64,000 nucleotides of DNA from Octopus sinensis (taxonomy: Eukaryota), in contig NC_042997.1 of NCBI RefSeq assembly GCF_006345805.1, positions 127,162,001-127,226,000 on the forward strand, in the 5' to 3' direction. The notes below the pieces were generated by a model, which saw nothing but the letters and a program-made list of their open reading frames with translations, had not been told where the DNA came from and made no database searches. The position numbers and the translations under genes were made by a program. Of this stretch, positions 1 through 64,000 are shown piece after piece (positions within the stretch are counted from its first letter, which is position 1; each line of letters opens with the position of its first letter).

Positions 1-353
1 AATAATATATGAATATATGCATATATACATACATATATGTACATACCTACATATATATATGTATATATACATGCATATATGGGCACAGGATATCAAAAAA
101 AGTTGAGCACAATGAGAAACGAAAGCATAAAGCAAAAACATAGAACGAACTTTTTCCGAACAACGAAAATAACAAAGAGAGAAACGCGACATAAAACATA
201 AAGGATATTCCCTTTCTTCAGTCGTCCCTGTTTCATCTACTCCACGTTATGAAGGCAAGGACAAGACGCGACTTCGTTGAAACAGTCTTTTCCCGCAAAT
301 CAAATTAAATAAAATTTGGAAATTTTGGCGGAGACAGTATAAGCACATTTTTT

Positions 354-440
<87 letters not shown>

Positions 441-443
<3 letters not shown>

Positions 444-654
444 TTCTTTACTACCCACAAGGGGCTAAACATAGAGGGGACAAACAAAGGGATTAAGTCG
501 ATTATATCGACCCAGTGCGAAACTGGTACTTTATTTATCGATCCCGAAAGGATGAAAGGCAAAGTCGTCCTCGGCGGAATTTGAACTCAGAACGTAATGA
601 CAGACGAAATACCGCTAAGCATTTCGCCCGGCGCGCTAACGTTTCTGCCAGCTC
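441..654 (-). mobile_element. tRNA-derived SINE, family A (Meta-domain-like core, tail A)
   Basis: Reverse complement reads GAGCTGGCAGAAACGTTAGC...GTTCAAATTCC (A/B-box-like), core GCCTTTCATCCTTTCGGGATCGATAAA, tail TTTAGCCCCTTGTGGGTAGTAAAGAAATA; many copies in window. Confidence 0.85.
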
Positions 655-879
655 ATATGTGCGTGAGCATTGTGAAGTTTAAGTTTTTTTACACAAATAA
701 AATTATATTAAAAAGCAAGACGAAATTGCTTTCAGTATTTTATCATGAATATACGTAAGATAGTAGATGCATGCTTTAAAATAAGCAACCGGCTTCATTC
801 ACTTTAAAACGATGATATAGTCATGCTGAAATGAAAGGGAAAAATATATATGGATAAAAAATGAAATTAAACAGTCATT

Positions 880-1342
880 ATATTACATGGAGAAATGCGA
901 GCATGAAAAGTCATATTCTTAAAATTATAAACCTGGAAAAGTACAAGGCAAGTTATTACATCTGGAAAAGTACAGGACAAGTTATCATTTCTAGTAAAAT
1001 AAAGAATAAGAAATTTTTAACATAAAATATTGCAGCAAAGAATGCCAGTTCTTCTAGTTTATCACTCTTTACAGTTCTCATCTTTTAAATTTATTGTACA
1101 AAACTGTTCAGCTAATTTGTAATTTTGTCTAATTAGTAACTTTTTCTGTATTTAAGGTTGTAAAATAGCCACATTCTACTTAAATAAGTATAGTGTTATT
1201 TGTAAACTATAATAAAATAAGTTTTAATATTCAAATAATAGCTTGTCCCATGCTTTTACAGGTGTAATAACTTGTCCTGTAATTTTCCAGGTTTATAATC
1301 TTAAGAATATAACTTTTCATGCTCTTATTTTTCCATGTAATC
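880..1342. repeat. Imperfect inverted repeat, MITE-like
   Basis: ~880-990 (GAGCATGAAAAGTCATATTCTTAAAATTATAAACCTGGAAAA...) is the reverse complement of ~1233-1342. Confidence 0.6.
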
Positions 1343-1775
1343 CATGATTTTCCCAGGTATTGCTGTTATAAGATAATAATGTGTCAATTAATAATTTAGG
1401 ATTTTACCTTATATAATATTGAAAGATAATATTTAAATTTTTCCATGTAAGTGATGATAATATTTCAATTTTTTTGCATGTTTAATTTAAATATACGTTG
1501 TGATTGAGTTATCTGATATTACCCATCCACACCAAATTAATGGCAGGGATTTTTACCATGTTGTTGGTTGCATCATGGCTCACCAAAAGTTACAAACAAC
1601 AAGACCCCAAAACCATCAGTTACCAGGCTTACCTTAATTAACCCAATTTTGCAATAATAGTAGGTCACAGGAATTCATTCAGTGAAAAAACATTCCAATG
1701 ATTTCGGGATTTCGACTGTCTTTACGTTTAGAATTCAAATTTCGCCGGTATTTCGTGCTAATTATATATAGCACG

Positions 1776-1846
<71 letters not shown>

Positions 1847-1948
1847 GGGAAAGATTACGAAAAAACAAAAGACGAAGACAGGTGGTGTACAAAACAAACA
1901 TATGTATTAGTATAACGCTCACGAATAGAAAAGTCTTTTACGTTACAC

Positions 1949-2046
1949 TAGGGGTGTATGAAAAGTTTTGAGCCTTGAAGTCTTGTATCTTCATCAGAAT
2001 TCTTGTATCATTTTTTTTTAGGCTCAAGACTTTTCATACACTCCTA
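1949..2046. mobile_element. Tiny mariner-type MITE
   Basis: 25-bp TIRs GGGGTGTATGAAAAGTTTTGAGCCT / AGGCTCAAGACTTTTCATACACTCC (2 mismatches), flanked by TA on both sides. Confidence 0.7.
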
Positions 2047-2049
2047 TAC

Positions 2050-2051
<2 letters not shown>

Positions 2052-2081
<30 letters not shown>

Positions 2082-2147
2082 TGTATGTATGTATGTATGT
2101 ATGTATGTATGTATGTATGTATGTATGTATGTATGTATGTATGTATG
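2052..2147. repeat. (TATG)n microsatellite
   Basis: Pure tetranucleotide run. Confidence 0.95.
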
Positions 2148-3063
2148 TTATTGTGGTTGTCGTTTTGATAAATAAATAAATAAACATTTTAATATCCTAA
2201 AGCTGATGAACCAACTAATGTGCTTCTCCATTTTCTGATTTGCAATATATATATATATATATATACAATATACACACGTGTAGGCAAATAAATGCAAAAG
2301 AAAGTGGCAAAAATAATATTCGAATACCGAAGGCGAGTAATATCCTTTTATTAAACTGAAAAAAGTCTTCACAAAATATTACTAAGTTTCACATTACCTT
2401 TCGTGGGACAGTTGTGATCAGAAATGTGCGAGCAAAAGGTAATGTGAAACTCCGTGTAACAATTTGTGAAGACATTTCAGCTTTACTGAAGTATATATAT
2501 TATGTGTATATGTGTGTATATAAATTATGTTTACATATGTCTGTGTGTGTGTGTGAACGTGAGTGTGTGCACACGCGCGCGCCTGTGTGAGTGTATGTGT
2601 GTCTGTGCGTGCCTCTGTGGGTGTGCGTGTGTGCGTGTGTGTGTTTGTGTGTTTGTGTGCGCGGCGTATTTATTAATTGATTAATCAGTTAGTTATGAAT
2701 GGCAATCTCTGGAGGAAGCTGTTCTGCAACTTCTTACTGAAAAACCTTCACGGATGGTTTTGTTTATAGTGACCAAATGTTTGTGCTTACTCTCTCCATC
2801 GAATGGGCGTTGCCTGAACAGGTGCACGGTGTGCTTCACGTGAAATGTCAAAGTGACCACAGGTCTTCCCGAGATGAAGTGCTATACTCAAAAACACAAC
2901 GCGCAAAAGTCTTAAGAACACACACACAAATGCACAAAAGTCTTAGAAACAACAGAAATAAGACTAAGCTTGAAATTTGTCTAGAAGCACCATATATATT
3001 GTTCCTGCTTTTTATCCACTTGTTTAATTAAAATATCTATGTGTACGTATACGTGCACGAGGG

Positions 3064-3532
3064 TGGAGGCGCGTGGTTTAGTGGTTCGGGTGTCAGCATC
3101 ATGATCGTAAGATTGTGGTTTCGATTCCTGGACTGGGCGACGTGTTGTGTTCTTGAGCAAAGCACTTCATTTCACGTTGCTCCAGTCCACTCAGCTGGCA
3201 AAATGAGTAACGCTGCGATGGACTGGCACCCCGTCCAGCTGCGTAACACATACGCCATTGAAACCGGGAAACCGGGGCCATGAGCGTGGCTAGGCTTTAA
3301 AAGGGCACAGATGGAGGCGCGTGGATTAGTGTTTCGGGTATCAGCATCATGATCGTAAGATTGTAGTTTCGATTCCTGGACCGGGCGACGCGTTGTATTC
3401 TTGAGCAAAACACTTCATTTCACGTTGTTCCAGTCCACTCAGCTGGCAAAAATGAGTAACGCTGGTGAACACATACGCCATTGAAGCCGAGAAATCGGGC
3501 CCATGAGCCTGGATAGGCTTTAAACGGGCGCA
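3064..3532 (+). mobile_element. Two tandem tRNA-derived SINEs, family B
   Basis: Units at ~3064-3310 and ~3312-3532, each GGAGGCGCGTGG..TAGTG..GTTTCGATTCCTGGAC then TTCTTGAGCAA..CACTTCATTTCACG. Confidence 0.85.
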
Positions 3533-3544
3533 AGAAGATACGTG

Positions 3545-4340
3545 TACAAGGTCTGATTAATAAGTATCCGGTCTGTTGTCATAGTAACGAAGCTAAAGCA
3601 CGCAGAGTACAGCCGCTTGGCACAAATTTACCTTGTAGTCTGCTGTGCCCTCTCACAATGTTTTAACGTTCTTGCTCACTTCCGCTGTTTACAGCAGTGC
3701 TTGAAAGGAAGGTGTGTAGCGTGTGATCGTCACGTTGACCATGTCAGAGAAAGTCGAGCAAAGAATCTGCATCAAATTTTACTGTAGGCTTGGTGATTGC
3801 TGCTCAGAGGTCTACGCTAAGTTTTAGGAAAGTTTTCATCTTTCTCGATGCAATCAAAGAGATCTTTTCCAACTGAAACCCGAGTGTCTTTTTGGTTAGC
3901 TGAAAGCAGTTTTGGCACAAACTTGGCGGACTCGCGTTTTATAACCAAATCTTCAGTTATAATAGATTCAACTGAACCATCACTAATCTACACATCCTCT
4001 GATAACTCACGGATGCTGATTCGAAGATTTCCCTTCGCAGATGCACGCACATCTATGATGTTTTTCTCAGTTTTTCTGGTTGTGGGTCTCCCAGAATGTT
4101 CAATATCGACATTTTTCGGCCATCTTGGAAACGTTTGAACAACTCGTACGCTTGTGTGCGGCTCATACACTCCTCTCCATACACTTTCTGCAACTTTGCG
4201 TAGGCCTCTGTGCAGGGATTAAAACTTAGTGCGCATGCACGGCAAAATTTAAGGTCGATCTGTACCAAGCAACTTCACTCTGTGTGCTTTAGCTTCGTTG
4301 CTATGGTAACAGTCCGGATACTTATTGAACAGACCACGTA
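3545..4340. mobile_element. Non-autonomous mariner derivative
   Basis: TA-flanked inverted ends (GGTCTGATTAATAAGTATCCGG / CCGGATACTTATTGAACAGACC); mariner N-terminal HTH remnants on both strands (MSEKVEQRICIKF on +; AYAKLQKVYGEECMSRTQAYELFKRFQDGR on -). Confidence 0.85.
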
Positions 4341-4839
4341 TGTTTCTTGTCATTCTCAGATATTCTATATATCATACACACGGTGCAATATAGCCACAGA
4401 CACACATACTAACAGGCGTAGATACACACACAAGCATACACATGCATACATATACACACGCATAAATACACACACACACTCGTGGTGATTAACTCTTTAT
4501 AGTTACATACCATAGTAAAAATGACTAAAGCAAATTTTAATAGTTCAACATCAAATTTTGTTACTCATAGTTGTAACGTTTTATTGTACTGTTCAAAGTA
4601 TACAATGTATACATGTTTTAGATAATATATGGTACATTTAATGTATATATTGAACAGTAGCAGAAAAATGTAAAATCTGGTGGAGAAAAAAAATCACTTT
4701 TAGCTTCATATTACATGACAACCATATTTATACATGTGCACATACAAACACACATGTTCTACTTATCGCACGAGCTCTCTCTCTTTCTCTCTCTATCGCT
4801 TTTTCTCTCTCTCTCTTTTTTCTCTCTCTCTATCTATTT

Positions 4840-4855
4840 ATGTCGGTGTATATAT

Positions 4856-4903
<48 letters not shown>

Positions 4904-5048
4904 TATACCTATTTGTGTGTATGTATTTATATAGGTATACACACACATGTATATGAATATACGTACCTTTGTGCGTGTGTATATGTATATATATAAATAT
5001 ATATATTTATATAAATAAATATATATATATGTATATATATATATATGA

Positions 5049-5079
<31 letters not shown>

Positions 5080-5138
5080 TGTATGTATATATATATATAT
5101 GTATATATATACGTGTGTGTGTGTGTGTGTGTATATAT

Positions 5139-5214
<76 letters not shown>

Positions 5215-5860
5215 TATATATATATAATTTAAAGGTATTTATAATATTTATCTAATATGTATGCGCATAATATATCCCATACACACAACACATACTTATA
5301 AGAAAATACATCCGAGTGTGTCTATGTATGTGTGTGTATTTATATTTACACATATTCATACAGCATACATATATGTATATATATATATATGCATATATAC
5401 ATATACATAGTTATATGATTTATGTATATATATACATATATATTTATTTATATATATTCATACACTATATATGCATAGAAATATATTCACACATACCCAT
5501 ATTTAAATACACATATCTTCAAACATACCTGTATATGTAAAACCCATCACTTGTTAATATTCACAGATATCTCCTATGTATAGGTAAATATGTGTGTATC
5601 AATACATTCATACACTGATCTAATATATACACTCATTGACATTTATACTCGCACATTCATATATAATACATGCGTAGACGAAACTTTACTTACATGCGCA
5701 ATACACATGATTTATACATACTCCAGCACATACACTGATATATATATATATACATACACACATGCATACATTCACACATACATACATCGCATACTCACAC
5801 ACGCACTTATATACATGCGCGCATATGTACATATGCATACTTGCACATATGTTTATATAC
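4840..5860. repeat. Compound (TA)n/(TG)n/(TACA)n low-complexity region
   Basis: Dinucleotide and tetranucleotide runs. Confidence 0.9.
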
Positions 5861-6584
5861 AAGATTTTAACCACCCTTGTCAACAATAGACCGACATGTT
5901 ATTCTTTTTCTACTGTAGCGTTTTACTTAGATTTGTTTAATATACAGCTAACATGAAAATGAGATTACAACTTTGACATGCCATAAAAATACACGTAACA
6001 GACAAACAATATAACATTGTGTCATCTTTTGTCTGTTGTTTATTTGATGTATCGTAAATGTGTTGTTTTCTCACTTTATTTACACAGATAGTGTAACTTT
6101 TCCATTATTAGTCAGTCAGAGGATGAGAGCGAAATGTGAGCGACACTTGTGCTTTACCGACTGATTGCACTTAAGTTACAATATGGAGTTTGCTTGTGTG
6201 CAATGTTTTGCTTAATAGATATCAGCGTTTCCTCATTGGACCAATGGCACAGCAATGCATAGTTTAAGCAATATTGTGATGCATGTTGCCATTATTTCTG
6301 TTTCCTACTCAACTGCTCAAATGTATGGTGTAAAGCCTCTTAAATGTCAGACTGAGGTAGAAAGCTTTGTATCTATCCAATATAGATATATACATGTATG
6401 TATATATCTATGCATATGTATGTGTGTATACATATATATTTATATATATCTAATACATACACGCATATATGCATACATATACATACATACACACACACAA
6501 GCGCAGGAGTGGCTCTGTGGTAAGTATATATATATATGTGTGTGTGTGAACTGAAAAAAGAGTGAGTGGCGTATGTGTGCATGT

Positions 6585-7350
6585 ATAAAGACAATAAATA
6601 ATGAAAAAAAGGAAAGCAGCACCGAAAGGCGAAGGTTTAACAAATATGGTATTATCTTCACGTTTTAATGGGGGGAAAAAGTACTTTAACGTTTCGGAAG
6701 TCAGTCCTTCATCGGAGGAAATAAAAGATGCATGCGAGAGTGAGAAATAACAAGGAAAACCGGGAACGAGAGGTTAGGAACCAAGTAGGAAGAAGGTAGT
6801 TCTATGAAGGAGGTGAGGATGGAGAAAAAGTGACCGCATATGTGCAAGTATAGGAGTGTATCCGTGTCTGGAAGTGGGCTTATGGAGAAGTGGGTATGAA
6901 TGTATGATTATGTATAGAAGTAGGAAAATGCAGAAGTGTAGTAGCGTAAGTTGGAAGAGTGTGAGAAGTTGGTACCTGTATAATTGTAAGTATGTGTGTG
7001 GGTGGAAAGCGTAGATGTAATAGGATGGAAGCTAGGGCGAATGTGAGAAGCTATGAGACGGAATGAAGGTTTGAACGTAAAATAAGTAAAATTAGGGAGC
7101 CCTGTTAGAGAAGGGATGTTAAAGAATGAAGAATATCATTTAAGAATTAAAGGATATTGTCAAAAAGTCTGGAGAGGCTTGATAGAGTGTCCACAGGATG
7201 GTGAAGAAATAGTGTACAAAAGTGTTTGGTTAGACGACTACCAAGGTAAGAGGAATGTAGAAGCAGATGTGATTGGCATGTGTGCAGTTAACACCGCTTG
7301 TGTAGTGGTGGCGCTCGTTTACGGTGATTACACAATTTCAAAACAAGGAT
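6585..7350 (-). mobile_element. Probable PLE 3' remnant with degenerate hammerhead motif
   Basis: Minus strand at ~6684-6718 reads CCGATGA-A-GGA-ctgact-TCC-GAAACGTT; context resembles the other PLE termini. Confidence 0.45.
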
Positions 7351-7540
7351 ACGAAAACACATACATCACACATACACACACGCATGCGCTCACACCGACA
7401 CGTACACACACAAACACACACACACTCACACATACACGCATGTATGCATAGGATGGGTTCCTTTCGGTTTTCATCAACTAAATCCAGTCGTTGGTTGGCC
7501 CAAGGTTATAACAGAAGACACTTGCCCAAGATGCTTATAG

Positions 7541-8454
7541 GAAACTCTTCAATAGACACAATTTAAAAATTAGTTTTAGTTCAACTACCAATTTTAAAAA
7601 CATAATCAATCATAACATACAAAAAACACAAGAAGAAAACAGCTGTTCATGCAGGAATAAAGAATTGTGCCCGCTAAATGGAGCTTGCATGTCCAAGACC
7701 ATCATATATGAAGCTACCGTAAACTCTATAACCACTAAAGACACCGTTTCGACGAAGAAATACGTGGGCCTGACAGAGGGTAATTTCAAGGCCAGGTTCA
7801 ATAAACACACTTTGAGCTTTAGGCACTGGAACAAAAGAAAAGCGAGACAATTATCCAATCATATTTGGTCTTTAAGAGATAAAGGTGTCGATTATAACAT
7901 ACAATGGAAGATTTTGGCCAGATGTAAGCCATATACTAACGGCAGCGGAAGGTGCGGTTTATGCGACATGGAGAGATGGCTTATCTGGAAAAGCAGCTTA
8001 GACCCTACCACATGTCTAAATACAAGGACAGAGCTTTTCGGATCATGCCACATGTGACTAAATTTCTGTTACGTTTTTGGTCCCCTAAAGAAAATGGATA
8101 GAACATGCTTTCTGTGTTATGTCCCAAGAAGATTTTATATATTTTTATATATTTTTATATATTTTTATGTATTTTTATATAATTTTTATGACGAAAAATG
8201 CGAGCGATGTATAAGTACGCAGGCAAAGCAGAGTTATAACAGAGTAATTTCCCTTCATTTTTAACGGTATTTTTTCATAACGTTTTCAAATAGCCAGATA
8301 ACCGAAGAGATGGTGTTGTGGATTTCCACTTCGGCATCTGAAACTCAGAGTTTTATCTTGACTACCGAGTAATGTAACATATTGTATAGATAAATTTCCT
8401 CTATTTACATAATATTGAGGTCTCTTTCTTTCTTTTGTTATCTTACCGTTTTAT

Positions 8455-8457
<3 letters not shown>
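7541..8457 (+). mobile_element. PLE 3' fragment, Naiad-like GIY-YIG endonuclease plus 3' hammerhead
   Basis: Open frame 7542-8057: KLFNRHNLKISFS..CSCRNKELCPLNGAC..IIYEATV..KYVGLTEGNFKARFNKH..CGLCDMER..LNTRTELFGSC; hammerhead at 8296-8358. Confidence 0.85.
8296..8358 (+). ncRNA. Type I hammerhead ribozyme-like motif
   Basis: AGATAA-CCGAAGA-GATG..CATCT-GAAACTC-A-GAGT-T-TTATCT: 6-bp stem I, stem II and stem III present; core has a U4C change. Confidence 0.65.
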
Positions 8458-8490
<33 letters not shown>

Positions 8491-8605
8491 TATTAGAAGT
8501 TTGGGAGGTGATGTACAGGTATTACATATTAGAAAAAATTAGGTACTCAGAGATCTGGATGTACAAATGTACATTTAGACCTCTGGGGACCTTACTTTTT
8601 CTAAT

Positions 8606-8683
<78 letters not shown>

Positions 8684-8713
8684 AATATATATAATATATA
8701 TATATATATATAT

Positions 8714-9670
8714 AACGGGAAGCTTTATGAAAATAGACAAAAGACGAAGGCAGGTTTACGGAAATAAACAAAAGACGAAGGCAGGGGGAGAAAGAAAGGG
8801 GAGAAGAGGGGAGAAGGAAAGGGGAGAAGAGGAGGGGGAAGGGGAGAAGGAAGGAGAGGAGAAGAGGAGGGGAGAGGGGGAGAGAGAGAGAGAAGGGGAG
8901 TGAGGGAGCAGAGAGAAAGAGGGTAGGGGAAGAGGGAAGAAGGAGGGAGGAAGAAAGAGGGAAGAAGGGAAGAGGAGTAGGGGTGAAAGGATGAAGGACT
9001 GAAGAGAAGTAGGGGTCGGGGGGAGGTTAGATGAGGAGGGGGGAGAGGGGGGTTAGATGAGGAGGGTGGGAGAGTTGAGACCAAATGGCGTATAAGAGCG
9101 AAGAGAGAAGATTAATTCCTGTTCCGGATGGCCTCTGTGTAAGGACAAACCGAACACAGACAGGTGTTGCAAGGAGTGACCAGTGGAGCGGAAATGGCGT
9201 GAGACCGGTGTGTCGTTCGCAAGGCGGATGTCACGAAGGTGTTCCGCGAACCGGTCAGCCAAGCGGCTTCCCGTTTGTCCGATGTACAGGGAATGGCAGA
9301 GAGAGCAAGAGAAGCAATAGATAATATTGCTGGAGGTGCAGGTGAAGGAGTTGATGATGCGATAGGGTCGATGATGGGTGCCAGTGAGGAGGGTGGTGTT
9401 GGAGAGGTAAGGGCAAGTGCGGCAACGTGGGCGGGAGCAGGGGAACAAGCCAGCTAGGGAGGTAGGGTCAGGGAAGGAGCTATGGACCAAAAGGTCTCGA
9501 AGGTTATGGGCTCGTTTGAAAGAGGGGAGGGGTCGGTTAGGGAAGAGGTGTGAAGTGGACGGGTCGGACTGGAGATGACGGAAAGCTCGAAGAATGGTGC
9601 GTTGGAGAGGTAGGGTCGTGGGGTGGTAAGTGAGGGGAAAAGGGAGGCGGGAGACTACAGGGCGGGGAGA
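8714..9670 (-). mobile_element. 5'-truncated, internally deleted Neptune-like PLE (GIY-YIG)
   Basis: ORF 9053-9490: PCSRPRCRTCPY..CTSSNIIYCFSCSLCHSLYIGQTGSRLADRFAEHLRDI; near-identical to parts of 34886-36540. Confidence 0.9.
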
Positions 9671-9674
9671 TATT

Positions 9675-10632
9675 TATGAAAAAGAAGAACGAAAATGCTA
9701 CTTTTTAAAAATTAAGTACATTTGAATTTCTTTATATTAATACATTAAAAGGAAAATGTCTTTCTTTTACATATTTCGGTTTTTGAAAAACCTTATCAAA
9801 TATATATACTAAAATGGAATATGTAGAGAAAAAAGTTATTAATAAAATTATTAAAATAATTGTTCATAGAGTACATCCTGTTTCCTGCAAGAGCACGTGA
9901 TAATTTCCTTTAATTTTCGTAGTATTACTAGTGGCACTGTCTGTGATGGTAAATTAAGTAGTGTGGTTAAGACTGTTTTCTATTGGAGTGGTTGGTGCAG
10001 TCGAATAACTAGCAGTAATAATAATAATAGTTTCGTGCTAATGCGTTCATTTTGGCCAGCATTGTCTTTGAATTTGTGTAATGGAAAAGGTGTGAATTTG
10101 GGAAATTTGTTGGATGCACATTCATCTATGTGTTGGCTGACAGGTATTTTCCTGTATTCCAGAATTCTAATTTGAGATTTGCGTACTGCCATCCTCTGAT
10201 GTAGGCTGTTTTTTTTTTTTTTGTGCGTGTCCAATATATTGCCGTTTGCATCCTGAGCATGTAATTAAGTAAATCAAGTTCTCCGACTGTTCCAGTCACG
10301 CCTATGGAAAACAGACTTCACCACACTACTTAATTTGCCATCAGAGACATTTAGTAATTTGCCATCACAGACAGTGCCACTAGTAATGTCACGAAAATTA
10401 AAGAAAATTGCCACGTACTCTTGCAGGAAAAAAGAAAGTACACTATGAACGTTTATTTTAATAATTTTATTAATAACTTCTTTCTCTACATATTCCATTT
10501 TAGGATATATTTTTGATAAGGTCTTACAAAAACCGAAATATGTAAAACAAAAACAGTTTCCTTTTAATGTATTTATATAAAGAAATTCAAACGTACCTAA
10601 TTTTAAAAATGTAGCATTTTAAATCTTTTTCA
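9675..10632 (-). mobile_element. PLE 3' fragment with inverted copy of its 3' region
   Basis: Minus strand ~10280-9990 encodes NLIYLITCSGCKRQYIGH..LHQRMAV..IPVSQHIDEC (GIY-YIG); ~9690-10010 is inverted at ~10276-10630. Confidence 0.8.
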
Positions 10633-10685
<53 letters not shown>

Positions 10686-10893
10686 GTAAATCCCGAAAAG
10701 AAGAACAAACACACAAAAAAAGAACAATAACGTGAGGACAGGGTACATGTAAAGTATTAGCAGGCGCTCAGGGAAGGAAAGAAAGACGGTTTAATGTTTC
10801 GAGAAGACGCTCTTCTTCGGAAACACAGGAAATCCAATAGAAGGGAAGACGGAGGAAGAAAATCGCCAACCATTCACATGTGGTCTCATTTTA
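10686..10893 (-). mobile_element. ~200-bp solo PLE-terminal unit with hammerhead motif
   Basis: 10789-10824 (minus): GTTT-CCGAAGA-A-GAG-cgtctt-CTC-GAAAC-ATT-AAAC; homologous to 40461-40667. Confidence 0.6.
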
Positions 10894-10909
10894 AATATAT
10901 ATGATATAT

Positions 10910-11162
10910 ATATCCAAATTGAGGGAGTGGGATTTTATTCGCATTTATAGCAACTCTAGTTGCTAACCGTGAGCTATACAGAAACGTAACTTCCAGTTTA
11001 TGGGAAAAAGTGTGTAACCTTCGATGGCAATAAGTTTTATTGTTCCTGATCGTACACCTTTTTCTTTACGTGGCAGGTCTAGAAAACTTTTGTTTTCTAT
11101 ACTCGTCACGGACTGCTTGAAGCTTGCAAATTTCCTGCACTTGGATCTCTGGATTTTACCCT

Positions 11163-11195
<33 letters not shown>

Positions 11196-11453
11196 TATAT
11201 ATATATCCAAATTGAGGGAGTGGGATTTTATTCGCATTTATAGCAACTCTAGTTGCTAACCGTGAGCTATACAGAAACGTAACTTCCAGTTTATGGGAAA
11301 AAGTGTGTAACCTTCGATGGCAATAAGTTTTATTGTTCCTGATCGTACACCTTTTTCTTTACGTGGCAGGTCTAGAAAACCTTTTGTTTTCTATACTCGT
11401 CACGGACTGCTTGAAGCTTGCAAATTTCCTGCACTTGGATCTCTGGATTTTAC

Positions 11454-11460
<7 letters not shown>
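10910..11460 (+). repeat. Near-perfect direct duplication of ~250 bp separated by (TA)n
   Basis: 10910-11165 is nearly identical to 11204-11460 (ATCCAAATTGAGGGAGTGGG...GGATTTTACCCTTATA). Confidence 0.9.
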
Positions 11461-11494
<34 letters not shown>

Positions 11495-12074
11495 GAAATG
11501 AGGTACTCAGAAATTTGGATGGTTTTATATGTACAGATATTTATTAGTATGTTACATGTTTTTATACATCAAATATCATATATTAGCGCTTTCGTCCATT
11601 CTAATGGAGTCTTCAAATTGATCAATTTGAAGACATCATCTTCAAACCTTCATATATACAATAGTACCTCGGTTTTCGAACAAATCTGATCGTGAATAAA
11701 TCGTGCTTTTTAAATCGTGGTATAGATAGATACAGATATATATAAAGCACGATTTATTCGTGATCAGAGACGTTCGTAAACCGAGGTTCTACTGTATATA
11801 TAATCGTCTCTAAATGTGACTGACGGTGCTGTAGCATCTACGTTGCTAGAAATAAGAATTAAAAATACTTAATGCTGTAAGAAGAATACAATATATATAC
11901 TCTGACAGGGAACGTAACTGCTCCGTGACCGTCTCTTGGTCGTCTCACCATTAAGAGTTTTAAACTCCTATTTCTAGCAATGTTGGTATTTCGGCACCAT
12001 CGGTTACATTCAGTGACGATTAATTTTTTCCTTTTTGTTATTACATTGCACTTAGCTGTTTATAGTAATTTTTG

Positions 12075-12122
<48 letters not shown>

Positions 12123-12127
12123 TTACA

Positions 12128-12278
12128 ACATGTTTCTTTACGTTTCCGTCTACTAAATCCATTCACAAGGCTTTGGTCGACCTGGAGTTGTAGTGGAGGA
12201 CTCCTGCCAAGGTTTCCTCGCTGTGGGACTGAACCTGAAACGATGTAGTTAGGAAAAGAACGCAGCCAAGCCTGCACC
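12128..12278 (-). mobile_element. SINE family D, 5' part
   Basis: Diverged match to the head of 49412-49822. Confidence 0.7.
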
Positions 12279-12944
12279 TACATATGCTCGCTACAGGGAA
12301 GGAAATATCAGACAAAAGAGATTTGTATAGATGTTTATACTTACCATATAGTTCAGTAACTTCTTATACTCGTTGTTATGCTGTTCCACTAAACAATCAA
12401 GTTGATAAAGTTCATTTTGGATTCCTATCATAAGAAAGAATATGAAAAACATGAGAATTCTATGAATAAAAATATTTGAATGTTGTAGGATCATCCAGAA
12501 TGTATTATTCCTTAAAATCAAACACATCAGATATATTCTAAACTACTACAGTATATTGACAAAGCTGTGTAATTTTAGTAGCTTGTTGTCAGAACATGGC
12601 CGAAAACCTTTTTCATTTGATTCCGTTAAAACTCGATCCTCTGCCTGAAGTATTTCTTATTTATTACATCATCTACCAAGTGGTGCATGGTTCTGATCTT
12701 ACCATTAATTGCCAAGCCTGACATTCGATGAAGTGTTCTTCAACGGAACTTATTCAGATCGTTTTCGTTAATTAAGTTGGCCCCGATCACCTTCAAATTT
12801 TCAAAGTTAAATGGCTTAAGGCTCGTCCCATTTCTCGGTAATAACTTCTGAGAGATGAAATATCAGCAGTCTAAAAGTGAACAGCAATAGATAATACCCT
12901 GCAGCCAGTGATGAACCATCACCTTATTTCATTTCTCTCATTCA

Positions 12945-12990
12945 TTCATCATCATCACCATCATCATCACCATCGTCATCATCACCATCG

Positions 12991-13032
<42 letters not shown>

Positions 13033-13224
13033 CCACACCACCACCACCATCATCATCATCATCACCATCATCACCATCAGCGTAATCATCATCATCATCA
13101 TCATCATCACCACCACCACCATCGTCAACACCCCCACCACCACCAACACCATCATCATCATCACCACCACCAGCACTAACATTACCATTATCATCATCAC
13201 CACCGTCATGATCATAATCATCAC

Positions 13225-13260
<36 letters not shown>

Positions 13261-13716
13261 AGTCATCATCATCATGATGGCGATGAATCTTTTCTTCTCC
13301 TTTTCGATACAACCACCACCATCATGAACACCAGCTCCACCCACACCTCTCTCTACCTTCTCCTTCCCACTATACCAAATATCGTTATTATCATTGTTGT
13401 CGTCGTAGTTATTACTATCATCTTCATCCCCCTCCTCCTCCTTATCATCATCATTATCATCAACATCATCATCATCCACATCGTTAACATCTTTTTGATA
13501 CAGCCATCAATACTACCATTTTCCACTTCTTACTTTACCCTGTTCTCAACACCGTTATTATTATTATTGTTGTTGATATCGTCGTCATCATCATCATCAT
13601 CATCATCATCATCACCACCACCACCACCACCACCACCACCACAACCATCATCATCTTAATAAGGAGGATAATAATAATTGTTGTTATTATTATTATCATT
13701 ACTATTATTATTATTG

Positions 13717-13765
<49 letters not shown>

Positions 13766-13788
13766 CATCATCATCATCATCATCATCG

Positions 13789-13819
<31 letters not shown>

Positions 13820-13822
13820 TAT
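12945..13822. repeat. Compound (CAT)n/(CAC)n/(TAT)n trinucleotide tract
   Basis: Trinucleotide runs that produce spurious poly-His/Ile/Met ORFs. Confidence 0.9.
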
Positions 13823-14077
13823 TGGTGTGTTGCAGCTGTCAAAGATATAATCAGGTATCTATAGCTCCGTGTATTTCTTCAAGCACTGCAAGTAAAGATT
13901 ATAAGTGGAACCATATACACACACGCGCGCATATATACACACGCACACATATACACACGCGCATATATACACACGCAGACACACACACACACACGCGAAC
14001 TCTATTAGATAAACAATCGTGTATGTGTATTCATATATATATTAATATATATGTATACACACACATATGTGTACATG

Positions 14078-14119
<42 letters not shown>

Positions 14120-14739
14120 TACATACATCAATATATACATACATATACAGATACATAATGCATGCATATCTACATACGCACACACAGTCGTAAATGTCTT
14201 AAGTCTCATAAACCCATCAGCAATGAACGCAAACGTATTCTAAGATTTATACTTGCACATATATACACATTCATACGCATTCATACACTCATTATCCTCA
14301 CACACGTACACATCTGCCTGCATGCCTTTGTGTTCATATCACATCTATAAACACACAACACACACACAGACGCACACATATATTCGCGCACTTACATATT
14401 CAGAACATAACCCCTTAACATACAAACACATACACATATACACGAGCATAGATATTTTGTAAAGCCAAAAGTCCAGAAGGGTATATTTAATTGTGTAAAA
14501 GCAAGCTGCCATGAAGACAAAACTTTCAATTTAGATTCTAATCATCATAATTACCTTTGATAGGGGTGGCTGTATAGTCTTATTGTGTTATTGTTGAAGA
14601 CAAACAGCTAATTATATCAATTCCAAAGCCTGTCATGCCAAACCGACCTATACACAATTTAGAAGAACTGGCTTTGATGAGATTCTGACTTGAACGCTAC
14701 TTTGAAAATTCTGTCCAAATCTAAAATCATGTCGTACGG

Positions 14740-15362
14740 TTAATATAATTGAAAACTAAGAATGACGCCTTCTCATCATAGAAATGTGACAAGTGTGAAC
14801 GTTCAAGGAAGTACGAGAGTGTTGTTACAAATAGCAGCTAGTTTCCTTAGAGACAACAAATTTGCAGAAACAGTATGGAGGTACAACTGCGAGCATGGTC
14901 AGGGACCTATGGAACGCCATGAGTGGGCTTTGCTGTCCAATTCTTGACAATTGTTGTCAAAGAATTCGTTAGTCTTCGCAAGAAACGAATCGATTGATTC
15001 TTGGAGCTGTGATTTTGGCGGATAAACGACACGACACCATCATCAGCGATTACGTATCCACAATGACAGGTACAAAGGAAATGAAGCAAAAGTTCTACGA
15101 AGAATTGGATTCTTTTATCTGGTTTGTGCCAAACCAAGACAGACTTTATTGTTCTTGGTGATTGCAAAGTCTAGGCCGGATCTATTATGAGAAATGCGAA
15201 GAAACCATCGTAAGGGATCGAGTTGCATAGTGTAGCCACAACATCCTGCTGCTGTTCATCATATGATCCGCTTATCACAAATGCCGTCTTCCACCTGTAG
15301 AACGAGATGCATACACTCCGTTTCAAATACACGCATCATACCGGTTATGTTATCGTCAGGTA
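14740..15362 (+). mobile_element. Decayed RTE-clade LINE, APE endonuclease region
   Basis: Frameshifted TIISDYVSTMTGTKEMKQKFYEELDS..IVLGDCK..GYVIVR resembles the RTE APE motifs IISAYAPT/KFYEELD/IVLGDFN/DYVIVR. Confidence 0.7.
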
Positions 15363-15739
15363 AAGAGAAAATTCAATTAGCATTTAGTTGAGAATAAAAC
15401 ATATTATGGGAACAGCAAAGATAAAGAGGCCTGATTCTTTTCATTTATATCTGTTTTCAGTATTGATTTAATGTGTCTGGAGCATTTCGTCATGACCATT
15501 TCTTTTATAAGTGTGTTGAAATCCGTCTAGCTCAGCGATTTCTAAGTCTTTATAAGCCTGTGTTAGTTGTAATACTCTTATCTCTGTTTCTTTTCTTATA
15601 TGACATTAGCGTTCTTAATTTTCTTCTTTTCAAAGATGCTTTGGCGTATTTTTCTAATTCGAATCTCGTATCATTCTTCTTACATTTTTCCATGTCCTGT
15701 CAGTAGCAGTGATTATCATCTTCACTGTGCAATTCAATG

Positions 15740-17036
15740 TACGAGGGGCGTTCAATAAGTAATGCCCCTGACCCACTTCCCATAGCAGTAGAGCAACGAA
15801 ACTTGGCACAGTTATTAGTCTTTTTCTACATAGAAACCACCCAGAGTTACGCATTTTCTCCCATCGTTTGATGCAGCTCTGGAGACCGTTTTTGTAGAAG
15901 ACCCCAGCTTGGTCCTCCAACCACGACGTGACTTCAGAAATCAAGGCTGCATCATCTGGGAAACGCTTTCCTTTCAAAAACAACTTCATGGCTGGGAAGA
16001 GGTGAAAATCAGAGGGTGCAAGGTCAGGAGAGTAGGGGGGATGGGGGAGGAGTTCATAGCCGCACGCCTGTTTTCTGATCTGGCGACACGCGAGTTGTGG
16101 ACCGGAGCGTTGTCCTGCAAGAGGAGGATACCTTTGCTGATCTTGCCCCGTCTCTTGATTTTGATAGCTTCTCTTAATTTCCTCAAAAGTGAAGCATAAT
16201 AGGCTCCTGTAATTGTGGTACCCTTTGCCAGGAAATCTGTCATCACTACTCCGTCCTGGTCCCAGAAGACTGTGAGCATGACCATGCCAGCGGAGGGTTG
16301 CACCCTTGCCTTCTTTGGAGGAGGTGAGTCACGGTGCTTCCACTGCATTGACTGGGCTTTGGTCTCTGGATCATAGTGATGGACCCAGGTTTCATCCTGT
16401 GTAATCAGTCTTTTGAAAAATTTTGACTCATCTTCTTGGCACATCTCCAAATTCATCCTCGAGCACTCGATGCGTTCTTGCTTCTGGAAAGGTGTGAGCA
16501 ACCTGGGAATCCATCTGGCAGACACCTTTTGCATATGCAAATGGTCATGAATGATAGTTTCCACAGACCCGGTACTAATCTTGACCTCATGGGCTATTTG
16601 GCGAATAGTTATGCGTCGATCTTCCAAAATGGCAGCCTCAACTTGACGGACAGATGCCTCATCAATGGCAGAAGGGGGACGACCAGATCTGGGAGCTGTT
16701 TCCACAGAGTTCCGACCATGTTTGAATTCACGATGCCAGCGTTTTACAAGGTCATATGATGGGGCATCATCACCATAAGTTACTTTCATTTCATAAAAAA
16801 TCTCCCGTGGTGTGCGTCCTTTCAAATACAAAAACCGGATCACTGCTCGACACTCAACAGGCTCCATTTCACACTTGACTCAGTTCAAACACCTGTAAAT
16901 CAGAAACCACAATTAGTTCAGAGCTGTAATTTTCCACTTAATCTATAGATATATCAATAATTGCACATGCAAACTTTCAGCTAGATCAAACAACTGCAAG
17001 TGGGTCAGAGGCATTACTTATTGAACACCCCTCGTA
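15740..17036 (-). mobile_element. Full-length mariner (DD34D), ~1.3 kb
   Basis: TA-flanked ~37-bp TIRs CGAGGGGCGTTCAATAAGTAATGCCCCTGACCCACTT / AAGTGGGTCAGAGGCATTACTTATTGAACACCCCTCG. Confidence 0.95.
15815..16867 (-). pseudogene. Mariner transposase, frameshifted near C-terminus
   Basis: WIPRLL, TQDETW and LLQDNAPVH in ORF 15986-16867; YSPDLAPSDFHLF and ..KGKRF..FYKNGLQSCIKRWEK in a shifted frame. Confidence 0.9.
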
Positions 17037-17155
17037 GTATTGAAGTCGTTCTCAGATGAGTCCTTCAGTGGTACTCCAAACTATCTCAGTCCTCCATACA
17101 ATTCGCTAGCTTTCCAATAGTTTCTACTTTTACATCTTTCTTTAGTACATTCACA

Positions 17156-18785
17156 TATACTGGCCAAAATAGTTTCAGACCGATGATAACAGTTCTGTTC
17201 CTTCATTAATATATTTTAAACAAAACTACAAAATTATTTTCCTTTTTACAGTTTATGTAGAATTATTTTCTCTTTCGAATGATACAGGCGTTATATATCT
17301 TTCTACAATTCGAATAATTTTAATGCGCAATTAATTCAAATGATCAGAAATTGTCGGCAAAATAAGTTTAAGACCGTACCAAGAATATGCAAATTAATAA
17401 GCCATATGGCTGGTTGTTCTACACTGCTTTGCTTAATAATCGACCATTGTTACACATTAATTCGCTATGGGAAAGCGTCGTAATATTAGCCCAGTTACTA
17501 AATCAAAGATCAAATTGCTTCATCAGCAGGACGTGTCCTTCATGATCATTAGCAAGCAATTATGATGCAGCAAAACGGCTTGTGCTCAAGCATGGAAGCT
17601 TTACCAAGCCACTGGCCAATACAAAGACCGGCAAAGAACGGACGCTCCGAGAAAAATAACAGTACAGATGGATCGGCGAATTCATAGGCTCTCTGAAGGT
17701 AACCGAATGCTAACAGCAGTAAACAATTGCAAGCAATTATCTGTTGAAACTGACATCAGTTTTACACCAAAGCTCTTAGAAACCGTCTAAAAGTATTTGG
17801 ACTGTTCGGCCGGATTACTCGAAAGAAGCCGATAATTTCTGAGACGAACCGGCGGAAGTGGATCAAGTTTGCTAAACTCCATATTGAATGGACGGTCGAA
17901 GACTGGTCAAAAGTTCTTTGGAGCGACGAATCCCGCTTCTGCATCTTTGGATTAGATGGAAAGACTTATGTTAGATGCCGTCCAACTGAAGAATTCCATC
18001 CTAAGAGTGTCAAGAAAACAGCGCAAGCGGGAGATGGTGTGGGGGATAATGGTGTAGGCCGCGTTCAGGAGCTTAGGTGTTGGTTCAATTGTCAAAGTTT
18101 ATGGCAGACTGAACAGTGTAGGCTATCTACAATTAGTAAATGAACATATGCTGCCATATTTAAATAATCAGATGCTGCCGGGATCTATTTTCCAGCAGGA
18201 CAATTGCCTCGTTCATAAGGCTAGGAAAACTCTGCAATATTTTGAAAGTTTTGTAATATTTTGGTTACTGAGTGGCTTCTGCAGAGCCCGGATTTTAAAA
18301 TAATAGAAAATTTATGGAATTATGTTTCTTGAAGAGTTCATGCTAAAAAAAGCAAATTTGCCCCAATTATATAATTTTATTGAAGAAATATGGGCAGAAC
18401 ATTCCAAGTAATCTTTGTGCGCATTTTGTCGAATTCCATGTCTCGCCGTTGAAAGGCTGCAATTGAAAATAATGGGTATAGAACTAGATACTAATAATAC
18501 ATTTAGCTCGTTGATCATTTGTGCCGTAAATTTTTAGTTTAAACAAAATATTGTTGGTATCGTGTTAAACTTATTTTGTCGACAATTTCCAATCATTTGA
18601 ATTAATTGCGCATTTAAATTATTCAAACTGTAGAAAAATATATAACACCTTTGTCATTTGAAAGAGAAAAACAAATTCTACATAAACTGTAAAAAGTAAA
18701 ATAATTTTATACAGTTTTGTTAAAAATAAATTAATGAAGGAACAGAACTGTCAACAATGGTATTTTACTTATTTTGGCCAGTGTA
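17156..18785 (+). mobile_element. Tc1-like (DD34E) transposon with long IR/DR TIRs, decayed transposase
   Basis: ~230-bp TIRs starting TA(C/T)ACTGGCCAAAATA; internal ~17467-18495 gives RKKPIISETNRRKW..WSKVLWSDESRF, IFQQDN and SPDFKIIENLW. Confidence 0.9.
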
Positions 18786-20869
18786 GGTTGGGCGTGGGAT
18801 GCCCTTTCCTTCTATGTTCATTTGTCGACTCTCTTAGCACCAGCTGGATGTCTAGGAGCTCCCCATAGCTGCAAGTAATCAGTCGGGTTCATTATTCTGA
18901 TTACTGTTTTGTCGTTGAACCCTTGTAACCCAACCCCTATTCAGACAAGTGTTTCTACCGTGCTATTTCTGTTTGATGTTAAGTATTGCACACAGTATTC
19001 TGGTGTAGCACCCATCACAGACTGCTACACGGTAGGCTCCAAGATCTAACTTCCATAGTCATGTAACAAGTAGTACGTGCTCTATAGTCACATATGAAAT
19101 ATATAAATGATAGTTTGGTTGCCCTCTCATAGCATTTGTTCTTTTGTCTAGTTTGGTTTTGGGTTAGTATTTTTTACGGTCTGCTTTTTCTTCGATTTTG
19201 AGAACCAAATTAAATTTCTCTTCAGTGATTCAGCTACGTGTTGCTTCCGGCTACTTCATTAGCTTATTAGCAGTTAGCTCCTTATTTGTACCTATATAGT
19301 ATTTTAATCAGACGTTTGGTGTCTTATCAATTTTTGTAGCCCTTCAGTTATTTGGTTCTGTAGTGTTTAAACTATTTCTTTGTTGATATAGCCTTCTACG
19401 ATTGTTCAGGCGTTGAGTTCGTTGTTTGGAACTATCACCACCATTATGTATTATTCACTGTCCATACTCTCTAACAATATTCTTCTGTCTCCTTCTATTG
19501 GCACTGCATTGTTTTCTGTTATATTTAACTAGTTCATAAAAAAATCACTTTGGGTTGGAGACTAACAGTTTGTTTTGTTCAAATGATAGATTTTGCTTTT
19601 CATGCTGCCATATATTCCCAGCAATTTTGCGAGCATCTCTTGTTTTTTTGGCCCTTGTGGGTAATAAAGAAACCGAGCATCTTTTGTTTTATATGTTTCT
19701 TTTTTTATTTTCCAACTGTTGTTATATTTTTTGTAGTACTTGTTTCTCCCGGTCCTTTTGTTTCAGTTGTGCCTTTTTGTTATGGATTTTAAAGACTGGG
19801 GGATATTTCCGTTTATTTTGTATCTTTCAATCTCTGTGTTTGCTTCCCGAGTTGTTTGTCAGGGATTTATATTCTCATATGTGTACCACTGAAAGATTAC
19901 TAATTTCCTTTTGAAACACCTATGGTTGCTGCATATATTAATTTCGCTTATCATGTTGTTATCAACGCTCATATCTGTTCAAATTTGCGTTTTCGTTGCT
20001 TCTATTTAGTCTTTGGGATGGGTTTCTTTCATTGGTCCATAGAAAAGCTCTATTGATTTTCATTCTTGAAATATTTCTATCTTTAGATTGCTTATTTTCA
20101 TGTTCAGGATTTCCATCTTTAGAATTACCTGTTTTTAAATTTTTCAAACATTATTTCTTATTCACAGTTTTATTTGTGTTGTTTTAGTTCGACTTTTGCT
20201 GGTCAGCATTCTGTAAATACTCAAGGATTTCGTTTTGTTGTGTGTTCTTATATTTCCTGTATGATGTGTTAAATCTATCTTCGTGGTTCACGTTCTCAAT
20301 GCTTTTTTAAAATTTTCATTGTTTTGTTTTGTTCATTAATTGCTTTCGTTATGTATTCCTTCTCTTATGTCTACTATCTCATTTTTTAACAGAAAATCTT
20401 CTTTAAATTATCTAACCTGTTAGGATCCGACATTACATTTAGATCACAGTAATTTTCTCTCCATAATTTTTATATCAAAATATTGTCGTGATTTCGTTTT
20501 TGTAGTTGACTGCGGTTGTCAATATGTGCATAGAGCTGTATTCCTAGATTGTTATAATTTTAATCGGGTACTGATCGATAAGTTTTTGGCAATGCTGAGT
20601 TTTGTACAATCCATATTTCGTACATTTATAACTGAAATTAGAAATCCATTTCTCTATCTAACTTTGAGCTGAACAATAAGGTCTTTGCATTATTGTTTGT
20701 AATATTCGTGCTTGTTGGGTGACTGAACCTGTTTCTTATTGATATGATCCATACTTCGTTAGTTTGTTTACATTTGCCGTTCGGTCTCCTATTAGGAAAA
20801 ATATTTGTAATACATTAATTCTCTGGGGTAAATATCAATGAATTTTACAAGATGAAGGCCTCTTCAGTT

Positions 20870-21992
20870 GTGAAAACTGCTGCTTCTTCTCGGAGTCGTG
20901 CCCGCAAATCCAGCTCTCGTCACCGGTGATGACGCTCGGCATGGACGATAGGTCATCAGCGGCACGCTGACGAAGATCTTGACAGACTTCGACTCGATGT
21001 TTTTTCTGCTCAGTGGTCAGCAGAGGACAAACTTGACAGAGACGCGCCGCATGTTCAATACAGACGTTAGGATTGCTTGTACGGACCCATACAACAGACC
21101 GACAGTATCAGCAATGTTGTTGATTGTCCACCAACGATCCTCATGCACAAGCTGATGAATTATCTCCACATTTCTGAGGATGACGCTCGTGGCAGGTCTC
21201 CCGGATCGCTCCTTCCGCTTTTGAAGCGCTCGTACCATTCGAAACATTGCGTCCGACCCATCGCCTCGTCGCCATAAGCTTGCCGAAGTATGCTCAACAT
21301 CTCTGCAGCAGACTTTCCAAGTTTAACGCAAAATTTTACGATTCATTGTTCCAACTTCCTGTCCATGACAAAATCGGAGATAACAGCGTACATGTGATCA
21401 CAAAACATAAAGTCTACAACTTGGGAAGTAAACAGGGTGATGTCGCTCGGCACACTGCTTCATGAAAACCACTGCTAGCTCTCATTGCACACGCAATTGT
21501 GCACTGCTATGTGTTGGCACGCTACAGAATTAACCCGGACATAAGGCGGCGAGCTGGCAGAAACGTTAGCATGCCGGGCGAATGGTTTAGCGGTATTTCG
21601 TCTGCCGCTACGTTCAAATTCCGCCGAGGTCGACTTTGCCTTTTATCCTTTCGGGGTCGATTAAATAAGTACCAGTTACGCACTGGGGTCGATATAATCG
21701 ACTTAGTCCATTTGCCTGTCCTTGTTTGTCCTCTCTGTGTTTAGCCCCTTGTGGGTAGTAAAGAAATAGCTATCTCGTCTGCCGTTGCATTCTGAGTTCA
21801 AATTCCGCTGAGGTCAACTTTGCCTTTTATCCTTTCGGGGTCGATAAATTAAGTACCAGTTGCGCACTGGGGTCGATTTAATCGACTTAATCCATCCCTT
21901 TGTCTGTCCTTGTTTGTCTCCTCTATGTTTAGCCCCTTGTGGGCAATAAAGAAATAAGAATTAACCCGGAAATTTTTTGATACCACTTTGTA
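20870..21992 (-). mobile_element. Mariner 5' half, interrupted by a SINE
   Basis: ERSGRPATS..IHQLVHEDRWWTINNIADTVGLLYGSVQAILTSVLNMRRVSVKFV; TIR-like TACAAAGTGGTATCAAAAAATTTCCGG ending at 21992. Confidence 0.8.
21543..21956 (+). mobile_element. SINE family A, dimeric, with 14-bp TSD
   Basis: Head-core-tailA-core-tailA; AGAATTAACCCGGA at 21526-21539 and 21957-21970. Confidence 0.9.
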
Positions 21993-22774
21993 GTTGCAGT
22001 TACGATTACACGTTGAAGCATTTCGGATAGAAGAAAACTGAGGTCAGAGATAGAGAATACAACGTAAAGTGGAGGTGAGAACATGTATGCATGCAAAGAA
22101 TTATTCTAACATATAATTACATATACATATAAACATGAACTCGTGTTAATTGCTTTACTACCATCGCGGAAAATAAATTTAACCATGTTCTAAATCTCAT
22201 ATTAAAATAGAAAATTTTACTCAGTAAATATCATTAGCTTTCGGTTCAAAACATTAAAGAACCAACCGAACTACTAACGAAGGTAGGCAGAGCAATTTGA
22301 CAGTATAGCGCAATTAATAACAATACTTTTCTTTGAGGGTCTCTCTTCAGGGTCTCACAACATTTTACAGTTGTTTCTAAAGTTTTTAAAAAAGTGCGAC
22401 TGACGTGTTTGCGCGCATCGGGGCCACTTCATCACTGTATGTATGTGCACACACACACATAATCATCGTTATTCCCACCACCACTACCACCATCATCATC
22501 ATCATCATCATCATGACTATTTACCTTCCGCTTTTTCATGCTCGCATAGTTCAGACAGGATTTGTTAACGTGGATTTTCTAAGATCGGGTGACTTTCCAG
22601 TCACCAATCCACACCTATTTCCAGGTAAGGTGTTATGCCTCACTATAGCCAAACGTATATCTTCAAAGAAGACTGGAAAAGAACAGCGTCTCATGTATGA
22701 CGGTGACACTCGTTTACAACCATCACGTGATAGCAAGACAATAGTATACGCACACACCTGTACACACACGCGCG

Positions 22775-23012
<238 letters not shown>

Positions 23013-23209
23013 CGGACGTGCTGTCACTTCGGCTCCGAAGGTAATCGTTAATTTTGACTATTTATAGCCCATATTTTGTGTACATTTTTGTAAATAAGTT
23101 GTGTAAGGCACCCAACTTTCGTTTGAGTGCTTTTCCAAGGGAAGAATTCGCCCCTAGGGGCAGTTTCAACCCCATTTCATTTCTGTAATTTTCTTCTCGA
23201 CATTAGAAA

Positions 23210-25098
23210 ATGTCGAGAAATTTTATTGTAGAACGCTGGTCGCGTTCCTTTATGGACCAGCATTTTCCTAGTCTGGAAACGCTAGGAGAAGAAAAAAAGA
23301 ACTCATGCATGCAAAGTGCAAACATGAATATCGTTGGAATGAACGCTGCAACCACGTGCGGTAACAGCCCTGTCACCACCGCCATCACCATTAACAACAA
23401 CAACAACGAGATTACTACTGCTACCACCACCACCACCTCCACCACCACCACCACCACTACCACCACAACCAACATAAATGATAAAAATGAAACTCACGCA
23501 AATACTATTAAGAAAAACAACAACAACAACAAGAACAACAATAAAAATGAACTATCTAATAGTGAAGATGTTAATACAAAAAAATCAACAACACCAGTAA
23601 ATTTCGCTGACACTCTGCGTCAGAAGAAAGAGATTGTAACATTTACAAATGAAGAGCTCATAGAAACGAGAGCTCTCTTTACAACCCGTGGGCAAGATTT
23701 AGTGCTACATACACCTCAACACATAAAGCAAGAAATAGAAAATAAGACAATTATATATAAAATTATAAGACAAAACAAAAAACTAAATGAACAGATTACA
23801 AAAACAGATGTAGAAAAATGCTTAAAAAACATAATAAAGGAAAACAATATATAAACTGGGGTCCCCAGTTTAACACAGTAGTGGTCCGCTTCCCTAACCA
23901 GGAAGTGGCAAAAGCTCACTCTACTGAGTCTCTGGGAAATGATGAAATCATCATGGTCCCATACTATAAAAACCAGAGAGTGAGTCGAATCACTATTAAA
24001 AATGTAATTCCCGAGATTCCTAACAAATGGATAACAGGGGCAATCTGTTACCATTTAAAAAATATCAACATTTTGGAAACCGCCGTGTACCTTGGCGACA
24101 TTTGGGGTGGGAAAACAATAGTGGTGACCATACAGATTGAGGGGGCCTCTATCGAGAGCCTACCGGATAAGATCCACTTGGAAAATGGGCAATGCCTATA
24201 TGTTGTAGCAGAAGGCAAAAAGCCTAGATGCTACAACTGTGGCAGCCCCGAACATTTAATTGCCAAGTGCGCTCTGGTACAGAAAAACAAGAAAGAACAA
24301 ATCAGAAAACAAATAAAAAAACCCTTGTTGCCAACACCAACACACTCAATTATGGAACAATGCCAAGAAAAACAACAAACCAGCAAACAAACCCCAACAA
24401 CATCACCAAGAAAAGAAACAGTACCAACATAATCACCGTTGACGTCACAACCAATTCAACATGTTGAATCAACAAAAAATAGACCAACACCCACACCGAG
24501 GACGACAATTAAAAAGACAGAAAACAGTGACGAGAAGACAAATTCTACCCCTAACACCACAACAACACAAACACCGCACAAAACATCAACAATTTCTACA
24601 AGCATACATATGAACCCAAATGCTTTGCCTCTACCCCATACTGATACGTCGGACGACGAAAGTTCGACGGAATGGCAAATAGCCACAGGGGGTAAAAGGA
24701 AAAGATCCAAAAAATCCACCAAACAAGGAAGTAAAGCAGGGAGATATCTAACTCCGGACAACATCCTCCTAGACAATCAAAAAAGCAATGAACCCGTAAA
24801 ACCACACACACAACTAACTGCAATAGACACAGACAATAAAGAATTAATGGACTACATCACATCCAACACGGACATATGTGAAGATGACTTTAAGACAAAC
24901 AATCATCCGCACACCACACCACCGAAACACATCAGAATTTTACACATAACACAAGCACAACACCACATACTGAAAACAATATTTCCGAATGCGGTAGGCG
25001 GGTTTCAACGATACCTGTCGAAAAAACTATACACACACCTCATCAAAAACAATACAAAAGAAGAAGAAAAAAATGAAACTTTTAAAATGAGTAAGTGA
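23210..25098 (+). pseudogene. LINE ORF1 (gag-like), one frameshift and one nonsense codon
   Basis: Pieces 23210-23854, 23818-24432 and 24439-25098 (last two in the same frame across a TAA); CYNCGSPEHLIAKC zinc knuckle. Confidence 0.8.
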
Positions 25099-25153
25099 CC
25101 TCCTCTTGCCTCTTGTCTCTTCTAATGTAGTGTGTAAAACACAATTTTCGTAA

Positions 25154-28100
25154 ATGTCAAGTATGCTTAAATTAGGTTGTGTGAATGCGCGTGGCTTGGC
25201 ATCGGCTTGGAAGCAAGGTTACCTTCTAAACGACATCAAGTCACTGAACGTGGATATAGTAGCTATCAGTGAAACCAGACTCAGTAAGCCGCGGGCCCTC
25301 GAGTCCATGTTTGGCAATCAATTTGACATTTATTTTTCTCCCTGTCTGCCGAACATGGGTGGTGGAAGTACCGCGGTGCTTTTTCGAAAGAGTCTAAATG
25401 TAAAAGTAAGAGCAATATTCCTAGACCCGGAGGGTAGGCTTGTTGTCTTGGACGTGGATGGCAGAAATGGGTGTGCATTCCGTCTGATGGCAGTTTATGC
25501 ACCGTCCTTAACGGGTCGGGCGGATTTCTTCAGACGTCTAGAGGTTTTCCTGGGTACGTCTAGACCTTTACTGTTAGTAGGGGATTGGAACGCTACCTTG
25601 GACACGCATCTAGATTATGTGGGAAGGGATAGAAATAGAAGGGGGTGTAAGAGCCTCAAAGACCTGCTCAGACGTTTCCATTTGTCTGACAGGTTCCGAC
25701 TCGACCATCCGAACGTGCCAACGTGGACTTGGACAAACCGCGTCGGATCGTCGAGATCTTATCTAGATAGAATTCTATGCAGGACAGCGGATAGGGATAG
25801 TGTAGGATGTCCACAATTTAAAATAGTCAGCTACACAGATCACAAATTTGTTACGTGTACGCTCGACTTAGATAAAACACATAGGCAGGGTCCAGGTTAC
25901 TGGAAACTGAACACGTCGCTGTTAGCGCGACAGGTTTACAAGAACCGGATTAGCGAGTTAATTAAGAGGGCGCTGACGGGAGCAGTCGTTAACAACCGCT
26001 GGTGGTACGCCCTGAAAATGGCAAGAAAATCGGAATCAATTAGGTTTAGCAAGGAATTATCGATAGAACGAAATAGAGTAGAGGGAGACTTGGTTAAGAA
26101 GCTAGAAGAGGCACTTACCACTGGCAGCGCAACCAACGTGCTGGCTGCGAGGATTGCCCTCGACCAACACCTCAACGCCAAGCACGAAGGTTGCGTCGTC
26201 AGAGCTAAAATGCGTGCCTTAAGGAACGAAGGGATCGAAGCTGCGCGAGAGGCCCGGGTAGCGGAGGCACAGCGTGGCAACAGAGCCACCATTCGGTCTC
26301 TAATAGATCAACAGGGATGCAGTTTACTCGAACCCGAAAGGATGTGTGAGGCCTTTCAACAGCACTTTGCTCGACTGTTTGGTGCGAGTGGTGGGTCGGA
26401 ACGCGAGATGGATTTCAGTGCCTACCTGACCGACCTGCCGCGGCTCTCGGCAAGAAAAGCGGAATGTTGTGAAAGTCCCATCACAGCCGCTGACGTGTGG
26501 GATGCGATGGCGGGCTGCGCGAGGGATAAGTCGCCTGGATTGGATGGTTTACCCTACGAGCTGTATTGTCAAATGCCAGACTTGTTTGGCGACCTCTTGG
26601 CATCAGTCTACTGCAACTGGCAACAAAACGGGTTTCGTGAGCCGAGGCGCAGTGACGTTGCTGAAGAAAGACCCAAACAAGGGGAATTTTATAGATAATT
26701 TCAGGCCCATCACTCTGCTCAACGCAGATTTGAAAATTTTGGCCAAAGTAATAGCCGAGAGGTTGGCGCTTGTCATTGGTAAACTGGTCGACAGGGCGCA
26801 AACATGCGCCGTGCCGGGCAGAACCATACATGACAACCTCCATCTGATGCGCTACATTGTGGACAGGGTAGTTAAGGATCCTGGCATGGGTGGGGCGCTG
26901 ATAAATTTGGATCAGTTTAAAGCCTTCGATAGGGTCGACCATCGGTACTTGGCGGCCGTCCTCAGGGCGGCTGGCTTCGGTCCCGTCTTCCGCGGTTGGA
27001 TCGCTGCCTTGTATAGCGGCATCCGATCGGTGATTCGGGTGAACGGTCACCTGTCGAAACCGTTTGACATCACGCGTTCGGTCCGTCAGGGGTGTCCCCT
27101 GTCGGCGCTTCTGTATGTATTGACTCTCGAGCCACTACTGCGGAAGCTGGCGACACTGAGGGGCATCCCACGGGAACTGGTTGCGGGACGAGCGTGTCGG
27201 CATATGCGGACGATGTCACCGTCATAGTGTCGAGCGACAAACACATCCAGATGATAGGCGAGACACTAAGAAAATACGAAGCGGTAACGGGAGCAAAGAT
27301 TAACCCGGAAAAGTCAGTGGGTTTGCTACTCGGCACCTGGAGAAGCAAGCCCATGCCGTCCGACTGCGGCTCAGTAGTGGGACGCTGGACGGACGGACCG
27401 GTTAAATTGCTCGGGGTGTGGTTCAGTCCGGACCTCCAAATGGATAAGAACTGGGACGAAATCACGAGTAGAGTGGTCGCTCTCAGCCAAACATGGGCCG
27501 AGAGAAAGCTGTCTCTAAAAGGCCGGGCGGAAGTGGCGAACGCGTACATCGCATCCGTCATCGATTACCGCCTGACCGTCGTACCTTGTCCCGACGCCAC
27601 CATCACCAAACTGGAACGCATACTCTTCCGCTTCCTGTGGAAGGGTGGCGTTCCGATGGTGAGGAAGTCCATTTGCTGTCAACATTCGTTGAATGGAGGA
27701 CTGGGCATGCCGTGGTTGATGATGCGCAGGCATGCGCTGAGACTGCGACATCTCTGGAACTTCATCGACGACGGTGAACAGGTGTGGGCGCCGTTTGTGA
27801 GTCGCGACTTCTCGCAGCTCGTCTCACTGACCGAACTGCAAACGTGGATCAAAAAGAGACCGAAACTGGGCGATTGGCGCCGAGAGTGTCGCTAAGCTCT
27901 ACAGCAGCTCTGCCGACCGGGGTCAAACTTGTGCAACTTACAAACGACTAAAGCGTTCTATAGAGGACTAGTGGAGGGGAGGTCCGACGACACACTCGGG
28001 GCAAACCTTGGCGTTGACGAGAAATTCCTAACCCGCCTGTTCAGGACGACGTTCGGGCCGGGGCCTATGGATAACTTCCAGAAATCCCTGGCTTGGCAGT

Positions 28101-28591
28101 GCTATCGAGACGCACTACCTGTTCGAGAGAAGAGCTACAGACACGGTTCGAAAACCATCACCGGACCGACCTGCCCGAGATGCGGTCAGAGCGACGAAAC
28201 CGTTCTGCACGCACTCGTGCAGTGTCCAGATATTTCAGAGCTGTGGTCCTTCGTCGAACAGCTGTTGTCACGTGTAGGTCGGGCTCGCCTATCGGCCGAG
28301 TCTATCGTGAATATTGTTCCACCACCTTCCTTTAAACGGGAAGGGAAAACGGTTTTCGTTACGCTGATGGCTATGGCGAAAGAATGTGTGTGGTGGACGC
28401 GTTTGAAAGGACTGCAAACAAACACCTTCCTCTCTGGCCAGTCTCTCGTCAACTTTTTCAAGTACCACTTGAAAAGGAGGATGAGAATAGAGAGGAAGGC
28501 TTTGTCGAACGAATGTTTTAATAAAAAGTGGGTAAAAGTGGCAAAAATGGTCAGTATGAAAGACGACACTATTTTAAGCATAAATCTGTAA
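25154..28591 (+). pseudogene. LINE ORF2: APE endonuclease, reverse transcriptase and C-terminal zinc finger
   Basis: NARGL, ISET, YAPS, GDWN, YLDR, TDH (APE); SPGLDG, FRPITLLNADLKILAK, KAFDRVDH, RQGCPLS, YADD (RT); CPRC..ETVLHALVQC; two frameshifts and one stop. Confidence 0.92.
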
Positions 28592-28881
28592 CGAAAAGAG
28601 ACAACGAGAAGTAAGGCGACTTACTCATGTGTTCTTTTTCGAATTGTCTGAGGTGACCTTGGTCTTTTTTGTAGGTTTTTCTTTCCAAGGCTACACTTAA
28701 ACTGTGAACCTTATATATATATATATTGCTTTTTTATACACCACACAACCCACAGATCCCTATTGATCAAACGTTTTTTTTTTTTCGTGCCCCACCCATC
28801 CCACCTCGAAAAGAAAAAATTCTACATTGTATTTCGTCCATTTTTATTCTGTGTTTAGCCCTGTGTGGCTACAATAGAAAG

Positions 28882-28882
<1 letters not shown>

Positions 28883-28959
<77 letters not shown>
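28883..28959. repeat. (TATC)n tract at the 3' flank of the LINE
   Basis: Pure run directly abutting the LINE 3' end. Confidence 0.95.
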
Positions 28960-29195
28960 GTATGTGAGAGAGAGAGAGAGTGTATGTGTCTGTCTGTCTC
29001 TCTGTCTGTCTATCTGTACGACCCAGTCATAAGGCTTTAGCCAATCCGAGGCTTTAGAGAAATCACTTGCCCAAGGTGTTGCACTGTAGGACCTTACAGG
29101 TGAGAAATATATTTTTTTAACCATACAGCCACATCAGCACTCTTTCCTTTTCACGCTTTCTTTTTTATACAGACACGCACACACATATACGCGTG

Positions 29196-29227
<32 letters not shown>

Positions 29228-29565
29228 AAGATGCATTATAAAATTCGTTTTGAATAGGACTTGAGCTTTCGCAGTGGTGGGAATTTTTATCCATTGTTTA
29301 TACAGAGGAAAAAAAGAAGAGCTCCTTTATTGGAATCGATGCCAAAGTAGTAGAATACATTTGTTGTTCAAATTCTTTTTAAAAGTTTTTTCTGGAGTAA
29401 AAATCTTATAAGTTTAAATATTTGTAATGCGAAGATGAAATGGTAAAGAAAGGAAAAAATAAAATTATAATAAGGTGTGAGAATGCATGGGTTATTATCT
29501 CTATTGAAAAAATAAAGGTTGGAAACAAGAAATTGATAATTTAAGGTAAGTATATGCGCTTGTGT

Positions 29566-30045
29566 GGGGGCGCAATGGCCCAGTGGTTAGGGCAGCGTAC
29601 TCGCAGTCGTAGGATCGCGGTTTCGATTCCCAGACCGGGCATTGTGAGTGTTTATTGAGCGAAAACACCTAAAGGTCCACAAGCCTCTGTACTCTTTCAC
29701 CACAATTTTCTCTCACTCTTTCTCCTGTTTCTGTTGTACCTGTATTTCAAAGGGCCAGCTTTGTCACACTCGGTGTCACGCTGAATCTCTCCGAGAACTA
29801 CGTTAAGGATACACGTGTCTTTGGAGTGCTCTGCCACTTGTACGTTAATAAATGAGCTGCGACTTCACTGGTGCTAAGCTGTATCGGCCTTTGCCTTTCC
29901 CCTCGATAACACTGGTGGCGTGGAGAGGGGAGGCTGGTATGCATGGGCGACTGTTGGTCTTCCATAAACAACCTTGCCCAGATTTGTGCCTCGGAGGGTA
30001 ACTTTCTAGGTGCAATACCATGGTCATTCATGACCGAAGGGAGTC
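29566..30045 (+). mobile_element. tRNA-derived SINE, family C, with 3' extension
   Basis: GGGGCGCAATGGCCCAGTGGTTAGGGCAGCG..GGTTTCGATTCCC head; related copy at 33935-34204. Confidence 0.75.
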
Positions 30046-30199
30046 ACACAATATGCGTTTGTGTTTTTGGTGTGTTGTGTGAATGTCTTTGTCACGATTG
30101 TCTTGCGTGTGAATGTGGGTGAATATGTTTGTGTGTTGTGTGTATGTGTGATACTTGTGTGCATGTGTGTTAAAATATGTGTATGGACTTATTACGAAT

Positions 30200-31050
30200 C
30201 CAGGAAATGCCAGCTGACAATTTCGCGCTCAGCTGAAGGTCTTTGATTTTAAGTACCGTGGATTCTATCATAGACTTCCATAGATGCAGGAGTGGCTGTG
30301 TGGTAAGTAGTTTGTTTACCAACCACATGGTTCCGGGTTCAGTCCCACCGCATGGCACCTTGGGCAAGTGTCTTCTACTATAGCCTCAGGCCGACCAAAG
30401 CCTTGTGAGTGGATTTGGTAGACGGAAACTGAAAGAAGCCCGTCGTATGTATGTATATATGTATATGTGTGTGTGTGTGTATGTGTGTGTGTATGTTTGT
30501 GTGTCAACCGATGCTGGTGTGTTTACGGCCCCGTAACTTAGCGGTTCGGCAAAAAAGACCGATAGAATAAGTACTAGGCTTCCAAAGAATAAGTCCTAGG
30601 GTCGATTTGCTCGACTAAAGGCGGTCAAATAATTTGCTCGACATGGCCGCGGTCAAATGACTGAAACAAGTAAAAGAGTAAAAAGAGAGATGCATGGAAC
30701 TGTTCCGTAGTGCCTGTAACATGCTTCAAAATCATCTGACATTCAAGTCTGCCAGTCACAGTCAACAAAATTTGCCTTCTTCAGTGTATATGTAGAGATG
30801 ATTTCCTGTATGGACGCAAAAATCTGGACTATGAAGAAGGAGCATGAAGGTACGCACACCATGCTTTTATTGAAGATGCAAGTGTTACATGATGGAAGTA
30901 CACGATAACAGAAGATTTATGCACATATTCCATTCATATCAAATATTGTCACTTTACGTTAACAGATTTTACTTGCCACTTCTACCGTGTTGAATCCCAG
31001 ATCATATCAAATACTGTATTTTAGAGGTTACCGCACCATATTAGAGGGTG
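30200..31050 (+). mobile_element. Decayed RTE-like LINE, post-RT region, interrupted by a SINE
   Basis: Fragments DFKYRG (cf. FKYLGS), FLYGRKN..WTMKKEHEGT (cf. LYG.E.WT) and IYAHIPFISNIV. Confidence 0.5.
30284..30688 (+). mobile_element. SINE family D (tRNA head, internal microsatellite, RTE-like tail)
   Basis: GCAGGAGTGGCTGTGTGGTAAG..GGTTCAGTCCC head; tail CATGGCCGCGGTCAAATGACTGAAACAAGTAAAAGA. Confidence 0.85.
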
Positions 31051-32795
31051 AAGGTAGAGGCGCATAGCTTAGTGGTTAGGATGTCGTAAGATTATGGTTT
31101 CGATTCCTGTATTGTGTTCTTGAGCAAGACACTTCATTTCACTTTGTTCCAATCCATTTGTTTTGTTTTTTTTATTTTACCCTTTACTTTCTCTTCCTTT
31201 CACATCTTTCTTTCTTTCTGTTTCTTTATATTTATGTGAGTCTTACAAATTTAACACTTACTTTGAATAAACAAATTATTTGCGCTTATACTGTATATTG
31301 TTTGTTGTTGAATCGATTATCAAGAATGTTGTATCTGAGGTCGTTATGACATACTCTCTTTACGATTAGAAAACTTTGCTTGTAACATGACCTACAATTA
31401 CCTGTTGAAACAAATTCACTTAAATGTTAAAATACGACGCCTCGATCAGGGAGGAATATATATGCACCCACCAGAGAACCCGTGAAACCAGCCCTATGCT
31501 CCTTAAGGAGTGATGAGGACTCTCCAATATAAGGCAAAAATAACTCAACTATATTGATGTTATTGGTAGAAATTCACAACATGAAACTGAGGACCTACTA
31601 AAACTGATGAGACACAGAATTTTCTGGCAGGGCATTGTGAAACACATTTGGATTGCAGTCGCTTGAAAAAGAGTGTTCATATATATACAGGAAATTAATA
31701 ATTAGAATTAACTAATACATATCATATTCCTTTACTCAAGAAACTTAAAAATTTTAAAATTCAGTCCTTATGTTACTATAACAACCCGCTTTCTAAAAAT
31801 TCTCACAATTAAATAACTTAATGCAAATATTCTAGAAAGCAGCCGCACATATACACGAACAAACCTAAAAATTCTTGCATATTGATGCTTAAATTCCTTA
31901 AACAAACTAATTCAAAATATATCGGTGCATATTTAATAGAATTATACAGAAGATAAAATACATATTTCGAGGAAATTTAAATTGAAACATTTATATGATT
32001 ATGCTTTTATTTTACCTAAACTTTCTCTCCATTTTCTGAAGGACTTCATGCAATTATTCTAATACGCATGCATACAGTGAAACTCACAAACACATGCGCT
32101 GAGAAATACAAATACCATTGTGCTCAATCATACACATATGGAAAATAACACAAGTAAAATAAGACATATGCGCACACACGCTCAAACATACCTGGACACA
32201 CACACACACACACACACCACACACACTAACACAAAACATCAGTTTCTGTTTTTTGATTTTTGTTTAATTGTTTTGTTTCAATTAATTCAGTAGAAATAAC
32301 ACGTATGCAGTACCTCTGGCTCCTCGATTGTTATTTTTCTCTTCCCTCAACTTTTCATTCTTTGCTTAATCCCCCTCCCTTCCCCTATTTTAATCATATC
32401 AGATTTTGACTCCGCAACAATTCTTTTACACTGCCTCGGTATCCGTTTCTAATAATGAAGCATTTCAGTTTTATCTATATAGACATTAGTAACAAGATAA
32501 TGTTCATTACTGGTTGAATAATCCTCCAGGCAGAAACTAAAGATCCTGCAAATATGAATATTATAATAGAGTTGATACTGTTTATAGTACTGCGTCTTCC
32601 TATCAGTAAATACTCAACTGTTATTCATGAAATTTATTTAAAATAACTCACACATATACATGGTGAAAGTCCTATATAAATGGCGAAATAAAATTGTACG
32701 GAAAAAGAAAAACGAAAAGAAAACGACGAAAAATAAACTGCGTCAGCAACTGCGACTCATCATCAGCTGTCGACTGGACAATACTGCAGTTTTGA

Positions 32796-33630
32796 AAGGC
32801 GGCGAGCCGGCAGAAATGTTAGCACGCCGGGCGAAATGCGTAGCCGTATTTCGTCTGCCGTTACGTTCTGAGTTCAAATTCCGCCTAGGTCGATTTTGCC
32901 TTTCATCCTTTCGGGGACGATAAATTTAGTACCAGTTACGCACTGGGGTCGATATAATCGACTTAATCTGTCTGCCTGTCCTTGTTTGTCTCCTCTATGT
33001 TTAGCCCCTTGTGGGCAATAAAGAAATAAGAAACGTTAGCACACCGGGCGAAATGCTTAGCGGTATTTCTTCTGTCTTTATCTTCTGAGTTCAAATTCTG
33101 CTGAGGTCTACTTTGCTTTCATTTTTTCGGGGTCGATAAATTAAGTACCAGTTGCGTGCTGGAGTCGATCTAATCAGCTGGCCCCCTCCCCCAAAATATC
33201 GGGGTTTGTGCCTATAGTAGAAAAGAATATTCAAAGGCCCGAGCTGGCAGAAACGTTAGCACGCCACGCGAAATGCTTAGTGGTATTTCGTCTGCCGTTA
33301 CGTTCTGAGTTCAAATTCCGCCGAGGTCGACTTTGCCTTTCATCCTTTCGAGGTCGATAAATTAAAGTACCAGTTACGCTCTGGGGTCGATGTAATCAAC
33401 TTAATACCTATGTCCGTCCTTGTTTGTCCCCTCTATGTTTAGCCCCTTGTGGGTAATAAAGAAATAGGTATTTCGTCTGCTGTTACGTTCTGAGTTCAAA
33501 TTCCGTCTAGGTCGACTTTGACTTTCATCCTTTCGGGGTCGATAAAGTAAGTACCGTTGCGTACTGGTGTAGATCCAATCGACTGGCTCCCTCCCCAAAT
33601 ATTTTGGGCCTTGTGCCTAGAGTAGAAAAA
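32796..33630 (+). mobile_element. Tandem of two dimeric family A SINEs
   Basis: Four core copies with tails alternating A,B,A,B; AATACTGCA(G/A)TTT on both flanks (32780-32792, 33631-33643). Confidence 0.9.
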
Positions 33631-33801
33631 AATACTGCAATTTCGGATCCTTCCAGGTTGTATACTTAATCTTTTTTTCCGGTTTAACATTCCACCAGAT
33701 CCCTGAGAGACTTCAGCATAATGTACGCCGTAGCAAGGTTCCCAGTAAATTTTCTGGTATGAGATTTTGAAATATCTCTTCCATCTCTTAGTCCCAAAAT
33801 T

Positions 33802-33877
33802 TATTAAAATTTCGGCCACTTAGCCTTCGTCAGATAGTCCGACAAAGGCTAGTTGTCCGAAACTTCGAAATCAATAT
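33802..33877. ncRNA. Two back-to-back hammerhead-like motifs on opposite strands
   Basis: Minus: TAT-CTGACGA-A-GGC-taagtg-GCC-GAAA; plus: ATAGT-CCGACAA-AGG..CC-GAAACTTCGAAATC-AATAT. Confidence 0.55.
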
Positions 33878-33934
33878 TACTCCTCTCTTTTCTAAAAGAT
33901 TAATAAACGCGTTCTTTTCTTTTCGCCGTTTTCA

Positions 33935-34204
33935 AGCCTAGTCAACTCATGGGCCCGGTTTCCCGGGTTCTATGGCGTATGTGGACTGGGCGGGACGCCA
34001 GTCCATCGCAGCAGCGTTACTCAAGAAATAGGAAGAAAGAGTGAGAGAAAGTTAAGGTGAAAAAGTACAACAGGTGTCGCCACCACTCTCTGCCGGAGCC
34101 TCGTGGAGCTTTAGGTGTTTTCGCTCAATAAACATACACAACGCCCGGTCTTGGAATCGAAACCGCGAGTCCGCTGCCCTAACCACTAGGCCATTGCACC
34201 TCCA
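33935..34204 (-). mobile_element. SINE family C
   Basis: Reverse complement of the head at 29566. Confidence 0.8.
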
Positions 34205-34216
34205 CAAAATACTCCC

Positions 34217-34436
34217 TTTTAAAGCCTAGCCAGGCTCATGGGCCCGGTTTCAATGGCGTATATGTTCCCCAGCCAGTACATCAAAGCGTTACTCATTTTT
34301 GCCAGCTGAGTGAACTGGAGTAACGTGAAAGGAAGTGTTTTGCTCAAGAACACAACGCGTTGCCCAGTCCAGGAATAAAAACCATAATCTTAAGATCATG
34401 GTGCTGACACCCTAACCACTAAGCTACGCGCCTCCA
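34217..34436 (-). mobile_element. SINE family B
   Basis: Reverse complement of 3064-3310. Confidence 0.8.
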
Positions 34437-34885
34437 TTAATAAACGTGTACTCTAAATCACAAGGTGGAGCCAGTCAGAGAATCGAAATCGCAATCTTGC
34501 GATTGTGAGAGCAACGATCTGACAACCAGGCTAAGCGCTTTCACACACAAGCACACACAAACACACACACACCACACACATGCACGCACGCACACACAAC
34601 ACAACACACACACACACACACACAAACACGCATGCAAACACACACATGCACATACACACATATTCACTTTTCAGTTATTTGACTGCGGCCATCCTGGAGC
34701 ACCGCGTTGAAGTGTTTTTGTCGAACAATTCGACCCCAGGACTTATTTTTAAGCCTAGCACTTATTCTATCGATTTCTTTTCTGAACCGCTAAGTCACAG
34801 GACGTAAACAAAACAATGCCGGTTGTCAAGCGATGAATGGAGGACAAACACGGACAAAAAGACATACACAAACACACATACATGT

Positions 34886-35397
34886 ATAACGGGAAGCTTT
34901 ATGAAAATAGACAAAAGACGAAGGCAGGTGGAAAACAAACGAACAATTGTATTTGTATGGCGCTCAGGAAATATAAATAAAAGAAGTCTTTAACGTTTCG
35001 AGCCTACACTCTTCAACAGAAAGATACACAGAGAGAAAAAAACACAGAAAGAAGGAGAGAAAAAAAATGCGTGCAGTAGCTAACGAATCAACATGGCGAT
35101 CTGATTTCGGCCAGAGGTCAAAGATCAAACATGAGACGCGAGAGCAAAATAAGGGGAGATAATAGGGTTGATAATAGGGTTGATAATAGGGTTGAAGGAC
35201 CAGCTAATAGTGCGTAGGAGGGGTCTGGACGTGTGTATGTATAGGGTTGGTGTATGTATTAGTATGTATAAGGGTGTGTGTGTGTGTGTGTGTGTATGAG
35301 AGAGTATTAGTGCGTAGGATTGGTCTGGACGTGCGTATGTATGGGGTTGGTGTATGTATTAGTATGTATTAGTATGTATTAGTACTATTATATGTAT

Positions 35398-35438
<41 letters not shown>

Positions 35439-38400
35439 AGAGAGTATAAGTGCGTATGAGGGGTCTGGACGTGTGTATGTATAGGGTTGGTGTATGTATT
35501 AGTATGTATTAGTATGTATTAGTACGTATTAGTATGTATTAGTTGGTGTGTGTATTAGTATGGCACATCATATATGATGTGATGTGTAAAGTCGTGTGGT
35601 GTAGTGAGAGAAGAGGGGGAGGGGAGAAGAGGGGGGAGAGAAGGGGAGGGAAGAAGAGGGGGAGGAGAGGGGGAAGAGAGAGGAGAGAGGGGGGAGAGAG
35701 AGGGGGGGAGGGAGGAGGGGGAGAGGGAGGGAGAGGGGAGGAAGAGGGAAGGGGGAGAGAGAGAGGAGTGAGGGAGTGAGGGAGCAGAGGGAAGGAAGGA
35801 GGGAGAAGAGGGAAGAAGGGAAGGGAGTAGGGGTGAAAGGATGAAGGACTGAAGAAGTAGGGGTCGGGGGGGAGGGGGATAGGAAGGTGAGGAGGGGGAG
35901 AGGGGGGTTAGATGAGGAGGGGGGGGGAGAGTTGAGACCAAATGGCGTATAAGAGCGAAGAGAGAAGATTAATTCCTGTTCACGGCGCAAACGGAAATCC
36001 GGATGGCCTCTGTGTAAGGACAAACCGAACACAGATAGGTGTTGCAAGGAGTGACCGGTGGAGCGGAAATGGCGTGAGACCGTGTGTCGTTCGCAAGGTG
36101 GATGTCACGAAGGTGTTCCGCGAACCGGTCAGCCAAGCGGCGCGTCCGTTTGTCCGATGTACAAGGAATGCAGAGAGAGCAAGGGATGCAATAGATATAT
36201 TGCTGGAGGTGCAGGTGAAGGAGTGGATGATGGGATAGGGTCGATGGTGGGTGCTAGTGAGGCGGGTGGTGTTTGGAGAGGTAAGGGCAAGTGCGGCAAC
36301 GTAGGCGGGAGCAGGGGAACGAGCCGGGTTGGGAGGTAGGGTCAGGGAAGGAGCTATGGACCAAAGGTCTCGAAGGTTGTGGGCTCGTTTGAAAGAGGGG
36401 AGGGGTCGGTTAGGGAAGAGGTGTGAAGTGGACGGGTCGGACTGGAGATGACGGAAAGCTCGAAGAATGGTGCGTTGGAGACGTAGGGTCGTGGGGTGGT
36501 AAGTGAGGGGAAAAGGGAGGCGGGAGACAAGGGCGGGTTCGGGGAGAGAGCGGATACACGCTCCACGGACCGTGCTCTGGCAAGGGCGGTGTGGATAGTG
36601 GTGAGGGGTATCCACGTAGGGTGAAGTGGTGAGCCATACGTTGAGACTGAGTCTCAAAGTCATGGTCGTCACTACAGAGCCTACGTAGACGGAGGATTGG
36701 GAATAGGGGATGGAAAGCTTGGTGTGTTCTGGGTGGGAGGAAGAGAAGTTGAGGTATGAGTGTGAGTCTTGTGTTTTGTAGTGAATGGAGGTGGTAAGAG
36801 TGGAGTGAAGAATGCTAACCGAAATGTCGAGGAAGGAGACAGAGGTGTTGGAGATAGTGGAAGTGAAGTGGAGGGCTGGATGGAAGATTGGACGAAAGAG
36901 AGGAAGGAATCTAGATGTTCGCGATAGAGTGAGGTGGCACCGATAATGTCGTCAATATAACGACCATAGTTCAGGAGTGGGACCAGTGAATTAGAGAATA
37001 TTTGGGCCTCAACATAGCCAACGAACAGGTTTCGCATAGTTGGGCCCATTCGCGTTCCCATGGCCACTCCCGAGACCTGATGGTAGAACTCGCCCGCGAA
37101 CGAGAAGCAGTTCAGAGTAAGGACAAGTTCGGCCAGACGAATGAGTGTGGAGGTGTCAGGTACAGGGTTGAGCGGAGGTCAAGAAAGTGTCGAAGGCCTG
37201 CAGTCCTTCGTGGTGAGGGATAACAGTATAGAGGCTTTGGATGTCCATAGTAAAAGGATTTTGGAGGAGCCGGAGGAAAGGAGAAAGAGTTGAAAAGCCG
37301 GAGAGCATGGTTGGTATCGTGGATCTGGGAGGGAAGAGATGCCACTAGGGGGGCAAGGACACGGTCGAGGTATTTAGAGATGAGCTCCGTGGGGCAGTTA
37401 CAGGCGGAGACGATGGGGCGGCCAGGGTTGTTGGGTTTGTGGATTTTGGGGAGGAAGTAAGTGGTGGGGGTACGTGGGGTTCGCACATTTAGGTTGGATG
37501 CGGTGCGGGGGGACGGGAGGACGAGATGAGGTCGTGGACAGTAGAGGATACCGTCTGTTGGTAGCTACGTGTGGGGTTAGAGGGCAGAGGGGAATAGAAG
37601 GAGGTGTCATTGAGTTGGCGGAAGCCTCGGCCCTATAGAGGTCCGCGCGCCACACCACTACAGCTCCACCCTTGTCAGCCGGTTTGATGATAATGTCAGC
37701 GCGCCGTTGGAGGGAACGAAGAGCCAAGAGCTCAGCCGGGGAGATGTTGAGGCGGCGTTGGCGCCTGGAGAAGTTGAACCGCTCCTCCAATGCACGCTGA
37801 CAAGCGCCCGCGAAAAGATCCACTGCTAGGATCTGGCCAGGGGCAGGCGTCCACGGGGATGGTCGGGGCGGCCCAGGCCAGTGAAGCAGTCCTCTTCGTT
37901 GGGTGTGGGTGGCGAGTCGTGGTAATGCGCACCACCGGACACGGCGCACCAAGCTGTGGACATCAACTCGCGTCTGGAATTCCTTACAGGATGGAGTGAG
38001 GGGGATGAAACGCAGACCCCTACCAAGGACGGAGCGTTCAGCCGCAGAGAGGGGAAGATCGAGGGGAATGGTAACAACAGACGGAAGTGGAGAAGGGGTG
38101 GGTGAATAGAAGTAGGAGGGGTGGTAGGTCTCGTGGAGGTCTGAGGGGGAGGGATTGGGAGGTGTGTGGGGGGTGGTTGGGCGGGGCAGTAGGGTTAGGT
38201 GTAGGTGGATGGAGCCTATCGGGAGGGGAGAAGGGGTTGTAAGGAGGGGCAGTGGGGTTAGGTGTGGGTGGATGGAGCCTATCGGGAGGGGAGAAGGGTG
38301 GTGGAGGAGTTGGGGTAGTGGCGTCGGGTAGGGTGGAATGGAAGAGTGATTGGAGTTTACGAAGTTTGGTATCAGAAAGAAATTGATGGAAGAGTTGATG

Positions 38401-39230
38401 ATTCAAATGGATAATGAAGCGTAGCGTGTTTGGAGCATAGAGAGGCGGCAGAGAGGAGAAGAAGGTGGAGAAAGCAGGAGGAAGAAGGCGGTTGATGGCA
38501 TGTAGTTTGGAGAGATTGGAGCGAATGGTGGCCCGCATAAGGCGGTAAGATGTGGTGCGGAGTATGGGTAAGATGGAAGAATCCGAGTGGAGAGCAGGGT
38601 GGAAGTGAAGGCGGAAACCTTTAGGGGTGAGTCGGTGATGTAGGCAGCGGCTTAGGGAAAGAACATGGCTAGAGAAGCGGGTTTTTTAAAAAGAAGTAGA
38701 GAGAGATTAACGGACGGCTGAAGGCATATACAGGAGGGAACGGAGATGATCCTTCAAACGGTGATGGAGGGTGAGGAGGTAGGACCTAGGATCCGGCATG
38801 ATGGGATAGCGGAAAAAAAACGTTCGAAAAAACAAAAAAAACAAAAACAAAAATCGTATGAAAAAAAAGAAAAAAAGGATAGCGAAAAAAGGGGAAAAAC
38901 AAACGTTCAAAAAACAAAAATAATAATCGTATGAAAAAACTAGATAAGTAAGCGATAGGGGCAGAAAAGACGGGGCAAACGGAAAAGGGAAAGAAAGAAG
39001 GGAAGCAGAGAGAGGGGAGGCAAAAAAAGGGGGGTGCAGGTAGAGGAAACGGAGTATGGACATCCAGAGAGGGAAGAAAGACGGAAAGGAGAACAAAAAT
39101 GCAGGAAAATGTGGAAGCATGAAATGAATGTAAAAAAAGTGGTAATATAAGAGAAAATAAAAATACAACAAACGGGACAGTTTATGCGAACAAGTTCAAG
39201 GTTGATACATACATACATAGAAATTATATA
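34886..39230 (-). mobile_element. Near-full-length Neptune-like PLE (RT plus GIY-YIG)
   Basis: IIIKPADKGGAVVV, YFLPKIHKPNNPGRPIVSAC, MAMGTRMGP, RYIDDI (PLE RT), then Cys linker and GIY-YIG; many 1-bp indels; 3' hammerhead at 34987-35024; 5' boundary approximate. Confidence 0.9.
34987..35024 (-). ncRNA. Minimal type I hammerhead-like motif at PLE 3' end
   Basis: TCTTT-CTGTTGA-A-GAG-tgtagg-CTC-GAAAC-GTT-AAAGA: 5-bp stem I, palindromic stem III; core has an A6U change. Confidence 0.65.
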
Positions 39231-39244
39231 TACACACACACACG

Positions 39245-39297
<53 letters not shown>

Positions 39298-39315
39298 ATA
39301 TATATATATATATAC

Positions 39316-39476
39316 AACGGGTTTCTTTCAGTTTCCGTCTTCCAAATCTACTCCAAGGCTTTGGTTGGCCGAGGCTATAGTATAAGACACTTGCCCTATT
39401 TGCCACGGAGTGGGACTGAACCGGAAAAATGAGGTTGGTAAACAAGCTTCTTACATCAGAGCCACACCTGCGCCTA
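39316..39476 (-). mobile_element. SINE family D, 5' part
   Basis: Reverse-complement match to the head at 49412. Confidence 0.75.
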
Positions 39477-39498
39477 CACACACAGACACACACAGACA

Positions 39499-39557
<59 letters not shown>

Positions 39558-40332
39558 TTATATATATATATATGTATATGTATGTATGTATGTATATATG
39601 TATAGGTGCGTGTGTATGCAGAGATGTGTGTGAGTTTGTGTGAGTGTACAGTTTTAATTTTTTAAGGTTCTCATCATTTTCCTTTCACACCCCCACTGTG
39701 GCTCCAATAAGAAACCTCTTATTGCTATTTCGAAACAACTCTTTAGTGTTCACAGTATGAAGTAATGATGTTATCGATGCTTAATATTTTAATAAACGGA
39801 ACATCTAATGATCATGCTGTGTTGATGTATATGCGATTTCTTAACAGTAGTCAAGTAACATCACAACAACATTTTCAAATTACCTAACGTTTAAACAAAA
39901 CTAGGAAGTACTTTCTCTGTGATTGTAAAAAGTTTATATATTGATGACGCATGTAAATCTGTGATTGAGAAATTACAATGAATGTAAAACGAAGCAGTAA
40001 GTTCAGTATTCAGACTACAGAGATAGTAAGTTGGTTTATATTACCTCAGTTGTTTTCCTACTGCAAGACTGTAAGTGTTTAACACACATACACACACATC
40101 TTTATATATATATAGGAAGATGAAGGAAACGGGTTGTAACCTTATCTGCGGGAAATGAACCTCGTCCGCTTTAGAGAATATAACGAAGATTACCATGACA
40201 CCAAGGTGACTTTATAGTTTCAACTGATTAAATTAAAAGCTATAATTTGATAAGCCAAGAATCCTCGTACCATTGACTTATCAACGGGCAAATCAGTCGA
40301 CATGGCGTCAGGGAATGGTATCATATATATAT

Positions 40333-40380
<48 letters not shown>

Positions 40381-40460
40381 TATATATTGTATGTATATAT
40401 ACACACACACACATATAGCATGGCCGCAGCTCTGAGCTGAAACTAGAAAAAAAAATATAT

Positions 40461-40667
40461 ATCCAAACATGGAAAACACAAAGAGAAAACACACAACACG
40501 AGGACGTGGAACAAGTATAGTATAATTGGACGCTCGGGAAAGAAGGAAAGAAGGAGGGTCTAACGTTTCGAGCGGAGCTCTTCGTCAGAAACATAGGAAA
40601 GGAAAGATCCAAATTAGGGAAGACGGAGGAAAAAAACCGCCAACGGTACACACGCGGTCACATTTTT
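40461..40667 (-). mobile_element. ~200-bp solo PLE-terminal unit with hammerhead
   Basis: Homologous end to end with 10686-10893; flanked by (TA)n. Confidence 0.65.
40558..40592 (-). ncRNA. Minimal type I hammerhead ribozyme with intact core
   Basis: GTTT-CTGACGA-A-GAGC-tcc-GCTC-GAAAC-GTT-AGAC: CUGANGA/GAAA core, 4-bp stem II, palindromic ACGT stem III, GUU site. Confidence 0.75.
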
Positions 40668-40920
40668 GTCATATATATATATATATATATATATATAGAT
40701 ATTATCATATATATATATATATATATATACATAATATATATATACATATATATTTATATAAATAAGAATACGATCGTTAATTTAAATATCGATCTTATCA
40801 AGTGGCCAGCCTGGGAATAAAAACCTTTCTTGGTGCTGTATGAACATTTATGTGGTTTTAGAGTCAGGGTTTGACTGCTATTTCCAGCGTTGTGGTATCT
40901 CTTAGATACCCTAAATTATA

Positions 40921-40951
<31 letters not shown>

Positions 40952-40954
<3 letters not shown>

Positions 40955-41350
40955 TCTTTTACTCTTTTACTTGTTTCAGTCATTTGACTGCGGCCATGCT
41001 GGAGCACCGCCTTTAATCGAGAAACTCGACCCCAGGACTTATTCTTTTGTAAGCCCAGTACTTATTCTATCGGTTTCTTTTGCCGAACCGCTAAGTAACG
41101 GGGACATAAACACACCAGCATCGGTTGTCAAGCAATGCTAGGGGGACAAACACAGACACACAAACACACACATATATATATATATATACATATATACGAC
41201 AAGCTTCTTTCAGTTTCCGTCTACCAAATCCACTCACAAGGCATTGGTCGGCCCGGGGCTATAGCAGAAGACACTTGCCCAAGGTGCCACGCAGTGGGAC
41301 TGAACCCGGAACCATGTGGTTGGTTAGCAAGCTACTTACCACACAGCCAC
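40952..41350 (-). mobile_element. SINE family D, full length
   Basis: Reverse complement of 49412-49822. Confidence 0.9.
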
Positions 41351-41774
41351 ATATATATATATATATATATTAAATGGCGGTGCCCCAGCATGGCCACAGC
41401 TCGTGAGCTGAAACTAGATAAAATAAATAAATAAATATATATATATAATATATATATATATAATATATATAATAATATAATGTTGAAGAGGAGTTGAAAA
41501 TTATAACATCACCTACGGGAATCGAATTTTATGTCTGTATTAAGACATGCTAACCCAGTAACGACTACATTTACACAACGTCAGATCTTCAAATGACCAC
41601 ATCGGAAGCTTTAATCTGATACGCTAGGATTATATGCGTGTACGCATTTGTGTGCATATTTGTGTGCTTATGTCTGTTGAAGAAAGACAATCGCCCAAAA
41701 CGTTGGATTTTCATTCTGCTGCGAAAAATAACCACTACGTTTTACATTTAACCATGCATTTTTATGGATTAATA

Positions 41775-41982
41775 TTGGTTTCAAATTTTGGCACGAGGCC
41801 AGCAAGTACGGAGGTATGAGTAAGTCGATTACATCAACCCCGGTGAACATCTGGTACTTATCTTATCGATCCTGGAAGGATGAAAGGCAAGTCGACCGCG
41901 GTAGAATTTGAACTCAGAACGTAAAGACGGACGAAATGCTGCTAATCATTTTGCCCGGCACAGTAATGGTTTTGCCAGCTTG
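41775..41982 (-). mobile_element. SINE family A (tail B)
   Basis: Core plus GGCCTCGTGCCAAAATTTGAAACC tail. Confidence 0.8.
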
Positions 41983-42653
41983 CAACGCAGATCACCTCCA
42001 GTTTCTTGAATTGCCAACCCTATCTAAATACGGCAAGTCTTACAATCTAGCACTGTACGGTTTCTGACACTCGAAGTAATTCCCTACAGGCATACACATA
42101 TGTTGTTTAGCGCAGAAACTTATGTAGAATAAACTGAGAAATAACAATGCCACAGGCATTATAGTTCCATATATTGCATGCACTCAGTGCTCAGATATAG
42201 CTTATTCATTTAAGCCAACCAAACACCTTTGTGTGGTCGTTCGACTCGCTACAAGTTGCAACTGAATCTCCCTCAATTGACACAATACATTGTTAAAAGC
42301 AGAATGCTACATTCCATAATGTAGTTCCAGACGAGCAGAAAGGAGTCGTCAAAGCTGGTAGGTTTTCAGAGTTAAGGCTGATGTGGTGTTAAATAACAAC
42401 AACTTGTTTGACAGAAACAACCAATCAGTAAGACAGCCGAAAAATTAAAGCGGCCAATAATAATTGGTTTGTAGCCAATTTAATAAATTCCTTCTCAAAA
42501 TGAGTCTGTGTCATGTGAAGCATCGAAAAATAGAGAGTTTGGTGGGTGTAATGGGAAATTATTGACCAATTACAAGAGGCAATGGAGAAATTCCACATAA
42601 ATTTAATTAGGTCTTCTCACTGTCATGTTTTCAATTTTACATACAATGTATTA

Positions 42654-42659
<6 letters not shown>

Positions 42660-42689
<30 letters not shown>

Positions 42690-42732
42690 TGTATGTATGT
42701 ATGTATGTATGTATGTATGTATGTATGTATGT
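42660..42732. repeat. (TATG)n microsatellite
   Basis: Pure run. Confidence 0.95.
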
Positions 42733-44182
42733 ATACATATATATATATATGTATATATGTATGTGTGTGTTAGTGTATGTGAGTACATACATATATATAT
42801 ATATATACGAATTGCTATATGTGTGTATATGTATGTATGTATACATACACACACACACATACATATATGGTGAAGAACAAACGATTGCATATTTAATAAT
42901 ATACAATGTATATTCTTAAGTTAATGAAAGTCTTTGCTACTGCAGAAGGGAAAATTATCGCCTACTAACAAGAAGTTTCTAAAATTGACATGCCATTCGG
43001 AAAATGACGATCCCGTTGTCTGGAGACAAGTGTGCAGCTGTAGACATCCGTTTCTGTCTCAACAGACGTCATAATACACTTGTTGTCGTACTCTGTCTCC
43101 ATCTGACGGGACACATGGCCATATACAAAAAAAATGTAGAACATAATTATGGCGTAGGCAGTTTGTATAATTCAATTGAAAATGTTTTAGCTCAGAATGG
43201 TCAGTAGGGATGAGTTTGAAGAACAAAAACGCATGAAGTTATAGTAAATACTACACAATTTAAATCCTTGGTTTATTGAAATCATCTCCTCTTCCAGAGA
43301 AGGTAAAATAATCGATTGGTGATAATTGGAACCAACTCCAAAGCAGAAGAGATAATCGCGAGAATCAGTGCTCTAAAACTAACAAGCCTTAAGAATTCGT
43401 GTGTATGTGTGTGTGTGAATATGGGTGTATGTGTGTATATGTTATACATACATACATACATACCATACATACATACAATACATACATACATACATACACA
43501 TGCAGATGTGTGTATATATCTCATTACACCACTGTATCGATCAAACTAGCGGATGTTTTTATGGTGTTATAAACCGGTAGTTGCAATGTGCTTACTCGCA
43601 TTGTTATAACTGTTGAACGATGCTCACCCCACTGGCTAGGCGGTCAGGCCGACATTCGCATTGAATGGAACGCCAATCTGTTGAAGGTTTACTGATATTA
43701 CAGCTTGGTGGACAGGAGTAACTTGAATCAAAGTCTTTCCTCAGGAATGCAGGGCACAACTTGTCTGGGAATCGAAATCACGATCTAGTGATCTTGAAAG
43801 AACACCCTAACCGCTAGGCCACGTGCTGTTGTGCACGCACGCACACGCATACACACACAGCCAAACACACACACACCAATTTCACTGTAAAGTTGTAAAT
43901 TGCAAACTGCAGGACTCCAACTGTTACATTCGATGTACACATAATTATGCAAGTGAATTGCGTATGTATGCGTGTATATGTACTTAGCCAGGTGAACCTC
44001 AATGCATAGAAATATATTTCGTAACCTCTTACTATTTGTATATATTTTGATTTACCGCTTATGCTTTCGGCATCCATTGGAAAATACGTAACAATCTACA
44101 TACATATATATATATGTATGTATATAAATATATACATAAATATATGCATGTATATATATGATATATATGTACACACACACAC

Positions 44183-44231
<49 letters not shown>

Positions 44232-44346
44232 TTGTATATATACATATATATGTGTATGTATATATATATATATGTCTGTGTGTATATGTATATATATACA
44301 TATATATGTTCATGTCTATATATTATGTGTGCGTGTTGTATGTATG

Positions 44347-44393
<47 letters not shown>

Positions 44394-44764
44394 CATAAAC
44401 GGAAATGCGAAAAGTTTGTTTGTCTGGTTTTGGCATTGAGAACGGGTTAAAGGCCACTAGATCCCGTCGGATTGACTCCAAAATTTACAGGGACATGTAA
44501 AATGAGGTGAGGATGTTAGTGGGCTAGGTTAGAAATTCCCATCTTAAAAGGTGTCGTTGCTAGGGCCAGAAACTCACTTTCACAAGTCTACTCTCATTCT
44601 TTTATGTATCTGTCTTCCTCCGTCACTCACTCTCTTTCCTCCCTTCCCATCACTTTCTATATATAACATCGTTTCACGGCTTCTAACTCCCTTACCTTCA
44701 CTTTCTCTTTATAACGTCGTGTCACGGCGTTCTGTATCTCCCGCTCCCCGCCTTCGACAGCGCT

Positions 44765-44804
<40 letters not shown>

Positions 44805-44903
44805 GTCTGTCTGCATTCATAGAGAGAATTATCATCGCCACTAACACAACATAATCATGAGAACAAATATTATGAATCAGATATTTATTGGGTTAATTTA
44901 TAA

Positions 44904-44961
<58 letters not shown>

Positions 44962-45514
44962 CTATATATAAATATGTATATATAATGTATATATACAAAG
45001 TGTATATATCTGTATTTATGTATATTAAACTTTTTAAGCCATGGTGAGTCTACTGTCGTGACAAAGAATCACTTCAAAACTTGGTGTTTAGGAATTTTCT
45101 TTTACATCAAGTTCAAAATTTTACGCCAGCCGTTAAACTGTCAATACGTTGCTGTCCATCGTTGAGAAATGCCAGCCATGGTGACTCTACTATCCTCAGA
45201 TTCTATCCCTTCAAACTTTGGTTTCCAATATTTTTTTTATTTGTATTCAGCTCGCAAGTTCGTATGTCCCTTTTAAATGTTAGTGTTATGCTGTCTGCCT
45301 TGAAGCAGACCTTTCCGTTGTCACTGCCTGATATTTATGATTGATCATTCAAAATATTTTATTTCTCAACTTACTCAAGATCTTTTGTTGTTTATAAATG
45401 GGAGAGAGATAGATAAAGATAGAGAGTAAGAGAAAGCGAGGGAGAGTCCGAGAGAAAAGAAAAGTAAGAGAGTGGGAAAGTGAGAGAGAAAGGAGAGAGA
45501 AACGAAGAGGGAGA

Positions 45515-45832
45515 ATCATCATCATCATCATCATCATCGTTTAACGTCCATTTTCCGTGCTAGCACGGGTTGGACAGTTCGACCGGGGTCTGGGAAGCCA
45601 GGAGGCTGCAGCAGGCTCCAGTCTTATCTGGCAGTGTTTCTACAGGTGGATGCCCTTCCTAACGCCAACCACTCTGTGAGTGTAGTGGGCGTTCTTTTCC
45701 TGCCGCCGGCACAGGTGCCAGGGGTACTGGCAGCGGCCACGATCGGTTGGTGCTTTTTACGTGCCACCGGCACAGAAGCCAGTCAAGGCAGCGCTGCAAT
45801 CGGCCACGTTCGGATGGTGCTTTTTACGTGCT
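45515..45832 (-). mobile_element. GC-rich retroelement 3' end with (GAT)n tail
   Basis: (CAT)n abuts CGTTTAACGTCCATTTTCCGTGCTAGCACGGG (hairpin); internal TTTTTACGTGCC repeats; a diverged relative lies at ~22495-22740. Confidence 0.5.
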
Positions 45833-45921
45833 GAAAGGAAGCAACAGAAAGTAACAACCACACACTTACCCGCGCGTAGAGCGGGTCACCTTAAGCTAGT
45901 ATATATATATATATATACATA

Positions 45922-45992
<71 letters not shown>

Positions 45993-46025
45993 CCCACAAA
46001 TACACACATAGTGAGCGAGAGATAA

Positions 46026-46082
<57 letters not shown>

Positions 46083-47649
46083 ATATATATAATGGAACAA
46101 AAACGCAATAGAGGACAATAAAACATTCGAACAGATAGACGATACGAAAGCGGACAGGAGGAACAATTTGAAGGATAGACAAAAAAAGATGGGTCATTCA
46201 TGGCCTTCTTTCCTCAGTCAAGTCACCAGACGTCCTTACTGTTTCGGGCAATTACAATTGAGATAGTTCGATCTGGTTGACCCCCCAAAAGTCTAAGCGA
46301 AGAACATTAGATTTTTTTGTAAGAAAGCTAGCGAATTTGTACGGCAACAAAGACAAAAGACGGAGGACATGGTACACAGTTACAAATACAAACAACAAGA
46401 ATATAACAATATGTGTCTTTCGACTGAGAACGAATCAAATTGAGCTGGCGTGTATGAAGTGAAAGCCCATATATATACGTATATACATATTTATCTATAT
46501 ATCCATATGTATGTATATATGTGCGGGTGAGTATGCATACATGTGTATGTATGTATATATATGTGTGTGAGAGAGAGAGAGAGAGAATGTGTGCGTATGT
46601 ATGTTTATCTACACGCAAAAATACACACACATAAATATAAACACACACACACGTACACTTAAAGTAACATCTTCAGTGTAAACTAGAGAAAAGGTGAAGT
46701 ACTAAATACAGAAAAAAGAGTGCCAAAATACATCTATTTATATTAAAACTTGAAACGCCATGACTGAGTTTCGCTGAGTTATACGAAAGAGATTTGAGCA
46801 ATGATGCAGAAAACCTTTAAGAAGACTAATCACATAACAAAAACAAAAATGTAAAAAAAAAAAAAAATCATTGTATTGCGAGTGTAAAGTTTGAATGGAA
46901 TAAAAAATATTTGATTAGATGCATATGCAGTGATAAAACCATCTAACTAAAATCAAATGAATAAAAATATAATTTATAAATGACAATATAATTCAATCTT
47001 ATTAATTGCTCGTATTTTAGGCCATTTGCAAAAGGCCATTCACATTTTACTATCACAGAATGTTACAATATTACAGAATGAAAAGAAAGAAATATACGAG
47101 ATGGGAGACAGTTGGAAAGCGAGTAAAAGTGATGGAATAAAGTGTGAGAAAAAAAAATAACGTTAACTCTTAAAACGCTGTCAGAAATCACTATCCATTC
47201 ATAAAACATGTTGCAACGTGAAAGAGTATGAAAAGCCAAAACAAGAATTAAAACAAAGAATACGATAGTATTAGAAACTTCTCATTGAAAATTTTTGATG
47301 GTGGATCTGTATTTTTTTTTTTTTTTTTTTGAAAATCACATAGTAAATATTTTGCTTTCTGTAGACATTGGCAGAAAATTTAATGTTTTAAAGATCTAAG
47401 CTCTTTTCCGTTTTGTTTGGTGAGGAAAAGTGATCAATCAGCTTATTTTTGTTATCTTATTTGCAAGGAGATGCAATAGTAAGAATGAGCCATATTACAT
47501 GAAGAGTTATAGGAAATCAATTGGCACAATTATTAGAGCGTCGCTTAGACTGTTTTGCGGGTCTCTGCGTTTTGAGTTAAAATCAAGCATAAAATAGTAA
47601 CATTTATATACGAGTAAATACGCTATGTCACAAGGTATCCTCGATCTTC

Positions 47650-48230
47650 AGATACATCATGATAGCTCACACGAAAATTTCCTCTTTGGATTGACTCACA
47701 AATACCTTGATAGAAATAATGTTGTTGTCCCGCCAGTGTAGGATTTTGGTTGAATGCAAAATATTTACATAAAGCGGCCACATATCTCTTAGATGAAATA
47801 GTAGAAGTAAAGTGCTAACATCTGATAAATGATCTTATATACTTCCTAGTTAGTCGTTTGCTACAGGACGAGATATCTCTGCTCCGAGAGATATAGCGAT
47901 CATTAGGCAATGTAACAAGAGTTGGTGGTTCTCTTTTCATATTCCTGGGAGCTGAGGGATTTTCCGTTTTAATACTATCATTACTTAACGGAAGATGCTG
48001 CGGAATGAAATAGATCGGTATGATGAAGGATCAGACCTACATTTCCTCTTATGTATAGGAACCACGGAGGCGATATTCAGCTGGTTTGTAAATTCACAAA
48101 ATACATCGCAAGCAAAACGCAGGTAAAATAGGTGACACACGACCTCAGTTAGTTCTACACAGAACTCCGAGAGGAGATTTAAACAGTGCTAGTGACTTAT
48201 TCGGGTTCAAGAAATGTTGGCTTTCTCCAT
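47650..48230 (-). mobile_element. Decayed CR1/L2-type RT remnant
   Basis: LNPNKS.. and NIASVVPIHKRKCRSDPSSYRSIS (cf. PIxKKG..DPxNYRPIS). Confidence 0.65.
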
Positions 48231-48299
48231 TGGCGCTATGTGCGCGATGAGATTATTTTCAGTCGCAATGGAATATGAAAAGAGAACCGACAAGTAGGT

Positions 48300-48450
48300 G
48301 AACCCAGTCATGGCTGTCAGACAATTTCTGTAATCACATCGCCCCTAGCATCTGGCCACTTAACTCTCCAGACTGCAGCCCCCTTGATTATTATGTGTGG
48401 GATGCATTTGAACGGGAGACCTGCAAAACTCCTTGTAACACCAAGGACAT
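48300..48450 (+). mobile_element. Tc1/mariner-superfamily transposase C-terminal fragment (maT/DD37D-like)
   Basis: IWPLNSPDCSPLDYYVWDAFERETCKTPCNTKD. Confidence 0.7.
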
Positions 48451-49352
48451 ATTCGAATAACATAAAGTACGTTTGATTATCCTCAATGAATACTTCACAC
48501 AAAAGCTAAGTGAATTATGGCGATTGGGGAAGCAGAGGCTGCGAGAGTTCTCGGCATCAGCGACTAACATCACTAGGGACAAACTGTTACGAAAACAATA
48601 ATTTGTTGTTTATACAGAGGTTGTATCCAATCGCAAGAGGGGCAGCAGCTTCATATACGAGTGTATATACTGCTCAGGCCTGATGCGAAAACAGAAAGAG
48701 TCTTGCACTTATCTATCATCATATGGAACAAAAGATTGTAAGCTGGAATCATCTCAACTAACAGAGCTCAAATACCTCCTGACATTTGTTCCATTGAAAC
48801 TATATATAAAAAAACATTGATTGATGAAATCAAATACCCAGTGGGGCTATAGATTATATATACATGATTATAGATATATTAAAAAGAAGAAAAATATATA
48901 TACACAATATGGAAGATATAACTCATATATTTATCTTTTCATAATCCACTAGGAGTTAGCACTGCAGGAATTCGAATATATGTATACGTATGTGTGTGTG
49001 TGTACACATATATTCATATGTGTGTGTATACACAGATATTCACAAACACATAATTACATACACACATATGGAACTATGCGATTAAATTCTAATACATTCG
49101 CACAGTACACACGCAAACACACGTACAAATATATATTCATACATAGCTGGATCAAACGTTATCAAGTAAATTTCCCGACCCCTGATATATATATATATAT
49201 ATATATGATATATATAAAATATAAATTAGAGATAAAACCACTATTATGCAACTCAAACAGTGATAGACATAAACCAATATATAAATATCAATATATATAA
49301 ATATATATAATTAAATTTTTTTTTAATTCTTAATTTTTTAAAATTTATATAT

Positions 49353-49396
<44 letters not shown>

Positions 49397-49411
49397 CATA
49401 CATATATATAT

Positions 49412-49822
49412 AGGCGTAGGTGCGGCTGTGTGGTAAGTAGCTTGCTTACCAACCACATGGTTCCGGGTTCAGTCTCACTGCGTGGCACCTTGGGCAAATG
49501 CCTTCTACTATAGCCTCGGGCCGACCAAAGCCTTGTGAGTGGATTTGGTAGACGGAAACTGAAAGAAGCCCCTCGTATATATATATATATATATTTATGG
49601 GTGTTTATATGTTTGTGTATCTGTTTGTCTCCCCAACATCGCTTGACAACCGATGCTGGTGTGGTTACGTCCTCGTAACTTAGCGGTTCGGCAAAAGAGA
49701 CCGATAGAATAAGTACTAGGCTTACAAATAATAAGTCCTGGAGTCGATTTGCTCGACTAAAGGCGGTGCTCCAGCATGGCCGCAGTCAAATGACTGAAAC
49801 AAGTAAAAGAGTAAAAGAGAGT
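49412..49822 (+). mobile_element. SINE family D, full length
   Basis: tRNA-like head, (TA)n interior, tail AAGGCGGTGCTCCAGCATGGCCGCAGTCAAATGACTGAAACAAGTAAAAGAG. Confidence 0.9.
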
Positions 49823-49829
49823 AAATGAG

Positions 49830-50202
49830 TACATACATACATACATACATACATACATACATACATACACACACATACATACATACATACATACATACAT
49901 ACATACACACATACATACATACATACATACATAAATACATACATACATACATGCATGCATACATACATAGATACATGCATACATACATAGATACATACAT
50001 ACATGCATGCATACATACATACATACATACATACATAGATACATACATACATGCATGCATACATACATACAAACATACATACATACATAGATACATACAT
50101 ACATGCATACATACATACATAGATACATACATACATGCATGCATACATACATACATACATAATATACATACATACATACATACATACATACATACATACA
50201 CA

Positions 50203-50232
<30 letters not shown>
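49830..50232. repeat. (TACA)n tract with recurring TAGA/TGCA variants
   Basis: ~400-bp tetranucleotide array. Confidence 0.9.
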
Positions 50233-50236
<4 letters not shown>

Positions 50237-50439
50237 AGGAGTCGGGAAGTTTGTGTGACAACATTTTTTTCCAGTTATTTACGTTGTCAATTCAAATTTC
50301 GTTACAGTCAAGTTTGTTAACCAACTACTTGTGTCGATGTAATCAACTAATCCCGACCCACAAATTTCAGGATTTGTGTTTCTACTCGAAACAATTACTT
50401 TTAATTGGCAGTAAGTTAAAAAAAAAAAGAAACTAACTC

Positions 50440-51030
50440 AAAAAACCGAGTGTTTGACGCATACGAGTTTCAGTTATATGAAGATTAAGACATTTATATT
50501 TCCACAAGGATCAGTCTGCTGTTGCTGTGTCATGCTCCCTTTTGATGGGGCAGGAGTCATCCCAGGTTAGTGGTCCCAGAGACTTCATCATGTATACAGC
50601 CAACCAGATTCACCAGTGCTTCCCATCGCTGGTGGTGCGGGGCCAGCCATAAGACCTCTGCCTGCCCACAGCTGCTGTATCGTAAAGCCCTGGTAGCATG
50701 ATCTCGCGGGAGACGGAGGACGATAACCAGAAAGGAGATAAAATGAGAAAACAAAAACTTGAGCTTGAAAGGGCTGTTTTGGCCCGTGTCGCTCATAAGG
50801 GCTGGCAGAGGTCTCGTGGCTGGCCCGGCACCGGCAGCGATGGGGAGGACTGGTGAATCTGGTCGGCTGTATACATGATGAAGTCTCTGGGATCACTAAC
50901 CTGGGATGACTCCAGCCCCATCAAAAGAGAGCATGACACAGCAGCAGCAGTCTGGTGCTTGTGGAAATATAAATGTCTTAATCTTCATACGACTGAAACT
51001 CGTATGCGTCAAACACTCGGTGTTTTTAGT
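50440..51030. repeat. Long foldback inverted repeat (~225-bp arms), MITE-like
   Basis: 50440-50663 is the imperfect reverse complement of 50803-51028. Confidence 0.85.
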
Positions 51031-51617
51031 AATTTTTTAAAAAACTTTCTGCAACAAAAGAACATAAATATAAGTGTTTTCTTTAAATTTACATTTCATA
51101 TTTTAAAAAATATCCGAAAGAAAAGCAGGTTCTGATCACCAGCTGATGATCAGAAATGAGTGGCTCAGAATAATAGGAATAAGAGTCTTTCTGTTATAAT
51201 GTATTATAGGATACTTTAGCTTGTATTGAGTCCTGCAATTTATTGCTTCCTGATGAATCAACAAAGATTTACACAGACACACACACACACATACATACAC
51301 ACACACGCGCATATTTTGTGTCTTGCTAGGGTGATTACACCTGTAATAATAACGCAAGGTACTGGTTCAATACTACGTCATTATTGTTAGTCAACTGGTT
51401 AAATATCTAACCGACTAACTAATCGATCATTTGTTTTATTGTGCTGGTTAAACAATCAATCGGTTGTTTGGGAACCAAAGTCCTTTTGTCGCTATTATTG
51501 GCGTAATGACCTTTCCAACACACAAGATTTGTTTCAATACACGAATTCACAGCAAAGAATCTTGCAAACCAATTACAAAAACCAAGTATATATTATATAT
51601 TTATATATTATGTATAG

Positions 51618-51733
<116 letters not shown>

Positions 51734-51739
51734 ATATAT

Positions 51740-51795
<56 letters not shown>

Positions 51796-51951
51796 TACAC
51801 ATATATTTATAAATAAATAAATATATATGTGTATATATATATATATATACATATACAAACATACGTACGTATATATTTGTGTACATATATATATATGTAT
51901 ATGTATTATATGTATATGTATACATACATATATACATACATATATACATAC

Positions 51952-51984
<33 letters not shown>

Positions 51985-52043
51985 ATGAGTAAGTAGAGCT
52001 AACTATGGATTATATCGTCTTAAAAAGAAAAGGATGTAATATT

Positions 52044-52246
52044 GGTTTCAAATTTTGACTCAACGTCAGCAATTTCGGGGTAATGGGTATATCGATTATA
52101 TTGAATCCATTATTCATCTGGTACTTATTGTATGGACCCCGAAAGGATGAAAGCCGAAGTAGGAATTTGAACTCAGATTGTAAATCTGATGAAGCATTTT
52201 GCATTTTGCCCTGCGTGCTAATGATTCTGCCAACTCGACGCCTTAA
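52044..52246 (-). mobile_element. SINE family A (tail B) with 13-bp TSD
   Basis: AGGATGTAATATT at 52031-52043 and 52248-52260. Confidence 0.8.
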
Positions 52247-52268
52247 GAGGATGTAATATTAACATTGA

Positions 52269-52471
52269 AGGCGAGCTGGAAGAGTCGTTAGCACACCGGG
52301 CGAAATACTTGACGGTATTTCGTTTGTCTTTACGTTCTGAGTTAAAATTTCGCCTAGGTCAACTTTGCCTTTCACCTTTCTGGGATAAATAAAATAATTA
52401 GCAGTTAGCACTGAGGTCGATGTAATCGACTTAGCCCCAAAACTGCTGGCCTTGTGCCATATTTGAAACCA
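52269..52471 (+). mobile_element. SINE family A (tail B)
   Basis: Head, core and GGCCTTGTGCCATATTTGAAACC tail. Confidence 0.8.
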
Positions 52472-52504
52472 TTATTTACATTAACGATATGAACTTGAAC
52501 TAAG

Positions 52505-53900
52505 TAACGGGTCCTGATGGTTTACCAGAGGCTCTTAAAAACAGGGAAGAAAACTATGGTAAAGGCTCTGCAAACTCCTGACTTGCAGCACGGCTTCCAT
52601 TTATGTAGATGCTGTCTCAGTTATCTACTAAGACTAGGCACTGAAAAAACAGAAACTGTTCATTTAATTGTGGAAATGATATATCTCGACTTTGCATAGA
52701 ACTTAGATAACAGAATGAGTTATCACAAACTGCGTTACCTTGCCATAGTTGGGAAACTAGAGAAGTTGCTGTATACAGAAGTAATACGAGGGTTTTTCCT
52801 AAAGAAACCAGAATATTGCAATGTTTATTCACTTAGTTTTACATGTTTACACTTCTATCGCTTTCAAAGTGTTCTCCATTTGAAGCAATCCATCGGTCTA
52901 GACGGGTTTTTCACTGTTCGAAGCAGTGCAGGAACTCTTACGAAGTGATACATATTAACGCCTCCATCGTTTTATACTTCACTTCTTCCACATCTGCTAA
53001 TTCCGTAGCACCAGTCTTCATCACCAGTGATGACCTTTGAAAAAGAGGATCAACTTCCAACTGTTCTTTCAGTTCACGACACGCATTCAGTCGTGACTGC
53101 TCTTGATCTTCCTTGAGCAAGCGAGGCACAAATTTTGCTGCATTGTTTTTCATTCATAATTCCTGTCTCAAAATTCGTTAGGAGAAGCTCCAGGATACAC
53201 GAGTCATATCAACAAGTTCGTCAACTGTTCAGTGATGGTTTTCCAAGATCATTTCAAGAATTTTCGCGATGTTTTCATTCGTTCGAGTGGTTGATGGTTG
53301 TCCTGAACGAGGTTGGTCTTTAAGCGACAAGTGACCATTCCTAAAGCATGGAAACCACTCGTAAACTTTGTGTTTTGCTCATGGCAGCGCCCTTGTAAGC
53401 TGTTTCAAGTATGACAACTGCTTCGGTGGCCGTTTTTCCCAGGAGAAAACAGAATTTCACGGAAGCACGCTGTCTCCTCGTTTCAGCCATTGCAAAAATG
53501 GACGAACAGGGGAGAAGCACTACTACAGACAGAAGCACCACGTGGCTACAATGGACGACTATAATGGACGACGCCGGTTGGCAAACTGATGCCTGAGGAT
53601 CGCACCAGGTGGCTTCTAGCGGCGAAAGCCCAAACTACAACAGGCTTTTCCCACAGAGAACGTTTACGGTTACTTTGGGGTACCCCATTGTCGGTAGTAG
53701 CAGCCAACACTACTTTCTCCGAGAGGGCATCACTTCTAAGCGGAAGTCCCTACGTGAAATATACTGGGACCACTACCCTTTGTGACAATATTCTCAGACA
53801 GGAAAAAGCTGGCCTTGCTGAGAACATTTTTACACAGTTGCTTGGGCCGCTGCTCCCAGTTATGGAGTCACTTAGAGTCAAACTAACAGTGGAAATCAAA
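52505..53900 (+). mobile_element. Decayed CR1-type RT, split by a mariner
   Basis: GPDG, LQHGFHLCRCCLSYLL, VEMIYLDFA and HKLRYLAIVGKL before 52785; VVAANTTFSERASLLSGSP..LLGPLL after 53692. Confidence 0.7.
52785..53692 (-). mobile_element. Internally deleted mariner
   Basis: QRASVKFCFLLGKTATEAVVILETAY and AAKFVPRLLKEDQEQSRLNACRELKE; degenerate TIRs; same family as 62738-64000. Confidence 0.8.
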
Positions 53901-54016
53901 GCAATCCAACGCTGTTACACCAAGAAATGATGCCTCGGTGCAATAGATAAGTTGCGGGGAGAGGCTTTCTCACTCTCTTTCTCTACCCTCTCTCTCTCTC
54001 TCGCTCTCTCTCTATA

Positions 54017-54536
54017 TCTATATAATACTAAAAGTCTGTGATTGCTTGCTTGTGTGCTTGTCTGTAATTCAATATAGCGCATAATGGGAAAATACTTTGA
54101 AAGTAAGGTACCCTAAAATGTGAATATAAACAGAATAAAACAAGTTTCGCAAATATCGGTCCACGGATTCTTGAGATACGAGGTTTTGGGGGGTTTGTTT
54201 CCACAAACTTAAGCAGTGAAACCAGGAATTATTGCCCTTTAGTGAATACCTGGAGAGTTTTGTTTGCGTGTGTGCTTGTCTGTAATTTAATACAGCCAAA
54301 GCGGTGCAAAATGGCAGAATACTCTGAAAGTAAGGTGCCCCTGAAATGGGAATACAAATGGAATAAGCCAAATTTCGCGTAAATTAGACCACGAGATCCC
54401 GAGACACGCAGTTTTTTCGGATACCTTTATAAATAGCCAAACCGGCACATAGTGGGAAATACTCTGAAAGTAAGGTACCATTAAAATATGCACCTAAACG
54501 GAATAAAATTTCGCGTAAGTCGGAGCACGGGTTCCC
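54017..54536 (+). mobile_element. Putative non-autonomous Helitron 5' end with three diverged internal repeats
   Basis: A|TCTATATAATACTAAAAG start; AATACT(T/C)TGAAAGTAAGGT(A/G)CC..GAATAA..TTTCGC recurs at ~54090, ~54318 and ~54457. Confidence 0.5.
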
Positions 54537-55257
54537 GATCTGTAACGATGAGATTGAAACAATAGACCACCTAATCTCAGGGTGTAGAGTCTTAGCACCT
54601 GCAGAATATAAAGCAAGACATGACAGAGTCGGCCAGTATTTACATTGGACGATATGTCGGTATTATAAAATCAAAACCGCTGACAAATGGTATAAACACC
54701 ATCCTGAAGCTGTGACTGAGGGAGAACATGTGTCGATTTTATGGGACTTCCCCGTACAGACCGAAAAGACTATAAAATCCAATAAACCGAATATTATTAT
54801 AAAGGATCAGACAAAAACGAAGTGTTTATTAATTGGCATGAGTATTTCTTGCGATCACAATATAGCGGCGAAAGAATTTGACAAGATTAGTAAATATAAA
54901 GACCTGCTAATGGAAATTGAAAACATGTGGCATCCCAGGGCGACTACAGTACCAGTGATCGTAGGATCTCTAGGAGTCATAAAAAAAGGCACTGAAACCT
55001 ATTTAAAGATGATTCCAGGCTTACTATCCCTACAGGAAGTGCAAAAAATCGTATTAACTGGAACGGCTCATGTACTGAGAAGAGCATTATCACTGTGAAA
55101 ACAACATCCATCCATGAATTTATTTATTTATTAATTTTTAAATACATATTTTATCTGTGAATTTGCGTGTGTAATCTGGGAATGCATACAATGAGCTTCT
55201 CTGTCCTAGGTGTATGGAAAACACTCGGCGAGAAACGGAAGAAAATTTGAAGAAAGA
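54537..55257 (+). mobile_element. 5'-truncated R4/Dong-type non-LTR element (CCHC plus RLE) followed by (TAA)n
   Basis: CNDEIETIDHLISGC, RHDRV, ILWDFPVQT..NKPNII..KISKYKDL..VPVIVGSLG; (AAT)n at 55257-55408. Confidence 0.88.
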
Positions 55258-55263
55258 ATAATA

Positions 55264-55307
<44 letters not shown>

Positions 55308-55474
55308 TAATAATAATAATTATATTAATAATAATAATAATAATAATATATAATAATAATAATATATAATAATAATAATAATATAATAATAATAATAATA
55401 ATATAATATGAGGGAATATTATTCCAACTTACAAGGAAAAATTCAATTTAGAAATACTAAATCAAATTTCACAA

Positions 55475-55509
<35 letters not shown>

Positions 55510-55513
<4 letters not shown>

Positions 55514-55765
55514 TAGAAAAAGACCATCTTTTATCAATTCAATATTGAAAAACTAAATTATACCATTTAGAAAAATTACATATAGAAAGATTAAATATAA
55601 GATAAAAACCAAATAAATACGTTTTATTTATTATTTTGCACATTACTTAATCATCGTTATATATTTTATCTGATATTTAATCTTTCTATAATATGTAATT
55701 TTTCTAAATGGTATAATTTAATTTTTCATTTTTGAATTGATAAAAGGTGTTTTCATTTGTAATTT
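55510..55765. repeat. AT-rich inverted repeat within (TA)n
   Basis: 55510-55610 is the reverse complement of ~55660-55765. Confidence 0.75.
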
Positions 55766-55849
55766 ATATATATATGTGTGTGTGTGTGTGTTTGTGTGTA
55801 TGTGTGTCTGTCTGTCTGTCTGTCTGTGTGTATGAAATTTTGAATTTAA

Positions 55850-55918
55850 TTGATTAGACCCCCAGTGCTACCTTTGCGGACTACCAGGGATCCGCACACC
55901 CCAGGTTGGGAACCACTG
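55850..55918. mobile_element. hAT (Charlie-like) terminal fragment
   Basis: ..GGTTGGGAACCACTG followed by GTCTAGAA (NTCTAGAN-type target); other end not found. Confidence 0.5.
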
Positions 55919-56364
55919 GTCTAGAACTGACTTTAGGATTGAAAGCTACACCGATACACGAACTGGACACCACTGCATAATACTAAAGGCACCACTCTCT
56001 CCATCTAAAGAAAAACCTCAGTGATGACTGGATCTTTTATTTTCATGTATTTATATATATATCCAGACATATATATTATTTCTGCATACACACAGAAATG
56101 GTTTCACATATGATTTTCAAAAATCTATGCTGCGTGGAGCTGAGACGCAACCTCTGTCTTTTCTGGACGTTGTTCTAAAAATTCATTTATTTTCATAGAA
56201 AGAATATGGCTCAGATGGTTGTCAGTAAACACAAAGACTGATTAGTTGAGGATTGTCACGTGATGAGGTAAGCGAATTTTCCGTTAGTTTTTGCGCTACG
56301 GCCATGAGTCACATGACTACCGTGCGAGAAGGTCACGTCAAAGCTTTCCTTCAGCCGATATGTT

Positions 56365-57400
56365 ATATGATAGTCAAACTGTAGCTATGAAAGGAGAATG
56401 CTGCATTCCAATGTAGAGCTGTTTTAGCTGTTTGATTGTGTCCAGTAACTGTGTTAGCAGCTTTTGGGTGTATCATAACTAATTCTTCAATGTTTATTGC
56501 TTTGGCGCGTTCTGTCTCATTTTCTGTCAGTGTAGACGAGTGCTTTGTTTCATGTAGTGCCTGCATTAATTCCAGGAGTCTTTTATTCTGAATTTCCGGA
56601 TTTGAGTAATTTGTTTTCAGTGCGTTGCTTTGTAGTAGATGTCAGTTCCTGTTCGTGTCATCCTTTATGATCAAAATATCATGGAAGGATTGCTGCTTTT
56701 GGCTATATTCTATCGTAAAGGGAGAACTGTTATTGATGCTATTGAATCCATCGAAGGTGAATGTTTACAGAACGAGGCAGTTATCTAAGTACAGTTTCCA
56801 ATTTTTCAACAGATATTTTTGGAAGTTGACACATTTTGTTTTCGCTTCTTCATGCAGCTGAACTTCTAGATATGCCATGACTAAGTTGGTGTTATTGGGG
56901 CAACTTTTCTGCCCATTGCAGTCCCTGATATCTGCTGAAAGGCGTTTTCTTCGAAAATGAATTTGTTTTGAAGAATGAGTTTAAATCCGTCTGTGATGAA
57001 TTTTTTATCTATTCTATCATTCGATCCGGAATTTCATCAAGGAATTTTTTCAATCAAAAGACATTTGGCTCCAATACGTACTCGTGTGGGATGGTAGTAT
57101 AAGGATTTACTACATCGAGTGAAGCGATAATGGTATCCCTGTTAACTTATTCGGGAAGTAGTTTAATAGGTCTAGGTTATACCTTATAAAACTTAGTAAT
57201 TATCTTAAGAAAGCTCTTAATTACACTTTAATTTGGGGCGTAGCAAATTTCTGTTTATCTTCCTTCGATTTTCACTAACTCCTCTTTATCATTCACTAAG
57301 TCCTCTTTGCCTGTGCGTGTATATGGATAGTGTTTATTATTTTGTCTAATCTAGCACAGGGACCAGCACTTCCTCGCTCACAAACCGAGCACTCATTTAT
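56365..57400 (-). mobile_element. Decayed PLE RT remnant
   Basis: DTIIASLDVVNPYTTIPHE, GTAMG..NLVMAYLE, WKLYLDN and TDIYYK in shifting frames. Confidence 0.7.
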
Positions 57401-58212
57401 TTCTTTGTAATGATTCCCTATCTCTTTCTTTCTTTCTCTCTTTCTCTCTCCCTCCACACACACACACACACACATATGCTCAGTAAATACAATATATTAA
57501 AATAAATGGAGAACTTTAAGAACCAAATAATTATTTCTTATTCACTTGAGACATTTCAGCAATTTTCAGCTATAGGTTATTCATAATGATTATGCACTCT
57601 AAACAGTTTAAAATTTACATTTCTTTTTCAACCGTGTTGTCTACATTTTGATAAGAAAGACTGAATCATTCGCTAACACATTATATGTAAAACAAAGTTG
57701 TCATCACGTCTTGGTTAAATAATATAATAGATGTTTACACAGGTACTGAACACCACCAAAAGGCAAAAACAGTCCTAAATTCGGACATGGTTTCACCTTT
57801 GATAGCTTTTGTTTTAACTTATATGACATATCCACTGCACAAAGCTTTAAAGTGACCTTCTCACGCGGCAATCACATGACCCTAACACGCAGACGTAGAA
57901 CAAAAGCCGACTGAAACTTCGTTTACATCACAATATGACCATCCTCAGCCAATCAGTCTGTGCGTTAACCGACGACGATTGAATCAAATTATCTGTGTGT
58001 GTGTGTGTGTGCATGTATGTGTGTGTGTGTCTATGTGTGTGAGTGTGTGTGCGTGCATGTGCGTATTTGTGTGTGTGTATGACATAATATATAATATAAT
58101 TTCATAATACATATATAATGTATATAGGCATATGGATATAAATACCACATACCACCCAAAAACACACACTCACACAAACACACACGCACACACACACACA
58201 TACATGAATATA

Positions 58213-58610
58213 TTCTCTTCTACTCTAGGCACAAGGCCCGAAATATTTGGGGAGGGTGTCAGTCGATTACATCGACTCCAGTACGCAACTGGTACTTAAT
58301 TTATCGACCCCTAAAGGATGAAAGGCAAAGTCGACCTCGGCGGAATTTGAACTCAGAACGTAAAGACAGACAAAATACCTATTTCTTTATTACTTACAAG
58401 GGGCTAAACACAGAGGGGACAAACAAGGAGGACAGACATAGGTATTAAGTCGATTACACCGACCCCAGTGCGTAACTGGTACTTCAATTTATCGACCCCG
58501 AAAGGATGAAAGGCAAAGTCGACCTCGGCGGAATTTGAACTCAGAACGTAAAGACAGACGAAATACCGCTAAGCATTTTGCCCAGTGTGCTAACGTTTCT
58601 GCAAGCTCAC
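58213..58610 (-). mobile_element. SINE family A, dimeric (tail A then tail B)
   Basis: Same layout as 33236-33630. Confidence 0.88.
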
Positions 58611-58904
58611 CGTATATTCAATAAAGCTATTGAAATGTATCCTGTGTTCATTTCCAGCTGCATTTATTTCTGTATATCAGCTGCTTGGATTATTCAAGAT
58701 ACATACATACATGTGCATACCCAGACATACAGAAAGACACACACACATAGACACACAGACACACGCACAGACACGCACACACACACATACATACATACAT
58801 ACATACATACATACATACATACATACATACATACATACATACATACATACATAAATACATACATACATACATACACATATACATACATATGTGCATAACA
58901 TCAT

Positions 58905-59210
58905 GAGACTTGGAAAGCAGTTGTTTGAGCAACATTTCTGATACTCTTAAATACATGTCCAGTAGAGTTGCGGAAATCAACTGCCCAGCGGATGTTGACA
59001 AAGTTAAAGATCAGCGCAAAGGAGATTACATCTGCAGTTACTCTATCCAGATTATAAGTTCAAGTTTATATACCAGTAATTACTGGGGCCCTGGAATATG
59101 TAACACACTGCCTAAATGTCAATCTTGAGAAATTAGGCTTCTCAAAACCAAAAGGGAAAAAGGTGATTCGAAGACTACAGATCCAGTCCATCAACAGAAC
59201 TGTAAAAATT
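58905..59210 (+). mobile_element. RLE non-LTR 3' remnant, distinct family
   Basis: EINCPAD..YPDYKFKFIPVITGALEYVTHCL..LEKLGF..IRRLQIQSI. Confidence 0.55.
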
Positions 59211-59526
59211 TATGTGATAAGGAAGAAAGAAAAGTCAAGAGATATGACAGGTTAGCTTGGGAAGTCAAGCAGTTGTGGTCGATGAAAAAGGTAGCAGTAG
59301 TACCAATAATTGTCGGAGCCCAGGGAACAGTGAGCAAAAATCTCGAGAAGTACATGGAATAAATAGGGGCTGCAATAAGGGTGGAGTACTTGCAGAAAAC
59401 AGCACTACTCGGAACCGCTCGAATACTCCGGAAGGTGCTCGAAAAATAAGAGGTGTTACCTTAGTTCACTGGTAGTGAACAGCTAACACTGTTATACATC
59501 TCCAGCGTTAGAAGCTGTGCAAAGGC

Positions 59527-59527
<1 letters not shown>
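59211..59527 (+). mobile_element. R4/Dong-type 3' fragment followed by (TAA)n
   Basis: KVKRYDRLAWEVKQLWSMKKVAVVPIIVGA..LQKTALLGTARILRKVL. Confidence 0.8.
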
Positions 59528-59588
<61 letters not shown>

Positions 59589-59609
59589 TAATAATAATAA
59601 TAATAATAA

Positions 59610-60082
59610 ATCGACATGAGCATCCCCTGTGATCATAATAATCGACATGAGCATCCCCTGTGATCATAATATCTCAGCGAAAGAGTTTGACAAGCTCAGA
59701 AAATATAAAGACCTACTCATTGAAATTGAGAAAATGTGGCATCTCAAGGCGGTTACAATACCAGTGATCGTAGGAGCACTAGGAATGATCAAGAAGGGAA
59801 CCGAAAATTGAGAATGATCCCTGGCTTACCATCCCTGCAAGAAGTGCAAAAGATTGTCTTAACTGGTACATCACACGTATTGAGAAGAGCATTGTCGATG
59901 TGAGAACTGTTGCTGCTCATGCATTTTAATTTAACTTAAAAAAAAAAAAAAAAAAAAAAAATGAACGAACTACTGAGTTTGGTTTAATGGCCTCCCAATA
60001 TACACTATGAGTTTCTTTGCCCTAGGAGTCGGGAAGACACTCGGCAAGAAATGGAAGAAAATTTGAAAGAAGAAAAAAAAAG
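59610..60082 (+). mobile_element. R4/Dong-type 3' fragment in (TAA)n
   Basis: IDMSIPCDHNISAKEFDKLRKYKDLLIEIEKMWHLKAVTIPVIVGALG; related to the copies at 54537 and 61061. Confidence 0.85.
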
Positions 60083-60084
60083 TA

Positions 60085-60172
<88 letters not shown>

Positions 60173-60261
60173 TGGGTATATTGGGGTTCGTATATTTTAC
60201 CCCAGTGTCACTTTGATGGCATGAACTGCTCTCTCACTCAATAATAATAATAATAATAATA

Positions 60262-60981
60262 AAACAAAATGAAATCATTGATCATGTAGTCTCCAAGTGC
60301 AGTCTTCTTGCGCCTACAGAGTATCTCAACAGGCATGATAGAGCTGCACAATATATTCACTGGGTAATCTGCAAAAACCTGGATTTGCCCCATGAGAAAA
60401 ACTGGTGGGAAAACAAACCACCTCCAGTGCTTGAAAATGACCACATCTCACTCCTCTGGAACTTCCCCATTCGAACTGACAGAAAGATAGATGCAAATAG
60501 GCCAGACATCATATTGAAAGACTTCAAACAAAGAACATGCCTCCTCATTGATATGACTGTCCCAATCGATATAAACGTATCTGTCAAGATATACCAGAAA
60601 CTGAGCAAATATAAAGATCTTGAAATAGAAATCAGCAAAATGTGGAACCTGAAAACTAAAACAATACCTGTTGTCATAGGTGCCCTGGGAATGATAGCAA
60701 AAGGGGCTGATAGCTACCTAACTCAGATACCAGGAAACCCAAAAATGGCAGAAATTCAAAAGATAGTGCTCAAGGGAACTGCTCATATCCTACGCAAAAT
60801 ACTCTCTATGTAATCTCAAACAAACATTTTTTTTAGACATCCACCAGTACAACACAAAAAACAACCAAATATATGGCACACTAGGCATAACAACAACGTG
60901 AACTTCCAACCTGCTGTCTCCTGAGGTCTCCGGGTGAGACTTGGAACCAACTTGTACAAATATAAAGCAAAAGTCAAACAT
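60262..60981 (+). mobile_element. R4/Dong-type 3' fragment (CCHC plus RLE) in (TAA)n
   Basis: IDHVVSKC..RHDRAA..LWNFPIRTDRKIDANRPDIILKD..LIDMTVP..KLSKYKDLEIEI. Confidence 0.88.
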
Positions 60982-60996
60982 ATAATAATAATAATA

Positions 60997-61052
<56 letters not shown>

Positions 61053-61060
61053 TAATAATA

Positions 61061-62255
61061 GCTTCAATGTGCTTAACTGGAATACCAGTAAAATAATGAA
61101 AATTGACAGAAAAATCCGCAAGCTATTGACTTGTAATAAGATGCACCATCCAAAGGCAGACGTGGATCGTCTTTACCTTCCCAGAGCTCAAGGAGGACGA
61201 GGTTTGATCCAGCTTGAACTTACGTACAAAACCACCACAAAGGAAATGCGCTAACTGCTGCTACAAAGAAAATAAAATTGATTGCAAAGACAAAAGCGCA
61301 TGAAAAATTAGGTAGCAGATAGGAACAGAAACCTCTCCATGGCAAGTATGTGGCCCGTAGCAAACGAGCTGATGTCGACCAGAAACACACGCACCAATGG
61401 TTAAGAAGCTCAAGGCTAAAAGCGGAGAGTGAGGGTTTCATATCAGCTGCTCAAGACCAATGCTTATTAACCCGGTGCTGACCCAATGGTGCTGACCCAA
61501 TGGTGCTGACCCAAAATGCCGATTCTGTAACGATGAGATTGAAACAATAGACCACCTAATCTCAGGGTGTAGAGTCTTAGCACCTGTAGAATATAAAGCA
61601 AGACATGACAGAGTTGGCCAGTATTTACACTGGACAATATGTCGGCATTATAAAATCAAAACCGCAGAAAAATGGTATAAGCACCATCCTTAAGATGACT
61701 GAGGGAGAAAATGTGTCAATTCTGTGGGACTTCCCCGCACATACCGACAGAACTATAAAAGCTAATAAAGCGGATATTATCATAAAAGATCAGACAAAAA
61801 GGATGTTTTTATTAATTGACATGAGTATTCCTTGGGATCACAATATAGCGGCGAAAGAATTTGACAAGATTAGTAAATATAAGGAGTTGCTAATGGAAAT
61901 TGAAAAAATGTGGCATCTCAGAGCGACTACCGTACCAGTGATTGTGGGATCTCTAGGAATGATAAAAAAGGGTACTGAAACCTATTTGAAAACGATACCA
62001 GGTTTACCATCCCTACAGGAAGTTCAAAAGATCGTGTTGACTGGAACGGTTCATGCACTGAGAAGAGCATTATCGATGTGAAAACAACATCCATTCATGA
62101 ATTTATTTATTCATTAATTTTTTTAATTCATATTTTACCTATGAATTTGCGTGTGTAATCTGGGAATGCATACAATGAGCTTCTCTGCCCTAGGTTTACG
62201 GAAAACACTCGGCGAGAAACGGAAGAAAATTTGAAGAAAGAAGGAAAAAAGAAAT
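61061..62255 (+). mobile_element. R4/Dong-type 3' fragment (post-RT, CCHC, RLE)
   Basis: IDRKIRKLLTCNKMHHPKADVDRLYLPRAQGGRGL, EGFISAAQDQ, CRFC..HLISGC, RLE domain; preceded by (TAA)n. Confidence 0.9.
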
Positions 62256-62514
62256 AGTAATAACATCGAAAAATGCCTTAGGAATGAGAACCCCTGCCGA
62301 AACGTTGTGTTAACAACAAACAAGATGAGGACAAATATCCGTCAAATGTAAATAATGTATATATGAGCATGTCTAGATATGCAGCTATATGCATGAGAAT
62401 ACATGCATAAAACAAAACATAAAAATCTGCACATACATACATACATTCATACATACATACATACATAAATACATAATACATACATTCATGCATACATAAA
62501 TACATACGTACATA

Positions 62515-62548
<34 letters not shown>

Positions 62549-62737
62549 CATACATACATACATGCATACATAAATACATACATACATACATACATACATA
62601 CGTACATACATACATACATACAAACAAACAAGATACCCTGTTGTTGATGTTGAAATTCCAGTGAAGGCGCCTTGGATCTAGTTTAGAAACCGACTCTATT
62701 GGCAAGAAATTTTGAAATATGTATATGTATATGTGTA

Positions 62738-64000
62738 TACGAAGGTGTACCCAAAAGAAACCGGAATTTTGCAATATTATTTTCTTCACTTACTTTTACA
62801 TGTTTACACTTTTATAGCCTTCAAATTATTCTCCATTTGAAGTAATCCATCGGCCCAGATACGTTTTCCACTGTTCGAAGCATTGCTGGAACTCGTGTGA
62901 AGTGATGCCTTTTAACACCTCCGTCGATTTTTTATTACCTCTTCTACATCTGCAAAGCGTTTTCTTTTAAGGACGTTTTTTTCATTCGGGGGAACAAAAA
63001 TGAGTACAGGGAGCAAGATCGGGTGAATAAGGGGGGGGGGTAAGCGGGGTTATGCCATTTTAACCAGAAACTGTTTCACACTCAATGTGGCGTGCGCAGA
63101 CGCTTTGTCATGATGAAACCACCTCTTCCTACTTTGTTATAGGTCGGAACATTTTCGTCTCCTCGCGTCTTGCAAATGCTTCAGAACTGCCGAGTGAAAT
63201 GTTTGATTAACAGTTTGGTCAGGAAGAACAAATTCTATGTGGAAAAATTCCTTTCGCATTGATTAAACATATCAGCATCCTCTTCACATTGGACATCACT
63301 TGACGCGCTTTTGTGGAGGCGTGGTGACTTTGAATGTTTCCATTAACTTGATTGCTGCTTCGTTTCCGGGTCGTCGCCGTAACAACACCAGTGATAACCT
63401 GTGAATAAAGGTCTGGATCAACTTCCAACTTTTCTTTCAGTTCACGACAGCATTCAGTCGTGACTGCTTTTGATCTTCCTTCTGCAAGTGAGGCACAAAT
63501 TTTGCTGCAATACTTTTCATTCATTATTCCTCACTCAAAATTCGTTAGCAGGAGCTCCAGAGCACACCAGTCATATCAACAAGTTCGTCAATTCTTCGGC
63601 GACGGTTCTCCAAGATCAGTTCGTGACTTTTCATGATGCTTTCATTCGTGTCGGAGGTCGACGGTCGTCATGAACGAGGTTGGTCTTTAAGTGACAAGCG
63701 ATCATTCCTGAAGCGTGGAAACTACTCTTAAGCTTGTGTTTTGTTCATATCAGTGCCCTTGGAAGCTGTTTGAAGCATAACAGCTGTTTCGGCCGCCGTT
63801 TTACCCCAGCTGAAAACAATTTCACGGAAGCACGCTGTTTCTTCGTTTCAGCCATTGCAAAAATTGATGAACAGGGGAGAAACACTGCAAAAGAAAGAGG
63901 CACCACGTAACAGTACGACTTCAATGGATGGCGCCGGTCGGCTGACTGATGCCTGAGGATCGCATCAGGTGGCTTCTAGCGACGAAAGCCTGGTCTACCT
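62738..64000 (-). mobile_element. Decayed mariner, runs off the window end
   Basis: TIR TACGAAGGTGTACCCAAAAGAAACCGGAA; CRELKEKLEVDPDLYSQVITG and KARQVMSNVKRMLI; homologous to 52785-53692. Confidence 0.85.

What the first reader, a model, noticed from the sequence alone, without database searches (positions are those of the whole stretch)
28836..28882. LINE 3' terminus matches tail A of the dominant SINE: candidate Tx1-SINE partnership
Seen: the LINE ends TCTGTGTTTAGCCCTGTGTGGCTACAATAGAAAGT and SINE tail A (21734-21768) reads TCTGTGTTTAGCCCCTTGTGGGTAGTAAAGAAATA. The first 14 nt are identical and similarity continues to the terminus. Both can fold a small hairpin (TAGCC-ctgtgt-GGCTA; GCCC-cttgt-GGGC/T). 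Known: SINEs borrow the 3' ends of 'stringent' partner LINEs, usually CR1, L2 or RTE and rarely L1/Tx1. Inference: this SINE is or was mobilised by this LINE or a relative. The SINE copies are not in (TATC)n, so the true partner may be a non-specific sister family.
Basis: partly seen in the sequence, partly recalled or inferred. Interest (0 to 1): 0.75.

Follow-up and report, generated by a model that had tools for sequence, protein, structure and literature searches.

The report
SINE tail from a sister LINE
The end of this microsatellite-targeting LINE does resemble the tail of the genome's common SINE, but that end is shared by a whole group of related LINEs, and a sister family with a nearly identical end is the likely mobiliser of the SINE.

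Summary
Window 28848-28882 and SINE tail A (21734-21768) share 27 of 35 ungapped bases, and 0 of 100,000 shuffles reach that. The terminus is family-wide: 30 of 30 genomic copies, each followed by (TATC)n.

The element is a defective copy of a young (TATC)n-specific L1/Tx1-like LINE. Its last ~45 nt are one version of a 3' module found in every related LINE family I sampled: TCTATGT, a variable hairpin, then AATAAAGAAAT. The stems differ between families but stay complementary.

SINE tail A matches a sister family (F1) much better. Identity is 90-93% over the last 30 nt against 74-75% for this LINE, and F1 carries the same GGGT and GGGC variants as the SINE.

SINE insertions do not follow this LINE's target. 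57 of 100 tail-A ends are followed by GGTA and none by (TATC)n. Target-site duplications start with GGT in 16 of 18 copies. 45 SINE copies do sit in (TATC)n, but 51 sit in the opposite orientation.

The exact partner is unresolved, because F1 ends lack the GGTA preference (0 of 95). This is a new member of a known kind.

The parts
23014..28882 (+). Near full-length but defective copy of a (TATC)n-specific L1/Tx1-like LINE
   Evidence: It is bounded by (TATC)n on both sides. Pfam domains run in LINE order. The reading frames are broken into 7 stop-to-stop pieces. The last 483 nt occur at 96-98% identity in at least 29 other places, and the first look gave 1243 candidates.
22775..23012 (+). 5' flanking (TATC)n target microsatellite, 59.5 units
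   Evidence: Tandem Repeats Finder; sequence.
28883..28959 (+). 3' flanking (TATC)n target microsatellite, 19.2 perfect units
   Evidence: The same flank follows 30 of 30 family copies.
23791..24432 (+). ORF1 piece with a CCHC zinc knuckle. Neighbouring ORF1-region frames are 23207-23854 and 24433-25098.
   Evidence: PF00098, E 2.9e-4; frames. Sister elements have an ORF1 of 349-589 aa with the same knuckle.
25154..26698 (+). ORF2 piece 1: apurinic-type endonuclease and the start of the reverse transcriptase
   Evidence: PF03372, E 2.9e-15. It is 53% identical over 511 aa to the intact ORF2 of sister element L064.
26430..27895 (+). ORF2 pieces 2 and 3: reverse transcriptase, split by a frameshift (26430-27227 and 27068-27895)
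   Evidence: PF00078, E 1.4e-20 and 3.2e-6; frames.
27896..28591 (+). ORF2 piece 4: C-terminal zf-RVT region, in the same frame as piece 3 after a stop
   Evidence: PF13966, E 1.2e-6. It is 49% identical to the C-terminus of sister ORF2 L061.
28847..28879 (+). Predicted two-tier 3' stem-loop of the LINE. Lower stem: 28847-28852 with 28874-28879. Upper stem: 28856-28860 with 28867-28871. Loop CTGTGT: 28861-28866.
   Evidence: strand folding: -10.7 kcal/mol, z -2.42. It matches covariance model R1 of the clade's 3' ends at 38.6 bits.
21540..21768 (+). A 5'-truncated SINE (21771-21956) follows directly, and one target-site duplication, AGAATTAACCCGGA, flanks the pair.
32796..33626 (+). Four SINE units joined head to tail: tail A full length, tail B from about position 20, tail A full length, tail B from about position 53. 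Junctions read GAAATA|AGAAACG and GAAATA|GGTATTTCG.
   Evidence: The outer flanks TGCAGTTTTG and TGCAATTTCG agree at 8 of 10 positions by eye, so they may be one target-site duplication.
441..654 (-). SINE copy with tail A
   Evidence: R1 hit at 442-486.
58379..58612 (-). SINE copy with tail A, followed by a 5'-truncated tail-B SINE (58261-58379)
   Evidence: R1 hit at 58381-58425.
19647..19673 (+). About 26 nt of an F1-type tail on its own (TTGGCCCTTGTGGGTAATAAAGAAAC), flanked by a 17-nt direct repeat, CGAGCATCT(C/T)TTGTTTT. This is an extremely 5'-truncated insertion.
   Evidence: R1 hit at 19630-19673, 27.2 bits, E 0.0034; sequence.

Best explanation
The 35-nt match is real and comes from a 3' stem-loop module shared by a clade of L1/Tx1-like LINEs; SINE tail A was likely borrowed from, and is likely mobilised by, a sister family (F1-like), not by this (TATC)n-specific LINE.

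Shown:
- The window element is a defective copy of an abundant, young LINE that always lies in (TATC)n.
- Its ORF2 is 49-53% identical to ORF2 of sister families that have intact copies.
- All sampled families end with a pyrimidine-rich stretch, TCTATGT, a family-specific hairpin, and AATAAAGAAAT(A).
- TCTATGT can pair with AATAAAGA as a lower stem.
- The hairpin arms differ between families but stay complementary.
- The SINE tail is closest to F1 in the hairpin and terminus, identical to F4 in the 29 nt upstream, and shares GTTTAGCC with the window LINE.

Inferred:
- The reverse transcriptase of such a LINE would recognise this stem-loop ('stringent' recognition) and start target-primed reverse transcription at GAAAT(A).
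- The SINE uses that recognition in trans.
- The source LINE is an F1 relative not yet sampled, or an extinct one.
For: 1. Family-wide terminus and target: 30 of 30 copies.

2. Same clade. A Pfam zf-RVT search of the genome gave 24,042 first-look candidates, of which 150 were scored and 30 fetched. These fall into four families, at 64-76% nucleotide identity to each other and to the window LINE over the ORF2 C-terminus. Full-length sisters have a CCHC ORF1 and an ORF2 of 1128-1140 aa with Exo_endo_phos, RVT_1 and zf-RVT. They are 49-53% identical in protein to the window LINE. The best solved relative is human LINE-1 ORF2p, E 5.5e-69.

3. Tail identity.
- In BLAST against the 30 loci, 13 F1 loci carry 24-28 nt at 96-100% identity to the tail-A terminus, about 560 nt after zf-RVT.
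- Global identity of tail A over the last 30 / 45 / 69 nt: F1 90-93 / 85-89 / 71-74%; F4 61-74 / 74-79 / 72-77%; window family 74-75 / 65-66 / 64%.
- Among 95 LINE ends with the F1/F2 3'-UTR anchor, both GGGTAATAAAG and GGGCAATAAAG variants occur, as in the SINE.

4. Structure.
- 11 of the 15 LINE and tail-A ends folded give the same two-tier fold.
- There are 15 distinct arm pairs. Cognate arms make a mean of 4.7 contiguous pairs, non-cognate arms 0.83, and 8.6% of 210 non-cognate combinations reach 3.
- On the MAFFT alignment, 77% of cells pair and the covariation score is 0.194 against 0.144 (4 of 500 shuffles as high).
- On the model-fitted alignment of 95 distinct rows, the score is 0.155 against 0.123 (0 of 500), and the innermost pair is CG in 57 rows and UA in 23.

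5. The SINE does not follow this LINE's target. Of 100 listed tail-A ends, 57 are followed by A+GGTA and 0 by (TATC)n (my hand count). Target-site duplications of 6-20 bp start with GGT in 16 of 18 copies not followed by another SINE.

6. Links between F1 and the SINE.
- 4 of 20 further F1 ends are followed by AAGAA, as are 9 of 100 SINE ends.
- Two F1 copies (L156, L157) run straight into a SINE at AGAAACG.
- A 26-nt F1-type tail with its own 17-nt target-site duplication lies in the window.
Against: - No sampled LINE has the whole tail A. F1 lacks the third T of GTTTAG and the F4-like upstream 29 nt. A pattern joining F4-like upstream sequence to the F1-like hairpin found 0 copies.
- F1 does not share the SINE's main target. 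0 of 95 anchored F1/F2 ends are followed by A+GGTA, and only 1 of 33 inspected F1 flanks starts with GGT.
- Sampling is narrow. Loci came from the 150 best-scoring zf-RVT hits of 24,042 candidates plus one DNA search. CR1, L2 and RTE 3' ends of this genome were never examined.
- Single-sequence fold z-scores are weak (-0.2 to -2.6), and the family-typical terminus of the window LINE scores only -0.63.
- RNAalifold predicted no consensus structure on the MAFFT alignment.
- The cognate-arm statistic is biased, because cognate arms were chosen as the best hairpin.
- 45 SINE copies do lie in (TATC)n with a phased junction.
Confidence: 0.72

Rival explanations
1. The (TATC)n-specific LINE family of the window is, or was, a mobiliser of tail-A SINEs, at least occasionally.
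For: - The termini are homologous: 27 of 35.
- The window LINE alone shares GTTTAGCC with the SINE.
- 45 exact tail-A ends are followed by (TATC)3 or more. All 10 loci fetched are true SINEs, and 9 of those 10 have TATC repeats on both sides.
- Their junctions are phased. 31 of 45 have ...A directly before TATC, the LINE's own phase; 14 have ...T then CTATC; none reads GAAATATCTATC (hand count).
- The family is young and abundant: 96-98% identity and 1243 first-look candidates.
Against: - The opposite orientation is as frequent: 51 ends are followed by (GATA)3, and 36 of those share one phase. A strand-specific LINE therefore need not be invoked.
- The 45 copies compare with at least 15,923 exact copies of just one tail subtype.
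- 0 of 100 listed ends lie in (TATC)n.
- No SINE carries this LINE's own hairpin (0 hits).
- Tail identity is 15-20 points lower than for F1.
Confidence: 0.15
2. Tail A comes from, and is used by, a LINE of another clade (CR1, L2 or RTE), and the likeness to L1/Tx1-like ends is convergent.
For: Most published SINE/LINE pairs involve those clades (recalled; the surveys are described in PMC3747384, passages read). I did not examine those clades' 3' ends in this genome.
Against: - Tail A shares 28 of 30 terminal nt with F1 and 29 contiguous nt with F4.
- The module is present in every sampled family of one protein clade, and it diverges in step with the proteins.
Confidence: 0.03
3. The match is chance similarity between two AT-rich 3' ends.
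For: The match is short (35 nt) with a 14-nt core, and that core holds for only one SINE copy.
Against: - 0 of 100,000 shuffles reach the observed identity.
- Both strings lie at element termini.
- Sister LINE families supply intermediates that link the two sequences.
Confidence: 0.01

Closest known systems
UnaL2 / UnaSINE1 of the eel (L2 clade): 'stringent' LINE-SINE partnership through a shared 3' stem-loop (Kajikawa & Okada 2002, as cited in PMC4824008 and PMC3747384; passages read)
   Same: The SINE tail is homologous to a LINE 3' end. A conserved terminal stem-loop is followed by a short conserved or repeated terminus. Duplicated terminal units (GAAATAGAAATA, AAGAAATAAGAAA) would fit slippage.
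   Different: The LINE clade differs: L1/Tx1-like with APE, RT and zf-RVT, not L2. There is no experimental evidence here. No Rfam family, including any LINE 3' element model, matched window 21000-34000.
Stringent-type L1-clade LINEs with a conserved 3' stem-loop shared with SINEs (monocot L1 lineage with maize and sorghum SINEs; Chlamydomonas L1-1_CR / SINEX-3_CR; Ohshima 2012/2013, PMC3472496 search listing only, PMC3747384 passages read)
   Same: L1-group proteins. The 3' stem has variable, compensating arms and conserved flanking bases. A SINE carries the same end.
   Different: Those elements end in poly(A). Here the elements end at GAAAT(A) with no A-tail, and they are animal, site-selective elements.
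SINEU / Tx1-Mar of crocodilians (Kojima 2015, PMC4494074; passages read)
   Same: A SINE is tied to target-selective Tx1-type LINEs.
   Different: There the link is a shared target (Mariner-N4_AMi), and the passage read on SINEU-1, which is cut short, appears to say no LINE with a similar 3' end was found. Here the link is a shared tail, while the sampled LINE with the best tail match does not share the SINE's main target (GGTA).
Microsatellite-specific Tx1 elements: Kibi (TC)n, Koshi (TTC)n, and crocodilian Tx1 in (TTCC)n/(TTTC)n (Kojima & Fujiwara 2004, as described in PMC4494074; passages read)
   Same: An APE-type LINE found only inside one microsatellite and in one orientation (30 of 30 copies).
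   Different: The target is (TATC)n and the host is a mollusc. In the three literature searches I ran I saw no description of a (TATC)n-specific element.
Octopus tRNA-derived CORE-SINEs OR1/OR2 (Ohshima & Okada 1994, known to me only through citations in PMC4824008 and PMC4758252)
   Same: An abundant cephalopod SINE of about 230 nt. By my recollection its central part looks like the CORE domain.
   Different: I could not compare it with the published OR sequences. ARAGORN finds no tRNA-like gene in the window, so neither the tRNA head nor OR membership is shown here.

Membership tests
LINE-SINE partnership by shared 3' tail: window (TATC)n LINE with tail-A SINE | The SINE 3' tail is homologous to the 3' end of this LINE family, better than to other LINEs | tested here: not met
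   It is homologous (27 of 35; 74-75% over 30 nt), but F1 scores 90-93%, F2 87% and F5 80%.
LINE-SINE partnership by shared 3' tail: window (TATC)n LINE with tail-A SINE | SINE copies share the LINE's insertion target and orientation | tested here: not met
   0 of 100 listed ends lie in (TATC)n. There are 45 ends in TATC orientation against 51 in GATA orientation.
LINE-SINE partnership by shared 3' tail: F1-type sister LINE with tail-A SINE | Near-identical 3' terminal sequence | tested here: met
   24-28 nt at 96-100% identity in 13 F1 loci; 85-89% over 45 nt; parallel GGGT and GGGC variants.
LINE-SINE partnership by shared 3' tail: F1-type sister LINE with tail-A SINE | Shared target-site signature | tested here: inconclusive
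   The AAGAA class is shared (4 of 20 LINE ends; 9 of 100 SINE ends). The SINE's main GGTA class is absent from the LINE (0 of 95).
LINE-SINE partnership by shared 3' tail: F1-type sister LINE with tail-A SINE | Conserved 3' stem-loop with compensatory changes | tested here: met
   15 distinct complementary arm pairs. Covariation lies above shuffles. However, RNAalifold gave no consensus, and the fitted alignment leans towards the structure.
LINE-SINE partnership by shared 3' tail: F1-type sister LINE with tail-A SINE | Trans-mobilisation of the SINE by the LINE's proteins | not testable with these tools
   This needs a retrotransposition assay.
Tx1 clade of the L1 group of non-LTR retrotransposons | ORF2 with an N-terminal apurinic-type endonuclease and an L1-like reverse transcriptase | tested here: met
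   Pfam domains. The sister ORF2 aligns with human L1 ORF2p over residues 3-864, E 5.5e-69, far better than with R2 (E 1e-23).
Tx1 clade of the L1 group of non-LTR retrotransposons | Sequence-specific insertion | tested here: met
   30 of 30 copies lie in (TATC)n. Sister subfamilies have their own recurrent flanks.
Tx1 clade of the L1 group of non-LTR retrotransposons | RT-domain phylogeny places the element inside Tx1 rather than L1 proper | not tested
   No reference Tx1 or L1 RT set was available. Protein searches returned no clade names. Indirect support only: L1-Tx1 is the only L1-like class in the table of recently active LINEs of Octopus vulgaris (PMC13282606, passage read).
tRNA-derived CORE-SINE (octopus OR-type) | tRNA-related head with an internal Pol III promoter | tested here: inconclusive
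   ARAGORN finds no tRNA-like gene in the window. Any A-box or B-box likeness is only my reading by eye.
tRNA-derived CORE-SINE (octopus OR-type) | CORE central domain | not tested
   The resemblance is recalled. No reference sequence was compared.

The most novel reading that the evidence does not exclude
In this LINE clade and its SINE, the integration site is chosen largely by the RNA and not only by the endonuclease. Transcripts read a few bases past GAAAT(A) into the flank. That 3' extension (GGUAU..., AGAAAC..., or (UAUC)n) pairs with the nicked target or with a nascent cDNA. A copy would then pass its target preference to its offspring through its own flank. This would explain four things together: the many site-specific subfamilies with nearly the same proteins; a SINE with a GGTA preference that its best-matching LINE lacks; head-to-tail SINE-SINE and LINE-SINE concatemers joined exactly at the SINE's internal GGTATTTCG and AGAAACG; and the small SINE lineage inside (TATC)n.
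Probability: 0.25. Interest if true: 0.7.

Novelty: new member of a known kind. Interest (0 to 1): 0.45.

Why it matters
SINEs are reported to make up about 11.6% of an octopus genome and LINEs 12.9%, with L1-Tx1 among the recently active LINE classes (PMC13282606, passages read). tRNA-Core SINEs are named as main contributors (PMC8967140, passage read). None of the passages I read in the papers from three searches names the LINE that drives these SINEs.

Tying the dominant tail (at least 15,923 exact copies of one 23-mer) to a defined clade of L1/Tx1-like LINEs with a conserved 3' stem-loop gives a testable partner. It also adds an animal example of stringent 3'-end recognition in the L1 group. 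Finally, it shows a SINE with a sharp target motif, which bears on where these elements land in cephalopod genomes.

As a check on the finding itself, the result is more modest. The specific LINE that was flagged is a relative of the partner and is probably not the partner itself.

Tried and rejected
- RNAalifold on the MAFFT alignment of 25 ends predicted no pairs. The hairpins are out of register between families, so I used a named structure, a covariance model and a loop-anchored script instead.
- Rfam at E up to 1 on window 21000-34000 gave only four sub-threshold hits, none at the LINE or SINE ends.
- ARAGORN found no tRNA-like genes.
- Clade naming failed. Two searches of the 5.8-billion-protein set and one Atlas search returned relatives without clade names. 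The nearest named hits are Argonauta hians hypothetical proteins at 52-60% identity.
- Three patterns found nothing: SINE core plus this LINE's exact hairpin; F1/F2 anchor plus tail plus GGTA; F4-like upstream plus F1-like hairpin.
- The F1 anchor plus tail plus GGT gave 3 hits. All three read GGTGAAC, which looks like the 5' end of a following LINE.
- Partners for SINE tails B and C were not found. There were no hits in 30 LINE loci. In 608 kb of held sequence, 1 of 10 tail-B and 2 of 7 tail-C instances lacked a recognisable SINE core. The tail-B case (L069) has no ORF2 similarity.
- Earlier notes of this scan held nothing.
- The 2015 octopus genome paper is not held.
- I did not run sequencing-run searches, structure prediction or complex prediction.
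Full report
**What is at the coordinates.** Window 28848-28882 reads TCTGTGTTTAGCCCTGTGTGGCTACAATAGAAAGT and abuts a perfect (TATC)19 at 28883-28959. A second, longer (TATC)n lies at 22775-23012. Between them are stop-to-stop frames with LINE domains in order:
- a CCHC knuckle (23791-24432);
- Exo_endo_phos (25154-26698);
- RVT_1 in two shifted frames (26430-27227 and 27068-27895);
- zf-RVT (27896-28591).

The copy is near full length (about 23014-28882) but not coding-competent. ORF1 and ORF2 are each split by frameshifts and in-frame stops.

SINE tail A at 21734-21768 is as quoted. The two strings agree at 27 of 35 ungapped positions, and 0 of 100,000 shuffles reach that. The only 14-mer shared by the whole LINE and that SINE copy lies at the terminus of both. 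The 14-nt run is special to that SINE copy. The usual SINE has TCTATG and shares a 10-mer.

**The LINE family.** A search of the window's own genome (2.72 Gb) with the last 483 nt gave 1243 first-look candidates. The 40 that were scored are 96-100% identical. All 30 fetched copies end with the same terminus and are followed by TATCTATCT.... 27 of 30 end AATAAAAAGT, while the window copy and L010 have AATAGAAAGT. The family is therefore young, abundant and strictly (TATC)n-specific in one orientation.

**Sister families.**
- A search with Pfam zf-RVT found 24,042 first-look candidates. 150 were scored and 30 fetched.
- The fetched loci fall into four groups, which I call F1 to F4. They are 64-76% identical in DNA to each other and to the window LINE over the ORF2 C-terminus.
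- A fifth type (F5, L066) came from a place I fetched directly.
- Open-frame full-length members exist: ORF1 of 349-589 aa with a CCHC knuckle, and ORF2 of 1128-1140 aa with Exo_endo_phos, RVT_1 and zf-RVT.
- The window LINE's pieces are 53% (511 aa) and 49% (226 aa) identical to them.
- The best solved relative of a sister ORF2 is human LINE-1 ORF2p (E 5.5e-69 over residues 3-864), far ahead of R2.
- The elements are therefore L1-group. 'Tx1' fits the site specificity but was not tested by phylogeny, and protein searches gave no clade names.
- The nearest named proteins come from Argonauta hians, so the genome is from a cephalopod of the octopus kind.

**The shared 3' module.** About 560 nt after zf-RVT, every family ends with a pyrimidine-rich stretch, TCTATGT (or a near variant), a short hairpin, and AATAAAGAAAT(A). 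Folding predicts a two-tier stem-loop in 11 of the 15 LINE and tail-A ends folded. TCT.TGT pairs with A(U)A.AGA as a lower stem, and the hairpin sits above it.

The hairpin arms and loops differ between families but stay complementary:
| Element | 5' arm | Loop | 3' arm |
|---|---|---|---|
| Window family | TAGCC | CTGTGT | GGCTA |
| F1, F5, SINE tail A | GCCC | CTTGT | GGGT |
| F2 | GCCC | CTAGT | GGGT |
| F3 | GATT; TAATT | GTAT; TTTAT | AATC; AATTG |
| F4 | AACCT; CCCTT; TCCTG; TCCTTA | TTTAT; TGTAT; TTA; TTA | AGGTT; AAGGG; TAGGA; TAAGGA |

Further variants, ATCC/GGAT and ACCC/GGGT, appear.

Fifteen distinct arm pairs give a mean of 4.7 contiguous cognate pairs, against 0.83 for non-cognate combinations. 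This statistic is biased, because cognates were chosen as the best hairpin. The formal counts are positive but modest:
- On the MAFFT alignment, 77% of cells pair and the covariation score is 0.194 against 0.144 (4 of 500 shuffles as high).
- On the model-fitted alignment of 95 distinct rows, the score is 0.155 against 0.123 (0 of 500), and the innermost pair is CG in 57 rows and UA in 23. That alignment leans towards the structure.
- RNAalifold on the MAFFT alignment predicted nothing.
- Single-sequence z-scores run from -0.2 to -2.6.

The AATAAA in the module could serve polyadenylation in the LINE. Its retention in the SINE suggests a role in recognition as well. This is an inference.

**Which LINE end does tail A match?**
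| LINE family | Last 30 nt | Last 45 nt | Last 69 nt |
|---|---|---|---|
| F1 | 90-93% | 85-89% | 71-74% |
| F2 | 87% | 79% | 71% |
| F5 | 80% | 85% | 70% |
| F4 | 61-74% | 74-79% | 72-77% |
| Window family | 74-75% | 65-66% | 64% |

- Thirteen F1 loci carry 24-28 nt at 96-100% identity to the tail-A terminus.
- F4 shares a 28-29-nt stretch upstream of the hairpin, read by eye (ttgtctgtccttgtttgtcccctctatgt). BLAST gave 28-29 nt at 96-97% against two window copies.
- Among 95 LINE ends with the F1/F2 3'-UTR anchor, one ends TGTCCCCCTCTATGTTAGCCCCTTGTGGGTAATAAAGAAAT and three end ...CTCTATGTTAGCCCCTTGTGGGCAATAAAGAAAT. These mirror the two SINE subtypes, GGGT and GGGC.
- 13 of the 20 such copies I fetched show ORF2 homology upstream.
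- The tail is a mosaic relative to the sampled families. It is F4-like upstream and F1-like in the hairpin and end, and it shares GTTTAGCC only with the window LINE.
- A pattern for the F4-plus-F1 combination found nothing, so the true source is unsampled or extinct.
- CR1, L2 and RTE ends were not examined. With 28 of 30 identity already found, there is little room for a better match.

**Targets.** The exact 23-mer end of the GGGT subtype occurs 15,923 times. In my hand count of the 100 rows listed in genomic order:
- 57 are followed by A+GGTA and 63 by A+GGT;
- 15 are followed by exactly GGTATTTCGT, which is the SINE's own sequence from about position 43;
- 9 are followed by AAGAA;
- none is followed by (TATC)n.

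Among 29 copies 96% identical to window 33240-33467, 28 are followed by GGT. In 16 of the 18 not followed by another SINE, a direct repeat of 6-20 bp starts with GGT. One more copy, mis-flagged by my script, also has one. The main subtype is therefore site-selective, which is not what a '(TATC)n LINE partner' predicts.

The F1 LINE does not share this preference. 0 of 95 anchored ends are followed by A+GGTA, and only 1 of 33 inspected flanks starts with GGT. F1 does share the minor class: 4 of 20 ends are followed by AAGAA. Other subfamilies have their own recurrent flanks. One F4 group is followed by the same about 30-nt sequence in 6 of the copies fetched, and another by TCT in 10 of 13. The clade is therefore a radiation of target-selective elements.

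**SINEs inside (TATC)n.** 45 tail-A ends (30 GGGC, 15 GGGT) are followed by (TATC)3 or more. All 10 fetched are genuine SINEs, and 9 of those 10 have TATC repeats on both sides. Junctions are phased: 31 have ...A then TATC, and 14 have ...T then CTATC. The control for the opposite orientation gave 51 ends followed by (GATA)3, and 36 of those share one phase. With no strand bias, and a share near 0.1-0.3% of copies, I cannot separate rare use of the (TATC)n LINE from background insertion into these arrays. I give that rival 0.15.

**Concatemers.**
- Tail-A SINEs are often followed directly by a SINE that starts at GGTATTTCG or AGAAACG. This holds for 10 of 29 copies and for four cases in the window.
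- The 5' part of a target SINE is not found upstream.
- The window pair 21540+21771 has a single target-site duplication around both units.
- Two F1 LINE copies run into a SINE at AGAAACG.
- These junction motifs equal the two target motifs. That coincidence led me to the RNA-extension reading given as the novel case. It is an inference only.

**Literature.**
- Shared-tail partnerships and stem-loop recognition are established (PMC4824008 and PMC3747384, passages read).
- Stringent L1-clade examples exist in plants and green algae (PMC3747384, passages read).
- Tx1 elements specific for microsatellites, and a Tx1-SINE link through a shared target, are described (PMC4494074, passages read).
- Octopus repeat surveys list L1-Tx1 LINEs and abundant tRNA-Core SINEs (PMC13282606 and PMC8967140, passages read). 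I saw no named partner in the passages read, nor in the listings of three searches.
- Supplements were not opened, and Repbase reports are not held, so an existing database entry cannot be excluded.

**Verdict.** The flagged LINE is a relative of the likely partner and is probably not the partner itself. This is a new member of a known kind, with a side observation on target choice that deserves follow-up.

Noticed in passing
G000 copies listed; loci L068-L096; window 33466/33467 and 58379/58380: The main tail-A SINE subtype integrates at a sharp motif. 57 of 100 ends are followed by GGTA, and target-site duplications of 6-20 bp start with GGT in 16 of 18 copies. No sampled LINE shares this motif.
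   Followed up: partly
window 32796-33626, 21540-21956 and 58261-58612; loci L068, L069, L072, L080, L083, L086, L090, L095, L096: SINE units form head-to-tail concatemers, joined exactly at the SINE's internal GGTATTTCG (about position 43-53) or AGAAACG (about position 17-20). One target-site duplication surrounds the whole array. This suggests template switching or composite source genes.
   Followed up: partly
L156 and L157 (LINE-SINE junctions); L155 and L157 (same internal deletion): F1-type LINE 3' ends run directly into a SINE at AGAAACG. L155 and L157 share an internal deletion that joins about positions 3561 and 6661 of a full-length F1 element, so a non-autonomous deletion derivative has spread.
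   Followed up: no
window 19630-19690: A tail-only insertion of about 26 nt (F1-type hairpin plus AATAAAGAAAC) has a 17-nt target-site duplication. The terminal module alone seems enough to start an insertion.
   Followed up: partly
window 33029-33239, 33467-33626 and 58261-58379 (tail B); 41818-41983, 52092-52160 and 52270-52437 (tail C; coordinates are the BLAST-matched body, and the tails run beyond them): The same SINE body carries two other tails. Their hairpins keep the loop CTTGT but have different complementary arms (GGGC/GCCT and TGGC/GCCA). No partner LINE was found for them in the sequence I held.
   Followed up: partly
one search list, e.g. G000:C9:76607599-76623724, C3:72501693-72528860, C27:16380968-16526873: Many LINE copies of this clade lie in regular tandem arrays with spacing of about 3.6-5.7 kb. 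Several 3' ends are followed within about 40 nt by what looks like the 5' end of the next LINE (GGTGAAC......TTCGGCTCC...).
   Followed up: no
L069 (minus strand, about 413 nt from the end of the locus): A tail-B end is attached to a body that is neither the SINE core nor ORF2-like. It may be another non-autonomous element using the same tail.
   Followed up: no
window 28874-28879 against L002 and 26 other copies: The G in the window copy's AATAGAAAGT, shared only with L010, restores a C-G pair in the predicted lower stem. The family-typical AATAAAAAGT lacks that pair (z -2.42 against -0.63).
   Followed up: partly
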